Source: Nitrosopumilus sp.
GTDB taxonomy: Archaea > Thermoproteota > Nitrososphaeria > Nitrososphaerales > Nitrosopumilaceae
Direction of reading: 5' to 3'
NCBI GenBank assembly: GCA_965203315.1
Contig: OZ241857.1
Location: forward strand, 736,001 to 800,000
Length of the DNA stretch: 64,000 bases
Below, piece by piece: positions 1 through 64,000 of this stretch. How positions within the stretch are numbered: position 1 is the first letter of the stretch; every line of letters begins with the position of its first letter. A program made the position numbers and the translations under genes. The notes beneath the pieces were generated by a model, which saw nothing but the letters and a program-made list of their open reading frames with translations, searched no databases and was not told where the DNA came from.

Positions 1-642
1 CGGTTCAGCAGAGTCGAGTGGTGTGTCGGGTATTGGTTCTGTTGGTTCTAGTGGTTCTGCAATAACTGGATCAAGTGGTGTGTCGGGTATTGGTTCTGTT
101 GGTTCTAGTGGTTCTGCAATAACTGGATCAAGTGGTGTGTCGGGTATTGTTGGTTCAGCAGAGTCGAGTGGTGTGTCGGGTATCGGTTCTGTTGGTTCTA
201 GAATATCTTTAGCGAGTACAGTTCCAATGATCTCGATCGTCCGCGAACCGGTCGGAACCTCAACAGATAGTACACGCAGCTGATCTGTGGTTGTCTCTTC
301 GGTTACTGTTGATGGAAGATCGTCAATAGCAACATAATATTGATGATCTTCTCCATCCATTATAGAGTCAAGAAATAATCGCTCAAGTGTAACATCTAGT
401 ACCCCTCCATCTCCAAAAGTCGTTACGTCAAAGATTAGTGAGGAATATAGGGAATCAACCACAGCGTCATCAATAGTCATATTTACAGCAGCATATGTGA
501 TATTGTAAGACCGATCACCAATATCGATGGATAGTGTCTCGGCCCATGTAGATTCCGGCGCCAACACAATCAAGACCGTCCCAAAGATTACCCCTGCAAG
601 AAATCGCTTGCAAGGCAAAGACAGATTTACATGATCTGACAT
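1..642 (-). CDS. Secreted/surface protein with Pro-rich repeat linker (partial, runs off window start)
   Basis: Read manually: ATG at 642, MSDHVNLSLPCKRFLAGVIFGTVLIVLAPESTWAETLSID... (signal-like), open to base 1, ending in EPTEPIPDTPLDPVIAEPL repeats. Confidence 0.8.
   Translation of the reverse strand, partial: MSDHVNLSLPCKRFLAGVIFGTVLIVLAPESTWAETLSIDIGDRSYNITYAAVNMTIDDAVVDSLYSSLIFDVTTFGDGGVLDVTLERLFLDSIMDGEDHQYYVAIDDLPSTVTEETTTDQLRVLSVEVPTGSRTIEIIGTVLAKDILEPTEPIPDTPLDSAEPTIPDTPLDPVIAEPLEPTEPIPDTPLDPVIAEPLEPTEPIPDTPLDSAEP
17..200. repeat. Coding tandem repeat, 57-bp unit (19 aa) with a 36-bp variant
   Basis: agtggtgtgtcgggtat recurs at 17, 74, 131 and 167. Confidence 0.9.
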
Positions 643-697
643 ATCTATCTATTCAATAGCAGGTTTAAAAATGCTAAGTACGTCTAGCGTGCATATT

Positions 698-1630
698 CTA
701 TATGACTCCTCGAAGTATCTGAACTATCTTTTCTGCAATAACATTAGCGGCTAACGATTGCGCTTCTTTGGTCTGTGCTCCAATATGAGGAGTCAGTATA
801 ACATTGTCGAGTTTTGCCAATCTGTTCTCTAGTGCCGGTTCTTTTTCAAATACATCTAGTGCAGCTCCGCCGAGTCGACCTTGCTCTAGTGCTAGATATA
901 GAGCATCTTCATCGATTACTCCGCCTCTTGAAGTATTGATGATCTTGGCACTACTCTTCATCAACGACAACTTTGTAGAATCGATCATATGATATGTAGA
1001 TTCCAATAGAGGAACATGAATGGATACATAGTCTGCACTTTGCAATAACGTGTTTAGATCTGCCTTCATCAAACCAACCTCACGTGAAAACTCTTCATCA
1101 ATCGGAATTACGTCATAACCAATGATATTCATGTTTAGTGCCCTAGCCAACCTACCCAGCCGCTTTCCAATATTTCCCAATCCAACTATACCTAGATACT
1201 TGCCTTTAAGCTCAGTTCCCTTTAGTTCCTTCTTGAGCCATTTACCATCGCGTATAGCACGATCGCCGTATGCTGTCTGCCGTGCAAGAGACAGCATCAA
1301 TCCCAAGACTAGTTCAGCTACTGCATTCATTGCTCCCTCTACTGCATTAATTACTCGAATATTCTTTGATTTAGCAGCATCTTGATCAATATTGTCTAAG
1401 CCAACTCCAACCCGCGCTATGATCTTGCACTTTTCTGCGTTGCTGATCATATCTTTTGTGATCTTTGTTCTACTCCGTACAATCACAATCTCAAAGTTTG
1501 CAATCGTTGCTAGGATCTCATCAGGCGTAATCTCTGGCTTGTATGTAACATGAAGACCGTTATCTGTTAAAATCTTATTCAGTATTGGATCTACTTCATC
1601 ACATATCAACACAGATTGATCGAATGTCAT
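698..1630 (-). CDS. serA: D-3-phosphoglycerate dehydrogenase / D-2-hydroxyacid dehydrogenase
   Basis: GLGNIG Rossmann motif, INTSRGGVID, LDVFEKEP, TPHIGAQT. Confidence 0.85.
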   Translation of the reverse strand: MTFDQSVLICDEVDPILNKILTDNGLHVTYKPEITPDEILATIANFEIVIVRSRTKITKDMISNAEKCKIIARVGVGLDNIDQDAAKSKNIRVINAVEGAMNAVAELVLGLMLSLARQTAYGDRAIRDGKWLKKELKGTELKGKYLGIVGLGNIGKRLGRLARALNMNIIGYDVIPIDEEFSREVGLMKADLNTLLQSADYVSIHVPLLESTYHMIDSTKLSLMKSSAKIINTSRGGVIDEDALYLALEQGRLGGAALDVFEKEPALENRLAKLDNVILTPHIGAQTKEAQSLAANVIAEKIVQILRGVI

Positions 1631-1727
1631 ACTCTCACGCAGTCTAGGAAATATATAATCTCTACAAACGGACTAGATTCTTCAAGAGATAGTAAATTTG
1701 TAGATTTGTCGAGAAAAATTTAGGCGA

Positions 1728-4700
1728 CTAGTTTTGGAGATCCTCTGTGGTGGTGCCAAAAATGGCGAGTGTCTTGGACACTATAACGATATCATCACCA
1801 TTCTTACCATAACATGCTTCAGTATCATCAACTAGTTTACTAGATATGTTATCAAAGTTGCTGTCATCGCATTTAGGTATCTCAACTATTTTATTTCCAG
1901 CATAGTAGAACGGAGTTTGATCAGATGTACTAGTGAATTGTACATAGATTTCTTTGCTTAGTGATATCTTGTCATCAAATGTGATATCAGGCGCATCATC
2001 ACATCTGTTAGGATCTATAGATTGTCTAAATTGGAGTTGGAGTGCATTTGTGTGTTGAATAGGTATACTTGTATCTTGACCAACTATTAGATCGCCAACA
2101 TAACAGTAAGGCATATTTGATACTGTGAATGTTTTATTTACTATCCAAGTATCACGGTACAATGTGAGGTAGGCTTTGTTGTCGATATAATATGTCGTGC
2201 CAACATCACTTGCGTATGTATCTATCCGTATCTTGTTGTTACTAGGAGTGTATAGATCTATTGTTCTACCTACATTATCAAACAGCATTGAATCAGGGAC
2301 CGTTATTTCTAATGTAGATTTTTGCAATTCTGATTTCTTGTTTCTTAATTGCTCAACAGTCTTCTTGACTTCAGATAGTTCGTGTTTCAATCTCTCTATT
2401 TCATGTATGTGTATAGTTTGATTTGTATTCAAAGATTCTATTAGACTCTGCGCTGCTGATAGTTCAGTTGGAGTGTTTTTGCATGACTCTGCTAATTGAA
2501 TCAGATGTTCTTTAGTCTTGTTATCTGTATTAAAGGCTATTCTTAGTTCTTCTTTGAACTCTTGTAATCTCTCTTTCCATTGGTCTTTCTTGTTTTTTAA
2601 TTTGTCTTTTTTGTCTTCTAGTTGGTTTATAGTTTGAGATTTTTCATTTATTTTTTCTTGCAAATTAGTAAGAATAGAAGCAGATGATCCGATTATGGTG
2701 GTTGCGGTGATATCTTCAGAGTCGCCTTTATTGTACGGAGCAGGTAGAGTGTTGTCGCTGTACTTTGCAGTGACTGTGTCGCCCTCTTCGACGTATAGTC
2801 TGTGACCACCAGAGCTGGCCTCGGGTACAAAGAATACTGTACCTTCAAAGATACCACTTGCTGGATGTGTCTCGGTTACTGTGAGTGTTATTCCACTGGG
2901 TGCACTAGAAGACCATACTTTGACCTCAAAGTTGTCTGTAGACTTGGGATTCAAGTTCATGTCTGGATCTATGACACGTAGAACACCTGTAGATGTAGCA
3001 GGATAAATTGCTTCTAGCCACTGAACCTCACCAATGTTCCAACGGATTAGAGCAGACTTGCGAACAGTCTCGTCGTCAGAGAACTCGAATGATACCTCGA
3101 GTCCATCGTCGTTGTCTGCGGGCAATAGTCCATTGGTTGGTCCTTTACATGTATCACATGTACGACCTGTGACGTCTTTACCATTATAGCCTGTAGAGTT
3201 ATCATCATCTACGTCATATGAGAATCCTGTCAGTATTACTTCACCTGTAAAGATACCAGTGTTTGTACCTGTCTCTACGAGTTTGTAGTTTTTAATGTCG
3301 TCGGATCTTGTTGCGACACGTATTGGATATGGATCCGCACCAATCTCGTCTACTTGGTTTGTGTTGAGGTTGTGATCAGGAGCTGTTATGGTGATGAATA
3401 CCTTGTCAGTCCAAGTGTATACATTTTGATCTAGTTCTATTGTAGCACCAAAGTTTGACGTGAATACCGTTCTGTCGATATCTTTTGTATTGTCACCAAC
3501 ATAGTCTGCACCTGATGGTCCATAGTCGGTGTACTCTAGCTTGATCTCTTCACCACGTTCCAGTCTGTCTGCACCTATAGCACTAGGAACAGATATGATC
3601 ACTTGGAATATGCCTGTGCTAGGACCAGTCTCTCTTAGTGAACCTGGTTCTGCATCGAATATACTGTCACTCAGATTCACTACACCTGCGTCCGAGTCCC
3701 ACTCGATCAGATCGAGTGTATATGTCTCTCGGGTACCGCTATCCAGATCAAGGTCTGGATCGGATAGCGTTACGATCATATCAGAACCCATAACGTATAC
3801 AGACTTGTCTGTATCTAGAGTACCATTTCGTAGATCAAATGTAGCAGAGTCTGTGACTGTACGTGGGTTGCCAGAAGCATCTGTTGTGTCGTTGTACTGT
3901 ACGGTAATGATATCACCATGCAAGATACAAGTACCATTACCTGGACAGTCGGTACTGCCAGGTCCATCTGTGTATCTTAGATCAAAGCTCACCTCAAAGA
4001 CTCCTGATTCAGGAGATGTCTCTGTTAGAGCACCTAGTTGTTCAGAGGTTGGGCATTGAGCATTTTTAGAGTTCTCAAAAAATATCTTTGCAGATGTGTA
4101 ATCTGTTTGCTTATCAACGTTTGACTTGTCTGCATCATATGCTTTCTTTGCATCATCATAAGCTCGTTTTAATGTACTGTTCTCGCCACTCGGGACCGAA
4201 TACATGCCACCTGCATGAAGTATTTCACAACTGGTACCGTTGCGAGAGATAGTGATCGTGACCGGGCCGTTGTTGGCTTCATTTTCGATCTCATCCTGAC
4301 CTACTGGATTCAAGTTGTAGTCAGGGTCGTTTACTTGAACGTAGACTTTGACTGTGCCAGCTGGAAGAGTATTGTTAGATTTGTCTAGTACTCTTGAAGA
4401 ATTGTCAGAGGCGTCAGCACCAAACGGAACCGGATATACTGTACGATCTAAGATTACAGAACCCGTATTTGTTCCAATTACTGCAGAGTCATCAGTAGTG
4501 ACTATCTGACTAGATGCATCTCTAAAGTCCAGATATGTTACGCCAATGTCCTTGCCACCTACACTTTCTACTCTCGTTATGTTACCATCTTGGACACATA
4601 GTTCTTTTGGTATAGCAAATGAACCGGCAAAGACTCCTGTGCTGGATCCTGTCTCTTGTAGAGTGAATCCTGTTGCACCGAGTCCGTTCTGAATGTTATC

Positions 4701-7089
4701 AGCTAGGCCACATGTACCTGATTGCCATCTCTTACCATCAAAGGTTACCTCGAGTAGCATTCCTAGTGATTTGCCACCAAGTAGTAGAGACTCGTACATT
4801 GAATCTACATCCTTACCAACTTGATCTCTATCTGCATCATTATGAGTACTGTCCATTACGACAGTATAGGTATCAGCACGATCAGGATCTGTATTCAAGT
4901 CTGCGTCTTCTAGTGTGATTACGACATGACTACCTACACCGTATGTCTCTGCGTTCATAGATACCACACCACTAGAGGTTGCGATATCTTGTTGATCAGA
5001 GACCACAGCTGTATTGCCATTTGCGTTAGTATCTACATAGTTTACTCGTGCGTCAGAGCCCATGATGTCTTCAAAGGCGATGAATTTGACTTCGTTGCCT
5101 ATTGGTGTGATACTAGTGTATGTGTCAGAATCGTCAACGTTGAGTTGATTGATCATTATGTACTCGAGTGTTCCTGTAAAGGTACTGGTGTTGTCACCTG
5201 TCTCTTCTACCTCTACTCGTACTATCTGATTGTAGATACGCTCAGAGGCTTGTCTGCCATCATCATAGAATCCATACGAGAAGAAATCTACGATTATGGG
5301 ATATTCTTTGCCTTCAGTGATAGTAAATGATGGTGTTGTGTGGCCATTTCCGTCTTTGATTATTATTCCCAGTGTGACTTGAGCGCTAGTACCGACCTTT
5401 AATAGGAATTCAGAACTAGATAGTGAATATGACAGAGTCTCGTTGTTTCTATCTTTGACCATAAAGCCGGTTATGTCTCTAAGGCCAGAACGAGTATCGT
5501 ATGTGGAGAGTCTACTGTCGCTATTGTCTAGCAATGTTTCAAAGTAAACAACATCTCCTGCACTGTTGTGTATGTTTAGATCAACACGCATGTTGTTTGT
5601 ATCAAAGACGTTAAAGTCATAGTTGAATAGATTTCGTCCTGTAAAGTTGCCTTTATTTGAACGGTCATCGTTGATCGATTCGTGTAGATCTTCTACCGTA
5701 CCTAGTGGAATAGCAATCATCCCTCCAATAAAGGCGCCGGATGCTACTCCAGCAAGTCGAAGTTCTTCTGTATCGAGAATATTATTTGTACCGTTCCATG
5801 ACAGTATGCCTCTATGACTATCATCGACTCTAAAATCTAAGTCACGTATGTATGTCCTATCATTTGGATCTATTGGATATTTCTGCCAAGTGGAACCTGG
5901 CTGCGTATAAGCATGTGCAGAATTGTCTTTACTGTCCATCAGTGTACGTGGATCACCTGTCATAAATGTTGGAATTCTTGCATCTGGATTAGATACTGTT
6001 TGATCGTCCTCTGCATCACTGTCTTTGTTTTGATCTGCATCGACTATGGTTAGGTCGATCTTTTCACCAGAGTTCCATATACCGTCTGCGATATCTAGGT
6101 TTACTGTGGCAGTGGTTAGTCGTACGTTTACGGCTACACTCTCATCACTATATGTGATCTGTGTGTTTGTACCTCGTGGTGCGTTTGACGTTGTCATTAT
6201 TTTGTTACTGTCATCATGTAGCTCAAAGACACCAGTGTTTGGTCCTGTCTCTTCAAGAGTAATGGTAGTGACAGCATCTAGTACTGTACTACTCTCGATC
6301 ACTAGCAAGCAATTATCGTCACAACCCAGATTAGTTGATGTAGCAGTAAATGTTTCAGTGCCATTACCTTTGTAGGTAATTGTCTGGGCGCTATCTACTT
6401 TAAATTCCCAAACATCTTTATCGGTTGGATCGATGTTTAGTACATGATCTGTTACAGTTAGATAGACACTTGTGCTTTGTGGATAAAAGTTACGATCAAG
6501 TTCGATTCCATTGTTTGTAGATGTGTCATATGTCACGGTTACTGTTTGATGATTTCCAGCCTTGTGATAAACAACATCAACTTCGTCTCCATCATCAAGT
6601 TCAAGATACTTTACATATTTGACATCGTCAGTATTAACAACGCTTATCTTACCACTGTTATCTCTTTTATTTGGTATTTCACTCAGAAATCTATCTCTGT
6701 GTATTTGTTCATCACTATTAAAATCACCGGTAGTAATAGCACCACCATAATCGCCGTCATTATTACCATCTCTTCCGATATCCGCAAAGTAGCCATACCA
6801 AGAACCGTCTGCACCATGTTGCATTGTAAGTTTCTCGTCATTTACAGTAACTCTAGGCATAGCATCACCAGCATCAATTATTAGTGGATCATTTACAATG
6901 ACCTCCACATACTGTATACCACCAAAAGTGTTGTCGAATCTAGCTCCGTATCCATTTGGATCAGCAGCTGAGACGTATAGGTTTGGCGTCGATTGAGCAT
7001 ATACATTATCATATTCAGGCAGGATAGATCCTACAGCCCCCCCCCCCCACAATAATGAGCAACAGAGTTAGCGTAACTACAAAATTCAT
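1728..7089 (-). CDS. S-layer protein paralog with coiled coil and foreign C-terminal domain; frameshifted at a G12 tract in the signal peptide
   Basis: Collinear with 56798..61639 (ETGPNTG/ETGxxTG repeats). ATG at 7089 gives MNFVVTLTLLLIIV, which is one base out of frame with the 1774-aa ORF across C12 at 7037-7048. Confidence 0.85.
7037..7048 (-). repeat. G12 homopolymer in signal-peptide coding region
   Basis: 12 consecutive C on the + strand. Confidence 0.9.
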
Positions 7090-7114
7090 TTATTAGTATG
7101 ATTAACTATTGGCG

Positions 7115-7122
7115 ATTATAAA
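7115..7122 (-). promoter_or_regulatory. Putative TATA box of S-layer paralog
   Basis: TTTATAAT 25 nt upstream of ATG 7089, consistent with leaderless archaeal spacing. Confidence 0.55.
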
Positions 7123-7214
7123 CCTACAGATCCTAACATAAATTTCATCAATAAATTGAACAAATCGTATATCTTGAAATTATATCGTCATGTCATCTCT
7201 TATGTGCGATAGAA

Positions 7215-7388
7215 GGTTCTGTTCAATTGACGGGGGTTGAGATCGAGATGACGTTATTTCAAATAACGCACAATACTAGACTCAACAGCAGAATTTACGA
7301 TAGCTAGTATGAGACCGTTTCCATATTTTGCAAAACTTTTCAAAAATTTTGTGCAGAAAACGCCAACCACCATCAATTGAACAGAACC
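7215..7388 (+). mobile_element. MITE family A copy (IS6-like TIRs)
   Basis: TIRs ggttctgttcaattga...tcaattgaacagaacc; 6 close copies in window. Confidence 0.9.
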
Positions 7389-7615
7389 CACATTACTACT
7401 ACAAGACAGAGTTGGCAAGTTACCTCAAGATGACTATTGATCTTTTGGAGTCATTAATCGGAGAGATTTCGCCAGAACCACCAGAACCGATCGCTCCGTG
7501 AACGAAGACTTCCCACTTACCTTTTTCCGCCAACACTTGCGATGTCTGTTGTAGAATGTCATCCCACGTAAACTGAAGAGAATCTTGTGTGAGGCACAAC
7601 ACCATACAATGTCAC

Positions 7616-9332
7616 GTAAGCGGTTAGCCTGACAACGATTCTTGCTGTGTGTTGAGCATTTAGGATATTGATGGATTATTTACATGACATACGAACTTAC
7701 TATCTAGTACGTCTCTTCAGCAGCCTTTGCCGTGAGAATCCTCAACAATTCGTCTCTAATGCTCAGCCCACGTTTGCGACATGTAAAGAAGAACGTAAAC
7801 AAGATAGACCATGCATCCATGCCGCGCTGCGATGTAAAGTGCAGCGAAATGTTGCGATGTATTGCAATTGGCCGCATGTACAGTTCTGTCTCGTTGTTCG
7901 TGGGATCCATTCCAGGATGGTTCACGAATGTAAAGAGATTGGGAGCAGCATTACGCAGCGTCGTCGCAAATTTCTTGTTGCCGAGCTTTTCGTGCTGATC
8001 TACAACATCTAATACCTGTGCTATTAAATCCGACACATCTCCCGGCGGTCGTCCCTTGGCTATGTGAAATATCTTTTGTAGTCTTTCGTGCAATATTGTA
8101 GTTTCATGGCAATATAGGGCAGTCTTCATTGCATGTTTTGAATCGATCAATATGTGTGACCAACATCTCTGTGTGTCATCATCCGTCTCGTAACCGCAAT
8201 ATCCATCAACAGTCTTGCATTTGTTTTTAAACGGTTTGAAATATTCATCTAAAACCCTCGATCCTCGTGTATCTGTTACACGAACGAGAACTGCATCATC
8301 TGTGACACATGTCCACACATATCCACGTTTGCCTGGTACTTTATGTGGCGTTTCGTCAAATTTGACATTTTCAGAACTTTCAGCTGCTTTCCAGATGCCT
8401 GAAACATCGTCTTCTATTGCGTTAACGAGTGCAAATGTAGCGTTGTTTATGGTTGCTTTAGATGGACGGTAATCAAAAAACTCTAATTGTTTTTGAATCA
8501 TTCCTTGTGACATATTGTTGAATAGTGAAATTCCATGATGGACTAGCATGTTTATGCTCATCTCTGTACCCTTGATCTTGGGAATCTTTTTACTAGTATC
8601 CCACTCGTATCCGCAACCATTACACGTATGTTTATATCCAACATGCGTATTTATCTCGGTTTTTGGCAGAGGTACATCACGAATCCTACACTGATATGAT
8701 TTGTTGTACGTGATATCTATGCCATGGCAGCCTGGACACGCTGAATCTATGTACGGGACAGTACCTGCTGATTTGTCCGTCTGCGATACTCCTACGTGAT
8801 TCTCTTTTTGGCCTACTTTATTGTAATCCTTTGGATCTATATACGCTGCTATTCTTTCTTGCATTGTAGGTATGCTGTTCTTGGATGATGGATTAAACGG
8901 ACTCTCATAGTATGGCATCTTTTGTTGTAACTCTTGGCTCTTTTTTGCGTGTGTACATGTCTCTGGTTTACATTGATCTGAATGACCGCCCAGTTGTTGC
9001 TCAAGTTTACGTTCTAGTTCTGCAGTTCGTAGTTCTCCTTGTAATATGACGCCCCTCTGCCATTCAATCATATCTAGTGTAATGCGAATTATCTCGTCTT
9101 TGTCATCGAGTTGTGTATGCAACATTGCGATCTCCTCTCGAAGTATCTTCATCTCTGATTGAGGCATGACATTCATAGTTATGTACTAGTATTTACACAG
9201 ATCAAAAAATAAAGTTGACACAATGGTAAGCCAAACTAAACACTAATTTTTTCTAATCATGCAGATCGACATGAATTGCATACGTTATCTTGCTCAAAAC
9301 ACCACGAGATCGTTGTCAGCCTAACCGCTTAC
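7616..9332 (-). mobile_element. IS66-family element (single-ORF type)
   Basis: 24-bp TIR gtaagcggttag(c/g)ctgacaacgat; 8-bp TSD aatgtcac at 7608-7615 and 9333-9340. Confidence 0.93.
7704..9176 (-). CDS. IS66-family transposase
   Basis: NSSxP-like motif, CPGC/CNGC zinc finger, DET, DGY, QRCWSH, PTNNETE. Confidence 0.92.
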   Translation of the reverse strand: MNVMPQSEMKILREEIAMLHTQLDDKDEIIRITLDMIEWQRGVILQGELRTAELERKLEQQLGGHSDQCKPETCTHAKKSQELQQKMPYYESPFNPSSKNSIPTMQERIAAYIDPKDYNKVGQKENHVGVSQTDKSAGTVPYIDSACPGCHGIDITYNKSYQCRIRDVPLPKTEINTHVGYKHTCNGCGYEWDTSKKIPKIKGTEMSINMLVHHGISLFNNMSQGMIQKQLEFFDYRPSKATINNATFALVNAIEDDVSGIWKAAESSENVKFDETPHKVPGKRGYVWTCVTDDAVLVRVTDTRGSRVLDEYFKPFKNKCKTVDGYCGYETDDDTQRCWSHILIDSKHAMKTALYCHETTILHERLQKIFHIAKGRPPGDVSDLIAQVLDVVDQHEKLGNKKFATTLRNAAPNLFTFVNHPGMDPTNNETELYMRPIAIHRNISLHFTSQRGMDAWSILFTFFFTCRKRGLSIRDELLRILTAKAAEETY

Positions 9333-9776
9333 AATGTCACAGTTTACATCTTTATTAACATCTAAAGATTTGTTCCAATTAGCGTTGAGTGGATCTGAAG
9401 AGATATGTCCTTATTGTAGTACATCGAACGAATCACAAACTATCTCAAAGAATAGTCGCATGTAGGACTCATTTCTTAGATATTTGTGATACGAGAGATC
9501 TAAAATGAACACAGTACGATCGTTTAAGATTAGTTGTGTATTTTATGAAAGGTGTTTCACGCTCACAAAGTTCAAAGATTTAGACTAGATAAGAGATAAA
9601 ACTAATGCGATTAGGGATATCAGGTCTCCAAACTTGCTGATCGATAACACAGTAAAACAGATACGAAATTCGAACATATTGAGATAGAATCGATTGACTT
9701 TCAATCAGTTTCTGATGTATCTCTTCATTTTTTGACTGATTTCGGACATCAAATTCGTACGTAGTTCAAGGGTCAT

Positions 9777-10025
9777 TTGGTGGCAATGAATACCAAATCG
9801 CCAAAACTAATTTGGGATGATAGTGTAAGAAACAGTATGATGGAAGTCTTTGGTAGTTCGATCTCTAGGGATGGTATTTTATCCCATATTACGGGGGTTG
9901 CTAAAAAGGATGACGATACTCTTGATATTTGTTTTAAGAAAAGCGGAAAGTGCGCATATATGAGCTGTGTCAAAGAAAATAAAAGATACAAAGGCATCTA
10001 TGTGGAGGAGATACTTTTTGGCTAA
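9777..10025 (+). CDS. Small hypothetical protein
   Basis: 82-aa ORF directly upstream of the Panacea-like gene. Confidence 0.35.
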   Translation: MVAMNTKSPKLIWDDSVRNSMMEVFGSSISRDGILSHITGVAKKDDDTLDICFKKSGKCAYMSCVKENKRYKGIYVEEILFG

Positions 10026-10833
10026 AATGAAAAGTACAGAGCCAATCAAAGTGTATCCTGACTCAACAAAAAGTTATTCACTAGAAGGAATACTCAAGAT
10101 CATTGAAAAGATCGAAGGCGGAGACATACTCAAGAGGATTGACGATCCAAATGAAAAAAAGTTTGTAGAAATATTGAGGGAAATAGAAAAGGTTAGAAAG
10201 GAACATCCAAAAACAGAACATGCGGAAGAGATACAGTTTGAAAAGTTAGAAGAAATGGCAAGTAAGTTAAAAAACCATAGTTTAGATACCCATGATAGAA
10301 ATAGGATCATGAATCTTATTCTAGAGTCTAACGAGGAGTATAAAGTTAGGAAAAACGTCAAGCATAGAATCTCTGATGTGATTTTATACATTTTGTTTGC
10401 TCAATCATCATATCCAATTCATGGCAGAATTACGATAACAAAACAAGTGTTCTTGACAATCAAAGAAGTACTAGGAGAAGAAAATGTGGAAAATCCTAAA
10501 TTTGTTCCATATAGGTATGGACCATACAGCTTTCTTGTAACACATGTTATATCAAATTTGGAATATGATGGGTTACTTGATATCAAAGGAAGAAAAAACA
10601 CATCTAGTGAAAAGTTCATTTTAACAGAAAAAGGCATAAAAGTTGCCAAGAAAAAATTTACAAGATTGCCTCGTAAATTACAAAATGAATTAATTGACAA
10701 ACGCATAGGATGGGATCAAAGTCATGTTAGAGGTATTTTAGCATACGTTTACAACAAGTATCCCGAATATACTGAAAAGTCTTTACTCAAGAAAAAATAT
10801 CAATCAATAATATGGGGAAGAGCTAGAGGTTGA
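9967..10833 (+). CDS. Protein with C-terminal SocA/Panacea (DUF4065/YwgA-like) domain; true start may be 10000 or 10027
   Basis: GRITITKQVFL...FVPYRYGPYS...LTEKG...YVYNKYPEY motif pattern; AT-rich. Confidence 0.65.
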   Translation: MSKKIKDTKASMWRRYFLAKMKSTEPIKVYPDSTKSYSLEGILKIIEKIEGGDILKRIDDPNEKKFVEILREIEKVRKEHPKTEHAEEIQFEKLEEMASKLKNHSLDTHDRNRIMNLILESNEEYKVRKNVKHRISDVILYILFAQSSYPIHGRITITKQVFLTIKEVLGEENVENPKFVPYRYGPYSFLVTHVISNLEYDGLLDIKGRKNTSSEKFILTEKGIKVAKKKFTRLPRKLQNELIDKRIGWDQSHVRGILAYVYNKYPEYTEKSLLKKKYQSIIWGRARG

Positions 10834-10866
10834 ATCTCAAACAAATTAAATTAAAACGCATTGATG

Positions 10867-11045
10867 GGTTCTTTTAGCTTGTCGGGTGGTTAAGATGCAG
10901 GTATTTCAAGAAATGCACCGTATGCAACTTAAAACATCAATAATCTACAATGGGCGATCTAGACATTTTTCATAACTTGTAAAATTTTTAGAGAATGGTG
11001 CGTGAAAACTATCGACCCCCCCCCCCCCGTTAAGCTAAAAGAGCC
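10867..11045 (+). mobile_element. MITE subfamily A2 (IS6-like TIRs, internal C13 tract)
   Basis: TIRs ggttcttttagctt...aagctaaaagagcc; homologous in reverse to 56311-56481. Confidence 0.88.
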
Positions 11046-11107
11046 CATAGTTCACACAGACTCGATAAGATAATTAATGATAAATAACGAGTAGAATGTA
11101 CAGAGAC

Positions 11108-11275
11108 ATGACAAAATGTGAAGAGTGTGACGCAGATATTTCCATTCCTGCCGATGCCTTGGAGGGTGAGATCGTAACATGTCCAGAATGTGGTGCAAGT
11201 TTTGAGTTGACCAAAGGTGCAGATGGTTTTGATTTAAAGCCTGCCCAGACAGTAGGCGAGGATTGGGGGCAGTGA
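11108..11275 (+). CDS. lysW: Amino-group carrier protein LysW (ends EDWGQ)
   Basis: MTKCEECDADISIPADALEGEIVTCPECGASFELTKGADGFDLKPAQTVGEDWGQ; overlaps lysX start; absent from ORF track. Confidence 0.93.
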   Translation: MTKCEECDADISIPADALEGEIVTCPECGASFELTKGADGFDLKPAQTVGEDWGQ

Positions 11276-12111
11276 GTCCGGACATTACCATTCTTTATGA
11301 TACGATCAGATGGGAAGAAAAGGCGCTCTTGGCAGCAGGAGAGAGCCTCGGCATCAACATACAGATGATAGACTGTAAACAACTCGCGCTAGATCTAGAA
11401 AAGAGCCCTGATGATTACGGTACTGTCATTCAACGATGTGTGAGTTATTATAGAAACATACACTCCACTGCAGCGTTAGAAGGGTTGGGTGTCCATGTGA
11501 TCAACTGCCTCCATACTGGAATCTATGCAGGAAACAAGCTGTTTACACATATGCTACTAAAAGAGTCCAGAGTTCCAACACCTGCTGCGACAGTTTCTTT
11601 CTCCAAAGATGCCGCTCTCGAGATGATGGATGCGAAAGGCTTTCCCCTTGTGATTAAACCGACTGTTGGAAGTTGGGGCAGATTGATCTCTAAACTAAAT
11701 GATCATGATTCCGCTCAAGGAATACTAGAGGGTAGAGAAAAGATGTACCCAATACATCAGATACACTATATAGAAGAGTTTGTAAAGAGACCGCCCAGAG
11801 ATATTAGGGCGATAATGATAGGAGATGAGATCGTTGCTGCAATATATCGCAACTCTACCAATTGGAAGACAAACATGGCACTAGGAGGGGTAGCAGAACC
11901 ATGTAAAGTCACACCAGAGATGAGAGAGATGTGTATAAAGGCAAGAGCAGCAGTGCGAGGTGACATCATAGGAGTGGATCTGATGGAGAGTGAGAATGGT
12001 TTGGTGATTCATGAGATAAACAATACAACGGAATACAAGAATACCGTCAGAGTGTGTGGTATAGATATTCCAAAGTTGATGATACAGTACGCTTTAGAGA
12101 AAGAACGATAG
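11272..12111 (+). CDS. lysX: LysW ligase (ATP-grasp, RimK family)
   Basis: KPTVGSWGR, NWKTNMALGG, HEINNTTEYKN; follows lysW. Confidence 0.92.
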   Translation: MSPDITILYDTIRWEEKALLAAGESLGINIQMIDCKQLALDLEKSPDDYGTVIQRCVSYYRNIHSTAALEGLGVHVINCLHTGIYAGNKLFTHMLLKESRVPTPAATVSFSKDAALEMMDAKGFPLVIKPTVGSWGRLISKLNDHDSAQGILEGREKMYPIHQIHYIEEFVKRPPRDIRAIMIGDEIVAAIYRNSTNWKTNMALGGVAEPCKVTPEMREMCIKARAAVRGDIIGVDLMESENGLVIHEINNTTEYKNTVRVCGIDIPKLMIQYALEKER

Positions 12112-12113
12112 AG

Positions 12114-13253
12114 TTGGACACAAATTTTACAGTTACCCCAAGGTTTACGATAAAGATGCTAGAGAAGGCACTACGTCTATACACTCCATCACTAGAAGAG
12201 AAGCACCTTGCAGAGTTTCTCGCCGACAAGTGTGACGATCTAGGGTTTGACGAGATCAGCATAGACGATGTAGGCAATCTCATCGCAAAGAAGGGATCAG
12301 GCTCACCTACGATAATGTTGTGCGGACACATGGATGTGGTACCAGGCAAGATCAAGGTTAGACGCGAAGGCGATTGGTTGTATGGTCGAGGTGCGTCAGA
12401 TGCAAAGTCTCCACTCATGGCAATGTTGTTTGGTGCAGCTCTATCTCAAAACGTTGGGACGATAATCTTTGTAGGAGCGGTAGATGAAGAAGGAAATGCG
12501 ACAGGAATAAAGAATCTAGTAAAAAAACAGATGAATGTAGATTACGCAATATTTGGTGAACCTAGCGGAATACTACAAATCACGATTGCGTACAAGGGTA
12601 GGCTAGCGATAAGTTTGAAGACGAGTGTACCAGATAGTGCACATGCCAGTGCTCCATGGCTTGCAAAGAATGCTATACAAGAGTCCATGATCTTTGCCAA
12701 TGAACTCAAGACATCACTAGAAGCAAACCAAGAAGACAAGACCAAAGGTATGTTACTAACAGCAACCATAACAGAGATATCTGGAGGAACTAGTCACAAC
12801 GTCACACCCAAAGAATGTGAGACCACGTTTGATATCCGTATCCCCGTAAACATGTGTTGCAAAGACGTCGAGCAAAATATCGCAACCATTGTAAAAGAGA
12901 TATCTGCTAAACGACAAGTTGAGGCATTTTACTCTATACTTGATGAAACAGAACCGTTTGAGGCACCACACAACTCACCGCTAGTTAGAGCCTTAACTTT
13001 GAGTATAATGAGCATAGAAGGTACACGTCCACAACTCATTCGCAAGACCGGTACCGGTGACATGAATGTACTCGGAAACGAGTGGGGCATTCCTGTTGTA
13101 ACGTATGGTCCAGGTGATCCGCACGAATCACATACAATAAATGAAAAGGTATCGATCAAAGAGTATCTAAAGGGAATTGAGATCATAAAACAGTCACTCC
13201 AACACCTAAAGCGATTACACGACAAAAGGATACAACAATGCTCTGGTTTATAG
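12114..13253 (+). CDS. lysK: LysW-lysine/ornithine carboxypeptidase (M20 family)
   Basis: CGHMDVVPG, GRGASDAK, DEEG, GTGDMN, YGPGD..HT; operon context. Confidence 0.88.
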   Translation: MDTNFTVTPRFTIKMLEKALRLYTPSLEEKHLAEFLADKCDDLGFDEISIDDVGNLIAKKGSGSPTIMLCGHMDVVPGKIKVRREGDWLYGRGASDAKSPLMAMLFGAALSQNVGTIIFVGAVDEEGNATGIKNLVKKQMNVDYAIFGEPSGILQITIAYKGRLAISLKTSVPDSAHASAPWLAKNAIQESMIFANELKTSLEANQEDKTKGMLLTATITEISGGTSHNVTPKECETTFDIRIPVNMCCKDVEQNIATIVKEISAKRQVEAFYSILDETEPFEAPHNSPLVRALTLSIMSIEGTRPQLIRKTGTGDMNVLGNEWGIPVVTYGPGDPHESHTINEKVSIKEYLKGIEIIKQSLQHLKRLHDKRIQQCSGL

Positions 13254-14290
13254 GACTGGGCATCTCGGGATTTGAGTCGATACCAAACAGAGCAATAGAC
13301 GTAATATCTAATGCAGATGTAGTATATCTAGAACAGTTTACTAGCCCCATAAACGACAGAGATCTGTCCAAGATTCGTGACATGTGTAGAGGCAGATTTC
13401 GACTAGGCAGAAGATGGATGATAGAAGATGGTAAAGAGATCCTAAACGATGCAGTTGACAAGACAACAGTCTTGTTGACATATGGAGATCCATACATTGC
13501 TACCACACATATAGAACTACGAGCACGTGCCACATCTCAAGGAATAGAGACTCGTTCGATTCATGCAGCGTCAGCTCTCACTGCAATTATAGGCCAATGT
13601 GGATTACACGTCTATAAAGTTGGACGAATTGCAACCATAATGAGTGAGACCAATCTACTAGTCACTCCATACTATACTATATACAAGAATCTCATCGAGG
13701 GCTATCATACATTACTATTACTAGAGTACAATCAAGACAGAGATTTCTTTATAGCACCAAATACGGCACTTGGCAATCTACTAGATACCGAATCGGGACA
13801 ACAGCGAGGTGTTGTAACCGAATCGACATGGTGCATAATTGCGTCCAGAGTTGGGCAGACCGATCAGAGAATAGTCGCAGGCAAGATATCCAGTCTAATT
13901 GATATCGACTTTGGTCCTCCGCCACACTCTATCATCATTCCAGGTACATTACACTTTACAGAATCTGATGCCCTCGAGGCTTTTGTGAGGTGTATAGATG
14001 CACCTACAAACAATACAGAGATGACTACAAAGATATCGGCACAGATGCTAAATAGATACATTCCCATGATACATGATGCCATACAAGAGATAGAACCACT
14101 ATGTGCGAATATCCCCAACATAGATCAGATACTAGAAAACGCCAAACTCTACGTTCAAGATGCAGAGAGATTTCTCCAAGACGGACATGAAGAGGTTGCA
14201 GTGCTAAGTGTCGGATATGCAGATGGTCTAGTTGACGCTATACGAATACAATGTGGTCTTGAACCAAAGATCGCTGACACGTCAAATTAG
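13238..14290 (+). CDS. dph5: Diphthine synthase with DUF357-like C-terminus
   Basis: MLWFIGLG, GDPYIATTH, HTLLLL, FGPPPHSIIIPG.LHF.E. Confidence 0.92.
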   Translation: MLWFIGLGISGFESIPNRAIDVISNADVVYLEQFTSPINDRDLSKIRDMCRGRFRLGRRWMIEDGKEILNDAVDKTTVLLTYGDPYIATTHIELRARATSQGIETRSIHAASALTAIIGQCGLHVYKVGRIATIMSETNLLVTPYYTIYKNLIEGYHTLLLLEYNQDRDFFIAPNTALGNLLDTESGQQRGVVTESTWCIIASRVGQTDQRIVAGKISSLIDIDFGPPPHSIIIPGTLHFTESDALEAFVRCIDAPTNNTEMTTKISAQMLNRYIPMIHDAIQEIEPLCANIPNIDQILENAKLYVQDAERFLQDGHEEVAVLSVGYADGLVDAIRIQCGLEPKIADTSN

Positions 14291-14315
14291 ATCTGTATAA
14301 ATTAAATTCAAGGAT

Positions 14316-14942
14316 ATGTATCCACATTCAAAGATGAGAGAGAATGTAATTCTAGGTGCAGCATATGTAAGCCAGATTACAGGTCAGGATCTTGTAGAGA
14401 TACTTGAGACAAAGACATCACTGTCGGAGCTAGAGATAACTAACCAGATAGACAAGATGATAACAGAGCTCAAGATCGATAGAGAACAGAGACTCACTGC
14501 ACTAGGACGAGAGCAATTAAAGATAGTTCTTGCGGGAGGTGTCTTTGATATCATTCATCCAGGTCACATTCATACGTTGAACGCAGCTGCAAAACTAGGT
14601 AATGTTCTAGTAGTTGTGGTTGCTACCGACAACACCACAGTCAAGATGAAGAAGAGACGTCCATTACACTCTCAGGAACAACGTCGTGAGTTGGTGTCGG
14701 CACTAGGCATGGTTGATCTATGTGTAATAGGTCAAGAAGACGACATATTCAAGACTGTAAACATGATACAGCCCCAGATCATTGCGTTGGGGTATGACCA
14801 GACACACCAAGAAAAGTCAATACTAGAGGGATGTAAGCGAATAGATCTCGATGTCAGAGTGGCACGACTCGAGTCTCCTATACCGGACGACTCTAGCTCA
14901 AAGATTCAACAAGAGTATGGTAGTGAGATTCACGGGTTATGA
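14316..14942 (+). CDS. ribL: Archaeal FAD synthetase (cytidylyltransferase family)
   Basis: GGVFDIIHPGH, IALGYDQ, SSSKI; convergent with ribK. Confidence 0.85.
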   Translation: MYPHSKMRENVILGAAYVSQITGQDLVEILETKTSLSELEITNQIDKMITELKIDREQRLTALGREQLKIVLAGGVFDIIHPGHIHTLNAAAKLGNVLVVVVATDNTTVKMKKRRPLHSQEQRRELVSALGMVDLCVIGQEDDIFKTVNMIQPQIIALGYDQTHQEKSILEGCKRIDLDVRVARLESPIPDDSSSKIQQEYGSEIHGL

Positions 14943-15020
14943 TTGCTGGTTAAGCAGATAGTATGTCTAGAGAATGTGGTAGATCAAGAGTATGGTAGTG
15001 AGATTCATGGGTTATGATTG
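14910..15020. repeat. 36-bp direct repeat at the ribL/ribK convergent ends
   Basis: caagagtatggtagtgagattca(c/t)gggttatgattg at 14910 and 14985. Confidence 0.9.
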
Positions 15021-15688
15021 GTTGCGATACGTACAGTTACTTTGGAACCATCATCTAGTCTAGCAGTCTCTCTGATACATACGTCAGAGATCAACTCTAT
15101 TATCGACTCGTCATGATGAGTCCTCTCCAAGATTATCATCTGACAGTTGACAGAGTTGACTAGAGCTGCAAAGCATTTGACCCAACCAAATGTTCTGGTA
15201 TCGTCACTAAATCCATCTATCATGACTCCAGACATATTGTTAAACTGTTGTAGCGTCTGTTGGTATATCGGATCACTCAACTTTATGTTGAGCGTTCCTG
15301 GAAACGGTACATAGCCTATCTTGTTCTTGAACTGCTTTGTGTATCCTTCAAGGGACATATAGTATGCCCCTTCACCCATGCCAGATGCTACTGTTCCTCG
15401 AACTAGAACGTTGTCGTCAGAGTTGATGCCCTTTTGGATCATTGAACCAAGACGTACTATCTTTGAGTATCCCCTAGGAGTTATACGTACTGCGACTCGG
15501 CGACCAGTAATCACTCTATCGATAAGCCGATTCTGTTCTAACTCTAGCAGATACTTGGATGTAGCTTGCTGCGATCTATGTATAGCTCGACCAAGATCTG
15601 TAGTGGTAATAGACACATAGTTGTATCGTGCACCTTGTGATAGTAAATACAACATGGCCATCACGTGCTTGATATTTAGGTCAAACAT
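15005..15688 (-). CDS. ribK: CTP-dependent riboflavin kinase with N-terminal HTH (RbkR type)
   Basis: SGMGEGAYY, PFPGTLN, ERTHH, IELIS. Confidence 0.92.
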   Translation of the reverse strand: MFDLNIKHVMAMLYLLSQGARYNYVSITTTDLGRAIHRSQQATSKYLLELEQNRLIDRVITGRRVAVRITPRGYSKIVRLGSMIQKGINSDDNVLVRGTVASGMGEGAYYMSLEGYTKQFKNKIGYVPFPGTLNIKLSDPIYQQTLQQFNNMSGVMIDGFSDDTRTFGWVKCFAALVNSVNCQMIILERTHHDESIIELISDVCIRETARLDDGSKVTVRIATNHNP

Positions 15689-16052
15689 TCACTATACTTC
15701 ACACGGAGGCATAAAAATATCAATTGATGTATCTCGGATGATGGTTTACAAGCCCAAAATATTGTGATGTGTTGCAATGTTGTAAAATCAACAATAGAAC
15801 GCAATCAATTACGAATTGTCAGTTATCGTGATCTCGTTATTATTCCACAAGGCTGTAAAACCAGCAATAGAACGTACTCGATTACGAGTCTGTATCTGTA
15901 ATGGGTATTTGCGTCTATCGGTTTTTGACTCATTTAATACACTTTGTCAAATTCACCAAATACGCATAATTGATAAGAGTGTGTTTGCACTCAAACAATT
16001 GTTTTTGTCCACACATAAAAATTCCAGGATAACTAGCGGATATAAGTACACC

Positions 16053-16192
16053 AGACTGTATGCGTATTATTAAGAGTGCCCATGCCCAATCATCAACATG
16101 ATAACAATGAATCAATTTGCCTCTAGAAATCACACCTGTGTTTTATTGTACCTTAAAACGTGAGTATGATGTAAGAAATACGCATACAGTCT
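16053..16192 (-). mobile_element. MITE family B copy
   Basis: TIR agactgtatgcgtatt...aatacgcatacagtct; 3 copies in window. Confidence 0.85.
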
Positions 16193-16313
16193 ACCATAGT
16201 CTCAACACCAAATATATCGTCAAAAAAGTTCAAAGACAAATGCATCACGCATGATCGACAAATATTTTTGATTAAATGTATACAATTGTATGTTTGTGCC
16301 AAATGCTCAAGAT

Positions 16314-19300
16314 CTAATGACCATATCTTTTGTCACATATTGTTGCGTAATCACAGTATTTACAGTTCATATAGTCAGGTTTGGCTGGAAATTCTTCATT
16401 AAATATGAAATTAGTCATCTCGGACAATCTAGTCTCAAACTCTTCTATATCTTTACTAGTTACATCATACGATACCATTGTACCATCTTTAAGATAAAGC
16501 AATGATACTTTTTTGGGAAGTTTTCCATACAAATGTCGTATAGCTAGTGCATAGATGTTTAGTTGAATGTCACTCTTGATCTTATTTTTTGAGAGTTTAG
16601 ACTTGCCAGTCTTAAAATCAACAACCATGTAATCACCATTCGGAGTCATCTCAACTCTATCAATCTTGCCAGTTATGACTACGTCATTAAACGATGTGGT
16701 GAATTTTATCTCAATATCCACTATAGAATTTTCATTAGAGTTGTGCCATTGCAAATACTTTTCCAACATATCCTTTGCAGAGTCTAGATATTGATCTTCT
16801 AGAGTTTTATTATCGTATGACAATGAATTCCAATATTTATCTAATATTTCAAATGCTAATTCCGTGGTGACTGTTTTGTTATCTTTTTGTAACTTTTCTA
16901 TACTCTCGATTGTTTTGTGGATATCACTACCAAATGAAAGATATGACTTTGGTCTACCAGGAGCATTCAACACATATTGAAACTTGAACTGTAAAGGGCA
17001 TTTATCAAAATTTGTGTACTTTGTCGAGCTGAGATGAAATGTATCTTTTTTGATTAGTTTTTGAGTAGGTTGTTTGTTTAATTGATAGTCTATCGCAAAG
17101 TCCGGATCTATGTCTAAAAGATTTTTGTGATCAAACTTTGTTAAATCATCATACGTTTCAAAATGCTTAATTTTGGCTAGATCGATAATCTTTTGGATTG
17201 CAGTAGATAGATTCATCTGATTGATCGCGTTTATAGCAAGTTTTTGGTGTTCATTCTTTAACCGCTCAAAATGTTCTATTGGTGTTGTCGAGATGTTAAT
17301 ATCAGAGACATATTCATCAAAGGAAATTAGTGGGTTTTTGGTATAGTCTAGTTCAGTTAAAAATTGTGAAGGTTTATTCTCGGTTTTACGATCCTCTGGC
17401 TTTCTAGTATATGTGATGTATAGGTGGCTCTTTGCGCGAGTCATTGCAACATAAAAGAGTTTCTTTTCATCTATAATGTGGAGTGTCTTTTCGTCTCCCA
17501 CTGTTTTAATGCCTTTGTTTAGATCATTTGGGACACGAAATGGTTTGGATTTTAGACGTAATGGCAGACTATTCTCAGATACATCCACTATAAAGACCAC
17601 TTGGAATTCTTTACCCTTACTTTGATGTATAGTGTTTACAAATATGCCATCGTCATCGTCCGACTCGTCAGTAAAGTCTAGATCGAGTTCAAATAGTTGT
17701 TTCAGATAATCAACAAAGTCACTCATATCATAATTTGGATATAGTTGTTCATACTCTTGTGCAAAGTCAATAATCTTTTTTAGTGCAGCACGTTGTATAC
17801 GACTCTCGAGTGAATCATCACCTAGTGAGTTTTTATACAATCCAGAAGTAGACATTATAATTGTGTGTACGGTACTAGAGATCGAAGATGATGTGTTGCA
17901 TAATTTGTTCAAGACGTCAACAAACTCGTTTAATACTCGCCATTGTGGATTGTTTTTACTAATTTCTTGTAATGACTTTAAGATGAAATCGACTCCAGGT
18001 ACACGGTTGTTTGCTAGTTTTTTAGAGTGGTGACCTATATCAGATATGTTGTACTCGTCTATACCATGATTCTTCATCAGTCTTATGATCTCGTTGCCGG
18101 CTCGTGCAGGATCAGCCACTATCTTTAGATACGCCATCAAGTCTTGAATTACAGGACCTTTGAACAGCTGATCTGATACCATAAAATTTACTGGTAGTCC
18201 CTCAAACTTTAATAATTTTATGAATCGAGATGCAGATCTTCTAGTTCGAAACAAGATAGCGATGTCTTTGGGAGACAAGCGATATTCTGTGCCATCCTCT
18301 GTGATCAGTTGGTTGTTTAAGAGATCTTTGATTGTATTTACAACATACTCGGCTTGAGCACCCTCATTTGAGCACTCACAGACGTTGATACGCTCTCCAG
18401 TTACATTACTAGTCGACAACTCTTTTGAAACTCGATCTGGAATAGACTTGATCAGTTGATTGGTCAGAGAGACTATATTTTTGGTGCTACGATAGTTTTG
18501 TACAAGATCTAGTGTCTCTGTACCTTGAAAATAGTTCTTAAAGTCTACAAAGATCTCTGCATATGCTCCTTGAAATCCAAATATGGATTGATCATCATCA
18601 CCCACAGCTGTGACATTTCCATCAGTCGAGATCAATTTGACAAGCTGCATTTGCGCATAATTATTATCTTGAAACTCGTCAATCAAAATATGTTTGAATT
18701 GTGATCCAAGTTTTGTTCGAATCGACTCGTTCTGTTGTAATAGATCAACCACCTCGACTAGAATATCATTAAAGTCAATCAAGTTTGTAGACTTCCAAAA
18801 CTCTTGAAACTTCACATATAGTTTATGCAGATCATATAGCTGTGATATCTTTTGTTGTTGATCTTGAGAGAGTGATTCGTTCCCTTTTCGATCAAGATAC
18901 TCTACCAATTCGGTAGTTGAGATTAGTTCATTTTTGAATAGCTTGATTCCGTCAGTTATGTCTTTTATTATATCTACTATATTGTTTCCAACTTTGACAT
19001 ACTCAAAGTTAAACGAGTCGATATTTCGAATACCCCACATGAGAATAGACGACTGTTCCAATATTCCGCGAATACTTGTTCCTGACTCTAGCACATGATC
19101 TTCTAATATCGATTTAGCAAATGAGTGAAGAGTGTGTATGTTAACTCCGACTATATTGTCGCCTTCCAACCTCTGTACCATCTCACCGGTAGCCTTTCGA
19201 GTAAAGGTCAGACAGAGTATCTCTTCTGGTTTTATACCAGATTTGATTAGATATTTGACGCGTTCGGTTATGACTCTAGTTTTGCCACTACCTGGACCTG

Positions 19301-19364
19301 CTCGAATTAAGAGAGGACCTTGATCATATTCTACAGCTGCTTGTTGGCGTGGATCAAGTTCCAT
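16314..19364 (-). CDS. UvrD/PcrA-like SF1 helicase fused to PD-(D/E)xK nuclease with 4-Cys Fe-S motif
   Basis: AGPGSGKT, IDEFQD, VGDDDQSIF, NYRS, TIHQSKGKEF, YVAMTRA; C-terminal CPLQF, GKIDRV, DFKTG, QLNIY, CKYCDYATIC. Confidence 0.92.
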   Translation of the reverse strand: MELDPRQQAAVEYDQGPLLIRAGPGSGKTRVITERVKYLIKSGIKPEEILCLTFTRKATGEMVQRLEGDNIVGVNIHTLHSFAKSILEDHVLESGTSIRGILEQSSILMWGIRNIDSFNFEYVKVGNNIVDIIKDITDGIKLFKNELISTTELVEYLDRKGNESLSQDQQQKISQLYDLHKLYVKFQEFWKSTNLIDFNDILVEVVDLLQQNESIRTKLGSQFKHILIDEFQDNNYAQMQLVKLISTDGNVTAVGDDDQSIFGFQGAYAEIFVDFKNYFQGTETLDLVQNYRSTKNIVSLTNQLIKSIPDRVSKELSTSNVTGERINVCECSNEGAQAEYVVNTIKDLLNNQLITEDGTEYRLSPKDIAILFRTRRSASRFIKLLKFEGLPVNFMVSDQLFKGPVIQDLMAYLKIVADPARAGNEIIRLMKNHGIDEYNISDIGHHSKKLANNRVPGVDFILKSLQEISKNNPQWRVLNEFVDVLNKLCNTSSSISSTVHTIIMSTSGLYKNSLGDDSLESRIQRAALKKIIDFAQEYEQLYPNYDMSDFVDYLKQLFELDLDFTDESDDDDGIFVNTIHQSKGKEFQVVFIVDVSENSLPLRLKSKPFRVPNDLNKGIKTVGDEKTLHIIDEKKLFYVAMTRAKSHLYITYTRKPEDRKTENKPSQFLTELDYTKNPLISFDEYVSDINISTTPIEHFERLKNEHQKLAINAINQMNLSTAIQKIIDLAKIKHFETYDDLTKFDHKNLLDIDPDFAIDYQLNKQPTQKLIKKDTFHLSSTKYTNFDKCPLQFKFQYVLNAPGRPKSYLSFGSDIHKTIESIEKLQKDNKTVTTELAFEILDKYWNSLSYDNKTLEDQYLDSAKDMLEKYLQWHNSNENSIVDIEIKFTTSFNDVVITGKIDRVEMTPNGDYMVVDFKTGKSKLSKNKIKSDIQLNIYALAIRHLYGKLPKKVSLLYLKDGTMVSYDVTSKDIEEFETRLSEMTNFIFNEEFPAKPDYMNCKYCDYATICDKRYGH

Positions 19365-19726
19365 AGAAGAATAGTCAAGATACTAGTCTAATAACTTATC
19401 CATAAAGTGTATCTAAGATGAGAGTCTTTAACAAACGTGTAGATCATGTGTGTGAAATATCAATGATCATTGTTTTTCCACAATCTAGAACATAGATTTT
19501 ATCTATTTTTCAATAATGCTCTAGACAGCAGTATCCATCACAAAGCATTCTTTATTTCCAAAAGAAAGAGTACTCTTGCATAACAGGTAAAGAGATGTGA
19601 ACTCGAGACTGTCTCAAATATATCAAAATACGATCAATCATACTCACTCTCTGTTCGAGATCTTGGAGACTTTTGATTATGTTTTTGATCGTCAACATTT
19701 TTATTATAAATAGATCAACGAACACA

Positions 19727-20305
19727 ATGTCTGAACCAAATGTTGTAGGAGTCAAGGTTCTAGAGCAGAACGGTCTAGATGTACAAGCGCTGGTGGCAGA
19801 ACTAGTTAAAAACGCAGCAGTAGAGTTTACTGCATACTATTACTTTACCAACCTCAGAGCGCATTGTACAGGGATCGAGGGAGAAGGCCTCAAAGGAATA
19901 ATAGAAGATGCTCGCTTGGAAGACCTCAGCCACTTTGAAGCATGTATTGAACGGATATACCAGCTCGGTGGCACACTCCCAAATGATGCTCTTGAATTTA
20001 TCAAGATGTCGGGTTGTGAGTTTTTGCAACTTCCTACAAACCCTACAGATCACAAACAGATTCTTGAGAGATGTCTCAAGGCAGAGCAAGGAGCCATAAT
20101 CAACTGGAACAAGATATGTCAAATGACGTTAGGTAAAGATCCTGCAACGTATGATATTGCAAAAGATATTCTAGCTGAAGAGATTGAGCACGAATCGTGG
20201 TTTCTCGAGCTCATTTACGGTAGACCGTCAGGACATATGCGTCGCAAATATGCTGGCGAACGACCTCACACTAGAAAGCACTCCAGAGCATTAGATATGG
20301 CATAG
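19727..20305 (+). CDS. DPS-like (DPSL) ferritin-like protein
   Basis: EFTAYYYF, EDARLEDLSHFE, RIYQLGG, KDPATYD, EEIEHESWF, RPSGH. Confidence 0.9.
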   Translation: MSEPNVVGVKVLEQNGLDVQALVAELVKNAAVEFTAYYYFTNLRAHCTGIEGEGLKGIIEDARLEDLSHFEACIERIYQLGGTLPNDALEFIKMSGCEFLQLPTNPTDHKQILERCLKAEQGAIINWNKICQMTLGKDPATYDIAKDILAEEIEHESWFLELIYGRPSGHMRRKYAGERPHTRKHSRALDMA

Positions 20306-20373
20306 TTGGTCATCACTCTTCATATTTTTTGTACAAATTGCATGGTTAAATAGAAAAATCTCCATAATGATAC

Positions 20374-20715
20374 ATGGTAAAACAGATCAGTCTCGATGCG
20401 TGGCAGATCAAACATTTGACAGAGTTGTTGACAAAAGGTTCAGAGATTGTCGCAAAGACAGATAAGCCGATCGTTCTGTATAGACAGATACTAGAAGAAG
20501 AAGACAGCTCGTACGAAGAGATAGTCTGCATTCTAACACACAAGTATGTAACCGAACAACGAATTAGTTCTGGAGGATTATTGCCACCCACATTTCATCA
20601 GCAGATAGTTTATTCTATAGCATCATATTCACCCATATTATTACGAAAGAGTAGAGATAGAGTCCTAAAGATGATCGATTTTCTTGAGGAACAGCTAGAC
20701 ACAGAGTCAGAATAG
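20374..20715 (+). CDS. Hypothetical protein
   Basis: 113-aa ORF with host-like codon usage. Confidence 0.7.
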   Translation: MVKQISLDAWQIKHLTELLTKGSEIVAKTDKPIVLYRQILEEEDSSYEEIVCILTHKYVTEQRISSGGLLPPTFHQQIVYSIASYSPILLRKSRDRVLKMIDFLEEQLDTESE

Positions 20716-20866
20716 ATGACTCATTTCTTGATTCTATTGATGGACAAGATGTATGTTTGAAGAGTTACGAACATTCTTGTCGAAGGGGTTCTGTAAAGTT
20801 ATAGTGACCTGAAGATTTAGTGTATAAAAGATCGCAAATTATAAAGATGTAAAACACACACGTGTA

Positions 20867-21038
20867 GGTTCTGTTCAATTGACGAAGATTGAGATCGTGA
20901 TGACGTTATCTCAAACGTACAATATGAGATTCAAAAAAGCATCAATTTACGATAACCAATATGAGGCCATTTCCATATTTTGCAAAGTTTCGTGAATTTT
21001 GTGCAGAAGATGCCAACCCCCGTCAATGGAACAGAACC
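20867..21038 (+). mobile_element. MITE family A copy
   Basis: ggttctgttcaattgacg...cgtcaatggaacagaacc. Confidence 0.9.
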
Positions 21039-21074
21039 GGGACTCGGTATCTCTAATCACCAAAACTTAAGATT

Positions 21075-21281
21075 TCAAGGTTTTAAATAACATTGATAAA
21101 AATCAGAGTATTCCAAATCTTCTACAGATCCAAAATTCATAGCTTCGTAATCTGATGGCCATACACATGGTCCTGCAATAGTACCATAAAAAATCACATT
21201 TGAGATAAGTGGGAAAAACAATCCACAAAAAAACCCAAACACAAACACTAGAAGAAGAAAAATAAGATTAATAGTTGTCAT
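21075..21281 (-). CDS. Small single-TM membrane protein
   Basis: MTTINLIFLLLVFVFGFFCGLFF...; overlaps stop of upstream gene. Confidence 0.55.
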   Translation of the reverse strand: MTTINLIFLLLVFVFGFFCGLFFPLISNVIFYGTIAGPCVWPSDYEAMNFGSVEDLEYSDFYQCYLKP

Positions 21282-22230
21282 GCCACCACGCAACATATGG
21301 TCCCCACCACAAAGCAGGCCACACATACCTTATGACTTCTGGATTTGGCTCGTACTCAAATACACGGTATGAGAAGTTTGGAGGATCAATTATGGCCTGA
21401 TCACGAAAAGCTCCTAAATCACACAATCCAGAATATTGACTACTAGGCGTAACCTTGGCAAAATCATAAGGCTGTGATGTAGTACCTGTCCATGAAGCAT
21501 AAACATCAACCATATGATATCCTGCTCTTTTTAATTCAGATTGTGTAGCACTTAGAGTTCCTGAACCTCGATAGTTATCAGGATATGTGTCAGGTTTATG
21601 TGGATCATTAAAACCTCCTCCACAGACAGTAAGCCATGCACCGTGATGTACAGGAACAATACTATCAATACCAAAGACAGTTACAATTGGTGTTTGGACA
21701 TAATCATAGGACACAGGCGTTATATCATTTGTAGAACCAATTGCGCCAGAATTGGCAAACAGAGCTTTGAATTTTCCAGTCTGTAGATCTTTTAGAGCAA
21801 GTTTTAGCTCCATATTGTTAGTTCCTAACTCATTTACCTTACCAACTGAACCAACAGTTGCATTCATTATTGCATTATTGTGTATTGTAAAATCCAGTGC
21901 AACATCAATGTCTTTTTGTGTTACATTAGGATCTTTTGTTGCAGATATGTCAAATTTGATGTTTTTGTTTTCATCATATATGACAAAAGGTTCCATTACA
22001 TCAAATGCGTGATGGATCTCTTGTAGTGTATAGTCTTGTGAAGTATCCTCTAATTCCTCTACTTGTGTGTTATCTAATTCCGTCAATTTCACATTAACTT
22101 GCATTTCTAATGATTCAATCTCTGATTTGAATTGGTTTGGTGTGCTTGCGTCAGTGTTTTGTGCCAATACTATGCATGGAACTAAGAATATAGCAACCAG
22201 ACGTGATCTGGCAATTTGTACTTTGTTCAT
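21268..22230 (-). CDS. Secreted protein with Trp/Cys-containing C-terminal domain
   Basis: Signal peptide MNKVQIARSRLVAIFLVPCIVLA; C-terminus EPNPEVIRYVWPALWWGPYVAWWH. Confidence 0.75.
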   Translation of the reverse strand: MNKVQIARSRLVAIFLVPCIVLAQNTDASTPNQFKSEIESLEMQVNVKLTELDNTQVEELEDTSQDYTLQEIHHAFDVMEPFVIYDENKNIKFDISATKDPNVTQKDIDVALDFTIHNNAIMNATVGSVGKVNELGTNNMELKLALKDLQTGKFKALFANSGAIGSTNDITPVSYDYVQTPIVTVFGIDSIVPVHHGAWLTVCGGGFNDPHKPDTYPDNYRGSGTLSATQSELKRAGYHMVDVYASWTGTTSQPYDFAKVTPSSQYSGLCDLGAFRDQAIIDPPNFSYRVFEYEPNPEVIRYVWPALWWGPYVAWWHDNY

Positions 22231-22531
22231 GTTATTAATTATCGTATAACTTTTTTACTATATATGAGAGCCGTATCTATGATATGTATCCATGATACGT
22301 AATGTTTTTATATGTGCCCTAGACGAGTCGATTCTGTTCACTTGTTCGATCTTGATATGTCTATCGATTATCAATAAATTTTGTAAACATTAGACGATTA
22401 AAGGTCTGATCGTAACATGTATTGTCACAACAAACCACAAAGATCATATGCTGTTAATCCTTCTACAAAACAAGCCTGATCTACATTCGTTTTAGTTAAG
22501 GGATACAAGGATCTATGAGTGAAATATCCGC

Positions 22532-22707
22532 GGTTCTGTTCAATTGACAGGGGTCGAGATCGTGATGATGTTATCTCAAAAGACGCACAACATGAGACTC
22601 AAAACAGCAGTAATTTACGATAGTCGATATGATACGTTTCCGTATTTTGCGAAATTTTTTGAGAATTTTGTGCACAAAATACCAACCACCGTCAATTGAA
22701 CAGAACC
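22532..22707 (+). mobile_element. MITE family A copy
   Basis: ggttctgttcaattgac...gtcaattgaacagaacc. Confidence 0.9.
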
Positions 22708-22716
22708 TAGTACAAA

Positions 22717-22857
22717 AGACTGTATGCATATTTCTTACATCATACGCACATTTTAAGGTACAATAAAACACAGGTGTGATTTCTAGAGGCAAATTGATTC
22801 ATTGCCATCATGTTTGATGATTGGGCATGGGCACTCTTAATAATGCGCATACAGTCT
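22717..22857 (+). mobile_element. MITE family B copy
   Basis: Reverse-complement homolog of 16053-16192. Confidence 0.85.
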
Positions 22858-22901
22858 AGTGGTTTTCTGACCGTTCAATACCAAATAGACCGAAAAGATC
22901 C
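22858..22901 (-). mobile_element. Truncated MITE family C end
   Basis: gtggttttctgaccg...gaccgaaaagatcc resembles 24510-24557. Confidence 0.55.
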
Positions 22902-23018
22902 GTAGCGATGCATGAACAGACATGTTAATGGATCACTAGTTCCTTTGCACGATTGCTCCAAACACTCCATCTATCCTCCAAGCAATGTAATTATATACGA
23001 GTTCGTGTAACAGTCATC

Positions 23019-23243
23019 ATGGAATCGGATAAATGCATGTGTGGGGGTTCATTAGTACCATATCTTCGAGATGGTAAAATACACACATTTAGTATAGCCA
23101 CAGACTTGCCACCATCAAGTTTGTACATATGTATAAAATGTGGCCATTGGCATTTATTCACGATAGCATTACAAAAAGAGGGTAAAGAGTTATTACTATC
23201 TGAAGTTCCAGATGAGGTTAAGAAAAATTTAGGATTAAACTAG
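23019..23243 (+). CDS. Small zinc-ribbon-like protein
   Basis: CMCGG...CIKCGH. Confidence 0.6.
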   Translation: MESDKCMCGGSLVPYLRDGKIHTFSIATDLPPSSLYICIKCGHWHLFTIALQKEGKELLLSEVPDEVKKNLGLN

Positions 23244-23290
23244 ACAAAAACATATAACAACGTCGATCATATTAATGTGTTTGCAATTTA

Positions 23291-23641
23291 TTACATACCA
23301 GACAATTTTGATTCGATTTCCGAAAGTCTTTTTCTACACGTATTTCTTATTTTTTCTGTTATATTTGCGGTTGGATAATATCGAGCTCGTATGCTTACAT
23401 CAAATAGTTTGACATAGGAATCATACAAGTCAGTTAATTCTTTCTTTACTGCTTTTTTTCTACCTTTATGATTTTTTTCAAACTCTATTCCGTTTTTATG
23501 TAAATAATCGTTGACCAAATGCAGTGCAGTATAAAATATAACAATTACTTCCCATTCAATATAATCCGGAGTCTTTTGGTTAAGATAATGAAGAGTGTTT
23601 TTGTTGTTAATACTCTTAGCATAATAGTTTGACATGATCAT
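23291..23641 (-). CDS. HEPN-domain-like protein
   Basis: W..VI.FYTALH...NHKGR...RARYY pattern typical of HEPN. Confidence 0.65.
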   Translation of the reverse strand: MIMSNYYAKSINNKNTLHYLNQKTPDYIEWEVIVIFYTALHLVNDYLHKNGIEFEKNHKGRKKAVKKELTDLYDSYVKLFDVSIRARYYPTANITEKIRNTCRKRLSEIESKLSGM

Positions 23642-24093
23642 TCTCGTTTAAAAATTGTAGTCGTATTGTTTAATACGCTTTGATCGATCTCGGAAGGAAG
23701 CAAAATTATCAATTGCATGTAAATATTTGGAAATTGATCTTCTAATTTAAAAAACACATCATAAATTGTGTCTTCTGAATATTCATAATCATCGTGTTCA
23801 TAAACCACAATTAATTTTATTTCATCAAATATATTCTCATAGCACACTAGTTTTACAAAATTAACACTGCTAAAGGCATCATTAATTTTTATTTTTATCT
23901 TTTCCACATCTACTTTATGTATCTTTTTAAAGTCGTTTTTTGACTCATCAGGATGTTTTGGTGTAGCTTTAGTAGATAACTTTTCTGCATTTTTTAGGTG
24001 ACTTGTTGACTGTGTAAGACCTTTTTGGCCTAGTCGGTACAATTCAGGCGCCAATTCATTTTTATAGCACACAACATCATCCGTAGTCGACAA
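23638..24093 (-). CDS. Hypothetical protein, HEPN partner (possible degenerate nucleotidyltransferase fold)
   Basis: 4-bp overlap with HEPN gene; AT-rich. Confidence 0.5.
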   Translation of the reverse strand: MSTTDDVVCYKNELAPELYRLGQKGLTQSTSHLKNAEKLSTKATPKHPDESKNDFKKIHKVDVEKIKIKINDAFSSVNFVKLVCYENIFDEIKLIVVYEHDDYEYSEDTIYDVFFKLEDQFPNIYMQLIILLPSEIDQSVLNNTTTIFKRE

Positions 24094-24441
24094 TTAATCA
24101 GCACCTCTAAACGTAGTATATGTGTTGTCAAAAGTACAAAGGTTAAATGATTTTGATCGCGATTGTATATTCATTATGAAATTATAATATATTGTAATAA
24201 CACGTGTATTATAAAACACAACAAGTAAAACTCCAACCACAAGGCCATCTGCAACTTTATGTACTATCAATGAAACATAGGGATCATTTGTCACATAATA
24301 ACATGTTTTAAAGTTTTCTATCAAATGTGTTACATTACCTAATGATTTCTCCACATAATTAATACTCGACATTACGCACGTCATTATACCATTACCACAT
24401 ATAACTGATTCTAATAGGTAAGCGTTCAAGGCCATTTTAAA

Positions 24442-24557
24442 GGATATTTTCGATTTATGTTGGATGGTGTCTCGCAAGGCTTTTTTTAATTTTCCCTCAT
24501 GGAATCTGGTAGTGCTTTTTCTGTGACCGTCATATCCCAGGTAAACTGAAAATATCC
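24442..24557 (-). mobile_element. MITE family C copy
   Basis: TIR ggatattttcgattta...taaactgaaaatatcc; reverse homolog of 33869-33983. Confidence 0.75.
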
Positions 24558-24594
24558 TTTAAATGGATAAAAGAATAGAAACACCACACATCAA

Positions 24595-24894
24595 ATGTTC
24601 AGCTACAGCAAACCTGAAATAACAGAAGCGTTCAAGATCGGTATGGAGTGGGTGGATGCACTGTTGGACAAATCATGTAAAAATACACTCACAAAGAGCG
24701 AGGTACTACACAGTCTATTTCACATGATTCAAGTAAATGAAGAGATGTTAAACAGTATCGAGTCAGACAAGCGTGTCTTTGGACCAGAGTTCGAAGAACT
24801 AAAACAGAGTGAGATACGAGATATAAACTTTCATCTAAAGTATTATCGAGGTCTAGTAAACTATATCAACAGCACTCCAGATGCTATTGGGTAA
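24595..24894 (+). CDS. Hypothetical protein
   Basis: 99-aa ORF with upstream TATA-like tttaaat. Confidence 0.65.
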   Translation: MFSYSKPEITEAFKIGMEWVDALLDKSCKNTLTKSEVLHSLFHMIQVNEEMLNSIESDKRVFGPEFEELKQSEIRDINFHLKYYRGLVNYINSTPDAIG

Positions 24895-24895
24895 T

Positions 24896-25432
24896 TTATG
24901 TGCGCAAGTGTGAGAACATGCTGTTGTACATGTCTTGTTTATCTGCATTAGTTCCATACTCGGTATCTCGATCGTACTCTAGACGTTTTTGTGTCAATAT
25001 AGATTCTATCTTCTCGATTTGTGTAAAGAGCAGCTTGCTTGAATCTTCACGGGCAAACTGCCTCTGCTGATCTTGGTTTTGGCCTCGCGTCACATAGTAT
25101 CTATCTTTAAAGTGATCTAGAATTTTGGGGACGAGTTCTATTCTAGTCATCTCTGCAAGATCAAAGTGACCTTGTTCGTGTACAAGAAGCTGGTCAGTCA
25201 TATGATGAGAACGAACCCATGACAGATGGGGATAAAAACAAGTATCTAGTTTGATGTTCTCTATAGCAAACTTGATCTGATCATCTATATCTCTAGAACT
25301 CACCGTCCATGTACAGTTGTATTTGATATAGCTACTTGCATCTTCATATACGGAGGGATTCGGATCTGCGGTATAGTCAGACCACGCCAGAAGGCGATCC
25401 CTAGACCATACAAAATATGCCCCTTCACTCAT
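24896..25432 (-). CDS. DUF922-like putative Zn-dependent protease
   Basis: W...R.L.W.DY, SWV, LLVHEQGHFDLAE, YDRDTEYG. Confidence 0.75.
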   Translation of the reverse strand: MSEGAYFVWSRDRLLAWSDYTADPNPSVYEDASSYIKYNCTWTVSSRDIDDQIKFAIENIKLDTCFYPHLSWVRSHHMTDQLLVHEQGHFDLAEMTRIELVPKILDHFKDRYYVTRGQNQDQQRQFAREDSSKLLFTQIEKIESILTQKRLEYDRDTEYGTNADKQDMYNSMFSHLRT

Positions 25433-25754
25433 ACGTACTAGACAGAGACTACTAGAAATAAGACTAACTGTACTAGTGTATCTTTGATCACTTTTTCAAC
25501 TCTTTTGATCAATTTTTAGAACGTTGTCAGTTTTAATGACATTTGCAGAATGTCTGTTGAAGGCAAGATGCTGACCTGTTTGGCTCTCAACGTGGCTCCC
25601 AAAGAGCAAAGAATCTAGGGAATCAAACTTGCTTGCTTTCTAATTTGATATACAGACTAGGTTCAACATGTCGACAAATCTCTCTTTCGTGTATAGTCCA
25701 CAAGACACTTGAACAAAATAATTAAATAACTATACACGATACCTCAACTCATGG

Positions 25755-27098
25755 GTGAACGTCTTTGGAGATCAACCAAAAATCATACCTCTAGATCTAG
25801 ATGAGAGCCAGTTTCGCCTGTATACAAGAATCTCTAAAAATTATAAACATACCTTTCTCTTTGAGTCATTGTCAGGTCCAGAGATACTGGCAGAGACATC
25901 AGTGATGGGGTTTGATCCAAAGGAGATAATTCGTGGATACACAGATAGGATTGAGATCATCAGAGATGACACACAGGTCATCGAGACAGACAGTCCATTT
26001 ATCGAGTTACGATCACACCTACGAGAGTCTAGCAATCAAAAGTATCGATATCTAGGAGGGGCTGTAGGTTATGTAAATTATGATGCCATAAGACTGACAG
26101 AGAATATTCCAGATCGACATAATCTTGATGAGCCTCTAATGGAGTTTGGAATATACGACGATGGCATCATATATGACAATATCAGAAAGTCGTTGTTCTA
26201 CTTTTATTATGATACAGATCGATTCGACGAGATAGAGATGGGTGACGATACATTAGGCTCATTTAAGGCATACGACATCAAGCCAGATATAGATCAGATA
26301 GAATTCACCACAATGGTAGAGAGAGCAAAACGGTACATCAATGATGGCGATATCTTTCAAGTAGTCTTGTCACGTAGATTCGACTTTACAACAAGCGGTG
26401 ACACTCTGAAATTGTACAGTACTTTACGGAGACTGAATCCATCACCATACATGTATCATCTCAAACACGACACACATGTAATAGTTGGTGCATCTCCAGA
26501 GATGCTAGTGCGGATAACAGGCGATAGAGTCGAGACGTTTCCCATAGCTGGAACAAGAGAGATATCTGACGACGATGGCGAGAATCAGAGATTGGTCCAA
26601 GATCTACTAAACGATGAGAAAGAGATTGCAGAGCATACGATGTTGGTAGACCTTGGCAGAAATGATATTGGTCGAGTATGTAAGAATGGCACAGTACGTG
26701 TAGAGTCATTGATGGACATAAAGAGATTCAGCCATGTTCAACATATTGTAAGTCATGTAGCAGGTCAACTGGGAGCAGATAGAGACATGTTTGATGCGTT
26801 TAATGCGATCTTTCCAGCAGGAACTGTATCAGGTGCTCCAAAGGTGCGAGCGATGGAGATAATAGAAGAGTTAGAACCGTCTGCGCGTGGCAACTATGCA
26901 GGCGCGGTAGGATACTTGGCCAACAATAGATGTTGTGACTTTGCAATTGCGATACGAAGCATCTTTATCAATGGAACGTCTGGATTCATCCAGTCTGGTG
27001 CAGGAATAGTCTCAGACTCGGTACCAGAGAATGAGTTTCTAGAGACTCAACACAAGGCTCGTGTGATGCTTGCTGCACTAGAGGAGGCAGTAGATTGA
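25755..27098 (+). CDS. trpE: Anthranilate synthase component I
   Basis: GDIFQVVLS, NPSPYM, PIAGTR, EHTMLVDLGRND, PAGTVSGAPK. Confidence 0.95.
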   Translation: MNVFGDQPKIIPLDLDESQFRLYTRISKNYKHTFLFESLSGPEILAETSVMGFDPKEIIRGYTDRIEIIRDDTQVIETDSPFIELRSHLRESSNQKYRYLGGAVGYVNYDAIRLTENIPDRHNLDEPLMEFGIYDDGIIYDNIRKSLFYFYYDTDRFDEIEMGDDTLGSFKAYDIKPDIDQIEFTTMVERAKRYINDGDIFQVVLSRRFDFTTSGDTLKLYSTLRRLNPSPYMYHLKHDTHVIVGASPEMLVRITGDRVETFPIAGTREISDDDGENQRLVQDLLNDEKEIAEHTMLVDLGRNDIGRVCKNGTVRVESLMDIKRFSHVQHIVSHVAGQLGADRDMFDAFNAIFPAGTVSGAPKVRAMEIIEELEPSARGNYAGAVGYLANNRCCDFAIAIRSIFINGTSGFIQSGAGIVSDSVPENEFLETQHKARVMLAALEEAVD

Positions 27099-27685
27099 AG
27101 TTTCTAATAATTGACAACTATGACTCTTTTGTGTACAATATTGCACAGTATCTAGGAGAGTTAGGAGTAGATTGTACAGTTGTACGAAACGATAGAGTCA
27201 CATTACATGATATCAGAGCAGCAGGCTATGACGGAATCGTGATATCGCCTGGTCCAGGAACGCCCACAGATAAGAGATACTTTGGAATCTGTTCTGATGT
27301 GATCAAGACACTAGGCAAGACCGTACCAATTCTTGGTGTATGTCTTGGGCATCAAGGAATAATTGATGTCTTTGGCGGTACAGTAACGAACGCACGCCAC
27401 GTGAGACATGGCAAGATCAGCACAATAACTCATACAGATTCAGATCTCTTCAAAGATGTGAATAACCCATTTCAAGCAACTCGTTATCACAGTCTGGTGG
27501 GAGAGAAGACTCGGATTCCGGACACGCTTCAAGTTACCGCAACGGCAGACGATGATGGCGAAGTCATGGCCATACAACATAAAGAGTATCCAATACACGG
27601 AGTTCAATTTCATCCAGAATCTATAATGACCAAAGAAGGAATCAAGATACTTGCAAACTTTATTCGATTGGTGAGATATGGTTGA
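27095..27685 (+). CDS. trpG: Anthranilate synthase component II
   Basis: IDNYDSF, SPGPG, GVCLGHQ, RYHSL, QFHPES. Confidence 0.95.
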   Translation: MKFLIIDNYDSFVYNIAQYLGELGVDCTVVRNDRVTLHDIRAAGYDGIVISPGPGTPTDKRYFGICSDVIKTLGKTVPILGVCLGHQGIIDVFGGTVTNARHVRHGKISTITHTDSDLFKDVNNPFQATRYHSLVGEKTRIPDTLQVTATADDDGEVMAIQHKEYPIHGVQFHPESIMTKEGIKILANFIRLVRYG

Positions 27686-28719
27686 ACCAGATGACAAAGT
27701 TATCTCAAGGAGTCGATCTCACATATGATGAAGCGTATAAAGCTGCACGCATGTTGCTCGAAGATCATACAGATACATCTGACAAGGTCAGGCTCTTAGA
27801 TGCGCTTGCGGCAAAGGGCGAGACAGATGATGAGATCTTGGGAATGTTGGACGCGATGATCTCATCTGCAGATACAGTCAAACTCGACAAACACAACACA
27901 ATAGACATGTGTGGTACAGGGGGGGATGGATTAAACACATTCAACATATCCACTACAGCCGCGTTTGTGGTTGCTGCGTCTGGAGGAACAGTAGCAAAAC
28001 ATGGGAATCGATCTAGTTCGGGCATATCAGGCAGTGCTGATATCTTTGAAGCGCTAGGGTATAATCTAGATGCCACATCTGACAGACTAGACGACATGCT
28101 TTGTCGTCACGGTATCTGCTTTATGTATGCGCCAAAGTTTCATCCAGCCATGAAACATGTTGCAGCTGCAAGGAGAGAGTTGGGACGTAGGACGATCTTT
28201 AATCTATTGGGTCCGCTTGCAAATCCTGCCAGGGTGCAGCATCAGTTGATTGGGGTATCATCTACAGAGTACCTAACCAGACTACCAAACATCCTGAGCC
28301 ATCACAATATACAACGTGTGATGACCGTAATGTCTGATATCGGCATGGATGAGTTTTCAACCAGTTCTATAAATCATACATGTACATTACAAGATGGCCA
28401 AGTTGTATCAAGTACGATCGATCCTCAAGAGATGGGACTTGCAAGATCAGAGATTACAGATATTCAGATATCTACAAAAGAAGAGTCGTTGAATGCATTC
28501 GTAAAAGTCTTGCACGGATCTGCAGCACGTGCAATGATCGAGACAGTGGCGTTGAATGCTGCCGGCGGACTAGTTGTAGGTAATGTGTGCAGAGATATCT
28601 CTGAAGGAGTCACAATAGCACTAGATACGATACGATCTGGTAAAGCAATGGATCTCTTGACGAGATTTGTACAAGATACAGGAGATATTGAGAGATTGGA
28701 GGCGGTGTCACTTGGTTAG
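27682..28719 (+). CDS. trpD: Anthranilate phosphoribosyltransferase
   Basis: DMCGTGGDG, FNIST, KHGNRS, GSAD, NLLGPLANP. Confidence 0.95.
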   Translation: MNQMTKLSQGVDLTYDEAYKAARMLLEDHTDTSDKVRLLDALAAKGETDDEILGMLDAMISSADTVKLDKHNTIDMCGTGGDGLNTFNISTTAAFVVAASGGTVAKHGNRSSSGISGSADIFEALGYNLDATSDRLDDMLCRHGICFMYAPKFHPAMKHVAAARRELGRRTIFNLLGPLANPARVQHQLIGVSSTEYLTRLPNILSHHNIQRVMTVMSDIGMDEFSTSSINHTCTLQDGQVVSSTIDPQEMGLARSEITDIQISTKEESLNAFVKVLHGSAARAMIETVALNAAGGLVVGNVCRDISEGVTIALDTIRSGKAMDLLTRFVQDTGDIERLEAVSLG

Positions 28720-29488
28720 AGATATACTAGAGCGGTTGGTACACAACTCACATCTAGCAATCAGTGACGGCATATACGACATCGATGAGAGTCTTGACTC
28801 TTCAGAGTCTAGCTTTGTATCTGCCATCAACACTAGTCAATGCACACCGGTCATTACAGAGATAAAGTTTGCATCGCCATCTCTTGGCAAGATCAGCACT
28901 CTTACCAATCCTGTTCTAGTTGCGCAACAGATGATAGCAGGCGGTGCGATAGGCCTTTCAGTCCTTACACAACCACACCTATTTTCTGGATCACCAAGAT
29001 ACTTTACCATGATACGAGATGCAGTAAAGGTTCCAATGTTGATGAAAGATATCATAGTAGACAAGATACAGCTAGATGCAGCAGTAAAGATAGGAGCAGA
29101 TATGATCCTACTGATACAGTCACTCTTTGATCGAGCATATGTATCAGAGATAGACGAGTTTATCGATTATGCTCACAAGTCTGGGCTCGAGGTACTGCTC
29201 GAAGTACATACAAGACAAGAGTTTGATAATGCAGCAAACACGGCTGCAGATATAATTGGAATAAACAATCGAGATCTCGACACATTAGAGATTGATCTCG
29301 ACACAACATGCAAGATACTAAAAGATAATGGGACATCGCGTCTGATCATATCCGAGAGTGGAATCGAGTCATCTGAACAGATTCGAGAGCTAAAACGCTG
29401 TGGAGCTGGTGCCTTTTTGATAGGAACAAGTATAATGAGACATGGCAATATAGAGGCTCAAGTGAAGAGGTTGGTAGAGTCGTATTGA
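28712..29488 (+). CDS. trpC: Indole-3-glycerol-phosphate synthase
   Basis: [24 protein letters not shown]. Confidence 0.95.
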
Positions 29489-30669
29489 ATACAGAGAATG
29501 GGCGATTTGGTGACTTTGGTGGAAGGTATATTCCAGAGACCCTAGTTCCAGCAGTCGACGAGTTAGAGTCTAGTTATCTAGAGTTTAGTAGGGATGAAGA
29601 GTTTATCAACGAGTTGGATCATCATCTACGAGTATATGCAGGAAGGCCGACACCACTGTATCACGCAGCAAATCTCTCTGCAAATATTGGTGGTGCTCAG
29701 ATATATCTAAAACGTGAAGATCTCTTACATGGAGGTGCTCACAAGATCAACAATACGCTAGGTCAAGCTCTACTTGCAAAGAGGATGGGTAAGCGTCGAA
29801 TAATAGCCGAGACGGGTGCTGGTCAACACGGTGTGGCAACAGCTATGGCGTGTGCAGCCCTAGATATGAAATCAGAGATATACATGGGGTACAAAGATAC
29901 AGTTCGTCAACAACTTAATGTGGTTCGTATGAACCTACTAGGTTCAACTGTACATCCTGTGCGATCTGGTTCTGAGACTCTCAAAGATGCGATAAACTCG
30001 GCGATACGAGATTGGATAACAAACGTAGAGACCACATACTATTTACTAGGTTCGGCAGTTGGTCCACACCCATATCCAACCATGGTTAGAGACTTTCAGA
30101 GTGTCATAGGTAAAGAGATCAAGACACAGATAAGAGAGATGCAGATTACTCCAGATTGTGTGATTGCATGTGTAGGGGGCGGATCAAATGCAATTGGGAC
30201 GTTCTATCCATTAATCGATACAGAGATCGAATTAATCGGAGTAGAGGCTGCCGGTAGAGGCCTAGATACAGATCAACACTCTGCGACTCTCTCTGTCGGC
30301 AGCAGGGGTGTACTGCACGGCATGATGACGTATCTGCTGCAAGATAATGAAGGTCAGATTATACAGACACATAGCATATCAGCTGGTCTAGATTATCCAG
30401 GTGTTGGTCCAGAGCATGCACATCTCAAAGAGATTGGACGTGTAAAGTATCGCTCGGCAACCGATCAAGAGGTAGTCGACGCGTTCTTGATGTTGACTAG
30501 AACCGAGGGGATCATACCTGCACTAGAGTCAGCACATGCAGTTGCCGAAGCGATCAAGATTGCAAAAGAGATGAAGCGAACCGAGACCATAATCGTTACA
30601 CTCTCGGGACGCGGAGACAAAGATGTAGACCAAGTTCAGGAGTATCAGCAGAGGCATGTCAAAGATTAG
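29485..30669 (+). CDS. trpB: Tryptophan synthase beta chain
   Basis: [38 protein letters not shown]. Confidence 0.97.
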
Positions 30670-31447
30670 TTCCAAGTTTGTCGATCTAGCAGACGATGGA
30701 CAGAGTGCATTGATCGCATATCTGATGGCAGGATTTCCCAACATAAAGTCAACTATATCTGCGATTCGAGGACTAGAGCGCGGCGGTGTCGACATGATAG
30801 AGATAGGCATACCATTCTCTGATCCACTAGCCGACGGTCCAACGATCCAAGATGCGAGTAAGGTATCACTAGACAACGGAACAAAGATAACCGATATACT
30901 AGATATGATTCGAGATCAACAGATCACAACACCGATAATCTTGATGACATATACCAATCTGCTCTACAAACGAGGTTATGCACAGTTTGCTGCACAGGCA
31001 AGAAAAGTAGGAGTAGATGGATTGATCTTGCCCGATATGTCTCTCGAAGAGTCTGAGACATATAGACGCGAGTCTGCAGGACTAGATACCATATTTCTTT
31101 TATCACCAAATACAACTAGAGAGCGAGTAGACTCGATAATAGATATCTCTTCGGGTTTTGTGTATCTGGTTGCCGTATATGGTACAACTGGCGCGCGAAC
31201 AGGAGTTAAACAGTATGCACTAGATGCGCTAACCAGGATAAAGAGGCAAGCTCAAAATCGCATTCCAGTAGGAGTGGGATTTGGTGTCTCAAAACCCACA
31301 GATGTTAAACAGTATGTTACGGCAGGCGCGGATGCGGTAATTGTAGGTAGTGCCTACCTGGATATCATAAAACGTACACCATACTCTAAACTAGAGTCAG
31401 ACATTGCAGAGTTTACTCGTCAGCTCAAACTAGCAACCATCCACTAG
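30656..31447 (+). CDS. trpA: Tryptophan synthase alpha chain
   Basis: [38 protein letters not shown]. Confidence 0.97.
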
Positions 31448-31472
31448 ACATGATCAGTCTGTGATATACATC

Positions 31473-31615
31473 AGATTGTATGCGTATTTATTATATCTTG
31501 TACATATTTGAGGTACAATGAAACACACATGTGTCATCTCTAAAGGCAACTTGATTCATTGTTGTCATGTTTGATGATTGGGCATGGAACACCCTCAATA
31601 ATACGCACATAGTTT
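31473..31615 (+). mobile_element. MITE family B copy (diverged)
   Basis: Aligns with 22717-22857 (ttgattcattg...tgtttgatgattgggcatgg). Confidence 0.8.
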
Positions 31616-31714
31616 ATCAATAGAATGTACAATTCATGTTCACATTGTCGTTATTACACATGTCATGTATTCTAGTTATCTTACACTAGTTATCTTAAAA
31701 TCTAGTGTAGGAAC

Positions 31715-32752
31715 TTGAACACTATGAACAAGATGCGTGCGATGGTTCTCAAAGAGTGTGCACCAATTGAGACGAATCCCTTAGAGTTGATCGAGATAGA
31801 TCGGCCAAGCATCCAAAGACCCAACGAGATCCTCATCAAGATCGAAGCTTGTGGAGTATGCCACTCTCAGCTACATAGTATCGAAGGCGATTGGCGCGAT
31901 ATTGGAATTCCTCCCGTACTGCCCACGGTTCCTGGCCACGAGGTTGTTGGCAGAGTGGTAGAGATAGGTAGTTCAGTAACAAAGTTTGCCACCGGCGATA
32001 GAGTGGGGATAACTCCATTACTTGAAGCATGTCAGAGATGTGACTATTGTAACGAGGGCAAAGAGTACCTATGCGAATCATCCACAATTACTGGCGAATC
32101 TCTCAAAGGAGGATACACTCAATACATCACGGTTGTCGAAGACTTTGCTACAAAAGTCCCAGACAGTATGAGTCCCGAGTATGCTGCACCACTCTTTTGT
32201 GCAGGAATAACAGCATACAAGGCAGTAAAAGCTATAGAGCCAAAACCCAGAATGCGACTAGGGATATTCGGAGTTGGTGGAGTAGGCCACATGGCGATCC
32301 AGTTTGCCAAATTAAAAGGGTGTAATGTTGTTGCGTTCTCTCGAACTAGTAAACATCTAGAGGTTGCAAAGCGACTTGGAGCTATAGATGTGATCGACTC
32401 TACAGAACCAGCTAGAGTTCTAGACACGATAACAGAGAGAGGACTGCTCGATGCAGCAATAGTATTTGCGCCATCTGATACCATAACAGAGGTGGCCATT
32501 CGATCGGTAAGAAAGGGAGGAGTAATCGTAATCGCAACTATTGGTGGACCATTACCGTTTATGGCATTTGAAGAGAAGACCATTAGGGGAACGCTTATCG
32601 GATCTATCAAAGATATGGAGCAGGTCATAAAGATATGCGATACAGAGAGTCTAAAAGTAGTATCAGAAAAGTTTCCACTAGAGTCTGCAAACGATGTACT
32701 CAAAAAACTCAAAGACTCAAAGATATCTGCAAGAGCAGTACTCATCCCATAA
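31715..32752 (+). CDS. Zn-dependent alcohol dehydrogenase (MDR family)
   Basis: ACGVCHS, PGHEVVG, C..C..C.......C, GVGGVG. Confidence 0.92.
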   Translation: MNTMNKMRAMVLKECAPIETNPLELIEIDRPSIQRPNEILIKIEACGVCHSQLHSIEGDWRDIGIPPVLPTVPGHEVVGRVVEIGSSVTKFATGDRVGITPLLEACQRCDYCNEGKEYLCESSTITGESLKGGYTQYITVVEDFATKVPDSMSPEYAAPLFCAGITAYKAVKAIEPKPRMRLGIFGVGGVGHMAIQFAKLKGCNVVAFSRTSKHLEVAKRLGAIDVIDSTEPARVLDTITERGLLDAAIVFAPSDTITEVAIRSVRKGGVIVIATIGGPLPFMAFEEKTIRGTLIGSIKDMEQVIKICDTESLKVVSEKFPLESANDVLKKLKDSKISARAVLIP

Positions 32753-32800
32753 TACGGAATACGTTGAGAATGTGTATTAATCACCAGGCATTTATCTAAG

Positions 32801-33430
32801 ATGTACAAACGTGTAGTTCATATACGTTTTAGAATCAAAATTATTCTAGTTCCGATTGTTGTTTCCATCTTAGTCATATTCCCAATCACAATTTTAGACA
32901 TAGATAACAGTACCGTGTATCGCATAGCTGCGATCATCACAATACTCTCGGTAATCATTTCTCCATCCATGTATTTTCTACAGAGACGCGATAGTGAAAA
33001 AATGATGTTAGTTAAGGAAGAAAGAGAGAGAAAGAGAGCGTCAAACAACATCTGCCGCGAACTTCAAGACACGTTAGAAGGATTAGATCGCAATAAGCAT
33101 TACAACCGTGCAATAGATTTTGAAACTAAGCATGGTCAAAAAGTGTTTTTTATGAATAGATTATTTAACCATGACTTTTATGATAGTTTGATATTTTCAG
33201 GAAAAATCAATTTTCTTGAACCCGATCTCCAGCAATCTGTTCAGAATATTTTTAGAATTATTAAAATGCATAACGAATATTTGAAACTAACAGAAAAAAT
33301 GAGTCAAGAAAAACAAGAAACGTTTCCAGAAGAAACGTACAAATATTATATTTGGATGGATGAGCAAGAAAAACAGTTACTAAAGCATATACCGATTATG
33401 ATAGAAAAACTCGAATCCAAATTTATGTGA
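32801..33430 (+). CDS. Hypothetical membrane protein (2 N-terminal TM helices)
   Basis: 209-aa AT-rich ORF. Confidence 0.65.
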   Translation: MYKRVVHIRFRIKIILVPIVVSILVIFPITILDIDNSTVYRIAAIITILSVIISPSMYFLQRRDSEKMMLVKEERERKRASNNICRELQDTLEGLDRNKHYNRAIDFETKHGQKVFFMNRLFNHDFYDSLIFSGKINFLEPDLQQSVQNIFRIIKMHNEYLKLTEKMSQEKQETFPEETYKYYIWMDEQEKQLLKHIPIMIEKLESKFM

Positions 33431-33868
33431 TTTCTATAAAAAATATTGATAGGATCAGTCATCTGAGACGGGTCGGAGTTTACCCTTTCGAGCTCCTTGT
33501 ATGTCTGGAGCAGGAACACTACCACACAAAAATTCAGAAAACTCATCCTTGGATTTGTCGTTTTTGTCATCAGACATACTAATTATTACGCAGACACAAC
33601 ATAAAAAAAGTATTGGTGAATAGGTTACCCGCTGGATCCAAAAAGTTGCTCACTCTTTGTCTGATGTGACGTTCTTACCAGCCACTGATTTCTACTTTTG
33701 ACGGTTGTTTGTTGATAAACGCTTCGTATGGCGTCTCTGTATGCGTTCAAGTCTCCCTTTTAAGTACCCAATTAGAGCACAAGATTTGATTCGCATGGAG
33801 GGTTCTACTTGGTCTATAATTTACAGGTCTATTCATCAGTTATGAGACTAGTACCTCATCATTGCAGG

Positions 33869-33983
33869 GGATCTTTTCGGTTTACGTGGGATAGAATGGT
33901 TACAGAAAACACTACAAGATTCTATAAGGGAAAATTAGAAAAAATCCCTGTGAAACGTCATTTCAGGTAAACCGAAGAGATCC
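33869..33983 (+). mobile_element. MITE family C copy
   Basis: TIR ggatcttttcggtttac...gtaaaccgaagagatcc. Confidence 0.8.
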
Positions 33984-34211
33984 TATTGACATACACCGTC
34001 AACGTTTCACGACATGTTACTAAAATATTGCGATCAATGTGTTATGCAGATTATTTGAATACGTCATTATACTAGATATACTTTTGATACAACACAACAT
34101 CTCTCCCCACAAACACTTTGGCACATTACAGAGCAAGATCTCTCTAAGCTAGTCTTTAAAAGGGACGTAAACGCGTACGAGAATTAAATAACAGATTCGA
34201 GATAAAATCGT

Positions 34212-34364
34212 ATGAACTGTAAACGTTGTCATCATACCGACGAAGCTCATACTCCGAATCTAGCCAGTAGATCTTTGATGCGTGCAGGCAAGTGTCAAAT
34301 ACCAACATGTACTTGCCCACAATATCTAGATATCATACACGAGATCGACGAAGAACTAGTGTAA
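34212..34364 (+). CDS. 50-aa Cys/His-rich microprotein
   Basis: MNCKRCHHTDEAH...GKCQIPTCTCPQYLD...; TATA-like ttaaata upstream; below ORF-track cutoff. Confidence 0.7.
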   Translation: MNCKRCHHTDEAHTPNLASRSLMRAGKCQIPTCTCPQYLDIIHEIDEELV

Positions 34365-34402
34365 CAGTTTCATCTATATGTAAAACACATTACAGATCAC
34401 GC

Positions 34403-34639
34403 ATGTCTACACACAAGCCATCAGATGAGATGATCAAAGAGTTTGATGCGCTTCTCTCGAAACTTAATGCCATGGAGATTGTTGCAGTAGACGATATACA
34501 AAAAAACACAGTCAAGATCATGCGTGCTCTAGTACAAGGACAGATGCATTCGATAAGAGAGTTTGATCACCTCAAAAAGGCAATAGATCTACTAACCTTA
34601 CAACTCTTTGACATACAAAACAAGACACGTGATGTTTGA
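34403..34639 (+). CDS. Hypothetical helical protein
   Basis: MSTHKPSDEMIKEFD... 78 aa. Confidence 0.65.
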   Translation: MSTHKPSDEMIKEFDALLSKLNAMEIVAVDDIQKNTVKIMRALVQGQMHSIREFDHLKKAIDLLTLQLFDIQNKTRDV

Positions 34640-34778
34640 GTCGGTCAACTTAATAATTTGACATATAGTTTTATGATTTCTGCAAAACATCCTAGGATCA
34701 GACATCGCAAATGTGTATCTAATTTTACCAAAAAGATCGAACTAGATAGTATCAACAAGGCCACATGCAACAGGAATC

Positions 34779-34953
34779 GGTTCTGTTCAATTGGCTGGGG
34801 TTGAGATCGGTATGACGTTACCTCAAAGAACGTAAAATATGAGACATAAAACAGCAGCAATTTACGACGACCGATATGAGACAGTTTCCGTATTTTGTAG
34901 AGTTTCAAGAATTTTGTGCAGAAAATGCCAACCCCTGTCAAATGAACAGAACC
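34779..34953 (+). mobile_element. MITE family A copy
   Basis: ggttctgttcaattg...caaatgaacagaacc. Confidence 0.9.
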
Positions 34954-34968
34954 CAACCTACAGTCCAC

Positions 34969-35307
34969 CTAGTGTGATTTGATAGAGTTGCATGGTGGTT
35001 TGTAGTGATCTAGTATCTTGTTCAATATACTTGCTCGACGATCATCGCTTGCAGCAAACAGAGGCAAGATTGCTAAATGCAATAAACTCTCCGAGCCAGC
35101 ATTCTCAACCCAGCATTTGAATTGCGGATTCTGGACAAAGTATGCTTTATCATCAGTGCTTGAACAGTCACCAGCATACAAGATAGTAAAAGTGTCCTTT
35201 TTAGCACCAAGAATCAGATATACAATCTTGGACATAGGAGGTCCCCAATCTGTTAGTGGGATAGGTCCCAAAAACTCGTACTGAAGTATCTGTATGCTCA
35301 ATGTCAT
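34969..35307 (-). CDS. Hypothetical protein (weak GIY-YIG-like pattern)
   Basis: IVYLIL...ILYAGD...YKPPCN. Confidence 0.65.
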   Translation of the reverse strand: MTLSIQILQYEFLGPIPLTDWGPPMSKIVYLILGAKKDTFTILYAGDCSSTDDKAYFVQNPQFKCWVENAGSESLLHLAILPLFAASDDRRASILNKILDHYKPPCNSIKSH

Positions 35308-35453
35308 CTATAGAATACTAGTTACTTTTCTCTTTTACTGATCTTATCTTTCTGGATCCTGAAAGTTCATCTATCAACCAGAGATAAAAATCGTCTAGTT
35401 ACAAATCTCGTCTAATGTATCTTTACAGACAAAAAATTCAAAATGTGTAAATC

Positions 35454-35638
35454 GGTTTTGTTAATTTGTGGAGGATGATATCTAGATGACGTTACCACAA
35501 TGAATGCATATGCCATGCGAACCAAACAGCATAGTAAAAGGATGATTTACAATAGACCACACACAACCATTACCATGTTTTATAGAATTTTACGAATTTT
35601 TGTACAAAACTATCAACATCCTACAAATTAACAAAACT
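35454..35638 (+). mobile_element. Diverged MITE family A relative
   Basis: TIR ggttttgttaatttgt...acaaattaacaaaact; shares gatgacgtta and aatttttgtacaaaa blocks. Confidence 0.7.
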
Positions 35639-35677
35639 CATGGTGTACTCTCAATCTTTGAAGCACAGGACACAGAC

Positions 35678-38600
35678 CTACTCGGTTAGCCAGCCCAGAT
35701 TGATCAGTGTTCTGGTGCGAGAGTCTACGTCACCAAACTCGTATGTGAATATGTTGTCGATCTCTGCATATGCCTTTGTCTTGTATGCATCGTATAACGA
35801 GTCACGTAGTTCTATCATCCTTTGATTGTGCCAGTCGAGTTTGGCTTTGAATGGTGCACATATTCTGTCGTTGATGTCTGTACATACTGGAGTGGTACCT
35901 GCATATGGTGCATACTCTACTATGACAAAGTTGCCAAACGAGTTACGACTCCACGTGTTGCCAAATGCATCTGCCCATAGATCAGATACCTTGTCCGTAC
36001 GGACCAAGACCAGATTTATTGGTCTACCATCATCGCGAGATATCGTCAGACCTGGTTGTACTGTTGGTGCTGCGTTTAGTGAGGTACCAGTGACAAAGAC
36101 GCCTTCATTCATGTAGTTTATTGCAGTGGACAGCAATGTGTCTGTCACCTGTATGGCAAACGGTTCATGGTTCATCGCCTCACGGAATAGTACATCTGGG
36201 AATGTCACTTGTGTACACTGTAGTTCAGCACCTGAACATGACACTCTAGACACTGTTGTGTTTTGTATATCATAGTCTATGATGTTGTTTGGGTCGTGTA
36301 CTGTAACGTCTGTGATATAGTGGTATGATGGTTCACTATAGTTTACTCCAAGGGTTACAGAAATGTATGCTTCTGCTGCACTCACTGGAGAGCCAACGCT
36401 TGGTACACTAAATGCCAGTATTACATTGTGTAACATGTTTGGTGCGAGTGTCTTTATCGCAAATGTATGTGTCGTGTTGGTTTGTATTGTGTCTCGTTCG
36501 TACTGTACATGATATGCGGTGATATCACGGCAAGTGTCGTCCATTTTATAGCCACATGTTACCAATTGTTCACCAGTGAGTTGCGATACACCAAAGGTTG
36601 GTGCATTTGCTAGATCTCTTGACTTGCCAGAGTCTTTGTCGTCTTGATCATTCTTAGTCGTAGGTTTTGTTGTATCTGGACCCGTCGAAGTACCAGACTT
36701 TGGAATAGACTCTGTTGTAGCTCCAAAGATTGCAAGTATCTTGGATACGATAATAGTGTCTGTGCCGTCTTTGCCATAACATACCTCTGTATTGCCCTTT
36801 AGTGTATTGTTGTTAGAATTAAAGTTGGTACTGGTACACTTTGGTATCTGTACAATGTCGTTTGTGCCGTTCACATGATAAAAGATGTTTTGACCGTCCG
36901 TGTTGTTTAGTCGTATATAGACCTCTTTGTTTAATACCAGTTTACCGTCAAATGATATATTGGGATAATTAGGACATTTAGGAGTAAAGTCTGTGATCTC
37001 TAGTGCCAATGCCATATAGCTGCTCAATTTTGGTACTGTAATATCATCACCAACTTGCAATTCGGCATTATAACAGAATGTATTTGATGTGACACTGAAT
37101 GTTTTGCCAGTTATCTTTGTGTCATAATGGATGGTAATGTCGGCCCTAGTGTCATCAGAGTCATCATCATGGTGATGATATCTAGTACCGGTTCCTTGAG
37201 AGGTCTCTCTAGTGATGAACTTTATCTCGTTTGCCGTCTGAGTATTGAGACCAATAGTTGCAGTGGACGGAGTGGTATTTGGTATGGTTATCGTCAGGGT
37301 TTGGCTAGGTGTTGGCGATACAGGTTGATTGGTCACAGGTGTTGATGTACTAGCTGCAAACGTGTACGAACCGGCATGTGTACCTATCATGGCGCGTTCA
37401 GCATCTACACCGTGTATCACTATATCATATGTACCATTTGTACTTTGTGGAATGACAAAGTTGTACGAGTTGGTTATAGTACGAGTTGTATCGCCGTTGA
37501 CAGAGTTGCCGTCAGAGTCGGTTGCAATCCAAAAGAACTTTGTGGGTTTCTGCTCTTTGGCACCTTGATAGAACGTCTTTGATGTAAATTCATACTTAAT
37601 CTCGAGTCCGTTTGTTGCGTTATCTGCAGATATATCTAGGTCAAATACCTGGGCGATCGGATACGGCTGTATATGACCAAACCGGCATAGTATCTCTTCA
37701 CTCAACTGTACTGTATCACCTTGTGGAACGTATACCGTACCAGTGACACCGGATATTGTACCAGATACAAAAGTTACCGCACTTGTGGCATTTGGTAGTT
37801 CCATGATAAACTTTTTGTGGTCTTTATAGTACAGAGGTGAGCCTGTAGAGCTGTTACTGAATATGTTTTGGTTTGATATGGTGTCATTTGTTGCAAACAG
37901 TTTGGCGTTTATACTGGTAAAGTTGCCAAACTGATCCAGCATACTCTTTGGAAGAGTACTGTTATAGTTGTACCAATGACCACGCTGTTGGACAAATGTA
38001 GAGTCTAGTGATATTGTCTTTTTGAGAGTGTGATCTGCCAAGAGTAGATGTAGTCTACCGTCAAACTGTACTTTGTATAGAGCATATTTGAACAAAATAT
38101 CTTTATCTTTAGTGATTAGAACTGTGTGATGTGTGCCACTGATATCGGCCTTGCAAAGTGGTAATGTGTTGTATAGAATGGTAGGGTTGGGATATTCTAT
38201 CAGGGATGTACTGTTTATCTTTTCAGTATAGTATTCGTGTGTTCGTATTTTGCCGGTTACGGGATCGTTAGGAGTTGTAACAGGTATATCTGGGTTGAGA
38301 TTTACTGGATTTGCAGGCGTGGTTATGGTATCTGCTGCTCCATAAAAGCCAGCCAGTCGTTTTGTAATGATGACCATGTCATCACCATGTTTGCCATAAC
38401 ATACAGTGTTGTTACCTTTGAGAGTGTTGTTGCTTGTGTGAATTATTGTACTAGTACATGCAGGAATTGGTTGAGCATCTAGTATGTTGTCACGCGGAGA
38501 AAAGTAGAACGGTTTTTTGTCTGCCTTGTCATATATGGTGACTCGCATGTCCCTGCCGATTATCAATGGTTTATCAGAGGTAGCTTCAGGATCTGGTGAG

Positions 38601-39037
38601 CAACTTCCACCGCCTATAATTGTAAAGTCTAATCCGTATGCAGATAGTTTATTCTTTCTGCTAGGTTCGATATTGTTGGGTATGTCAAAGCCTGGAACAT
38701 GTTTCGCTTTGATCCATTTAACATGCTTAAAATCTGCATGGCAAAGAGTGTGAGGAGAGATCACAAGCGCAGGGTGCGCTAGTGTCCTAGCGTATGGTAC
38801 AATATAGAGATCACCAGTAGGTTTTTCTGAAACGTCAATTAATCTATGAGCGCTAGTACGATAGTGCATACGGCCATATTCTTCTAGCATGAAAGTAATT
38901 CGACCATATGTTGTCTCGTTGGTTAATGGCGGTATCGTTAATAGATCACTAGTTGCAAACGCGTCATCTAGATCAACTAGCAGAAACGGTACAACTGCTA
39001 TCAAGACTAGTAAAAAGATCAGATGACGCTTACTCAA
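35678..39037 (-). CDS. Large secreted Thr-rich surface protein with two copies of a CYGK-motif domain
   Basis: Signal peptide; repeats NNTLKGNNTVCYGKHGDDMVIITKRLAGF and NNTLKGNTEVCYGKDGTDTIIVSKILAIF. Confidence 0.85.
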   Translation of the reverse strand: MSKRHLIFLLVLIAVVPFLLVDLDDAFATSDLLTIPPLTNETTYGRITFMLEEYGRMHYRTSAHRLIDVSEKPTGDLYIVPYARTLAHPALVISPHTLCHADFKHVKWIKAKHVPGFDIPNNIEPSRKNKLSAYGLDFTIIGGGSCSPDPEATSDKPLIIGRDMRVTIYDKADKKPFYFSPRDNILDAQPIPACTSTIIHTSNNTLKGNNTVCYGKHGDDMVIITKRLAGFYGAADTITTPANPVNLNPDIPVTTPNDPVTGKIRTHEYYTEKINSTSLIEYPNPTILYNTLPLCKADISGTHHTVLITKDKDILFKYALYKVQFDGRLHLLLADHTLKKTISLDSTFVQQRGHWYNYNSTLPKSMLDQFGNFTSINAKLFATNDTISNQNIFSNSSTGSPLYYKDHKKFIMELPNATSAVTFVSGTISGVTGTVYVPQGDTVQLSEEILCRFGHIQPYPIAQVFDLDISADNATNGLEIKYEFTSKTFYQGAKEQKPTKFFWIATDSDGNSVNGDTTRTITNSYNFVIPQSTNGTYDIVIHGVDAERAMIGTHAGSYTFAASTSTPVTNQPVSPTPSQTLTITIPNTTPSTATIGLNTQTANEIKFITRETSQGTGTRYHHHDDDSDDTRADITIHYDTKITGKTFSVTSNTFCYNAELQVGDDITVPKLSSYMALALEITDFTPKCPNYPNISFDGKLVLNKEVYIRLNNTDGQNIFYHVNGTNDIVQIPKCTSTNFNSNNNTLKGNTEVCYGKDGTDTIIVSKILAIFGATTESIPKSGTSTGPDTTKPTTKNDQDDKDSGKSRDLANAPTFGVSQLTGEQLVTCGYKMDDTCRDITAYHVQYERDTIQTNTTHTFAIKTLAPNMLHNVILAFSVPSVGSPVSAAEAYISVTLGVNYSEPSYHYITDVTVHDPNNIIDYDIQNTTVSRVSCSGAELQCTQVTFPDVLFREAMNHEPFAIQVTDTLLSTAINYMNEGVFVTGTSLNAAPTVQPGLTISRDDGRPINLVLVRTDKVSDLWADAFGNTWSRNSFGNFVIVEYAPYAGTTPVCTDINDRICAPFKAKLDWHNQRMIELRDSLYDAYKTKAYAEIDNIFTYEFGDVDSRTRTLINLGWLTE

Positions 39038-39045
39038 TAATTACT

Positions 39046-39069
39046 CCCCCCCCCCCCGTATCTTATAAA
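39046..39069 (-). promoter_or_regulatory. TATA box followed by a G12 tract upstream of the surface-protein start
   Basis: TTTATAAG (39069-39062), then C12 at 39046-39057 on + strand, TTG start at 39037. Confidence 0.7.
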
Positions 39070-39160
39070 AGTATCTTGTAGACTTGTGACGAGTACTCAC
39101 AAGTACGATCAGTTCGAGCTTGAAACGATTAAATTCAAGATCACATAAAAATCAATATCG

Positions 39161-39409
39161 ATGAAAGATCCACACAATCATGCAAAGGTAGGATACTCTA
39201 TGATCGTAGTTGCAGGTAGTCTTGCTGCCATAGGTCTCTTGACACTCTTTATTGGAGGAGATGTCTTGTTCTCAGATAACATGCAACGTAGTAACACAAT
39301 CCACTTTAATGAATGTAAAGATAGTGACTTCAAGGGTGAGGGGTGTGAAAAGTATTGGGATCGAATCAACAACCAGATATCTGGCATATATGTAGAACTA
39401 GATGAATAG
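39161..39409 (+). CDS. Small membrane protein
   Basis: One TM helix plus C..C pair. Confidence 0.7.
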   Translation: MKDPHNHAKVGYSMIVVAGSLAAIGLLTLFIGGDVLFSDNMQRSNTIHFNECKDSDFKGEGCEKYWDRINNQISGIYVELDE

Positions 39410-40102
39410 CTAGAACCCATTAGCAAAGTCTTCAAGCATATTTTTGTTCTTGGTGAGCTTGTTCATTGCGTAAAATGCTCCACCAACTACACCGGCTTGA
39501 TAAAAGGTATACAAGAATACACCAGAGGATGTGGGATCAGACTTTGTAAAACTCAATATCAACATACTAAAAAAGATAAAAGTGCCCATAAACGTTACAA
39601 CATGATTTAGAGAACCGCTATTCAACCCAACCATACGTTTTGTTGCAGCTGCCATGAGTGTTATACTAGTGATGATCAGAAATGTTGCTCCACCGTTTGC
39701 TGTAACAAACTGCATGACCCATGAGATTAGCCCCTCTTCTTCTAACACCGAGATCTCCGGCAAGACACTACCACCATTTATAGCAAAGTTGACGGCACTA
39801 AACATTCCACCAATTACAAAGAAGAATAGAAATATCTTGATCGTGGCGCGTTTGAACGGACTACGTGTCTCAGACGGCATCACAGCACGCTCGGTTATCC
39901 TTATTCCATAGAGAAGACCTATCAACATCGCAGGCACGAACATCAGATTTATCAAGATCGGTGACTCGGCATTTATCTGATTGATGTGTGGATAAAATAT
40001 CAAAAAGACCAGCATAGCAGAGATGGTCGCAAACACAAAGACCAACAAACCGACGTATCGATGCTTGTGTACGCCAGAGTCAGTACCGTCCCAATTATAC
40101 AT
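39410..40102 (-). CDS. Multi-pass membrane protein
   Basis: About 6 hydrophobic segments. Confidence 0.75.
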   Translation of the reverse strand: MYNWDGTDSGVHKHRYVGLLVFVFATISAMLVFLIFYPHINQINAESPILINLMFVPAMLIGLLYGIRITERAVMPSETRSPFKRATIKIFLFFFVIGGMFSAVNFAINGGSVLPEISVLEEEGLISWVMQFVTANGGATFLIITSITLMAAATKRMVGLNSGSLNHVVTFMGTFIFFSMLILSFTKSDPTSSGVFLYTFYQAGVVGGAFYAMNKLTKNKNMLEDFANGF

Positions 40103-40196
40103 ACTATATAGTGTACAACTCGGATTAAAAGAGCAGGTAGAAAATCATTTAGTCAATTAATCAATTCCTTTTTAGTAAACAGCCACGATATACGCC

Positions 40197-40388
40197 ATGA
40201 TGATCTATGTTATACTCGGCATAATATTAGTCGCATTGGGCATACTGTTTAGTCTACAAGGGCTATCCATAGTAGGCCCTACATCCTCTTTCATGTATGC
40301 AGATCCAGATTGGACTAGATACGGCATATGGATCATTTTGAGTGGGTCGATAATCAGCCTCTATAGCTATTGGAGATTGAATCGGTAG
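40197..40388 (+). CDS. Small 2-TM membrane protein
   Basis: QG.SIVGP.SSFMY...W...G. Confidence 0.65.
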   Translation: MMIYVILGIILVALGILFSLQGLSIVGPTSSFMYADPDWTRYGIWIILSGSIISLYSYWRLNR

Positions 40389-40479
40389 CAGCACAGCAAC
40401 AAGAGATCGATTAAAGACGACACCGATCTAGGTAAAGGCACTCAAACCGAGGGTTAGCTTTGCGCATGTGAGTTGAATG

Positions 40480-40654
40480 GGTTCTGTTCATTTGACGGTA
40501 GTTGGCATCTTTTGCACAAAATTCTCGAAACTCTGCAAAATATGGAAACGAACTCACATCATCTATCATAAATTACTGCTGTTTTGAATCAAACATTATG
40601 CGTTCTTTGAGATAACGTCATAATGAGCTCCGCACCCGTCAATTGAACAGAACC
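40480..40654 (-). mobile_element. MITE family A copy with 8-bp TSD
   Basis: TIRs as family A; flanks gttgaatg / gtcgaatg (7 of 8 match). Confidence 0.9.
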
Positions 40655-40697
40655 GTCGAATGTTACGAAATTTTTCAATACAGTATTTGCATGATGG

Positions 40698-41894
40698 TTA
40701 AAAACCAGCAAGAATAGGATCGGTCGGTTTGATTATCTCACGTAAGACGATCGTTGCAAAAGAGCCACGAGATAGAGTAAAGCGTACTGTATCATCTTGG
40801 ACATGACTGTTTGTACAGCTGATCCTAGTCTGTCTAAATCCACCTTCACTACTGATCTCTTGCATCTTTGTAACAAAAAAGCTCTTTGGTGACACTCCTT
40901 GTTCTTTGAGTGTGTTTAATATGTACGAGTTAAATCTGGTCTTTTTGTAATATGCATATCCAACAAATGGCATGGCCAACTTTTGCGAATCATGATAAAA
41001 CATCTTGTTGATTACGCCCTTGGAGTCAAAGCAGATATCACCTTGCTTTGGTTCAAAGAGATCCTCGCCTGCGCTATATGCATCGCTCAACGATACATTA
41101 AACAGAAACGCTTGAAATGACTGTACAAAGAATCGCCGCAACGATATAGGTAATGCACGTAAAGCACGATATGCGTTACTATGATTGATCATCTCTTTTA
41201 GGATTATTCTCTCAATATCCATCTTTGATGGAACTTGATCGAGATACTTTGCATAGTTGTTGGGGTCTTGGAGCTTGTCTCGAATCTCTGTATTCTCTGC
41301 AGAGTCGTAGGGTGATGTAAAAGCTAGTACTAGGCGTACTGCATGATCAAAGTCTTGTTGTACGAGTGCCTTGCCTATGAGATGTGTTACAGGACGTTTG
41401 GAACCAAATCTCTGATAACCATAAAAATTCAATATCTTGTCATACTCACAAAACGACTTTAACGTGTCAGAACAGTCTTGGATCTTTATGGTAAATCTAT
41501 TTCCAACCATCTCTCTTTTAGATAATGGTCGCTCTGTTGATCCAATGTATACTAGTTCATATTTATCGGTCTTGAGATCATCTATGGGTTTATCCTTTCT
41601 TTTAGCGCATACATACTGCGTAGTAGATGCCAAAGCGTCCTTGAGACCCAGCGATTTGAGACGAATGCGAGTTCGTCTAAAGACATCATCTAGTGCATGA
41701 GTTGTGTCAATTCGACTCTTCTTTAGTTTGTATACACAATAGTCTCCCTTACTGGATATAGACATTATTGCACGCTTTGATATAACTTCTGACACGTCAA
41801 AGTCACTTGGCGTGTTTCGTATTGTACCACCTGTACCTGGAAAGTCTGTACTGTATACTCTTATGCCGATCTGAGAATCTATCTCGGGGATCAC
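40698..41894 (-). CDS. truD: tRNA pseudouridine(13) synthase
   Basis: DFDVSE, GLKD..A.T.Q, GNRFTI, NFYGYQRFG, LSRGSFAT. Confidence 0.92.
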   Translation of the reverse strand: MIPEIDSQIGIRVYSTDFPGTGGTIRNTPSDFDVSEVISKRAIMSISSKGDYCVYKLKKSRIDTTHALDDVFRRTRIRLKSLGLKDALASTTQYVCAKRKDKPIDDLKTDKYELVYIGSTERPLSKREMVGNRFTIKIQDCSDTLKSFCEYDKILNFYGYQRFGSKRPVTHLIGKALVQQDFDHAVRLVLAFTSPYDSAENTEIRDKLQDPNNYAKYLDQVPSKMDIERIILKEMINHSNAYRALRALPISLRRFFVQSFQAFLFNVSLSDAYSAGEDLFEPKQGDICFDSKGVINKMFYHDSQKLAMPFVGYAYYKKTRFNSYILNTLKEQGVSPKSFFVTKMQEISSEGGFRQTRISCTNSHVQDDTVRFTLSRGSFATIVLREIIKPTDPILAGF

Positions 41895-43474
41895 AGTACA
41901 GTCACTGTAATAAACTTGCTAACTGTGATATCATCGAGTTGTGCGCCAACAAGAACTTTATAGGTACCTGGCTCTACGTCTTGGGCCACAATATCCAATG
42001 TTATATCTCTAGATATATCACCAGATATATCGCTAGTCGTATCTTGTCCAACCTGAACATCTATTCCGGCACTAGCAGGAGAGATGATAATCTTGGAGAC
42101 AGACTCGGACGATATTGTGACATCTAGAGATGTAGGTCTATCGGATTGTATAGTCACCACATCTGATTCGAGATTGATGGTTATTGGTAGTGCAAGACTT
42201 GTGTCCACCACACCGATATTGTTCTCAACCCACTCTGTAAACCAGATCAATTCACCAGATACTGTAAAGTCTAAGACTTGTGCTATACCACAATCTCCCA
42301 AGAATAGTCTTGTTCCATCATCACAGTCTGCCCATGCAGGATTTCGAGATGGAATATGATACTCGACGAGCATCTCAGATCTAGGATCCATGACAGCAAT
42401 GTTATTTGCTGTCTGTAAGTTGAATACAATTCGTCCCATATCGTCTGTATCCATCCAGTATGGTCTAGATACAGGTGTTAAAATCACTCCCGTCTTGTTT
42501 CCATAGGTCTCTACGATCGGTTCTGCTGTAACATATCGTATAAACTCTTGACTAGTAGGATCAAAACTATAAAACCCAGACGAGTTTGTATCACTGATCC
42601 ATATGCGTCCAAGTGCATCTATTGTGACACTACTAGGTACAGCCAGTTCAGCCGGTAGTTGATACTGGACAATATAGTCAAGTATAGATAGATCTTGATC
42701 AGATGTATCAAGATCTGTCATGTATTCTAGATAGTCTAATTGTATGAGATATCCACCAAGTTGAGACCAATTTGTATACCAGATATCATCGCCATCTATG
42801 ACAAAATCAGATGTAAATGACTGCTGATGAGGCGACTCGATGCTCGTGTGTTTTATCGAACTGATAGAGTCACGCGAGTCCAAGATATCTAGTTTGTTTC
42901 CAGCAAAGTCGTTCACTATTATCTGTGTATCTAAAATCTTCAATCGCTGTGGAAGACTATCCTCTATTGTCGGGTATGGTACTCGGGTATACTCTTTTGT
43001 ATCGATATCAAACTTCCATAGTGCAGCTTTCTCGCCATCAGTAAACCAGATAGAACCATCAGAAGAGTAGTCCATTCCCCAGTTCACAGTACGATCAGCA
43101 TCGGCCCAAAATGGATTGTTATATTCGGTAAAGTTTTGTGTCGAGGGGTCAAACATTGCAATATTGCCGGTATTACTTTGAGCAAACCAAACGTTCCCGT
43201 CAGGTGTAGTCGTTACTGCTAGTGGCATAGTACATTCTGTAGGAATTGCAAACTCGGTTACAAACATAGTAGACTTGGGATCACTAGAACCACAAAACGT
43301 TGCTCGCTGCTCTACAGAGAACTTTTGGGCAGGAGTATCAAACATGCTCGTATCATCCATCGCACCAGGAGCAACGTCAGGCTCAATACCTGGAATCGCA
43401 ATAGCCACGCCAGATGTTGCCATTATTCCTCCCAAGAATAGAGCTAGTATTATGTTTCTACTCTTCTTTTTCAC
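41891..43474 (-). CDS. Secreted Vgb-lyase-like beta-propeller protein
   Basis: Signal/TM segment then repeated GNVWF/GSIWF/GRIW/LIWFTEW blades. Confidence 0.8.
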   Translation of the reverse strand: MKKKSRNIILALFLGGIMATSGVAIAIPGIEPDVAPGAMDDTSMFDTPAQKFSVEQRATFCGSSDPKSTMFVTEFAIPTECTMPLAVTTTPDGNVWFAQSNTGNIAMFDPSTQNFTEYNNPFWADADRTVNWGMDYSSDGSIWFTDGEKAALWKFDIDTKEYTRVPYPTIEDSLPQRLKILDTQIIVNDFAGNKLDILDSRDSISSIKHTSIESPHQQSFTSDFVIDGDDIWYTNWSQLGGYLIQLDYLEYMTDLDTSDQDLSILDYIVQYQLPAELAVPSSVTIDALGRIWISDTNSSGFYSFDPTSQEFIRYVTAEPIVETYGNKTGVILTPVSRPYWMDTDDMGRIVFNLQTANNIAVMDPRSEMLVEYHIPSRNPAWADCDDGTRLFLGDCGIAQVLDFTVSGELIWFTEWVENNIGVVDTSLALPITINLESDVVTIQSDRPTSLDVTISSESVSKIIISPASAGIDVQVGQDTTSDISGDISRDITLDIVAQDVEPGTYKVLVGAQLDDITVSKFITVTVL

Positions 43475-44061
43475 ATAGGTAAAAGTATGTCTCCGTGTTA
43501 TATCTTATTCGCAGATCGGTTTGTAATCTTTACGATTAATAGGTACACGACATGTCTGATAACTCTTTATTTACAAATCCTAAATCGATCAATCCTAAAA
43601 ACATTCATCGTATAATCTGTACAGTATGAATTGAACACGCCAGAGATTTGGGATCGGTTCATTAATCCAAAACGTCCGTCATAGAATCTATACAATATGA
43701 ATTGTCCTAGCCCAAAATAATACTCAAACCATCGCATCACGGATTAGTCCAGATACATGATCTGCAACATCGTCAAACGCAGGTATTGTGCCATATACAA
43801 ATGGCCTTAGTTCTTGAATCCATACTTTTCTTTTTTCAGCAATTCTCGGGTTCAATTTGCTTATATCAAATTCTCCATATACTATTCTGCATTTTTTCTT
43901 AACTAGATCAGGGTTGATCGCTACTCCGTGTAAACTCAGAAAATGAATATCATATAGATGTCGCGCATGTTTGCTATACAAAAGAGCTCTAACCTTTTCT
44001 GCCATTGTCTCCTCAAGACTCATAACATTTAGCATTACGTTGCTTGGAAAATTCTCATATA

Positions 44062-45342
44062 TACCAAAGTGCAAAAGTATTTTCCAAAACTGTGTCCCAA
44101 AACGTATTGGTCTAAATTTTGTTTCCAAGCCACTCTGTTTGTCTATTACTTAACTAAGAAATTGATAAAGAGTTAGTTAATTTAAACGAAAGATGAGATT
44201 GTAATTATTAAAGTTCATGCAATTGTCTTGTATATCCATATTATGATCGATTTGCGACTGTTTACTAGTCATCAACCTTTCTTTTCAAGTATTTTACTAG
44301 GTCAATATCGAATTTTTGACTAAAAAATTCATTGAGTTTTGACACTAATTCTCTACGATCTGGATAAAACTTGCCATTTACGTGTTCCTTTTTCCCCATG
44401 TACCATATTGTCTCTATTGCATTGAGTTCTGGACGTCCAGCAGGAAGAATTTCTAGGTCTATTCCTTTCTTTTCACAAAACTCTTTGACATTATTTGCAG
44501 TATGTGCTTTAGCTCCATCTGCTATTATCATAAATTTACCGCATTTGTCGTAAAGCATGTTCAAACATATCCTAAACATATCTGCTGTAAAATTATCCTC
44601 ATATTGTATTGTAAATAGATTGCCGTCTGAATCAAGAGCTCCAAAGTATCTGACACTTTCATATTGGTTTACGTATGGAACACGTGCATCTTTCCATTTA
44701 AACTCCCATACCATATAGTTACAATTGTCGTCATAATTGGCTTGGACTTCGTCACAAACAAATACTGGTATGCCTTTTCTTTTTGCTTTTTGTATTTTTA
44801 AAAGTACTCTATCTTGAAATATTTGAGTGTCTTCTGCACTAGCTCGATTTATGTAATATGGCTTGGGCTTCTTTCGGGTAAGCTTCAATTCACGTAATAC
44901 TCTTCTAATGCTCCACACAGAATACTCGATTTTTGTTAGATCATAGATAATTCGTTTTATGATGATTGGGTGTTTTTGGGGCATGTGCAAAACTATTGCT
45001 AAAATTTGCAACTTGGAAATCTTTCTTGGTCTACCTGTTTTTGGACGATCTCTCAAGCCATTGATGCCTCTTTCCTTGTATCGATTTAACCAGTTCCTTA
45101 TCGTTTTTGGTACACAACCAAATATTTCTGCTACTTCGTCTATAGGTATTTTTTTAACTTTGACTAGTATTACCGCCAACGCTCTTTTTGAGAAACTGGT
45201 ATCATCTTTTTCTTTTTGAAACGCTTCCATTAATCCTTGAAAGTGTGTGCCCATTACAAATACAGAAAAACATCTGATCGATAAAGGTTTCGGTTAGAGT
45301 AATTTATTGTCAAATCGTGGAAAATACTTTTGCACTTTGGTA
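44062..45342 (-). mobile_element. IS630-family element 1
   Basis: 25-bp TIR taccaaagtgcaaaagtattttcca; TA duplication. Confidence 0.93.
44265..45254 (-). CDS. IS630-family transposase
   Basis: HTH W..RY...G..GL.D..GRP; CDE, DGAKAH, PELNAIE. Confidence 0.92.
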   Translation of the reverse strand: MGTHFQGLMEAFQKEKDDTSFSKRALAVILVKVKKIPIDEVAEIFGCVPKTIRNWLNRYKERGINGLRDRPKTGRPRKISKLQILAIVLHMPQKHPIIIKRIIYDLTKIEYSVWSIRRVLRELKLTRKKPKPYYINRASAEDTQIFQDRVLLKIQKAKRKGIPVFVCDEVQANYDDNCNYMVWEFKWKDARVPYVNQYESVRYFGALDSDGNLFTIQYEDNFTADMFRICLNMLYDKCGKFMIIADGAKAHTANNVKEFCEKKGIDLEILPAGRPELNAIETIWYMGKKEHVNGKFYPDRRELVSKLNEFFSQKFDIDLVKYLKRKVDD

Positions 45343-45837
45343 TATGCTCATTATGGGTTTGGTAACAGGTTTCAAAAATGTGTCACCACGCATGCTCAAA
45401 TCAAGCCTGACGCTTGTTTCTAGCTGAGCTGTTTGTGGGTACATTATGCGAAATGTTATTCCAGATCTCTTTCTCTCGATGTTCTTTATTTGTGTAAACT
45501 TGAAATTCATATTATTCATATTATTTTGCATAAAATTAATAAACTCGTCCGATATGTCACTCGAACATGTAAAATCAAGATCTTCAGAAAATCTAAAGTT
45601 ATCAAAATGTATTTTTTTCAATGATGTGCCACCTTTAAACACCACTTTGTCTAATTTTGGAAACTGTGAGATTACAAATAACAGACTAGTAAGTGCATAA
45701 TCTTTTTCAATTGTCTGGTATGGTAATGAATACTTTTGTGATAATTTCTTAACTTGCTCTTTTATTAATAATCCATCCATTCCGTTAAATCCTCTTTACG
45801 TAAATTTAATACAAGTCTATACTCCTTTGATGTACTA

Positions 45838-47370
45838 TAGTCACGAACATAATTATTTTCCGGTTCGTTGTTAAGCAATCGTGTTGCCTTTTGTTAATCG
45901 TGTAGCTCAAATCACAACGATTATCATAAAATACGAAAAAAGTCAGATAAATTTTGATTTGTTGTAAAGATATTCACGCCAATACACAAAACAATCAAAA
46001 TTTTATGGTCGTCTGCATGATTTATTCTTGCACGACACAATGATTTTTGTAATTTCAAGCTATATTTTTGGCGTAATTATCTTTCTCTTAAGACAACCCA
46101 TGACATTTGCGTTGCATTTCATGATTTTCATAGTTTCATCTGCATGTTTCTCTAGAGATCGTAGTGTTTTAAAGACTTTGTTGACTGGAGTATATTGTCT
46201 AAACTGTTTCCAGAGTGCTTCTGATGCATTGAGTTCAGGAACAGCAGCTGGTAATTGCACTAACTTTATGTTATTTTCTTTTGCAAATCGTCTACTTATT
46301 TGACTAGTGTGACATGATGCACCGTCAAGGATGAGTATTATTGGTTCTATCATGGGACGCATCTTTCGTATGATCTTCATAAATGCTATAAAGTCTTTAG
46401 AATTTGCTGAATGACGTATTGTATGACATATTTTTCCGTTAGTGCTGATTCCTCCAAATATTGTTATTCTCTCAGCTTTTCCTGCTACTGCTAGCATGCG
46501 TATCTTTTCACCTATCCTTGACCAACTTTTTACACGACGTTTTGTGTGGGTGTTGATGTGCATCTCATCTACTGCCATCACTAGAAATCCCATGTTGTTT
46601 AGACGTGAAATCCAAGATATGTTGGCTCTTTGGAATTTTTTTATCATTTCATCACTGGCTCGATTAGTGAAATGTACTTGGACATAGCTCTTTGCAGAGC
46701 GTCTTAGCTCTCTCATTCTGCGTCGTATTGTGCTGGGATGATATCGTACTTTTGTTATATTGAAAACCAACTCTAAAATTCTTTGTACTGTTGTGGTGCT
46801 GTCGAGTCCCAGTATGTACTCAAACATTCGGTTAGATACTTTTGGTTTCCTTCCTCGACCTGACTTGTCTTTGAGTCCCTCAATTCCTTCTTTCTGATAC
46901 CGTGTAATCCAATTAAATACGGTGCGAGGTGTAATTCCTGCCATCTCTGCAGCTTTTACTTGTGTGTAACTAAAATTTAGTACCATTAGTACAACAATAA
47001 TTCTTTTTTGTACGTTATGGTTTGGCATGTTTTTGATGTAGTTAACCATATCCTCACATACTTGATTCATTACATATCATAAAAGATAGTAACAAATAAA
47101 CATGTATAGTCAACTAAACATGATCAATTAGTTAATTATTATTGTTCAATACCAACATTAACAAAAATTTAAATTTTTTGTGCGCCATTGGACATTTTAA
47201 ATTTTGGTCACTAATCATCTTTGTTTATTTCCAACCATGAACTAATAATCAGTGATTTTTTGTTGTTATTGCCTCGTATGTTTTATGATCAATGTGATTT
47301 CAACGAGGATGTTGAAAGAAATCACATCATTTGGCAAAAACGAACCGGAAAATAATTATGTTCGTGACTA
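45838..47370 (-). mobile_element. IS630-family element 2
   Basis: TIR tagtcacgaacataattattttccggttcgtt; TA duplication. Confidence 0.93.
46060..47070 (-). CDS. IS630-family transposase
   Basis: WITRYQKEGIEGLKDKSGRGRK; VDE, DGASCH, PELNASE. Confidence 0.92.
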   Translation of the reverse strand: MNQVCEDMVNYIKNMPNHNVQKRIIVVLMVLNFSYTQVKAAEMAGITPRTVFNWITRYQKEGIEGLKDKSGRGRKPKVSNRMFEYILGLDSTTTVQRILELVFNITKVRYHPSTIRRRMRELRRSAKSYVQVHFTNRASDEMIKKFQRANISWISRLNNMGFLVMAVDEMHINTHTKRRVKSWSRIGEKIRMLAVAGKAERITIFGGISTNGKICHTIRHSANSKDFIAFMKIIRKMRPMIEPIILILDGASCHTSQISRRFAKENNIKLVQLPAAVPELNASEALWKQFRQYTPVNKVFKTLRSLEKHADETMKIMKCNANVMGCLKRKIITPKI

Positions 47371-48212
47371 TATATTTTATCTTTTCACTAGATGGATCTA
47401 AATAGTCATACCCTAACGACAACGTTTGTTTAATTTTATTTGATATATGCTCTTCAATGTCGAGCACAGATAACAGATATCCCAATCTCTTTAGTACTAC
47501 TACCACCCCTACTCTTTTTGCCATATCGAGCATCATGTCCCAATCGATATCTCTTCGACCGTACCACATACATTTAGCTATCTCTATTATTCCACCACAC
47601 TGATGAGGTTGCATCATGCTGTCAATGAGTGTCTTTTCTCTAGTTGCAAGATTGAATGGTATTCCAGACACAGATTCTGCTTCAACATAACCAAAAAACT
47701 TTTTTTGAGAAAATGTGGTAAACTCGAACAAGTTGTAAGCAAATTCAAGATCTCTTTTTCTCTTTGTAGTCACAATATGAATTGTTCTAGGCAATTGTTC
47801 TGTCATCTCCCACAAATTCATTGCTGTCCAAAAACTCACATAACCGGGATTAACGAGGAGTGATACAGCAGATAATCCATCTTCCATCCACGCCTTACTT
47901 GGGCCTGCAATCTCGGGTACAAACATGTACTTGCCACGCATTATACGTACTAGACGTCCATTTTTTACTAGTCTGATTAGCACCTGAGCAACAGATTTGT
48001 TGCCAGTACCTAAAATTGCTTTTGCGTGTTCAAAGTCAAACATGGTGACTCTGTTCTCTGCTAGTGTCAATAGCAATCTATCTTGTAAACTTGTATTCAT
48101 GTAAACTTGACCTCCTTTCAGTAAGTTATTGCTACACAAAATATAAAAACACTTTGCGCCTACATTGATCTGGTTACGCCAGTACAGGTTAGACAGATAG
48201 AGGTTGTTTGAT

Positions 48213-48389
48213 GGTTCTTTCAACTTGACAGGAGTTAGCATTTTCTGCACAAAATTCCCAAAAAATTTTGCAAAATATGGAAACTGTCTCATATCTGCTA
48301 TCGTAAATTGCTGCTGTTTTGAGTCAAATATTATGCGTTCTTTGAGATAACGTCATACCGATCTCAATCACCATCGATTGAACAGAACC
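48213..48389 (-). mobile_element. MITE family A copy
   Basis: ggttctttcaacttga...cgattgaacagaacc. Confidence 0.88.
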
Positions 48390-48393
48390 AAGT

Positions 48394-48657
48394 TTATAAT
48401 CGCCTAATCTTTTTTGCAATTATCTTTTTGTGGGGACGATTTATGATTTTATAGACTACAGCATATTTGGTTTGTGGAACTTTTGTAGTTAAAATCATTT
48501 TTTCTATGCTGAGTCCTTTCTTTTCAAGATGTTCCAAACTTAATGCAGTGGATTTAATATTTTGCATAATCCTTTTTACAACTAGAGTGTCTTCAACATC
48601 ACCTATCTGATGTGATTGTTCTTTAAAAAGGGCAGATGTAGAAATTTTGAACTTCAT
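48394..48657 (-). CDS. Small basic protein, possibly RelE/ParE-like
   Basis: MKFKISTSALFKEQ...KYAVVYKII; 87 aa; ATGA overlap with upstream ORF. Confidence 0.45.
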   Translation of the reverse strand: MKFKISTSALFKEQSHQIGDVEDTLVVKRIMQNIKSTALSLEHLEKKGLSIEKMILTTKVPQTKYAVVYKIINRPHKKIIAKKIRRL

Positions 48658-48788
48658 AAGTATTCTTTCAACAATTCTCTTACAGCTACATCTGCATTTG
48701 GATATGTGCATGCAATGGTGTCTTCGCCATCTTGATATCTATCTACTTTATAGATCTTGACTACTGTTGATTTCTTGTTTTGGCTCAT
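48654..48788 (-). CDS. 44-aa microprotein (possible antitoxin)
   Basis: MSQNKKSTVVKIYKVDRYQDGEDTIACTYPNADVAVRELLKEYL; GGAGGT upstream. Confidence 0.45.
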   Translation of the reverse strand: MSQNKKSTVVKIYKVDRYQDGEDTIACTYPNADVAVRELLKEYL

Positions 48789-48877
48789 ATACCTCCCACA
48801 TAAACTAGTGCATTAATGTACATATAAACCTTAGTTGTGAATATGAAAAGTGTGGAATATGAAAAGTAGTATACCCC

Positions 48878-49795
48878 TCATTTGACATCATGTTCATCTC
48901 CAGATTCCTCATCAATAATCGTTTCTTTTGGATGTTGTTTCCTGACAAATGCATCTGCTGGTCTTTCACGGCCATCTTTTAGAGACATGTGTGGTCGGTC
49001 ATAGTTGTACCATTTCATGAATAGATCAACTGGATCACTAGTTCTTTGCATGATTGCTGCAAAGCGTGGTAACTTGCGCTGTACTTCACCAAACACTCGT
49101 TCTAGCTTGCCATTGGTCTGTGGATGCCTAACTCGAGCAAGAATGTGTTTGATTTCTAGTTCTACCAGTCTCATCTCAAATTTTGGTATTCCTTTTTCTT
49201 GACCTTGACTTGTTTGCATAGAACTGTGTCCCATTGTCGTTACTACAATCTGTAAGTATTGCAGTTGGTTTTCCATGATTTTTGATTACTGCATCTAATA
49301 CTGCAAATGCGTTCTCTGTTGTTGCATGATCAAACACGCCGTATCTAACTGCAACCCCAGAAGCATCATCTAGTAGTTTATAGTCAGCATGCCATAGTGA
49401 ATTCATGCTCACATCGTACCCATGTGCGTTGTTGGTTCTTTGGTTCTCGCCTAGATAGCCCTTCATCTCGCAATATGTGGTATATGGCAGGATAGGAAAT
49501 ATCCATTACAGTGGAATCTTTTATCTCGTCTTTTATGCGGGTTGTTACAAGATGCCATCTTGTCGCGCAGCTAGTACAGTAGAGTGTACTAGTCTACCTG
49601 GAAGACTCTTCTTGGGTCTGTCCATATGTCTCGGATATATCATCTGGTTTGATTTTATGTTCTTGTATGTGTCCATATCTTTTGAATCTAGCGAACCGAC
49701 ATATCCACCCGCTCTGCAATTATTGCATTCTTGGTTCCTTTCTTCTTTTCTAGTACGATGTATCGTACTTTGGTTTCATCTAGTTTTATTGATTC
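48878..49795 (-). pseudogene. Degraded IS481-like (rve integrase) transposase
   Basis: Fragments IKLDETKVRYIV, SLWHADYK, DNGTQF, HPQTNGKLER, YNYDRPHMSL spread over several frames. Confidence 0.85.
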
Positions 49796-49797
49796 TA

Positions 49798-50010
49798 TAC
49801 CAAAGTGCAAAAGCATTTTCCAAGTAGATCGTAGAATAGCATGTGTGCAATTATGAATACATCTTTACGAAAATCAAAAGTATGTCATTTGAACGATTTT
49901 GCCTATAGAAATAACATATACGCTGTCGTCATTACAAGATGAGTACCTCCCTAAAAAGTACATATACGTTCTTTTGTTGTCGCCTTGGAAAATACTTTTG
50001 CACTTTGGCA
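49798..50010. mobile_element. MITE with the TIRs of IS630 element 1
   Basis: taccaaagtgcaaaagcattttcca...tggaaaatacttttgcactttggca, TA flanks, no ORF. Confidence 0.88.
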
Positions 50011-50384
50011 TATTTGCAACATATCGATATAACGCCGATCTGAGCGAACCCAAACACCTTCATTTCCATTGCAACTCAGATTGCCTGCTTGGACTACCCA
50101 TCGGGCTAGGGTGAACAACTTTTTGTACTACACACGTTACATCAAAGTGATTTAGTCGCACATCCCTAATCGCCTTCCATTTATACTGAGTTTTAATATG
50201 TATGCAGATCTATAAATTCACAACATATTGTAAATTTACCTCTAGGATATCAAATATTTCGTCAATAACTTTAATCAATATTCAACTAAACAAAAGATAT
50301 GCATAATGATGAGAGTGTGTTTTGGTTTATGTTAAGATGATCGTGCTAAGTATCAAAAAAGAACCGAATTATGAATAGGGTCGA

Positions 50385-50738
50385 CTAGAGAAGTTTTAGA
50401 TGACCGGTAACTCGGTTCACTAGATCTTCAGGTACAGGACCGATTCCAATACAGGTTATCGTGTTTGGTTCTATCTGAGTATGTCCAGCATCTCTAACCT
50501 GAACACATGGTAGACGTCTTTCAATTGCATCCAATCGTATCGCCTCCAATACCTCCAACGAGTCAACCTTTAACACAACTTTTGCTTGTAGTGGCCACCA
50601 TGCATCATACCACTTTTTGTTCATTTCTTTAACTCGCTCTGCAGCAAGTATTGCAGCATGACTTGCTTGTGCAGCAATCTTACCTTTACCCATCTTTAGA
50701 TCTGTTCGGACAACAATAACTTGTTTGATCATGTACAC
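50385..50738 (-). CDS. pth2: Peptidyl-tRNA hydrolase Pth2
   Basis: VRTDLKMGKGKIAAQASHA, DAGHTQI, GIGP, VTGHLKLL. Confidence 0.95.
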   Translation of the reverse strand: MYMIKQVIVVRTDLKMGKGKIAAQASHAAILAAERVKEMNKKWYDAWWPLQAKVVLKVDSLEVLEAIRLDAIERRLPCVQVRDAGHTQIEPNTITCIGIGPVPEDLVNRVTGHLKLL

Positions 50739-51142
50739 AGACAGTATCGTAGCATCTCAAAAACCTTCTCATGTCTAACATCAGTCATCCCAAATGTGCT
50801 GCCTCGTAGACTCATTTCGTGGGTGGTGGCCAACAAGCCATTAGCTCTCGAAAACGCAGTTGTAAAAATGTCTTAAAGTATACTTTGGTGACTTTCTTGC
50901 CCATCTCTGAGAATCCTTTTGTTTCAGATGGCATGTGTCGTGCTAGGATCCATGCGTTGTAAAATAACATACTAAACAAAAACAACATAAATCTTACAGA
51001 TTCACTTTTACTCTGCATCTTTAATCTCATCTGTTCTAGATCACGATAACCAGATTCTATGATCCATCGACTTGCATATATCGATACGTCGATACTGGGA
51101 TCATTTGTTGCATATGCCATCATCTTTCCTTTTCTGTTCTTG

Positions 51143-52679
51143 GGAGTTCATGCGAAAGTCATTTTCAGGCACATATGATGTGTGATGGGTCAAATCTGAC
51201 TAAATTCTCCGAGTTATTGCGGGTTTCGTGTATGTGAGGGGGAGTAAAAAATTAACCAAAAATAGAATACGCAACAAGACAATTTTTTAAGACACTCTAT
51301 GGTAAATACCAATTTGAATAAACAAGAGTATGGCTAATCCGAACAAGGAACTAGTGCTTGAACAACGACTCAAAGCAGCCGAAGAACGTGCAGATATAGC
51401 AGAAGAACAGCTCAAAGCAGCAAAAAAAGAACTCGAGCTCCCTCCATGTAAGAATATCCTTAGCAATGAAAAGACTCTATGGGAGCATACAAAGCTGGAT
51501 TTCGACATGTTTAACTTTTTGCTCGGTCTGTTTATAGAATGGATACCGGCAGCAGATGTTCACAGACAGTTTCGTAATGTTCTCATAGTACGTGGAAGAA
51601 TATCCAAACTAACTCCCGAGTATGCCATGCTCTTGGCAATTCTGAGGCTGGTGAGTGGTCACAGTCAGTGCCATCTTGCCAGTAGATTTGGCATAGATCA
51701 GAGCAATGTATCCCGGTACTGTACATACATGAATCAGTTTTTTCAAAGTTTGGGTTTTTCACCAGACGAGTTGGCAAATGCGATAAGTAAATGCAAGACA
51801 AAGAAAGAGCTTGCAAAATGGGTAAAGGATCACACATTCTTGTTCGATGGAACACACACTCGTGTTCCAACACCCGTAGATAGAGAGATACGCAATGACT
51901 ACAAATCAGGCAAAAAAAAGATGCATACGGTAAATACGCTATTGATGTGTACAAAAGAGAGACTGATAGTACATGTGTCTTCTACGTTTCCTGGTAAGAC
52001 ACACGATTTCAGCATATTCAAAGAACTCAAACTGAATCTTGGCAAGTGGTCCATGTCGTTAACAGATCCAAACACTCCACTTCGCCAAAGACTGTACATT
52101 CTAGTAGATCTAGGATTCTTAGGAATTCGAGATATCTTTGTAGGTGCAAAGATAGGCATAAAATACAAGAAACCCAAAGGTGGGCAACTCACAAAAGAAC
52201 AAGAGATATACAACAAAAAGATAGACAGTGAACGCGCCACAGTAGAACACGTAGTTGGATGTGTAAAGCAGTTTAAACTCTTGTTCAACATGTTCCGAGG
52301 AGATGACGACCAATACAACGCTGCCTTCAAGATGGCATCTACATTGGTCAACTATCACATTCTTTGGGATCATGAACACGGCAGACCTAGTCCTAGATTA
52401 GAAGAGCTTGTTGCAGCATGGAGAGTAAAGATAAACCGTAAAAAACAGGCTAAACTAAAAAAGATGAAATTATCTCACCGCATAGTTGCGTAAATAATAC
52501 ACAACAACATTGTGATTTATAGAATGATATTGTAAGATATCAAGGTATAATTCATTGTTTTGACTCTACATGTATAATCATACAATTGCACAGATCACAA
52601 ACCTGAGATCACTTTATAATTTGGAATGTCTTTGTTGCTAGGCGTCCAGAGTCTTCAAAATGACTTTCGCATGAACTCC
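51143..52679 (+). mobile_element. IS5-family (DDE_Tnp_4/ISL2-like) element nested in the ISH3-like element
   Basis: TIR ggagttcatgcgaaagtcatttt; ttg duplication; removal restores MIITKNRKGKMMAYATND. Confidence 0.9.
51330..52493 (+). CDS. IS5-family transposase
   Basis: FGIDQSNVSR HTH, FDGT, SGKKKMHT, GKTHD, DLGFLG, YN....R..VEH. Confidence 0.92.
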   Translation: MANPNKELVLEQRLKAAEERADIAEEQLKAAKKELELPPCKNILSNEKTLWEHTKLDFDMFNFLLGLFIEWIPAADVHRQFRNVLIVRGRISKLTPEYAMLLAILRLVSGHSQCHLASRFGIDQSNVSRYCTYMNQFFQSLGFSPDELANAISKCKTKKELAKWVKDHTFLFDGTHTRVPTPVDREIRNDYKSGKKKMHTVNTLLMCTKERLIVHVSSTFPGKTHDFSIFKELKLNLGKWSMSLTDPNTPLRQRLYILVDLGFLGIRDIFVGAKIGIKYKKPKGGQLTKEQEIYNKKIDSERATVEHVVGCVKQFKLLFNMFRGDDDQYNAAFKMASTLVNYHILWDHEHGRPSPRLEELVAAWRVKINRKKQAKLKKMKLSHRIVA

Positions 52680-52937
52680 TTGGTTATTATCATGGTAAAT
52701 GGTACGGTCAATCCTTTTCCGTTGGTGATTTTCGCTTGTGATATTCTACCACGTAGTCCTTGCTGATACTCTCGTATGCAGTTTTTAACATATGCGGTGT
52801 TTTTACATGGGGTAAGAAACTTGTACGTGGTATTTTGAAATTTAGCAAATATCTCTGCAGCATAAAATTCACGATCAAACAAGAATACACCGATCTTGAA
52901 CTTGTATGACGCACAGATATCGATGATTTTACCTATA

Positions 52938-53066
52938 TAGTCACGAACGGAATTATTTTCTTGTCTACTCCCACATATGTGGTGTAAGACAGAATTTACC
53001 TCTGACAGAACAAATAACACTAAATTGTGATACTGCAGACTAGGAAAATTATTATGTTCACGACTA
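52938..53066. mobile_element. MITE with TIRs related to IS630 element 2
   Basis: tagtcacgaacggaattattttc...gaaaattattatgttcacgacta, TA flanks; removal restores NIVSIGKIID. Confidence 0.85.
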
Positions 53067-53844
53067 TAGAAACTATGTTATTATCAGCTGCAGACATGAG
53101 AATACCTGCCAGATTTAGTTTTGCTATTGGATGAGCAACTTGGGCAGTCATGTAGGTCTCTACCTTGTCTGTTCCCTTTTCTGGTTTGCAGCGTTTCAGT
53201 TTTTTATTTTGTTTGTCGTATCGCATGATTTTATGTTTGTCTATTGCAATGTTGACTACATCTGGCCAAATATCTGCATCCTGTAAAGATTTGATCTGTT
53301 GTTTGACAATAGTTTTGAATTGTCTTTGGAAATTAAGTTTAGACATTTTTGCAAATAATACTCTAAACCATTCACTCGTTGGTGATAGTTCGAATATCTG
53401 TCTTACAGATATTGCACAGCTTGTAATCGTTGCACCATTTATCATGGTCACTATCATCACGTAAAAGACATTGTACTCGTCGTACAATCTGTTGTATCGA
53501 TTTGATACCGATATTTCGAGAGAGAACAGCCACATGATGATGGCATTGTATGTTGTTCTTTTTGAGCGCACATCACGTTGCATCCGGGTTTTTTGAACCA
53601 TAAAGAGTATCCAAAAACTTGCCCGATCTAAATGTTTCGATCGACTCCCATCTCAGCCCAATCTGAGCACATTTGGGATCACTGAACAACACATTGTTAG
53701 AATGATTAATCGTCAATCTTGATCATTTACTATAGAATGTAATTATACAAATTTTACAAATTAAATTCACAAGATTTTTTCAACTATGTGTAACGAATAT
53801 GTTTACGCACTGAATTAAATAATTGTATACAAACTAGAATCATA

Positions 53845-54987
53845 TTGTCGTATGAAGTAGTTATAGCTGGTGGGAGCATATCAGGTTTGTTGTGTGCCCG
53901 TGAAGTTGCCAGATCTGGTCATTCCGTGATGGTTCTTGAAGAAGATTATGAGATAGGTACGCCTGAGCATTGTGGCGGACTAGTCAGTGTAAATGGTTTG
54001 GCAGATCTTGGCGTTGTGTTATCCTCTAGAACATTTGGATCGATCATCCAACATGCAAAGATCACGGGTCCTGATGGCAGAGGGTTTACTATATCTACAT
54101 CAAAACAAAAGATCGTAGAGGTTAGCAGACGTGAACTCGACAAACATGTAGCACTTCAAGCTCAAAGATTTGGGGCCACAATTACAACTCGTTCGAGTTT
54201 TCATGGCATGACCAAATCCGGTATTCGCACAGACAAGAGAGAGATAGAATGTGATATCTTTGTTGATGCGCGCGGTATCTCATCCTTGATACAGAGAGAC
54301 AGATCTGGAGTGATGCCGTCAGCGCAGTATGAGATTTATGCAGATTGGATAACACAGGGTTTGGTACATGTAATATTGGATCAGTCTAGATTTCCAGGAT
54401 TCTTTGCATGGATAATTCCTTCGGGAGAAGGTAGGGGAAAGGTAGGTGTTGCGGGGTATGGAATAAACCCAGCAAATGCCATGGACTCGTTTCTTCAAGG
54501 ACGCAACTTTTCAGTTATTCGAAAGATCTTTGCGCCAATATGGGTTAAAGGGCCAATCAAAAAATTCGTCAGAGGTAATACAGTAATAGTCGGTGACGCA
54601 GCTGGTCAGGCCAAACCTACAACATCTGGAGGAATCTACTCCAGCGGAATGGGAGGAGTTTACGCAGGTCTTGCTATTGCTAAATATCTAGATAGTAAAG
54701 ATATCAAAGATCTTGATCAATATCAGATTAGATGGAATAGAAAATTTGGCAATGAATTTGAACGACAATTACTCGCAAGAAAGATTCTAGAAAAGATAGA
54801 CAATAAGACAATCTCTAAATTTATCAACTCGGTCACACCAGAGATCGTCAGTACGATAACTAGTGATGATTTTGATTTTCATACTAGTGCGATACTCAAA
54901 ATGTTAGGAGTGGGTCGATCCTTAACACTTGCACGATCTCTACTCGGATCCGAGATCAAACGACGGTTCTTTTATCCATGTGAATAG
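53845..54987 (+). CDS. Geranylgeranyl reductase-family FAD oxidoreductase (C-terminus altered by insertion)
   Basis: GGSISG, CGG, RRELD, FAWIIP, VGDAAGQAKPTTSGGI. Confidence 0.88.
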   Translation: MSYEVVIAGGSISGLLCAREVARSGHSVMVLEEDYEIGTPEHCGGLVSVNGLADLGVVLSSRTFGSIIQHAKITGPDGRGFTISTSKQKIVEVSRRELDKHVALQAQRFGATITTRSSFHGMTKSGIRTDKREIECDIFVDARGISSLIQRDRSGVMPSAQYEIYADWITQGLVHVILDQSRFPGFFAWIIPSGEGRGKVGVAGYGINPANAMDSFLQGRNFSVIRKIFAPIWVKGPIKKFVRGNTVIVGDAAGQAKPTTSGGIYSSGMGGVYAGLAIAKYLDSKDIKDLDQYQIRWNRKFGNEFERQLLARKILEKIDNKTISKFINSVTPEIVSTITSDDFDFHTSAILKMLGVGRSLTLARSLLGSEIKRRFFYPCE

Positions 54988-54999
54988 CTTATAAAGATT

Positions 55000-55167
55000 T
55001 ACTCTGATTCACGACTATTGTGTATAGCTTACGCTAGGGATGTGTTCCCATGTAAAGGACTGCGAACATATATCCATTCGAGTGGTTAACTCAGTATCAT
55101 TCTTCGTCCATTCGTCAAAATCTGTACATTTAACTTGCCGAGTGATATCTCAAACAGAACCCGTACG
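55000..55167 (-). ncRNA. Putative bridge RNA (boundaries approximate)
   Basis: Non-coding region 3' of recombinase containing GTAC-GGGTTCTGTT-hairpin-CGGCAAGTTAAA-T-GTAC, which matches both halves of the insertion target. Confidence 0.7.
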
Positions 55168-56304
55168 TTAATGATTTCGACTACAATGTGTGACATAATC
55201 ATCCCTATCTATAAGCATATGGTACATCAATCGGAGTAGCTTGGAGGCAGTTGCAACAGTTGCCTTGCTTGTCACGCGTCTCTTTTTAATTCTAGTATAA
55301 AATTTTGTAATGTAGCTATGGGGTTCACATTTTATGTGTACATGAACTGCTTCGGTCAATGCCCATCTAAGTATTTTATCACCTTTCCTCGTTATACGTC
55401 CGTGATTTTGTTTACCAGCTGAATTGCGAACAGACGGCACTATTCCTGCATACGAACACATTTTGCGTACATTTGGGAATCTCTTGACATCTCCAATGCT
55501 GGATATTACAACAAGTGCAACAAAGTTTCCAACTCCCGGAATTGTCTTTAACAACTGCGCATCATGTGATCTCTTTACTTCTTTATGCATTTTAATATCC
55601 AACTGTCGAATCTTTTCGTCAGAGAGGTTTATCATGTCCAAATAGTTATCTATTCTATAATCCTCGAGTTTCTTCAATTCCTCTCTAAATGACTTGCTAA
55701 AACTTGAACCAGGTATTTTAATTCCATATTGCAGTAATATCCCATGTATAAGATTCTTGTATCGCGTTCTTCCTTTTACAATTATATCTCTATGTCGAAC
55801 CAACTGTTTCAATTTAACAATGTATTCACTAGGAACAAAACAAGGCGAGATATAATTTCCTCTTAAAAGATCTGCCAGTGTCCATGCATCCACCTTGTCT
55901 GTCTTTTTCTTTGATTCTGCAATAGCCTTTGTTTGATATGGATTCGATAACACTACACCAAATCCCAATTCATCTGTCAAGTATCTATACAACCAATACC
56001 ATACTGACGATGACTCCATCACACAACGTGTATTGAGTGGTGTAAACTGCGCAAAGAATTTTTTTAGACTGTCATGATCTGTGGCAACACGCTCATTGAG
56101 TAGACGCTTGCCATCCTGATCCATTGCTGCAATTTGCAGAAATCTCTTATGTGCATCTATTCCGATATAGATCATCTTGTTTTTACTTTTTGGATGGGTA
56201 ATCTGTTTGTTTGCATTTCCTCTTTTAGATCGCTTTACAGATGATCGCTTGGATCGACCTGCATGCTTTGTATCATCTGAATGTACTCTGATCGACTTCT
56301 TCAC
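55168..56304 (-). CDS. IS110-family DEDD recombinase, intact
   Basis: IGIDAHK, VMES, KTDKVDA (DEDD); TIPGVG, PSVRNSAG catalytic Ser region, RITRKG. Confidence 0.95.
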   Translation of the reverse strand: MKKSIRVHSDDTKHAGRSKRSSVKRSKRGNANKQITHPKSKNKMIYIGIDAHKRFLQIAAMDQDGKRLLNERVATDHDSLKKFFAQFTPLNTRCVMESSSVWYWLYRYLTDELGFGVVLSNPYQTKAIAESKKKTDKVDAWTLADLLRGNYISPCFVPSEYIVKLKQLVRHRDIIVKGRTRYKNLIHGILLQYGIKIPGSSFSKSFREELKKLEDYRIDNYLDMINLSDEKIRQLDIKMHKEVKRSHDAQLLKTIPGVGNFVALVVISSIGDVKRFPNVRKMCSYAGIVPSVRNSAGKQNHGRITRKGDKILRWALTEAVHVHIKCEPHSYITKFYTRIKKRRVTSKATVATASKLLRLMYHMLIDRDDYVTHCSRNH

Positions 56305-56797
56305 ATATGGTTAACTTAACGGGGGGTCGATAGTTTTCATGCAACATTCTCTAAAAATTTTACAAGTTATGAAAAATGGTTAGAACATCCATTGTAGATT
56401 ATTGCTGTTTTAAGTTGCATACAGTACGTTTCTTGAAATATCTGCATCTTAATCTTAACCCCCCGATAAGTTAAAAGAACCCAAACGACTATACAATTCA
56501 AAGAGGGATTCCACAAAAATGTCATGAACCGTCAAGAGCTAATCTATAGATTCCTTACTCGGAGCAACTAACAAATTATAGAACTTGATCGATCGTATCT
56601 TGAATGATATTCAAGACAATCCATCAAATATCATGTGATGCTCCACCACTCATCATAGTGTAAATTCAATGAAACTGTAGATCACAGATTGATTGAGGAT
56701 AACGATCTAGATTATAATCGCCTTGATCTATTGCTTCAATACATGTTATTGAACACAAGATAAGCATCTACAAGCTTTTGATGAGAATATCAATAAC

Positions 56798-59700
56798 ATG
56801 AATAACGAAATAGGACGAAAAACAACTAGTTTAATACTAATGACGATAATGGTCGCAGGCGGACTGACCTTTGCTATACCAAGCACGGAGCCAGTATACG
56901 CCCAGTCGACACCAAATCTATACGTCTCAGCTGCTGATCCAAATGGATACGGAGCTAGATTCGACAACACCTTTGGCGGTATACAGTATGTAGAGGTCAT
57001 CGTAAGTGATCCGTTACTAACCGATCCAAATGATGCTATGCCAAGAGTCACAGTCAATGATGATCCACTCCATTTACAACATGGTGGTGACGGTTCTTGG
57101 TATGGCTACTTTGCAGATAAAGAACGAGACGGTAATGGAGATGGTACTATTGGCGGTAGCGCTGTCGGTGATGTTAACAATGATCAACAAAAATTTAGAA
57201 ATGCGTTTCTCAGTGAGCTACCATACCAGAGAGGCAGTACAGATGACAAGATACTCATCACTAATGCCGACAATGTTGAACACGTAAAGTATCTTGAACT
57301 TGATGATGGGGACGAAGTTGACGTTGTTTATCACAAGGCTGGAAATCCTCAGACAGTAACCGTGACATACGACACGTCTAAAAACAATTCAATCGAGCTA
57401 GATCGAGACTTTTACCCAAGAGGCGCAAATGTCTATCTAACGATCACAGATCACATACTAAACGTCGACCCAACTGAGAAAGACTTTGTACATCTGATGC
57501 TCCAGACTACCACGGGTGTTACTGATGGTAAGATGCGTATCGCTTATCAGCACAGTACTAATCCTGCCACTACTGAGACGTTCAGAACAGATACCGGTAC
57601 ACTTGGGTGTGAAGATGATTGTATACTCGAGGTACCTATGGGCGATATGGAAAAGGTACTTGATGTTAAATTAAATACTCATAGCGCTAATACTGTCGTG
57701 GGACTCAAATTCGAAGAGACCGGACCAAACACCGGTATCTTTGAACTTGCAGACAATGGCGGATCAATAAAGATCAAAGACGATGCTCCACGAGGAACAA
57801 ACACCGTAATCACATACGACAAAGATGATACTGTCGCAGTAAACCTACGACTTACATCTGCTACAGTAAACCTCGATATCGATGACGGCACATGGAACTC
57901 TGGCGAAAAGATCGACTTAACCATAGTCGATGCAGATCAAAACAAAGACAGTGATGCAGAAGATGATCAAACGATAATCAATCCAGACGCAAGAATTCCA
58001 ATATTCATGACTGGAGATCCACATACTCTGGCAGATGGAAAAAATGCTACAATATATGCATATACTGGAGGCAATAAATTTACTGCTTATTCAACAGTAA
58101 CTGGAACTAACGTACATGCTCTAAACTATACCGTAGATGACAGTCATAGAGGAATTATATCATCTTTTGAAACTAAAACAGTCAAGAGAATTGCTATTCC
58201 TCTAGGAACATTAGGAGATCTCCACGAGTCAATAAACGATGATGATCTCAACGGTACAGGTAACTTTACTGGACGCAACATATTCCACTATGACTATCGT
58301 ATCTTTGACAGAAATGACATAACAACTGAACTGTTACTACTTGACAATAGCAGAAGTGTACTTCGTGCCGGAACCATCATGGTTACTGCTGCAGCACTAC
58401 CATATGACGTTAAGGCCGATGTGAGAGATCTAACGGGTTGGTTTATTGCTGAAATTAATGGAGGCAACTATGATCAATCTACTGATCTCAGATTATCTAG
58501 TTCAGAATTGATGGCAGAGAATATCAACAACAACACTCCGGTCATACTATCGCTGAATTTCGGTACTCCATTTGAGTTGAAAGGTGGAACGGAATATCCC
58601 ATAGTCGCAGATTTCTTCTCGTATGGATTCTATAACGATGGCGCACAAGCAGGCGAGAGAGTTGCGAACCAAATAATACGAGTCGAGGTCGAAGAGACTG
58701 GTGAGAACACTAGCACCTTTACAGGAACACTCGAGTACATCATGGTAAATCAACTCGACATGATCGTGACCGATACTGCTGTAACGACAGGAACTGGTAA
58801 TAGCATAACGTATCCAAAGACAGACTACATATTCGATAGTATCACACCAACAGGCAACGAAGTCAAATTCATCGCCTTTGAAGACATCACTGGTTCTGAC
58901 GCGCGAGTAAACTATGCAGACATGGACTCTAACGGCAACATGGCTGTGGTCTCTGACCAACAAGATATCGCAACCTCTAGTGGTGTGGTATCTCTGAACG
59001 CAGAGACATACAGTGTAGGCAGCAATGTCGTTATAACACTAGAGGACGCAGACTTGAACACAGATCCTGACAGAGCAGATACCTATACTGTAGTGAGGGA
59101 CAACGCCAACGCGGATCCAGATAGAGATCAAGTGGGCAAAGATGTAACCAATACCGGTAACAAAACACATGATATCATGTACGAGTCTCTACTACCAGGT
59201 GGTAACTCGTTAGGAATGCTCCTAGAGGTAACCATTGGTGGTGAGAGATGGAAATCTGGCGCATGTAGCCTAGATGATGGAGTTCAGAACGGACTAGGTA
59301 AAACAGGATTCACTCTACAAGAGACCGGACCCAGCACAGGAGTCTTTACAGGTTCATTTTCTGTACCAAAAGAGGTATGCATGGGATCTGACAAACTATC
59401 TGTAAGCGGCAAAGACATTGGTGTAACATATCTAGACTTTAGAGATGCATCTGGTCAGATAGTCACAGCAGGTGACTCTGCATCGATTGGTGCAAGTACA
59501 GGCTCTGTATCTCTAGATAGAACTGTATATCCAGTCCCATATGGTCAGGGTACAGCAGGTTCTTCTAGAGCCCTAGACATGGCCGGAGCAAATCTTGCAG
59601 GCGGTACAGTCAAAGTCTATGTTCAAGTAAACGACCCAGATTACAACTTGAATCCTACAGGCGAGGACAAGATCGAGGACGAGGACGGAAATGGTCCAGT

Positions 59701-61639
59701 AAAGATCACGATCTCCCGCAGTGGTGACGAGTGTCTAATAGGTCACGCAGGCGGTGAGACATCAGTCGCAACCGACGAGATCAGTAGATTGATGCAAGAT
59801 CGAGATACAAAGAGAGATCTCTATAATGCAGACAAGACAAACACTGACAAACAGACAGCATATCTCTTGGCACAACTAAAGTATGATAATGCTAGAAGTA
59901 CAGGTGGTGCATGCCCGGTTCCAGAACCGTTTGGTGCTCTAACAGAGACATCTCCTGAATCAGGAGTGTTCGAAGTAAGCTTTGATCTATCTTACAAGAT
60001 AGGACCAAGCAGTACCGACTGTCCAAATGATGGTAACTGTATCCTACAAGGTGACATACTCACCGTACAGTACAACGACACAACAGACGCTTCTGGTAAT
60101 CCACGTACAGTCACAGACTCTGCTACCTTTGATCTACGAAACGGTGCTCTACAGACAGACAAGTCTGTATATGTGATAGGCTCGGACATGATCGTAACAC
60201 TCATCGATCCAGACCTTGATCTAGACAGCGGTACACGCGAAACATACACACTTGATCTGATCAAGTGGGACTCGGACGCAGGTACCAAGAATCTGAGTGA
60301 AGGTATATTCGATGCAGAACCAGGCTCTCTACGAGAGACTGGTCCTAGCACAGGTATCTTCCAAGTGGTCATATCTGTTCCCAAGGCCATAGACAACGAC
60401 AGACTAGAACGAGGCGAAGAGATCAAGCTAGAATACACCGACTATGGACCATCAGGTGCAGACTTTGTAGGTGATAACACAGAAGATATCGACAGAACGG
60501 TATTCACATCAAACTTTGGTGCTACAATAGAACTAGATCAAAGTGTATACAGTTGGACCGACAAGGTATTCATTACTGTAACAGCTCCTGATCACAACCT
60601 AAACACAAACCAAGTAGACGAGATTGGTGCTAATCCATATCCAGTGCGTGTTGCTACAAGATCCGACGACATTAAAAACTACAAACTCGTAGAGACAGGT
60701 ACAAACACTGGTATCTTTACAGGTGAAGTAATACTGACAGGATTCTCGTACGACGCAGACGGTGATCAAGATACAGGCGAAGATGGTAAAGACGTCACAG
60801 GTCGTACATGTGACACATGTAATGGACCAACCGATGGACTATTACCAACAGACAACGACGACGGACTCGAGGTATCATTCGAGTTCTCTGACGACGAGAC
60901 TGTTCGCAAGTCTGCTCTAATCCGTTGGAACATTGGTGAAGTTCAGTGGCTAGAAGCAAGTTATCCTGCTACAGCTACAGGCGTACTACGTGTAATCGAT
61001 CCCGACATGAACTTGAATCCAGAATCTGCAGACAACTTTGAGGTCAAAGTATGGTCTTCTAGTGCACCTAGTGGAATAACCCTTACAGTAACAGAGACTC
61101 AGCCAGCAAGTGGTATCTTTGAAGGTACTGTATTCTTTGGACTCTCTGTCCAATCAGGTGGTCACAAACTATCCACAGAAGAAGGAGACACAGTCACTGC
61201 AAAGTACAGCGACAACACTCTACCTGCTCCGTACAATACAGGCGACTCTGAAGACATCACTGCAACCACCATAATAGGAACAATAGTACCTCCTCTAGAA
61301 CGAGTAAAGATCGAGTCGTTGAGAATAGTAGACTCTACAGGTACAACACTCAGTACAGTATCAATAGATCAACAAGTCCAGATCACTGCAGATTTGACAA
61401 ACACACAAGACAAAGATCAACCATTTGCATACTTGGTACAAATTCAAGATAGCGATGGCGTTACAGTATCTCTGTCTTGGATTGATGGTTCACTAACACC
61501 ATCTCAGTCGTTTAGTCCATCTCAGTCTTGGATACCAACTGCACCAGGCGAATACACAATTACCGTATTTGCATGGGAGTCGTTGACTATACCAACTGCA
61601 CTATCACCACAACAGACAACAACAATAACTGTAAACTAG
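56798..61639 (+). CDS. Major S-layer protein (Nitrosopumilus Slp1 type)
   Basis: MNNEIGRKTTSLILMTIMVAGGLTFA signal; ETG..TG.F repeats; C-terminal Ig-like QPFAYLVQIQD...SPSQSWIP...PTALS. Confidence 0.9.
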   Translation: MNNEIGRKTTSLILMTIMVAGGLTFAIPSTEPVYAQSTPNLYVSAADPNGYGARFDNTFGGIQYVEVIVSDPLLTDPNDAMPRVTVNDDPLHLQHGGDGSWYGYFADKERDGNGDGTIGGSAVGDVNNDQQKFRNAFLSELPYQRGSTDDKILITNADNVEHVKYLELDDGDEVDVVYHKAGNPQTVTVTYDTSKNNSIELDRDFYPRGANVYLTITDHILNVDPTEKDFVHLMLQTTTGVTDGKMRIAYQHSTNPATTETFRTDTGTLGCEDDCILEVPMGDMEKVLDVKLNTHSANTVVGLKFEETGPNTGIFELADNGGSIKIKDDAPRGTNTVITYDKDDTVAVNLRLTSATVNLDIDDGTWNSGEKIDLTIVDADQNKDSDAEDDQTIINPDARIPIFMTGDPHTLADGKNATIYAYTGGNKFTAYSTVTGTNVHALNYTVDDSHRGIISSFETKTVKRIAIPLGTLGDLHESINDDDLNGTGNFTGRNIFHYDYRIFDRNDITTELLLLDNSRSVLRAGTIMVTAAALPYDVKADVRDLTGWFIAEINGGNYDQSTDLRLSSSELMAENINNNTPVILSLNFGTPFELKGGTEYPIVADFFSYGFYNDGAQAGERVANQIIRVEVEETGENTSTFTGTLEYIMVNQLDMIVTDTAVTTGTGNSITYPKTDYIFDSITPTGNEVKFIAFEDITGSDARVNYADMDSNGNMAVVSDQQDIATSSGVVSLNAETYSVGSNVVITLEDADLNTDPDRADTYTVVRDNANADPDRDQVGKDVTNTGNKTHDIMYESLLPGGNSLGMLLEVTIGGERWKSGACSLDDGVQNGLGKTGFTLQETGPSTGVFTGSFSVPKEVCMGSDKLSVSGKDIGVTYLDFRDASGQIVTAGDSASIGASTGSVSLDRTVYPVPYGQGTAGSSRALDMAGANLAGGTVKVYVQVNDPDYNLNPTGEDKIEDEDGNGPVKITISRSGDECLIGHAGGETSVATDEISRLMQDRDTKRDLYNADKTNTDKQTAYLLAQLKYDNARSTGGACPVPEPFGALTETSPESGVFEVSFDLSYKIGPSSTDCPNDGNCILQGDILTVQYNDTTDASGNPRTVTDSATFDLRNGALQTDKSVYVIGSDMIVTLIDPDLDLDSGTRETYTLDLIKWDSDAGTKNLSEGIFDAEPGSLRETGPSTGIFQVVISVPKAIDNDRLERGEEIKLEYTDYGPSGADFVGDNTEDIDRTVFTSNFGATIELDQSVYSWTDKVFITVTAPDHNLNTNQVDEIGANPYPVRVATRSDDIKNYKLVETGTNTGIFTGEVILTGFSYDADGDQDTGEDGKDVTGRTCDTCNGPTDGLLPTDNDDGLEVSFEFSDDETVRKSALIRWNIGEVQWLEASYPATATGVLRVIDPDMNLNPESADNFEVKVWSSSAPSGITLTVTETQPASGIFEGTVFFGLSVQSGGHKLSTEEGDTVTAKYSDNTLPAPYNTGDSEDITATTIIGTIVPPLERVKIESLRIVDSTGTTLSTVSIDQQVQITADLTNTQDKDQPFAYLVQIQDSDGVTVSLSWIDGSLTPSQSFSPSQSWIPTAPGEYTITVFAWESLTIPTALSPQQTTTITVN

Positions 61640-61645
61640 TTCAAA

Positions 61646-61669
61646 CCTTCTCTTTTTTTCTTTTTTTAT
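61646..61669 (+). terminator. T-rich archaeal terminator
   Basis: ccttctctttttttctttttttat right after the S-layer stop. Confidence 0.6.
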
Positions 61670-62348
61670 ATTTACATAATACAATATACACAATGCAGTT
61701 TGTACATAGTATAGCTGTATATCGCATGTAATACCATTCTGTCGGATACTATTGTTATTAACGTGATGATCTCTACTCGCTCATTCTTGACTCTTGCATT
61801 ATACAATACTGCTCATTCACGAGATACCTGATACGAGAGATCTGAACTCGGTATGTAGGACAATAGATTGTAAACATCACACTAAACTTTACACAGGCAC
61901 ATTGCACAGCCTGTGCAATTATACATGTTATTGATATTCTCATCAAGAGTTTGTATTTAAGCCTAATGAACAATTTGTTCATGTGCGGATTGTCTCGAGC
62001 AGAATATGTTGAATTCATAATCTGTCAATCTAGTCTCAAACTTGAGTGTTTCTACGAGAGCGTGTACAAACTACGTTTTGGAACTCGGCATGTTGTTTCT
62101 GTACAAATCCCAAACCTGTCACTCTACCAAAATATTCATCAGACAGAGCCCATCGATTTCTATTTTTAGAACTCCCGTACAGATCTTTTCATTTTACATA
62201 ATGTGTGTATTAAACATGTATGAGAAAACAACACATAGCTACAATGATGGCGCAATCCTAGATTTCGTATCTTGTTCTCACAAACTCTGCAATTAAACAA
62301 AACCCTTTCGAGATTCCCTAATATATGATGAATGTGCATACATTATTG

Positions 62349-62624
62349 ATGCTAGTAGACAAGAGGATCTTTATTGGCGGACTTGCAATGCTCATAGTAG
62401 GAATGGTACTAAGTATAGGTATTGCATCAACAATGCCAATTGGTCAGCAAGGCATGACAGAAGAAGAGGAACTAGACCTAGTACTTGCACAGCAAGAGAA
62501 TGAAGATTATACAACACTAGCAGGCATTCTAGTCGGTATTGGATTTCTGCTAATACTCATTAGTTTTGGAACGCGTAGAAGAAAAGGTAAAACTAAACGA
62601 GTCGAGAAGAAACCAGCAGAATAA
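62349..62624 (+). CDS. Small 2-TM membrane protein
   Basis: Two hydrophobic helices and basic tail. Confidence 0.7.
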   Translation: MLVDKRIFIGGLAMLIVGMVLSIGIASTMPIGQQGMTEEEELDLVLAQQENEDYTTLAGILVGIGFLLILISFGTRRRKGKTKRVEKKPAE

Positions 62625-62831
62625 GACAAATACTAGATCATCAATTAGATAATGAACGTTGTATATGCAAGACAGTACATAGAATCATTATCAGGATGAC
62701 AAATAAAATTGCGTACATATCTTGAGGACGTATGCTTTAGAGAGACAATATCGTGGAATATACATTACGATTTACAGTCACGAGTTATGTCTCATCATAG
62801 ATATTCGTTTTGTCGGACAATAGTAAATGAT

Positions 62832-63929
62832 CTAAAACTGCCTCAGTACTTTGAAATGTGTATTGCGCTGGGCAGGAGTACGTCCTATCTCTTTCACCAT
62901 AGTTGCGAGCTCATCCACAGAAGAGGTCGTAGGCTTGCCTGCAGATCTATAGATCTCTTCTGAGAAAGCTGTACCTACAAGATCATTTCCGCCGTTCGAT
63001 AATGCTACCTGTGCTAGTTTCTTTCCATAGGCAACCCAATAGATAGAGATGTTATCTAGTATACCAGTAAGCATCAAACGACACAATGCAATAATCTTGA
63101 GATCATATATCGACGAGCATTCAGTGCTTACCAGATTAGTCTCTTCAAGTTCAGTATTGTCTAAACTAAACTTTAATGGAATCATTGTGATAAAACCACC
63201 CGTCTTCTTTTGCAGTTCACGGATCTTTACTAGATGATCAACGATATGTTCGTGTTTTTCTATATGACCATACAACATGGTTACGTTACTTTGGATTCCA
63301 ATATCGTGTGCTTCTCGAATTACGTCGAGCCACTCTTGTCCGGTACACTTGCCACGAACGATCTTGGAACGTATATCAGGATGAAAGAGTTCTGCACCGC
63401 CACCGGGCATAGAGTTCAGACCAGCAGCCTTGAGGCGAGATAGAATCTCTTTTGTAGAATTCTTTGTGAGTTTGGACAGATAATAGATCTCGGCAGCTGT
63501 GAGTGCCTTGATGTTTAGATCAGGATGACTGGATTTGATTGTGCGCATCATCTCTTCATAATATTCCAATCCAAGTTTAGGGTGAAAACCGCCCACAATA
63601 TGCACCTCGGTTGCCCCCATATCACTTGCCATCGATACACGAGTCTTGATCTCTTGTGGAGATAGCGTGTACGCATCATCGTCTTCATCTTTTCTGTAAA
63701 ATGCACACATTTGGCAGCTTGCAGCGCAAACGTTAGTATAGTTCATGTAGTACGATGCTGCAAAAGTTACGACATCCCCTACAGTTCTCCTTCGTACAGA
63801 GTCAGCAACTGCGCCCAAGATATGCAGATTATCATAATCTAGCAACTCTAATCCATCGTTAAAACTTAGTTCTTGTCCTGCAATTACTCGCTCCAATGCA
63901 ACAGAGTCTCTCGCTAGATCTCTTAACAT
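62832..63929 (-). CDS. Radical SAM protein, CofH/MqnE family (aminofutalosine synthase-like)
   Basis: NYTNVCAASCQMCAF, EVHIVGG, MPGGGAE, TMLYGHIE. Confidence 0.85.
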   Translation of the reverse strand: MLRDLARDSVALERVIAGQELSFNDGLELLDYDNLHILGAVADSVRRRTVGDVVTFAASYYMNYTNVCAASCQMCAFYRKDEDDDAYTLSPQEIKTRVSMASDMGATEVHIVGGFHPKLGLEYYEEMMRTIKSSHPDLNIKALTAAEIYYLSKLTKNSTKEILSRLKAAGLNSMPGGGAELFHPDIRSKIVRGKCTGQEWLDVIREAHDIGIQSNVTMLYGHIEKHEHIVDHLVKIRELQKKTGGFITMIPLKFSLDNTELEETNLVSTECSSIYDLKIIALCRLMLTGILDNISIYWVAYGKKLAQVALSNGGNDLVGTAFSEEIYRSAGKPTTSSVDELATMVKEIGRTPAQRNTHFKVLRQF

Positions 63930-64000
63930 AAAAGAGGTTAGTTAGATCTAGTGATATATTCCTTTGACTAGATAGTCTCCTGTTGCGCATCATTAACAAA

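Follow-up and report, generated by a model that had tools for sequence, protein, structure and literature searches.

Why does an IS110-family element in an ammonia-oxidising archaeon interrupt the terminal repeat of a second transposon, and what directs it there? The window, a 64,000-nt stretch of a Nitrosopumilus sp. genome, holds such an element within a miniature inverted-repeat transposable element (MITE). The initial annotation, which was right about the host, proposed that the element carries its own RNA guide to the MITE repeat. From sequence comparison we conclude that this is very probably an autonomous IS110-family element with an RNA-guided DEDD/Ser recombinase, the guide RNA being encoded in the stretch from the stop codon to the right end; the element is called IS1111-like by its layout, its protein having been compared with solved IS110-group chains only.

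The element is intact, 1337 bp long and on the minus strand (Table 1). Its position inside the inverted repeat of the MITE stands as first described, while one of its ends, first given as 56310, was one base short; the empty paralogous site places it at 56311. [quoted passage not shown] TA is found once in the empty site and twice around the subfamily D element, and the insertion sequence (IS) makes no other target duplication; the core is thus TA, which also flanks every copy, and not the 'tta' first proposed. The 8-bp duplication made by the MITE, CAAACGAC, is indeed present on both outer flanks. The interrupted inverted repeat reads GGTTCTTT/TA/.../TA/ACTTAACGGGGGG on the left, against GGTTCTTTTAACTTATCGGGGGG at the right end of the MITE, and its outer portion belongs to a repeat family of the form GGTTCTTTTAACTTA[AT]CGGGGGG. 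The subterminal repeats of the IS, CCATATGTGAA and TTCACATGG, match at 9 of 11 positions with a 2-nt gap; a single nucleotide (A) separates the core from the repeat at the left end, and A plus TA lie beyond it at the right end (3 nt when the core is included).

Table 1. Features of the element and of the MITE that it interrupts, in window coordinates.
Feature	Position	Strand	Basis or remark
Left copy of MITE target duplication, CAAACGAC	54957..54964	.	Read directly; same 8-mer at 56482-56489
MITE left inverted repeat, outer 8 nt, GGTTCTTT; right-hand IS target in gene orientation	54965..54972	+	
TA core copy at IS right end (RE)	54973..54974	.	Flanks all copies
IS110-family (IS1111-like) element body	54975..56311	-	Copies with these ends in own genome
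Right-end subterminal inverted repeat, TTCACATGG (gene sense)	54976..54984	-	Inverted match to CCATATGTGAA
TATA-like box, CTTTATAAG, directed out of right end; proposed circle-junction promoter	54988..54996	-	Position pattern
GNRA-type hairpin, CTAGC-GTAA-GCTAT, conserved, downstream of both loops	55024..55037	-	Block in 13 elements
Two-loop bridge/seek RNA region (predicted)	55059..55170	-	Alignment A1, RNAalifold, pair counts; begins at recombinase stop codon
Donor loop 3' arm, AATGGATATA	55069..55078	-	ATGGA+TA = right-end terminus + core
Donor loop 5' arm, AAGAATGATAC	55094..55104	-	Same-sense copy of internal left-end motif
Target loop 3' arm, GC-AAGT-TA-AA	55129..55138	-	AAGT+TA = left flank + core, top strand
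Target loop 5' arm, GGTTCTGTT	55153..55161	-	Complement of right-flank top strand + core A
Recombinase ORF, 378 aa	55168..56304	-	GTG start 9 nt inside left end
Internal left-end motif, GATGATAC	56270..56277	-	36 nt from core; within N-terminal extension, codons S-D-D-T
Left-end subterminal inverted repeat, CCATATGTGAA (gene sense)	56300..56310	-	Includes GTG start
TA core copy at IS left end (LE)	56312..56313	.	Empty-site comparison
Remaining IS6-like MITE: inner left repeat ACTTAACGGGGGG, body, right inverted repeat	56314..56481	+	Copies elsewhere in genome, 100-80% identity
Right copy of MITE target duplication, CAAACGAC	56482..56489	.	Read directly

The MITE had been called IS6-like, and its parents agree with this: they are 1469 bp long, have the same inverted repeats and encode a DDE_Tnp_IS240 protein (PF13610, 7e-14; cutoff 27). 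Parent and MITE together show the three features by which the IS6 family is recognised, namely DDE_Tnp_IS240, short GG-initiated inverted repeats and an 8-bp duplication; against the NCBIfam IS6 model the parent's protein scores 110.8 bits, under the cutoff of 125, over positions 1-201 of 202. Classical IS6 elements measure about 0.8 kb, and the parent is longer because of a SWIM-like N-terminus.

The recombinase matches PF01548 (1e-28), PF02371 (4e-24) and the NCBIfam model NF033542, 'IS110 family RNA-guided transposase' (263 bits; cutoff 140). Aligned to the IS621 (8wt6) and ISCro4 (9t56) chains, its catalytic D, E, D, D and Ser fall on the corresponding residues, upholding the DEDD/Ser assignment; the segments GID, ME, KTDKVDA and PSVRNS match their equivalents there, and the Ser motif, G..P....S(G) in the family, reads S-A-G here, not S-G. 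Similarity to the solved IS110-group chains is distant (E 5e-11 to 9e-13). The conserved core, from the ATG at 56175, has 335 aa and is preceded in frame by a basic N-terminal extension of ~43 aa that reaches to the end of the element; in 16 of the 18 elements compared, the reading frame from the terminal GTG likewise continues into the conserved core.

Downstream of the gene, 193 nt of non-coding DNA extend to the right end of the element, and the putative RNA is encoded there. The loop first described 3' of the gene is there, as a 43-nt string GTAC-GGGTTCTGTT-TGAGATATCA-CT-CGGCAAGTTAAA-T-GTAC at 55166-55124 on the minus strand, and it forms part of a conserved two-loop RNA with covarying helices. 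Across 21 related RNAs, four predicted helices carry compensatory changes, among them the closing stem and the inner hairpin of the target loop; paired cells make up 94.1%, against 27-45% in slid controls, and 13 pairs have changes on both sides. RNAalifold finds compensatory changes in 12 of 17 predicted pairs, and the covariation score is 0.425 where slid controls reach at most 0.108. Model R1, which scores 93.2 bits on the RNA region, had no match among the bacterial loci searched; an Rfam search of the region returned no family, its three matches being at chance level and far below gathering scores. Folding and a covariance model had been suggested as a check in the initial annotation: comparative covariation is present, and a single-sequence fold of 54975-55175 (minus strand) is no better in energy than its shuffles (z = +0.96), so that the structure is drawn from comparison alone.

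The arms of the target loop follow the flanks of the element. The 5' arm matches its own right flank at 7 of 8 positions; subfamily A, to which the window copy belongs, has guides GGTTCTGT(T) / AAGT-TA and flanks GGTTCTTT / AAGT-TA, the left part being perfect, and subfamily B has guides GAAGATAT / GACC-TA and flanks TAAGATAT / GACC-TA. The 3' arms of subfamilies C (AAAAA-TA), D (TCAC-TA) and E (GAACT-TA) each equal their own left flank plus TA. Guide arms match their own flanks in all five subfamilies of one genome, and the rule deduced for a guide is 8 nt + TA + 4-5 nt. The initial annotation had already proposed, 3' of the gene, a hairpin flanked by one guide that matches the left half of the target and one complementary to the right half; structure and guide-flank covariation now argue for the same arrangement. 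The count of mismatches to the occupied site falls from three to one, because the 'GG' and 'CGGC' that are constant between A and B are scaffold and not guide. The idea that the guide is a consensus of the MITE ends was partly correct: an abundant second MITE family has GGTTCTGT ends that are identical to the right guide, whereas the core and left guide fit the GGTTCTTTTAACTT family only. The genome contains no exact match to the A guide, with one mismatch at every occupied site, and five GGTTCTGTTAAC[ACG]TGAC ends that would suit it with one left-arm mismatch are all empty.

When guides were permuted over flanks, cognate pairs scored 171 in the 18 elements against 90.6 +/- 7.8, and in a second set from other genomes 110 against 72.4 +/- 4.6 for the right arm (18 pairs) and 52 against 28.5 +/- 4.2 for the left arm (16 pairs), with 0 of 20,000 shuffles as high in each case, figures that overstate independence as the elements are kin. 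A Bathyarchaeia element in the second set matches its right flank at 7 of 8 positions. The right-flank match is poor in several single-copy relatives, at 3-5 of 8 in L045, L039, L040 and L041 and at 4 of 8 in L094, L097 and L089. A handshake between the right flank and the two bases after the donor 3'-arm TA was also considered; by eye it showed no pattern.

The same genome has 11 near-full copies with these ends and a 12th that forms subfamily E; A is present three times (99-100% identity), B six times (93%), and C, D and E once each. Genomic copies had been suggested as a check on site choice, and all three A copies do share one inverted-repeat position and one orientation, with both kinds of MITE end represented. 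Exact empty 13-mer target sites number 45, against 0.26 expected. One IS66-like copy has a B element in each of its two inverted repeats, and a second IS66-like copy has one in a single repeat. The broader proposal that all subfamilies target inverted repeats was dropped: C lies in the interior of a ~300-bp MITE, with its left flank rearranged, and D lies mid-way in a DDE_Tnp_4 IS.

One could object to RNA guidance that the sites are found through protein-DNA contacts, and that the loop matches arose by chance or are remnants of targets carried along. The matches are short (4-9 nt) and the single-sequence fold is not significant, as this objection would have it. But the arms lie ~150 nt inside the element, between conserved helices, and they vary together with the flanks among the five subfamilies of this genome, as they do again in two further sets (0/20,000 each); moreover, the recombinases of A and B are 93% identical, yet their target sites have only TA in common. 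We regard site choice by protein contacts as extremely improbable. RNA guidance could also be granted and repeated homing denied, if the MITE copies went back to one event and the composite was then spread by an IS6/IS66 transposase or by duplication. The window copy and that on contig C5 share their MITE end and are 99% identical over the whole MITE plus IS, and these two could be one insertion spread with the MITE; similarly, copies B_c and B_f have their inner IS66 flank in common. The third A copy, however, occupies a MITE end of the opposite kind, and its outer flanks differ; at least two A events are certainly independent. Copies B_a and B_c hold the two different inverted repeats of a single IS66 copy, B_b and B_e have other contexts with flanks that are still ..ACC-TA-ATATC.., and relatives in two other genomes lie within multicopy ...ATGCATACGGTCT ends, at two positions. 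Spread of a composite in place of repeated homing seems unlikely to us.

It may further be asked whether the copies are fossils, their RNA and recombinase inactive in the present genome. Contigs of four runs over 54700-56700 gave no circle or polymorphism, that is, no RE-to-LE joint and no joint across the element, joints that contigs rarely show; in all four runs a contig passes from the left flank into the element, and the loose ends are the flanks of other copies. There are also signs of decay, in that B_f is without the first 28 nt of its left end, D is frameshifted before the recombinase core, and the genome has three RNA remnants. Set against these are the high identity of the A copies, the near-identity of the B copies among themselves, ORFs that are open in 9/9 A and B copies, and guides that still suit their sites. 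We consider a fossil state very unlikely, and the RNA-guided element was probably active recently.

For this RNA-guided element we propose the following mechanism. The RNA would contain two internal loops, with a closing stem and a dividing hairpin in each. In the target loop, the 5' arm (~8 nt) would pair with the top strand right of the TA core and the 3' arm (4-5 nt + TA) with the bottom strand left of it; in subfamily A these guides would specify position 8-10 of the resident IS6-like IS/MITE inverted repeat, and since they spell that position, insertion would occur there in one orientation with TA alone duplicated. In the donor loop, the 3' arm would pair with the right end of the element plus TA and the 5' arm with the outermost 4-5 nt at the left end, so holding the joined ends of a circle. 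The circle, produced by the presumed catalysis of excision, would give rise to a leaderless mRNA with recombinase and RNA, from which the RNA would then be processed out.

The predicted promoter of that transcript is the TATA-like box in the right end, which would lie in the circle ~30 nt upstream of the GTG that stands 9 nt inside the left end. A pattern search puts the start of such a box 20-22 nt ahead of the core in 16 of 18 elements; in the remaining two it gave mis-hits, and by eye these elements have the same spacing. An archaeal TATA box in the right end, in a position from which it would drive a leaderless recombinase mRNA only once the element has circularised, may be new.

The donor arms vary with the ends of the element. 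The 5'-arm variants ATGGT/ATAGC/ATGGC follow the left-end termini ACCAT/ACTAT/GTCAT, and right ends CACATGGATA are accompanied by a 3' arm ATGGATA, right ends CACATAGATA by ATAGATA (alignment A1). The left end also contains a third copy of the end repeat, TTCAGATGGTA, internal and 30-42 nt in, which resembles the right end TTCACATGGATA; the donor 5' arm copies this internal motif, including 2-3 variable bases unable to pair with the left-end terminus. As a control, the donor 5' arm was scored in antisense with the left end, which gave the value expected by chance (90 vs 90.0), and a search for an antisense partner throughout the 18 elements gave no conserved site. The copying of this internal left-end motif by a donor arm may likewise be new. 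A tentative explanation, possible but on balance doubtful, is that donor handling in this archaeal clade departs from the IS621 model: the RNA might bind the bottom strand of the internal pseudo-end, or the motif might, as RNA, mimic the donor arm, either of which could couple donor recognition to control of the leaderless start, with expression only from a TATA promoter assembled on the circle. Of two candidate donor-guide sequences, 'tatccat' corresponds to the 3' arm, and 'tggttaa' was rejected; it sits in the hairpin loop of A and B only and is not conserved in C, D, E and the relatives.

The layout is that of the IS1111 seekRNA/bridge RNA elements ISEc11, ISPa11 and ISKpn4, as these are described in Siddiquee et al. 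2024 (PMC11187229) and Durrant et al. 2024 (PMC11208160). Shared with them are a ~335-aa DEDD recombinase, an RNA downstream of the gene in the right end with the top-strand-complement guide 5' of the bottom-strand-complement guide, subterminal inverted repeats, naturally re-programmed close relatives and a promoter expected across the joined ends. PMC11187229 places published seekRNAs in the downstream non-coding region, with the same order of complements, and has a junction promoter co-transcribe the transposase gene and the RNA. In the IS1111 group the subterminal repeats are 11-13 bp and perfect or near-perfect, and the ends reach beyond them by 6-7 bp (left) and 3 bp (right), whereas our element has a gapped 9/11 match and extensions of 1 nt (left) and 1+TA (right); it differs also in its archaeal host and Nitrosopumilaceae relatives, in its ~43-aa basic N-terminal extension, and in a right-end TATA box instead of a split -35/-10. 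With IS621/ISCro4 (Hiraizumi et al. 2024, PMC11208158) it shares two pseudo-symmetric internal loops, each of stem, guide, stem-loop and guide, a dinucleotide core, and a division of the guides between the bottom strand left of the core and the top strand right of it; unlike theirs, its RNA is at the 3' and not the 5' end, the left/right guide order in each loop is reversed, the core is TA and not CT, and protein similarity is distant. A fixed position and orientation in the terminal repeat of another transposon is known from IS4321/IS5075 (Tn21-family inverted repeats) and IS1383 (IS1384), as cited in PMC11208160 (references 10 and 13); those are bacterial, whereas here an archaeal IS6-like IS/MITE (A) and an IS66-like IS (B) are targeted in one genome.

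Because IS1111 seekRNAs/bridge RNAs and end-targeting are already published (PMC11187229, PMC11208160), the case for high novelty is weakened; judged on its sequence, the element is of a kind already known and displays natural re-programming with unusual clarity. Literature searches for IS110 elements and bridge RNA in archaea, Thaumarchaeota included, listed no description of these elements in ammonia-oxidising archaea, though the supplementary tables of PMC11208160, PMC11187229 and 10.1101/2024.06.21.599552 may list such elements. The locus offers a natural experiment in archaeal RNA-guided recombination, with five sister elements, one scaffold and five guide pairs readable at the insertion sites; guides are likewise readable in other Nitrosopumilaceae relatives and in the Bathyarchaeia element. 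It indicates that archaeal bridge/seek RNA elements, too, find multicopy safe sites in transposon ends other than their own, which matters for the annotation of repeat-rich ammonia-oxidiser genomes. It would also provide a compact scaffold from a mesophilic archaeon (~335-378 aa plus ~110 nt of RNA), and its right-end TATA box and internal left-end motif lead to testable ideas on circle-limited expression under archaeal transcription.

Among the relatives, L037 (G001) shares its flank with the elements in ...ATGCATACGGTCT ends, and the repeat is not multicopy there (1 vs control 5); its GNRA-type hairpin has the stem CAGT/ACTG.

The recombinase carries both IS110-family domains (PF01548, 1e-28; PF02371, 4e-24) and scores 263 bits against the NCBIfam model NF033542 'IS110 family RNA-guided transposase', whose cutoff is 140. 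It aligns to the solved structures of ISCro4 (9e-13) and IS621 (5e-11), with its catalytic D (GID), E (ME), D..D (KTDKVDA) and serine (PSVRNS vs PRRYES) in register with theirs. These results bear out the DEDD/Ser recombinase of the initial annotation, whose sequence description of the element region also matches the window as read. The genome holds 12 copies, which fall into five subfamilies of sister elements: three copies of A, including that in the window (99-100% identity), six of B (93%), and one each of C (71% at the DNA level), D (67% at the DNA level) and E (52% at the protein level). The reading frame is open in all nine A and B copies. The repeat that carries subfamily D is also present uninterrupted, and comparison of the empty site catcacTAGaattac with the occupied site catcacTA-ACCATATG...CACATGGA-TAgaattac shows that TA alone (here called the core) is therefore duplicated by the element. 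The element ends, termed left and right in the sense of the gene, bear an imperfect subterminal inverted repeat (CCATATGTGAA vs TTCACATGG).

Features of the element, its surroundings and related loci (plain positions, window; C1 and C5, contigs of the same genome)
Feature	Position	Strand	Remarks
Element body	54975-56311		TA at 54973-54974 and 56312-56313
Recombinase ORF, 378 aa	55168-56304	minus	sole long ORF of the element
Conserved RNA region, ~112 nt	55170-55059	minus	from alignment; begins at the stop codon
Second hairpin loop, A and B	55079-55093	minus	UUAACCA
Conserved DNA block ATGCAAACAAACAGATTACC	56175-56220	minus	locus L011
MITE 8-bp duplication CAAACGAC	54957-54964 and 56482-56489		read from the window sequence
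Host ORF, 380 aa	53845-54987	plus	FAD-type motif GGSISG at start
ORF, 1613 aa	56798-61639	plus	N-terminal signal-like segment
Second MITE family, example sites	7215-7223, 20867-20875		C1:743215, 756867
IS66-like element with two B copies	C1:231869-236219		B copies in inverted orientation (L004, L006, L032)
Copy B_f	C1:1216091-1217432		L009
Subfamily C left flank	C1:1709259-1709340		L010
Decayed RNA remnants	C5:139568-139677, C1:89967-90088, C1:936501-936612		57.6, 43.1 and 35.3 bits, respectively

The alignment comprised the non-coding 3' sequence of all five subfamilies, together with homologues found in further genomes of the same family. In the conserved region, RNAalifold predicted four helices from 21 sequences, with compensatory changes in 12 of the 17 predicted pairs. 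In a 20-pair version, judged against a control in which partners were slid by 1-3 columns, paired cells amounted to 94.1% (27-45% in the control) and double changes were found in 13 pairs (5-10 in the control); the covariation score was 0.425, against at most 0.108 for slid partners. The helices make up two look-alike internal loops, in each of which a closing stem encloses a hairpin with one arm on its 5' side and one on its 3' side. The first of them, referred to here as the target loop, comprises the GTAC/GTAC stem and small hairpin noticed earlier 3' of the recombinase gene. A covariance model of this RNA recovered all 12 copies in the genome, as well as three decayed remnants, which adjoin no intact recombinase gene. 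Among 150 other genomes sampled from the phylum, it hit three of the 19 from the same family and none of the 131 from 33 other families. Of 77 loci encoding relatives in species-representative genomes, 21 yielded matches to the model, 25 in all: 24 in 20 Nitrosopumilus records and one in a Bathyarchaeia locus, with none in the bacterial loci. An Rfam search of the RNA region returned no matching family.

The A and B scaffolds are identical and two blocks alone differ, each agreeing with the flanks of its own subfamily. In A, the guides GGTTCTGT(T) and AAGT-TA face the flanks GGTTCTTT-TA (bottom strand, right) and AAGT-TA (top strand, left); in B, the guides GAAGATAT(T) and GACC-TA face TAAGATAT-TA (bottom strand, right) and GACC-TA (top strand, left). 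Subfamilies C, D and E agree likewise. Since the guide blocks equal their own flanks, the 5' arm complements the top strand to the right of the core, and the 3' arm the bottom strand to its left. These strand rules are the same as those given for IS621 in passages of PMC11208158, but the arm order is reversed here, as in the IS1111-type seekRNAs of Siddiquee et al. (in parts of PMC11187229). The initial annotation had counted three guide mismatches to the occupied site; 'GG' and 'CGGC' are the same in A and B, which reduces the count to one, G vs T in the right guide.

Permutation of arms and flanks points the same way. In a set of 18 elements, all kin, the cognate arm-flank sum was 171, compared with 90.6 +/- 7.8 on shuffling; none of 20,000 shuffles scored as high, and each arm was significant by itself. 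In a second set, also kin but taken from named genome records, the right arm scored 110 vs 72.4 +/- 4.6 (18 pairs) and the left arm 52 vs 28.5 +/- 4.2 (16 pairs), again with 0/20,000 shuffles as high for either. The guide-target covariation put forward earlier as a check is thus found in both sets, the arms following their own flanks. In one genome of the second set, too, there are several sister elements whose guides differ and suit their respective sites. In several single-copy elements of both sets the right-flank fit is poor (3-5/8).

The MITE that the 1337-bp window element splits, 8 nt from its left tip, is ~180 bp long with inverted repeats GGTTCTTTTAACTTA[A/T]CGGGGGG. As anticipated for copies sharing one position in the terminal inverted repeat, all three A copies share their position and orientation within the GGTTCTTTTAACTT repeat; one kind of MITE end holds two of them and the other kind the third. 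Another 45 exact empty copies of the A 13-mer site are present in the genome, where 0.26 would be expected; no site in the genome matches the A guide perfectly. Three elements of 1.47-1.51 kb are bounded by the same inverted repeats, and their 365-aa protein (one copy checked, L031) hits PF13610 (7e-14) and, over its full length and below cutoff, the NCBIfam IS6 model (7e-32). The shared repeats and IS6-like protein therefore justify the earlier name 'IS6-like MITE family'. A second abundant MITE family, with ends GGTTCTGTTCAATTGACG, has a tip identical to the A right guide (GGTTCTGT) and accounts for most of the 135 genomic matches to GGTTCTGTT; it has neither a TA core nor a left match to the A guide, and none of the A copies is inserted in it. 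Its ends GGTTCTGTTCAATTGACGGGGG occur at ~100 sites in the genome.

One IS66-like element (PF03050, 4e-28) has a B copy in each of its inverted repeats, GTAAGATA-TA-GGTC and GTATGATA-TA-GGTC, and another IS66 copy carries a third in the same repeat. The first arrangement looks like a composite, because the whole is flanked by the IS66 element's own 8-bp duplication, CACTTTTT. Subfamily C lies inside a ~300-bp MITE, and D midway in a DDE_Tnp_4 insertion sequence. At the C site, a 41-nt partial duplication of MITE sequence beside the insertion suggests rearrangement. In two other genomes the ...ATGCATACGGTCT end is multicopy (41 hits vs 8 for the control, and 24 vs 6), and relatives are inserted in it at a distance of 6 or 12 nt from its tip; a third relative (L037, in another genome, G001) has the same CGGTCT flank, in a pattern that is not multicopy there (1 vs 5). 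Hitch-hiking with a carrier element could explain some of the copies, given that the copies in the window and on C5 have a MITE end in common, as the B copies B_c and B_f have an IS66 flank, but it is insufficient for all of them. The common theme of the sites is multicopy mobile DNA, not inverted repeats as such.

The second loop fits a donor-binding loop that would hold the joined ends. Its 3' arm, ATGGA-TA, equals the right end plus core, and becomes ATAGATA in elements whose right end is CACATAGATA; its 5' arm holds AUGGU, the complement of ACCAT, the five bases that open the left end, and changes to AUAGC in elements with the left end ACTAT and to AUGGC in those with GTCAT. Over its last 7-10 nt the 5' arm is a same-sense copy of (T)TCAGATGGTAnn, a motif found 30-42 nt inside the left end; the copy extends to 2-3 variable bases (AC, AG, TG, AT, GC, CA) for which pairing to the left-end terminus is impossible. 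For arm against motif, the cognate score was 125 vs 105.8 +/- 3.4, with 0/20,000 shuffles as high, and the antisense control was at chance level. Arm and motif differ by at most one mismatch in 13 of the 18 panel elements, and the same C-to-G change separates A from B in both. The internal motif resembles the right-end terminus (TTCACATGGATA) and could also pair with the left-end terminus, since CCAUAUG/CAGAUGG becomes CUAUAUG/CAGAUAG in one clade; it occupies codons S-D-G/D-x of the N-terminal extension. In the 18 elements, no conserved antisense partner for the arm was found elsewhere. The second hairpin loop of A and B is identical to the left junction T-TA-ACCA, and is not kept in C, D, E or the relatives.

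In 16/18 elements, a frame opening at a GTG that lies 9 nt in from the left end continues into the recombinase core, so that there is no space for a promoter inside the element. At the right end, a pattern search places a TATA-like box in 16 of the 18 elements, its start 20-22 nt ahead of the core; the other two gave pattern mis-hits and show the same spacing by eye. Joining of the ends would place this box ~30 nt upstream of the GTG, a spacing that would suit a leaderless archaeal mRNA, and the junction box would be the archaeal counterpart of the IS1111/IS110 junction promoter treated in the Discussion of PMC11187229. The frame of the conserved DNA block varies between elements: in D, a +1 shift moves the recombinase start to an internal ATG in the block, and in A the same ATG starts an upstream frame of 14 codons, terminated by a TGA overlapping the core ATG. 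Given this internal ATG, the GTG is a putative start only. Copy B_f has lost exactly 28 nt at the start of its left end, running from the core TA as far as an internal TA and taking in both subterminal repeat and GTG; a TA-to-TA deletion by the recombinase itself may be the cause.

Right-end bridge RNAs of IS1111 elements, reversed guide order with natural re-programming, and junction promoters are all in print, in passages of PMC11208160 and PMC11187229; transposon-end targeting by IS4321/IS5075 and IS1383 appears among the titles cited in PMC11208160. The element is IS1111-like in layout; its terminal extensions are outside the length formally set for IS1111, and its subterminal repeat is borderline in length. 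Literature searches turned up no account of elements of this kind from ammonia-oxidising archaea, though the papers' supplementary tables may contain them. Its value lies in an unusually legible natural re-programming, in the archaeal setting with a probable TATA junction promoter and leaderless start, and in the link of the donor arm to the internal left-end motif.

The genome encodes an archaeal AmoA (1e-116; 0/14 control genomes), and the closest recombinase relatives come from Nitrosopumilus and Nitrosopumilaceae records; the description of the host as a thaumarchaeon therefore stands. The 380-aa host ORF crosses the MITE target duplication and stops inside the MITE/IS, so that the insertion seems to have replaced its natural C-terminus; the 1613-aa ORF adjoins the MITE.
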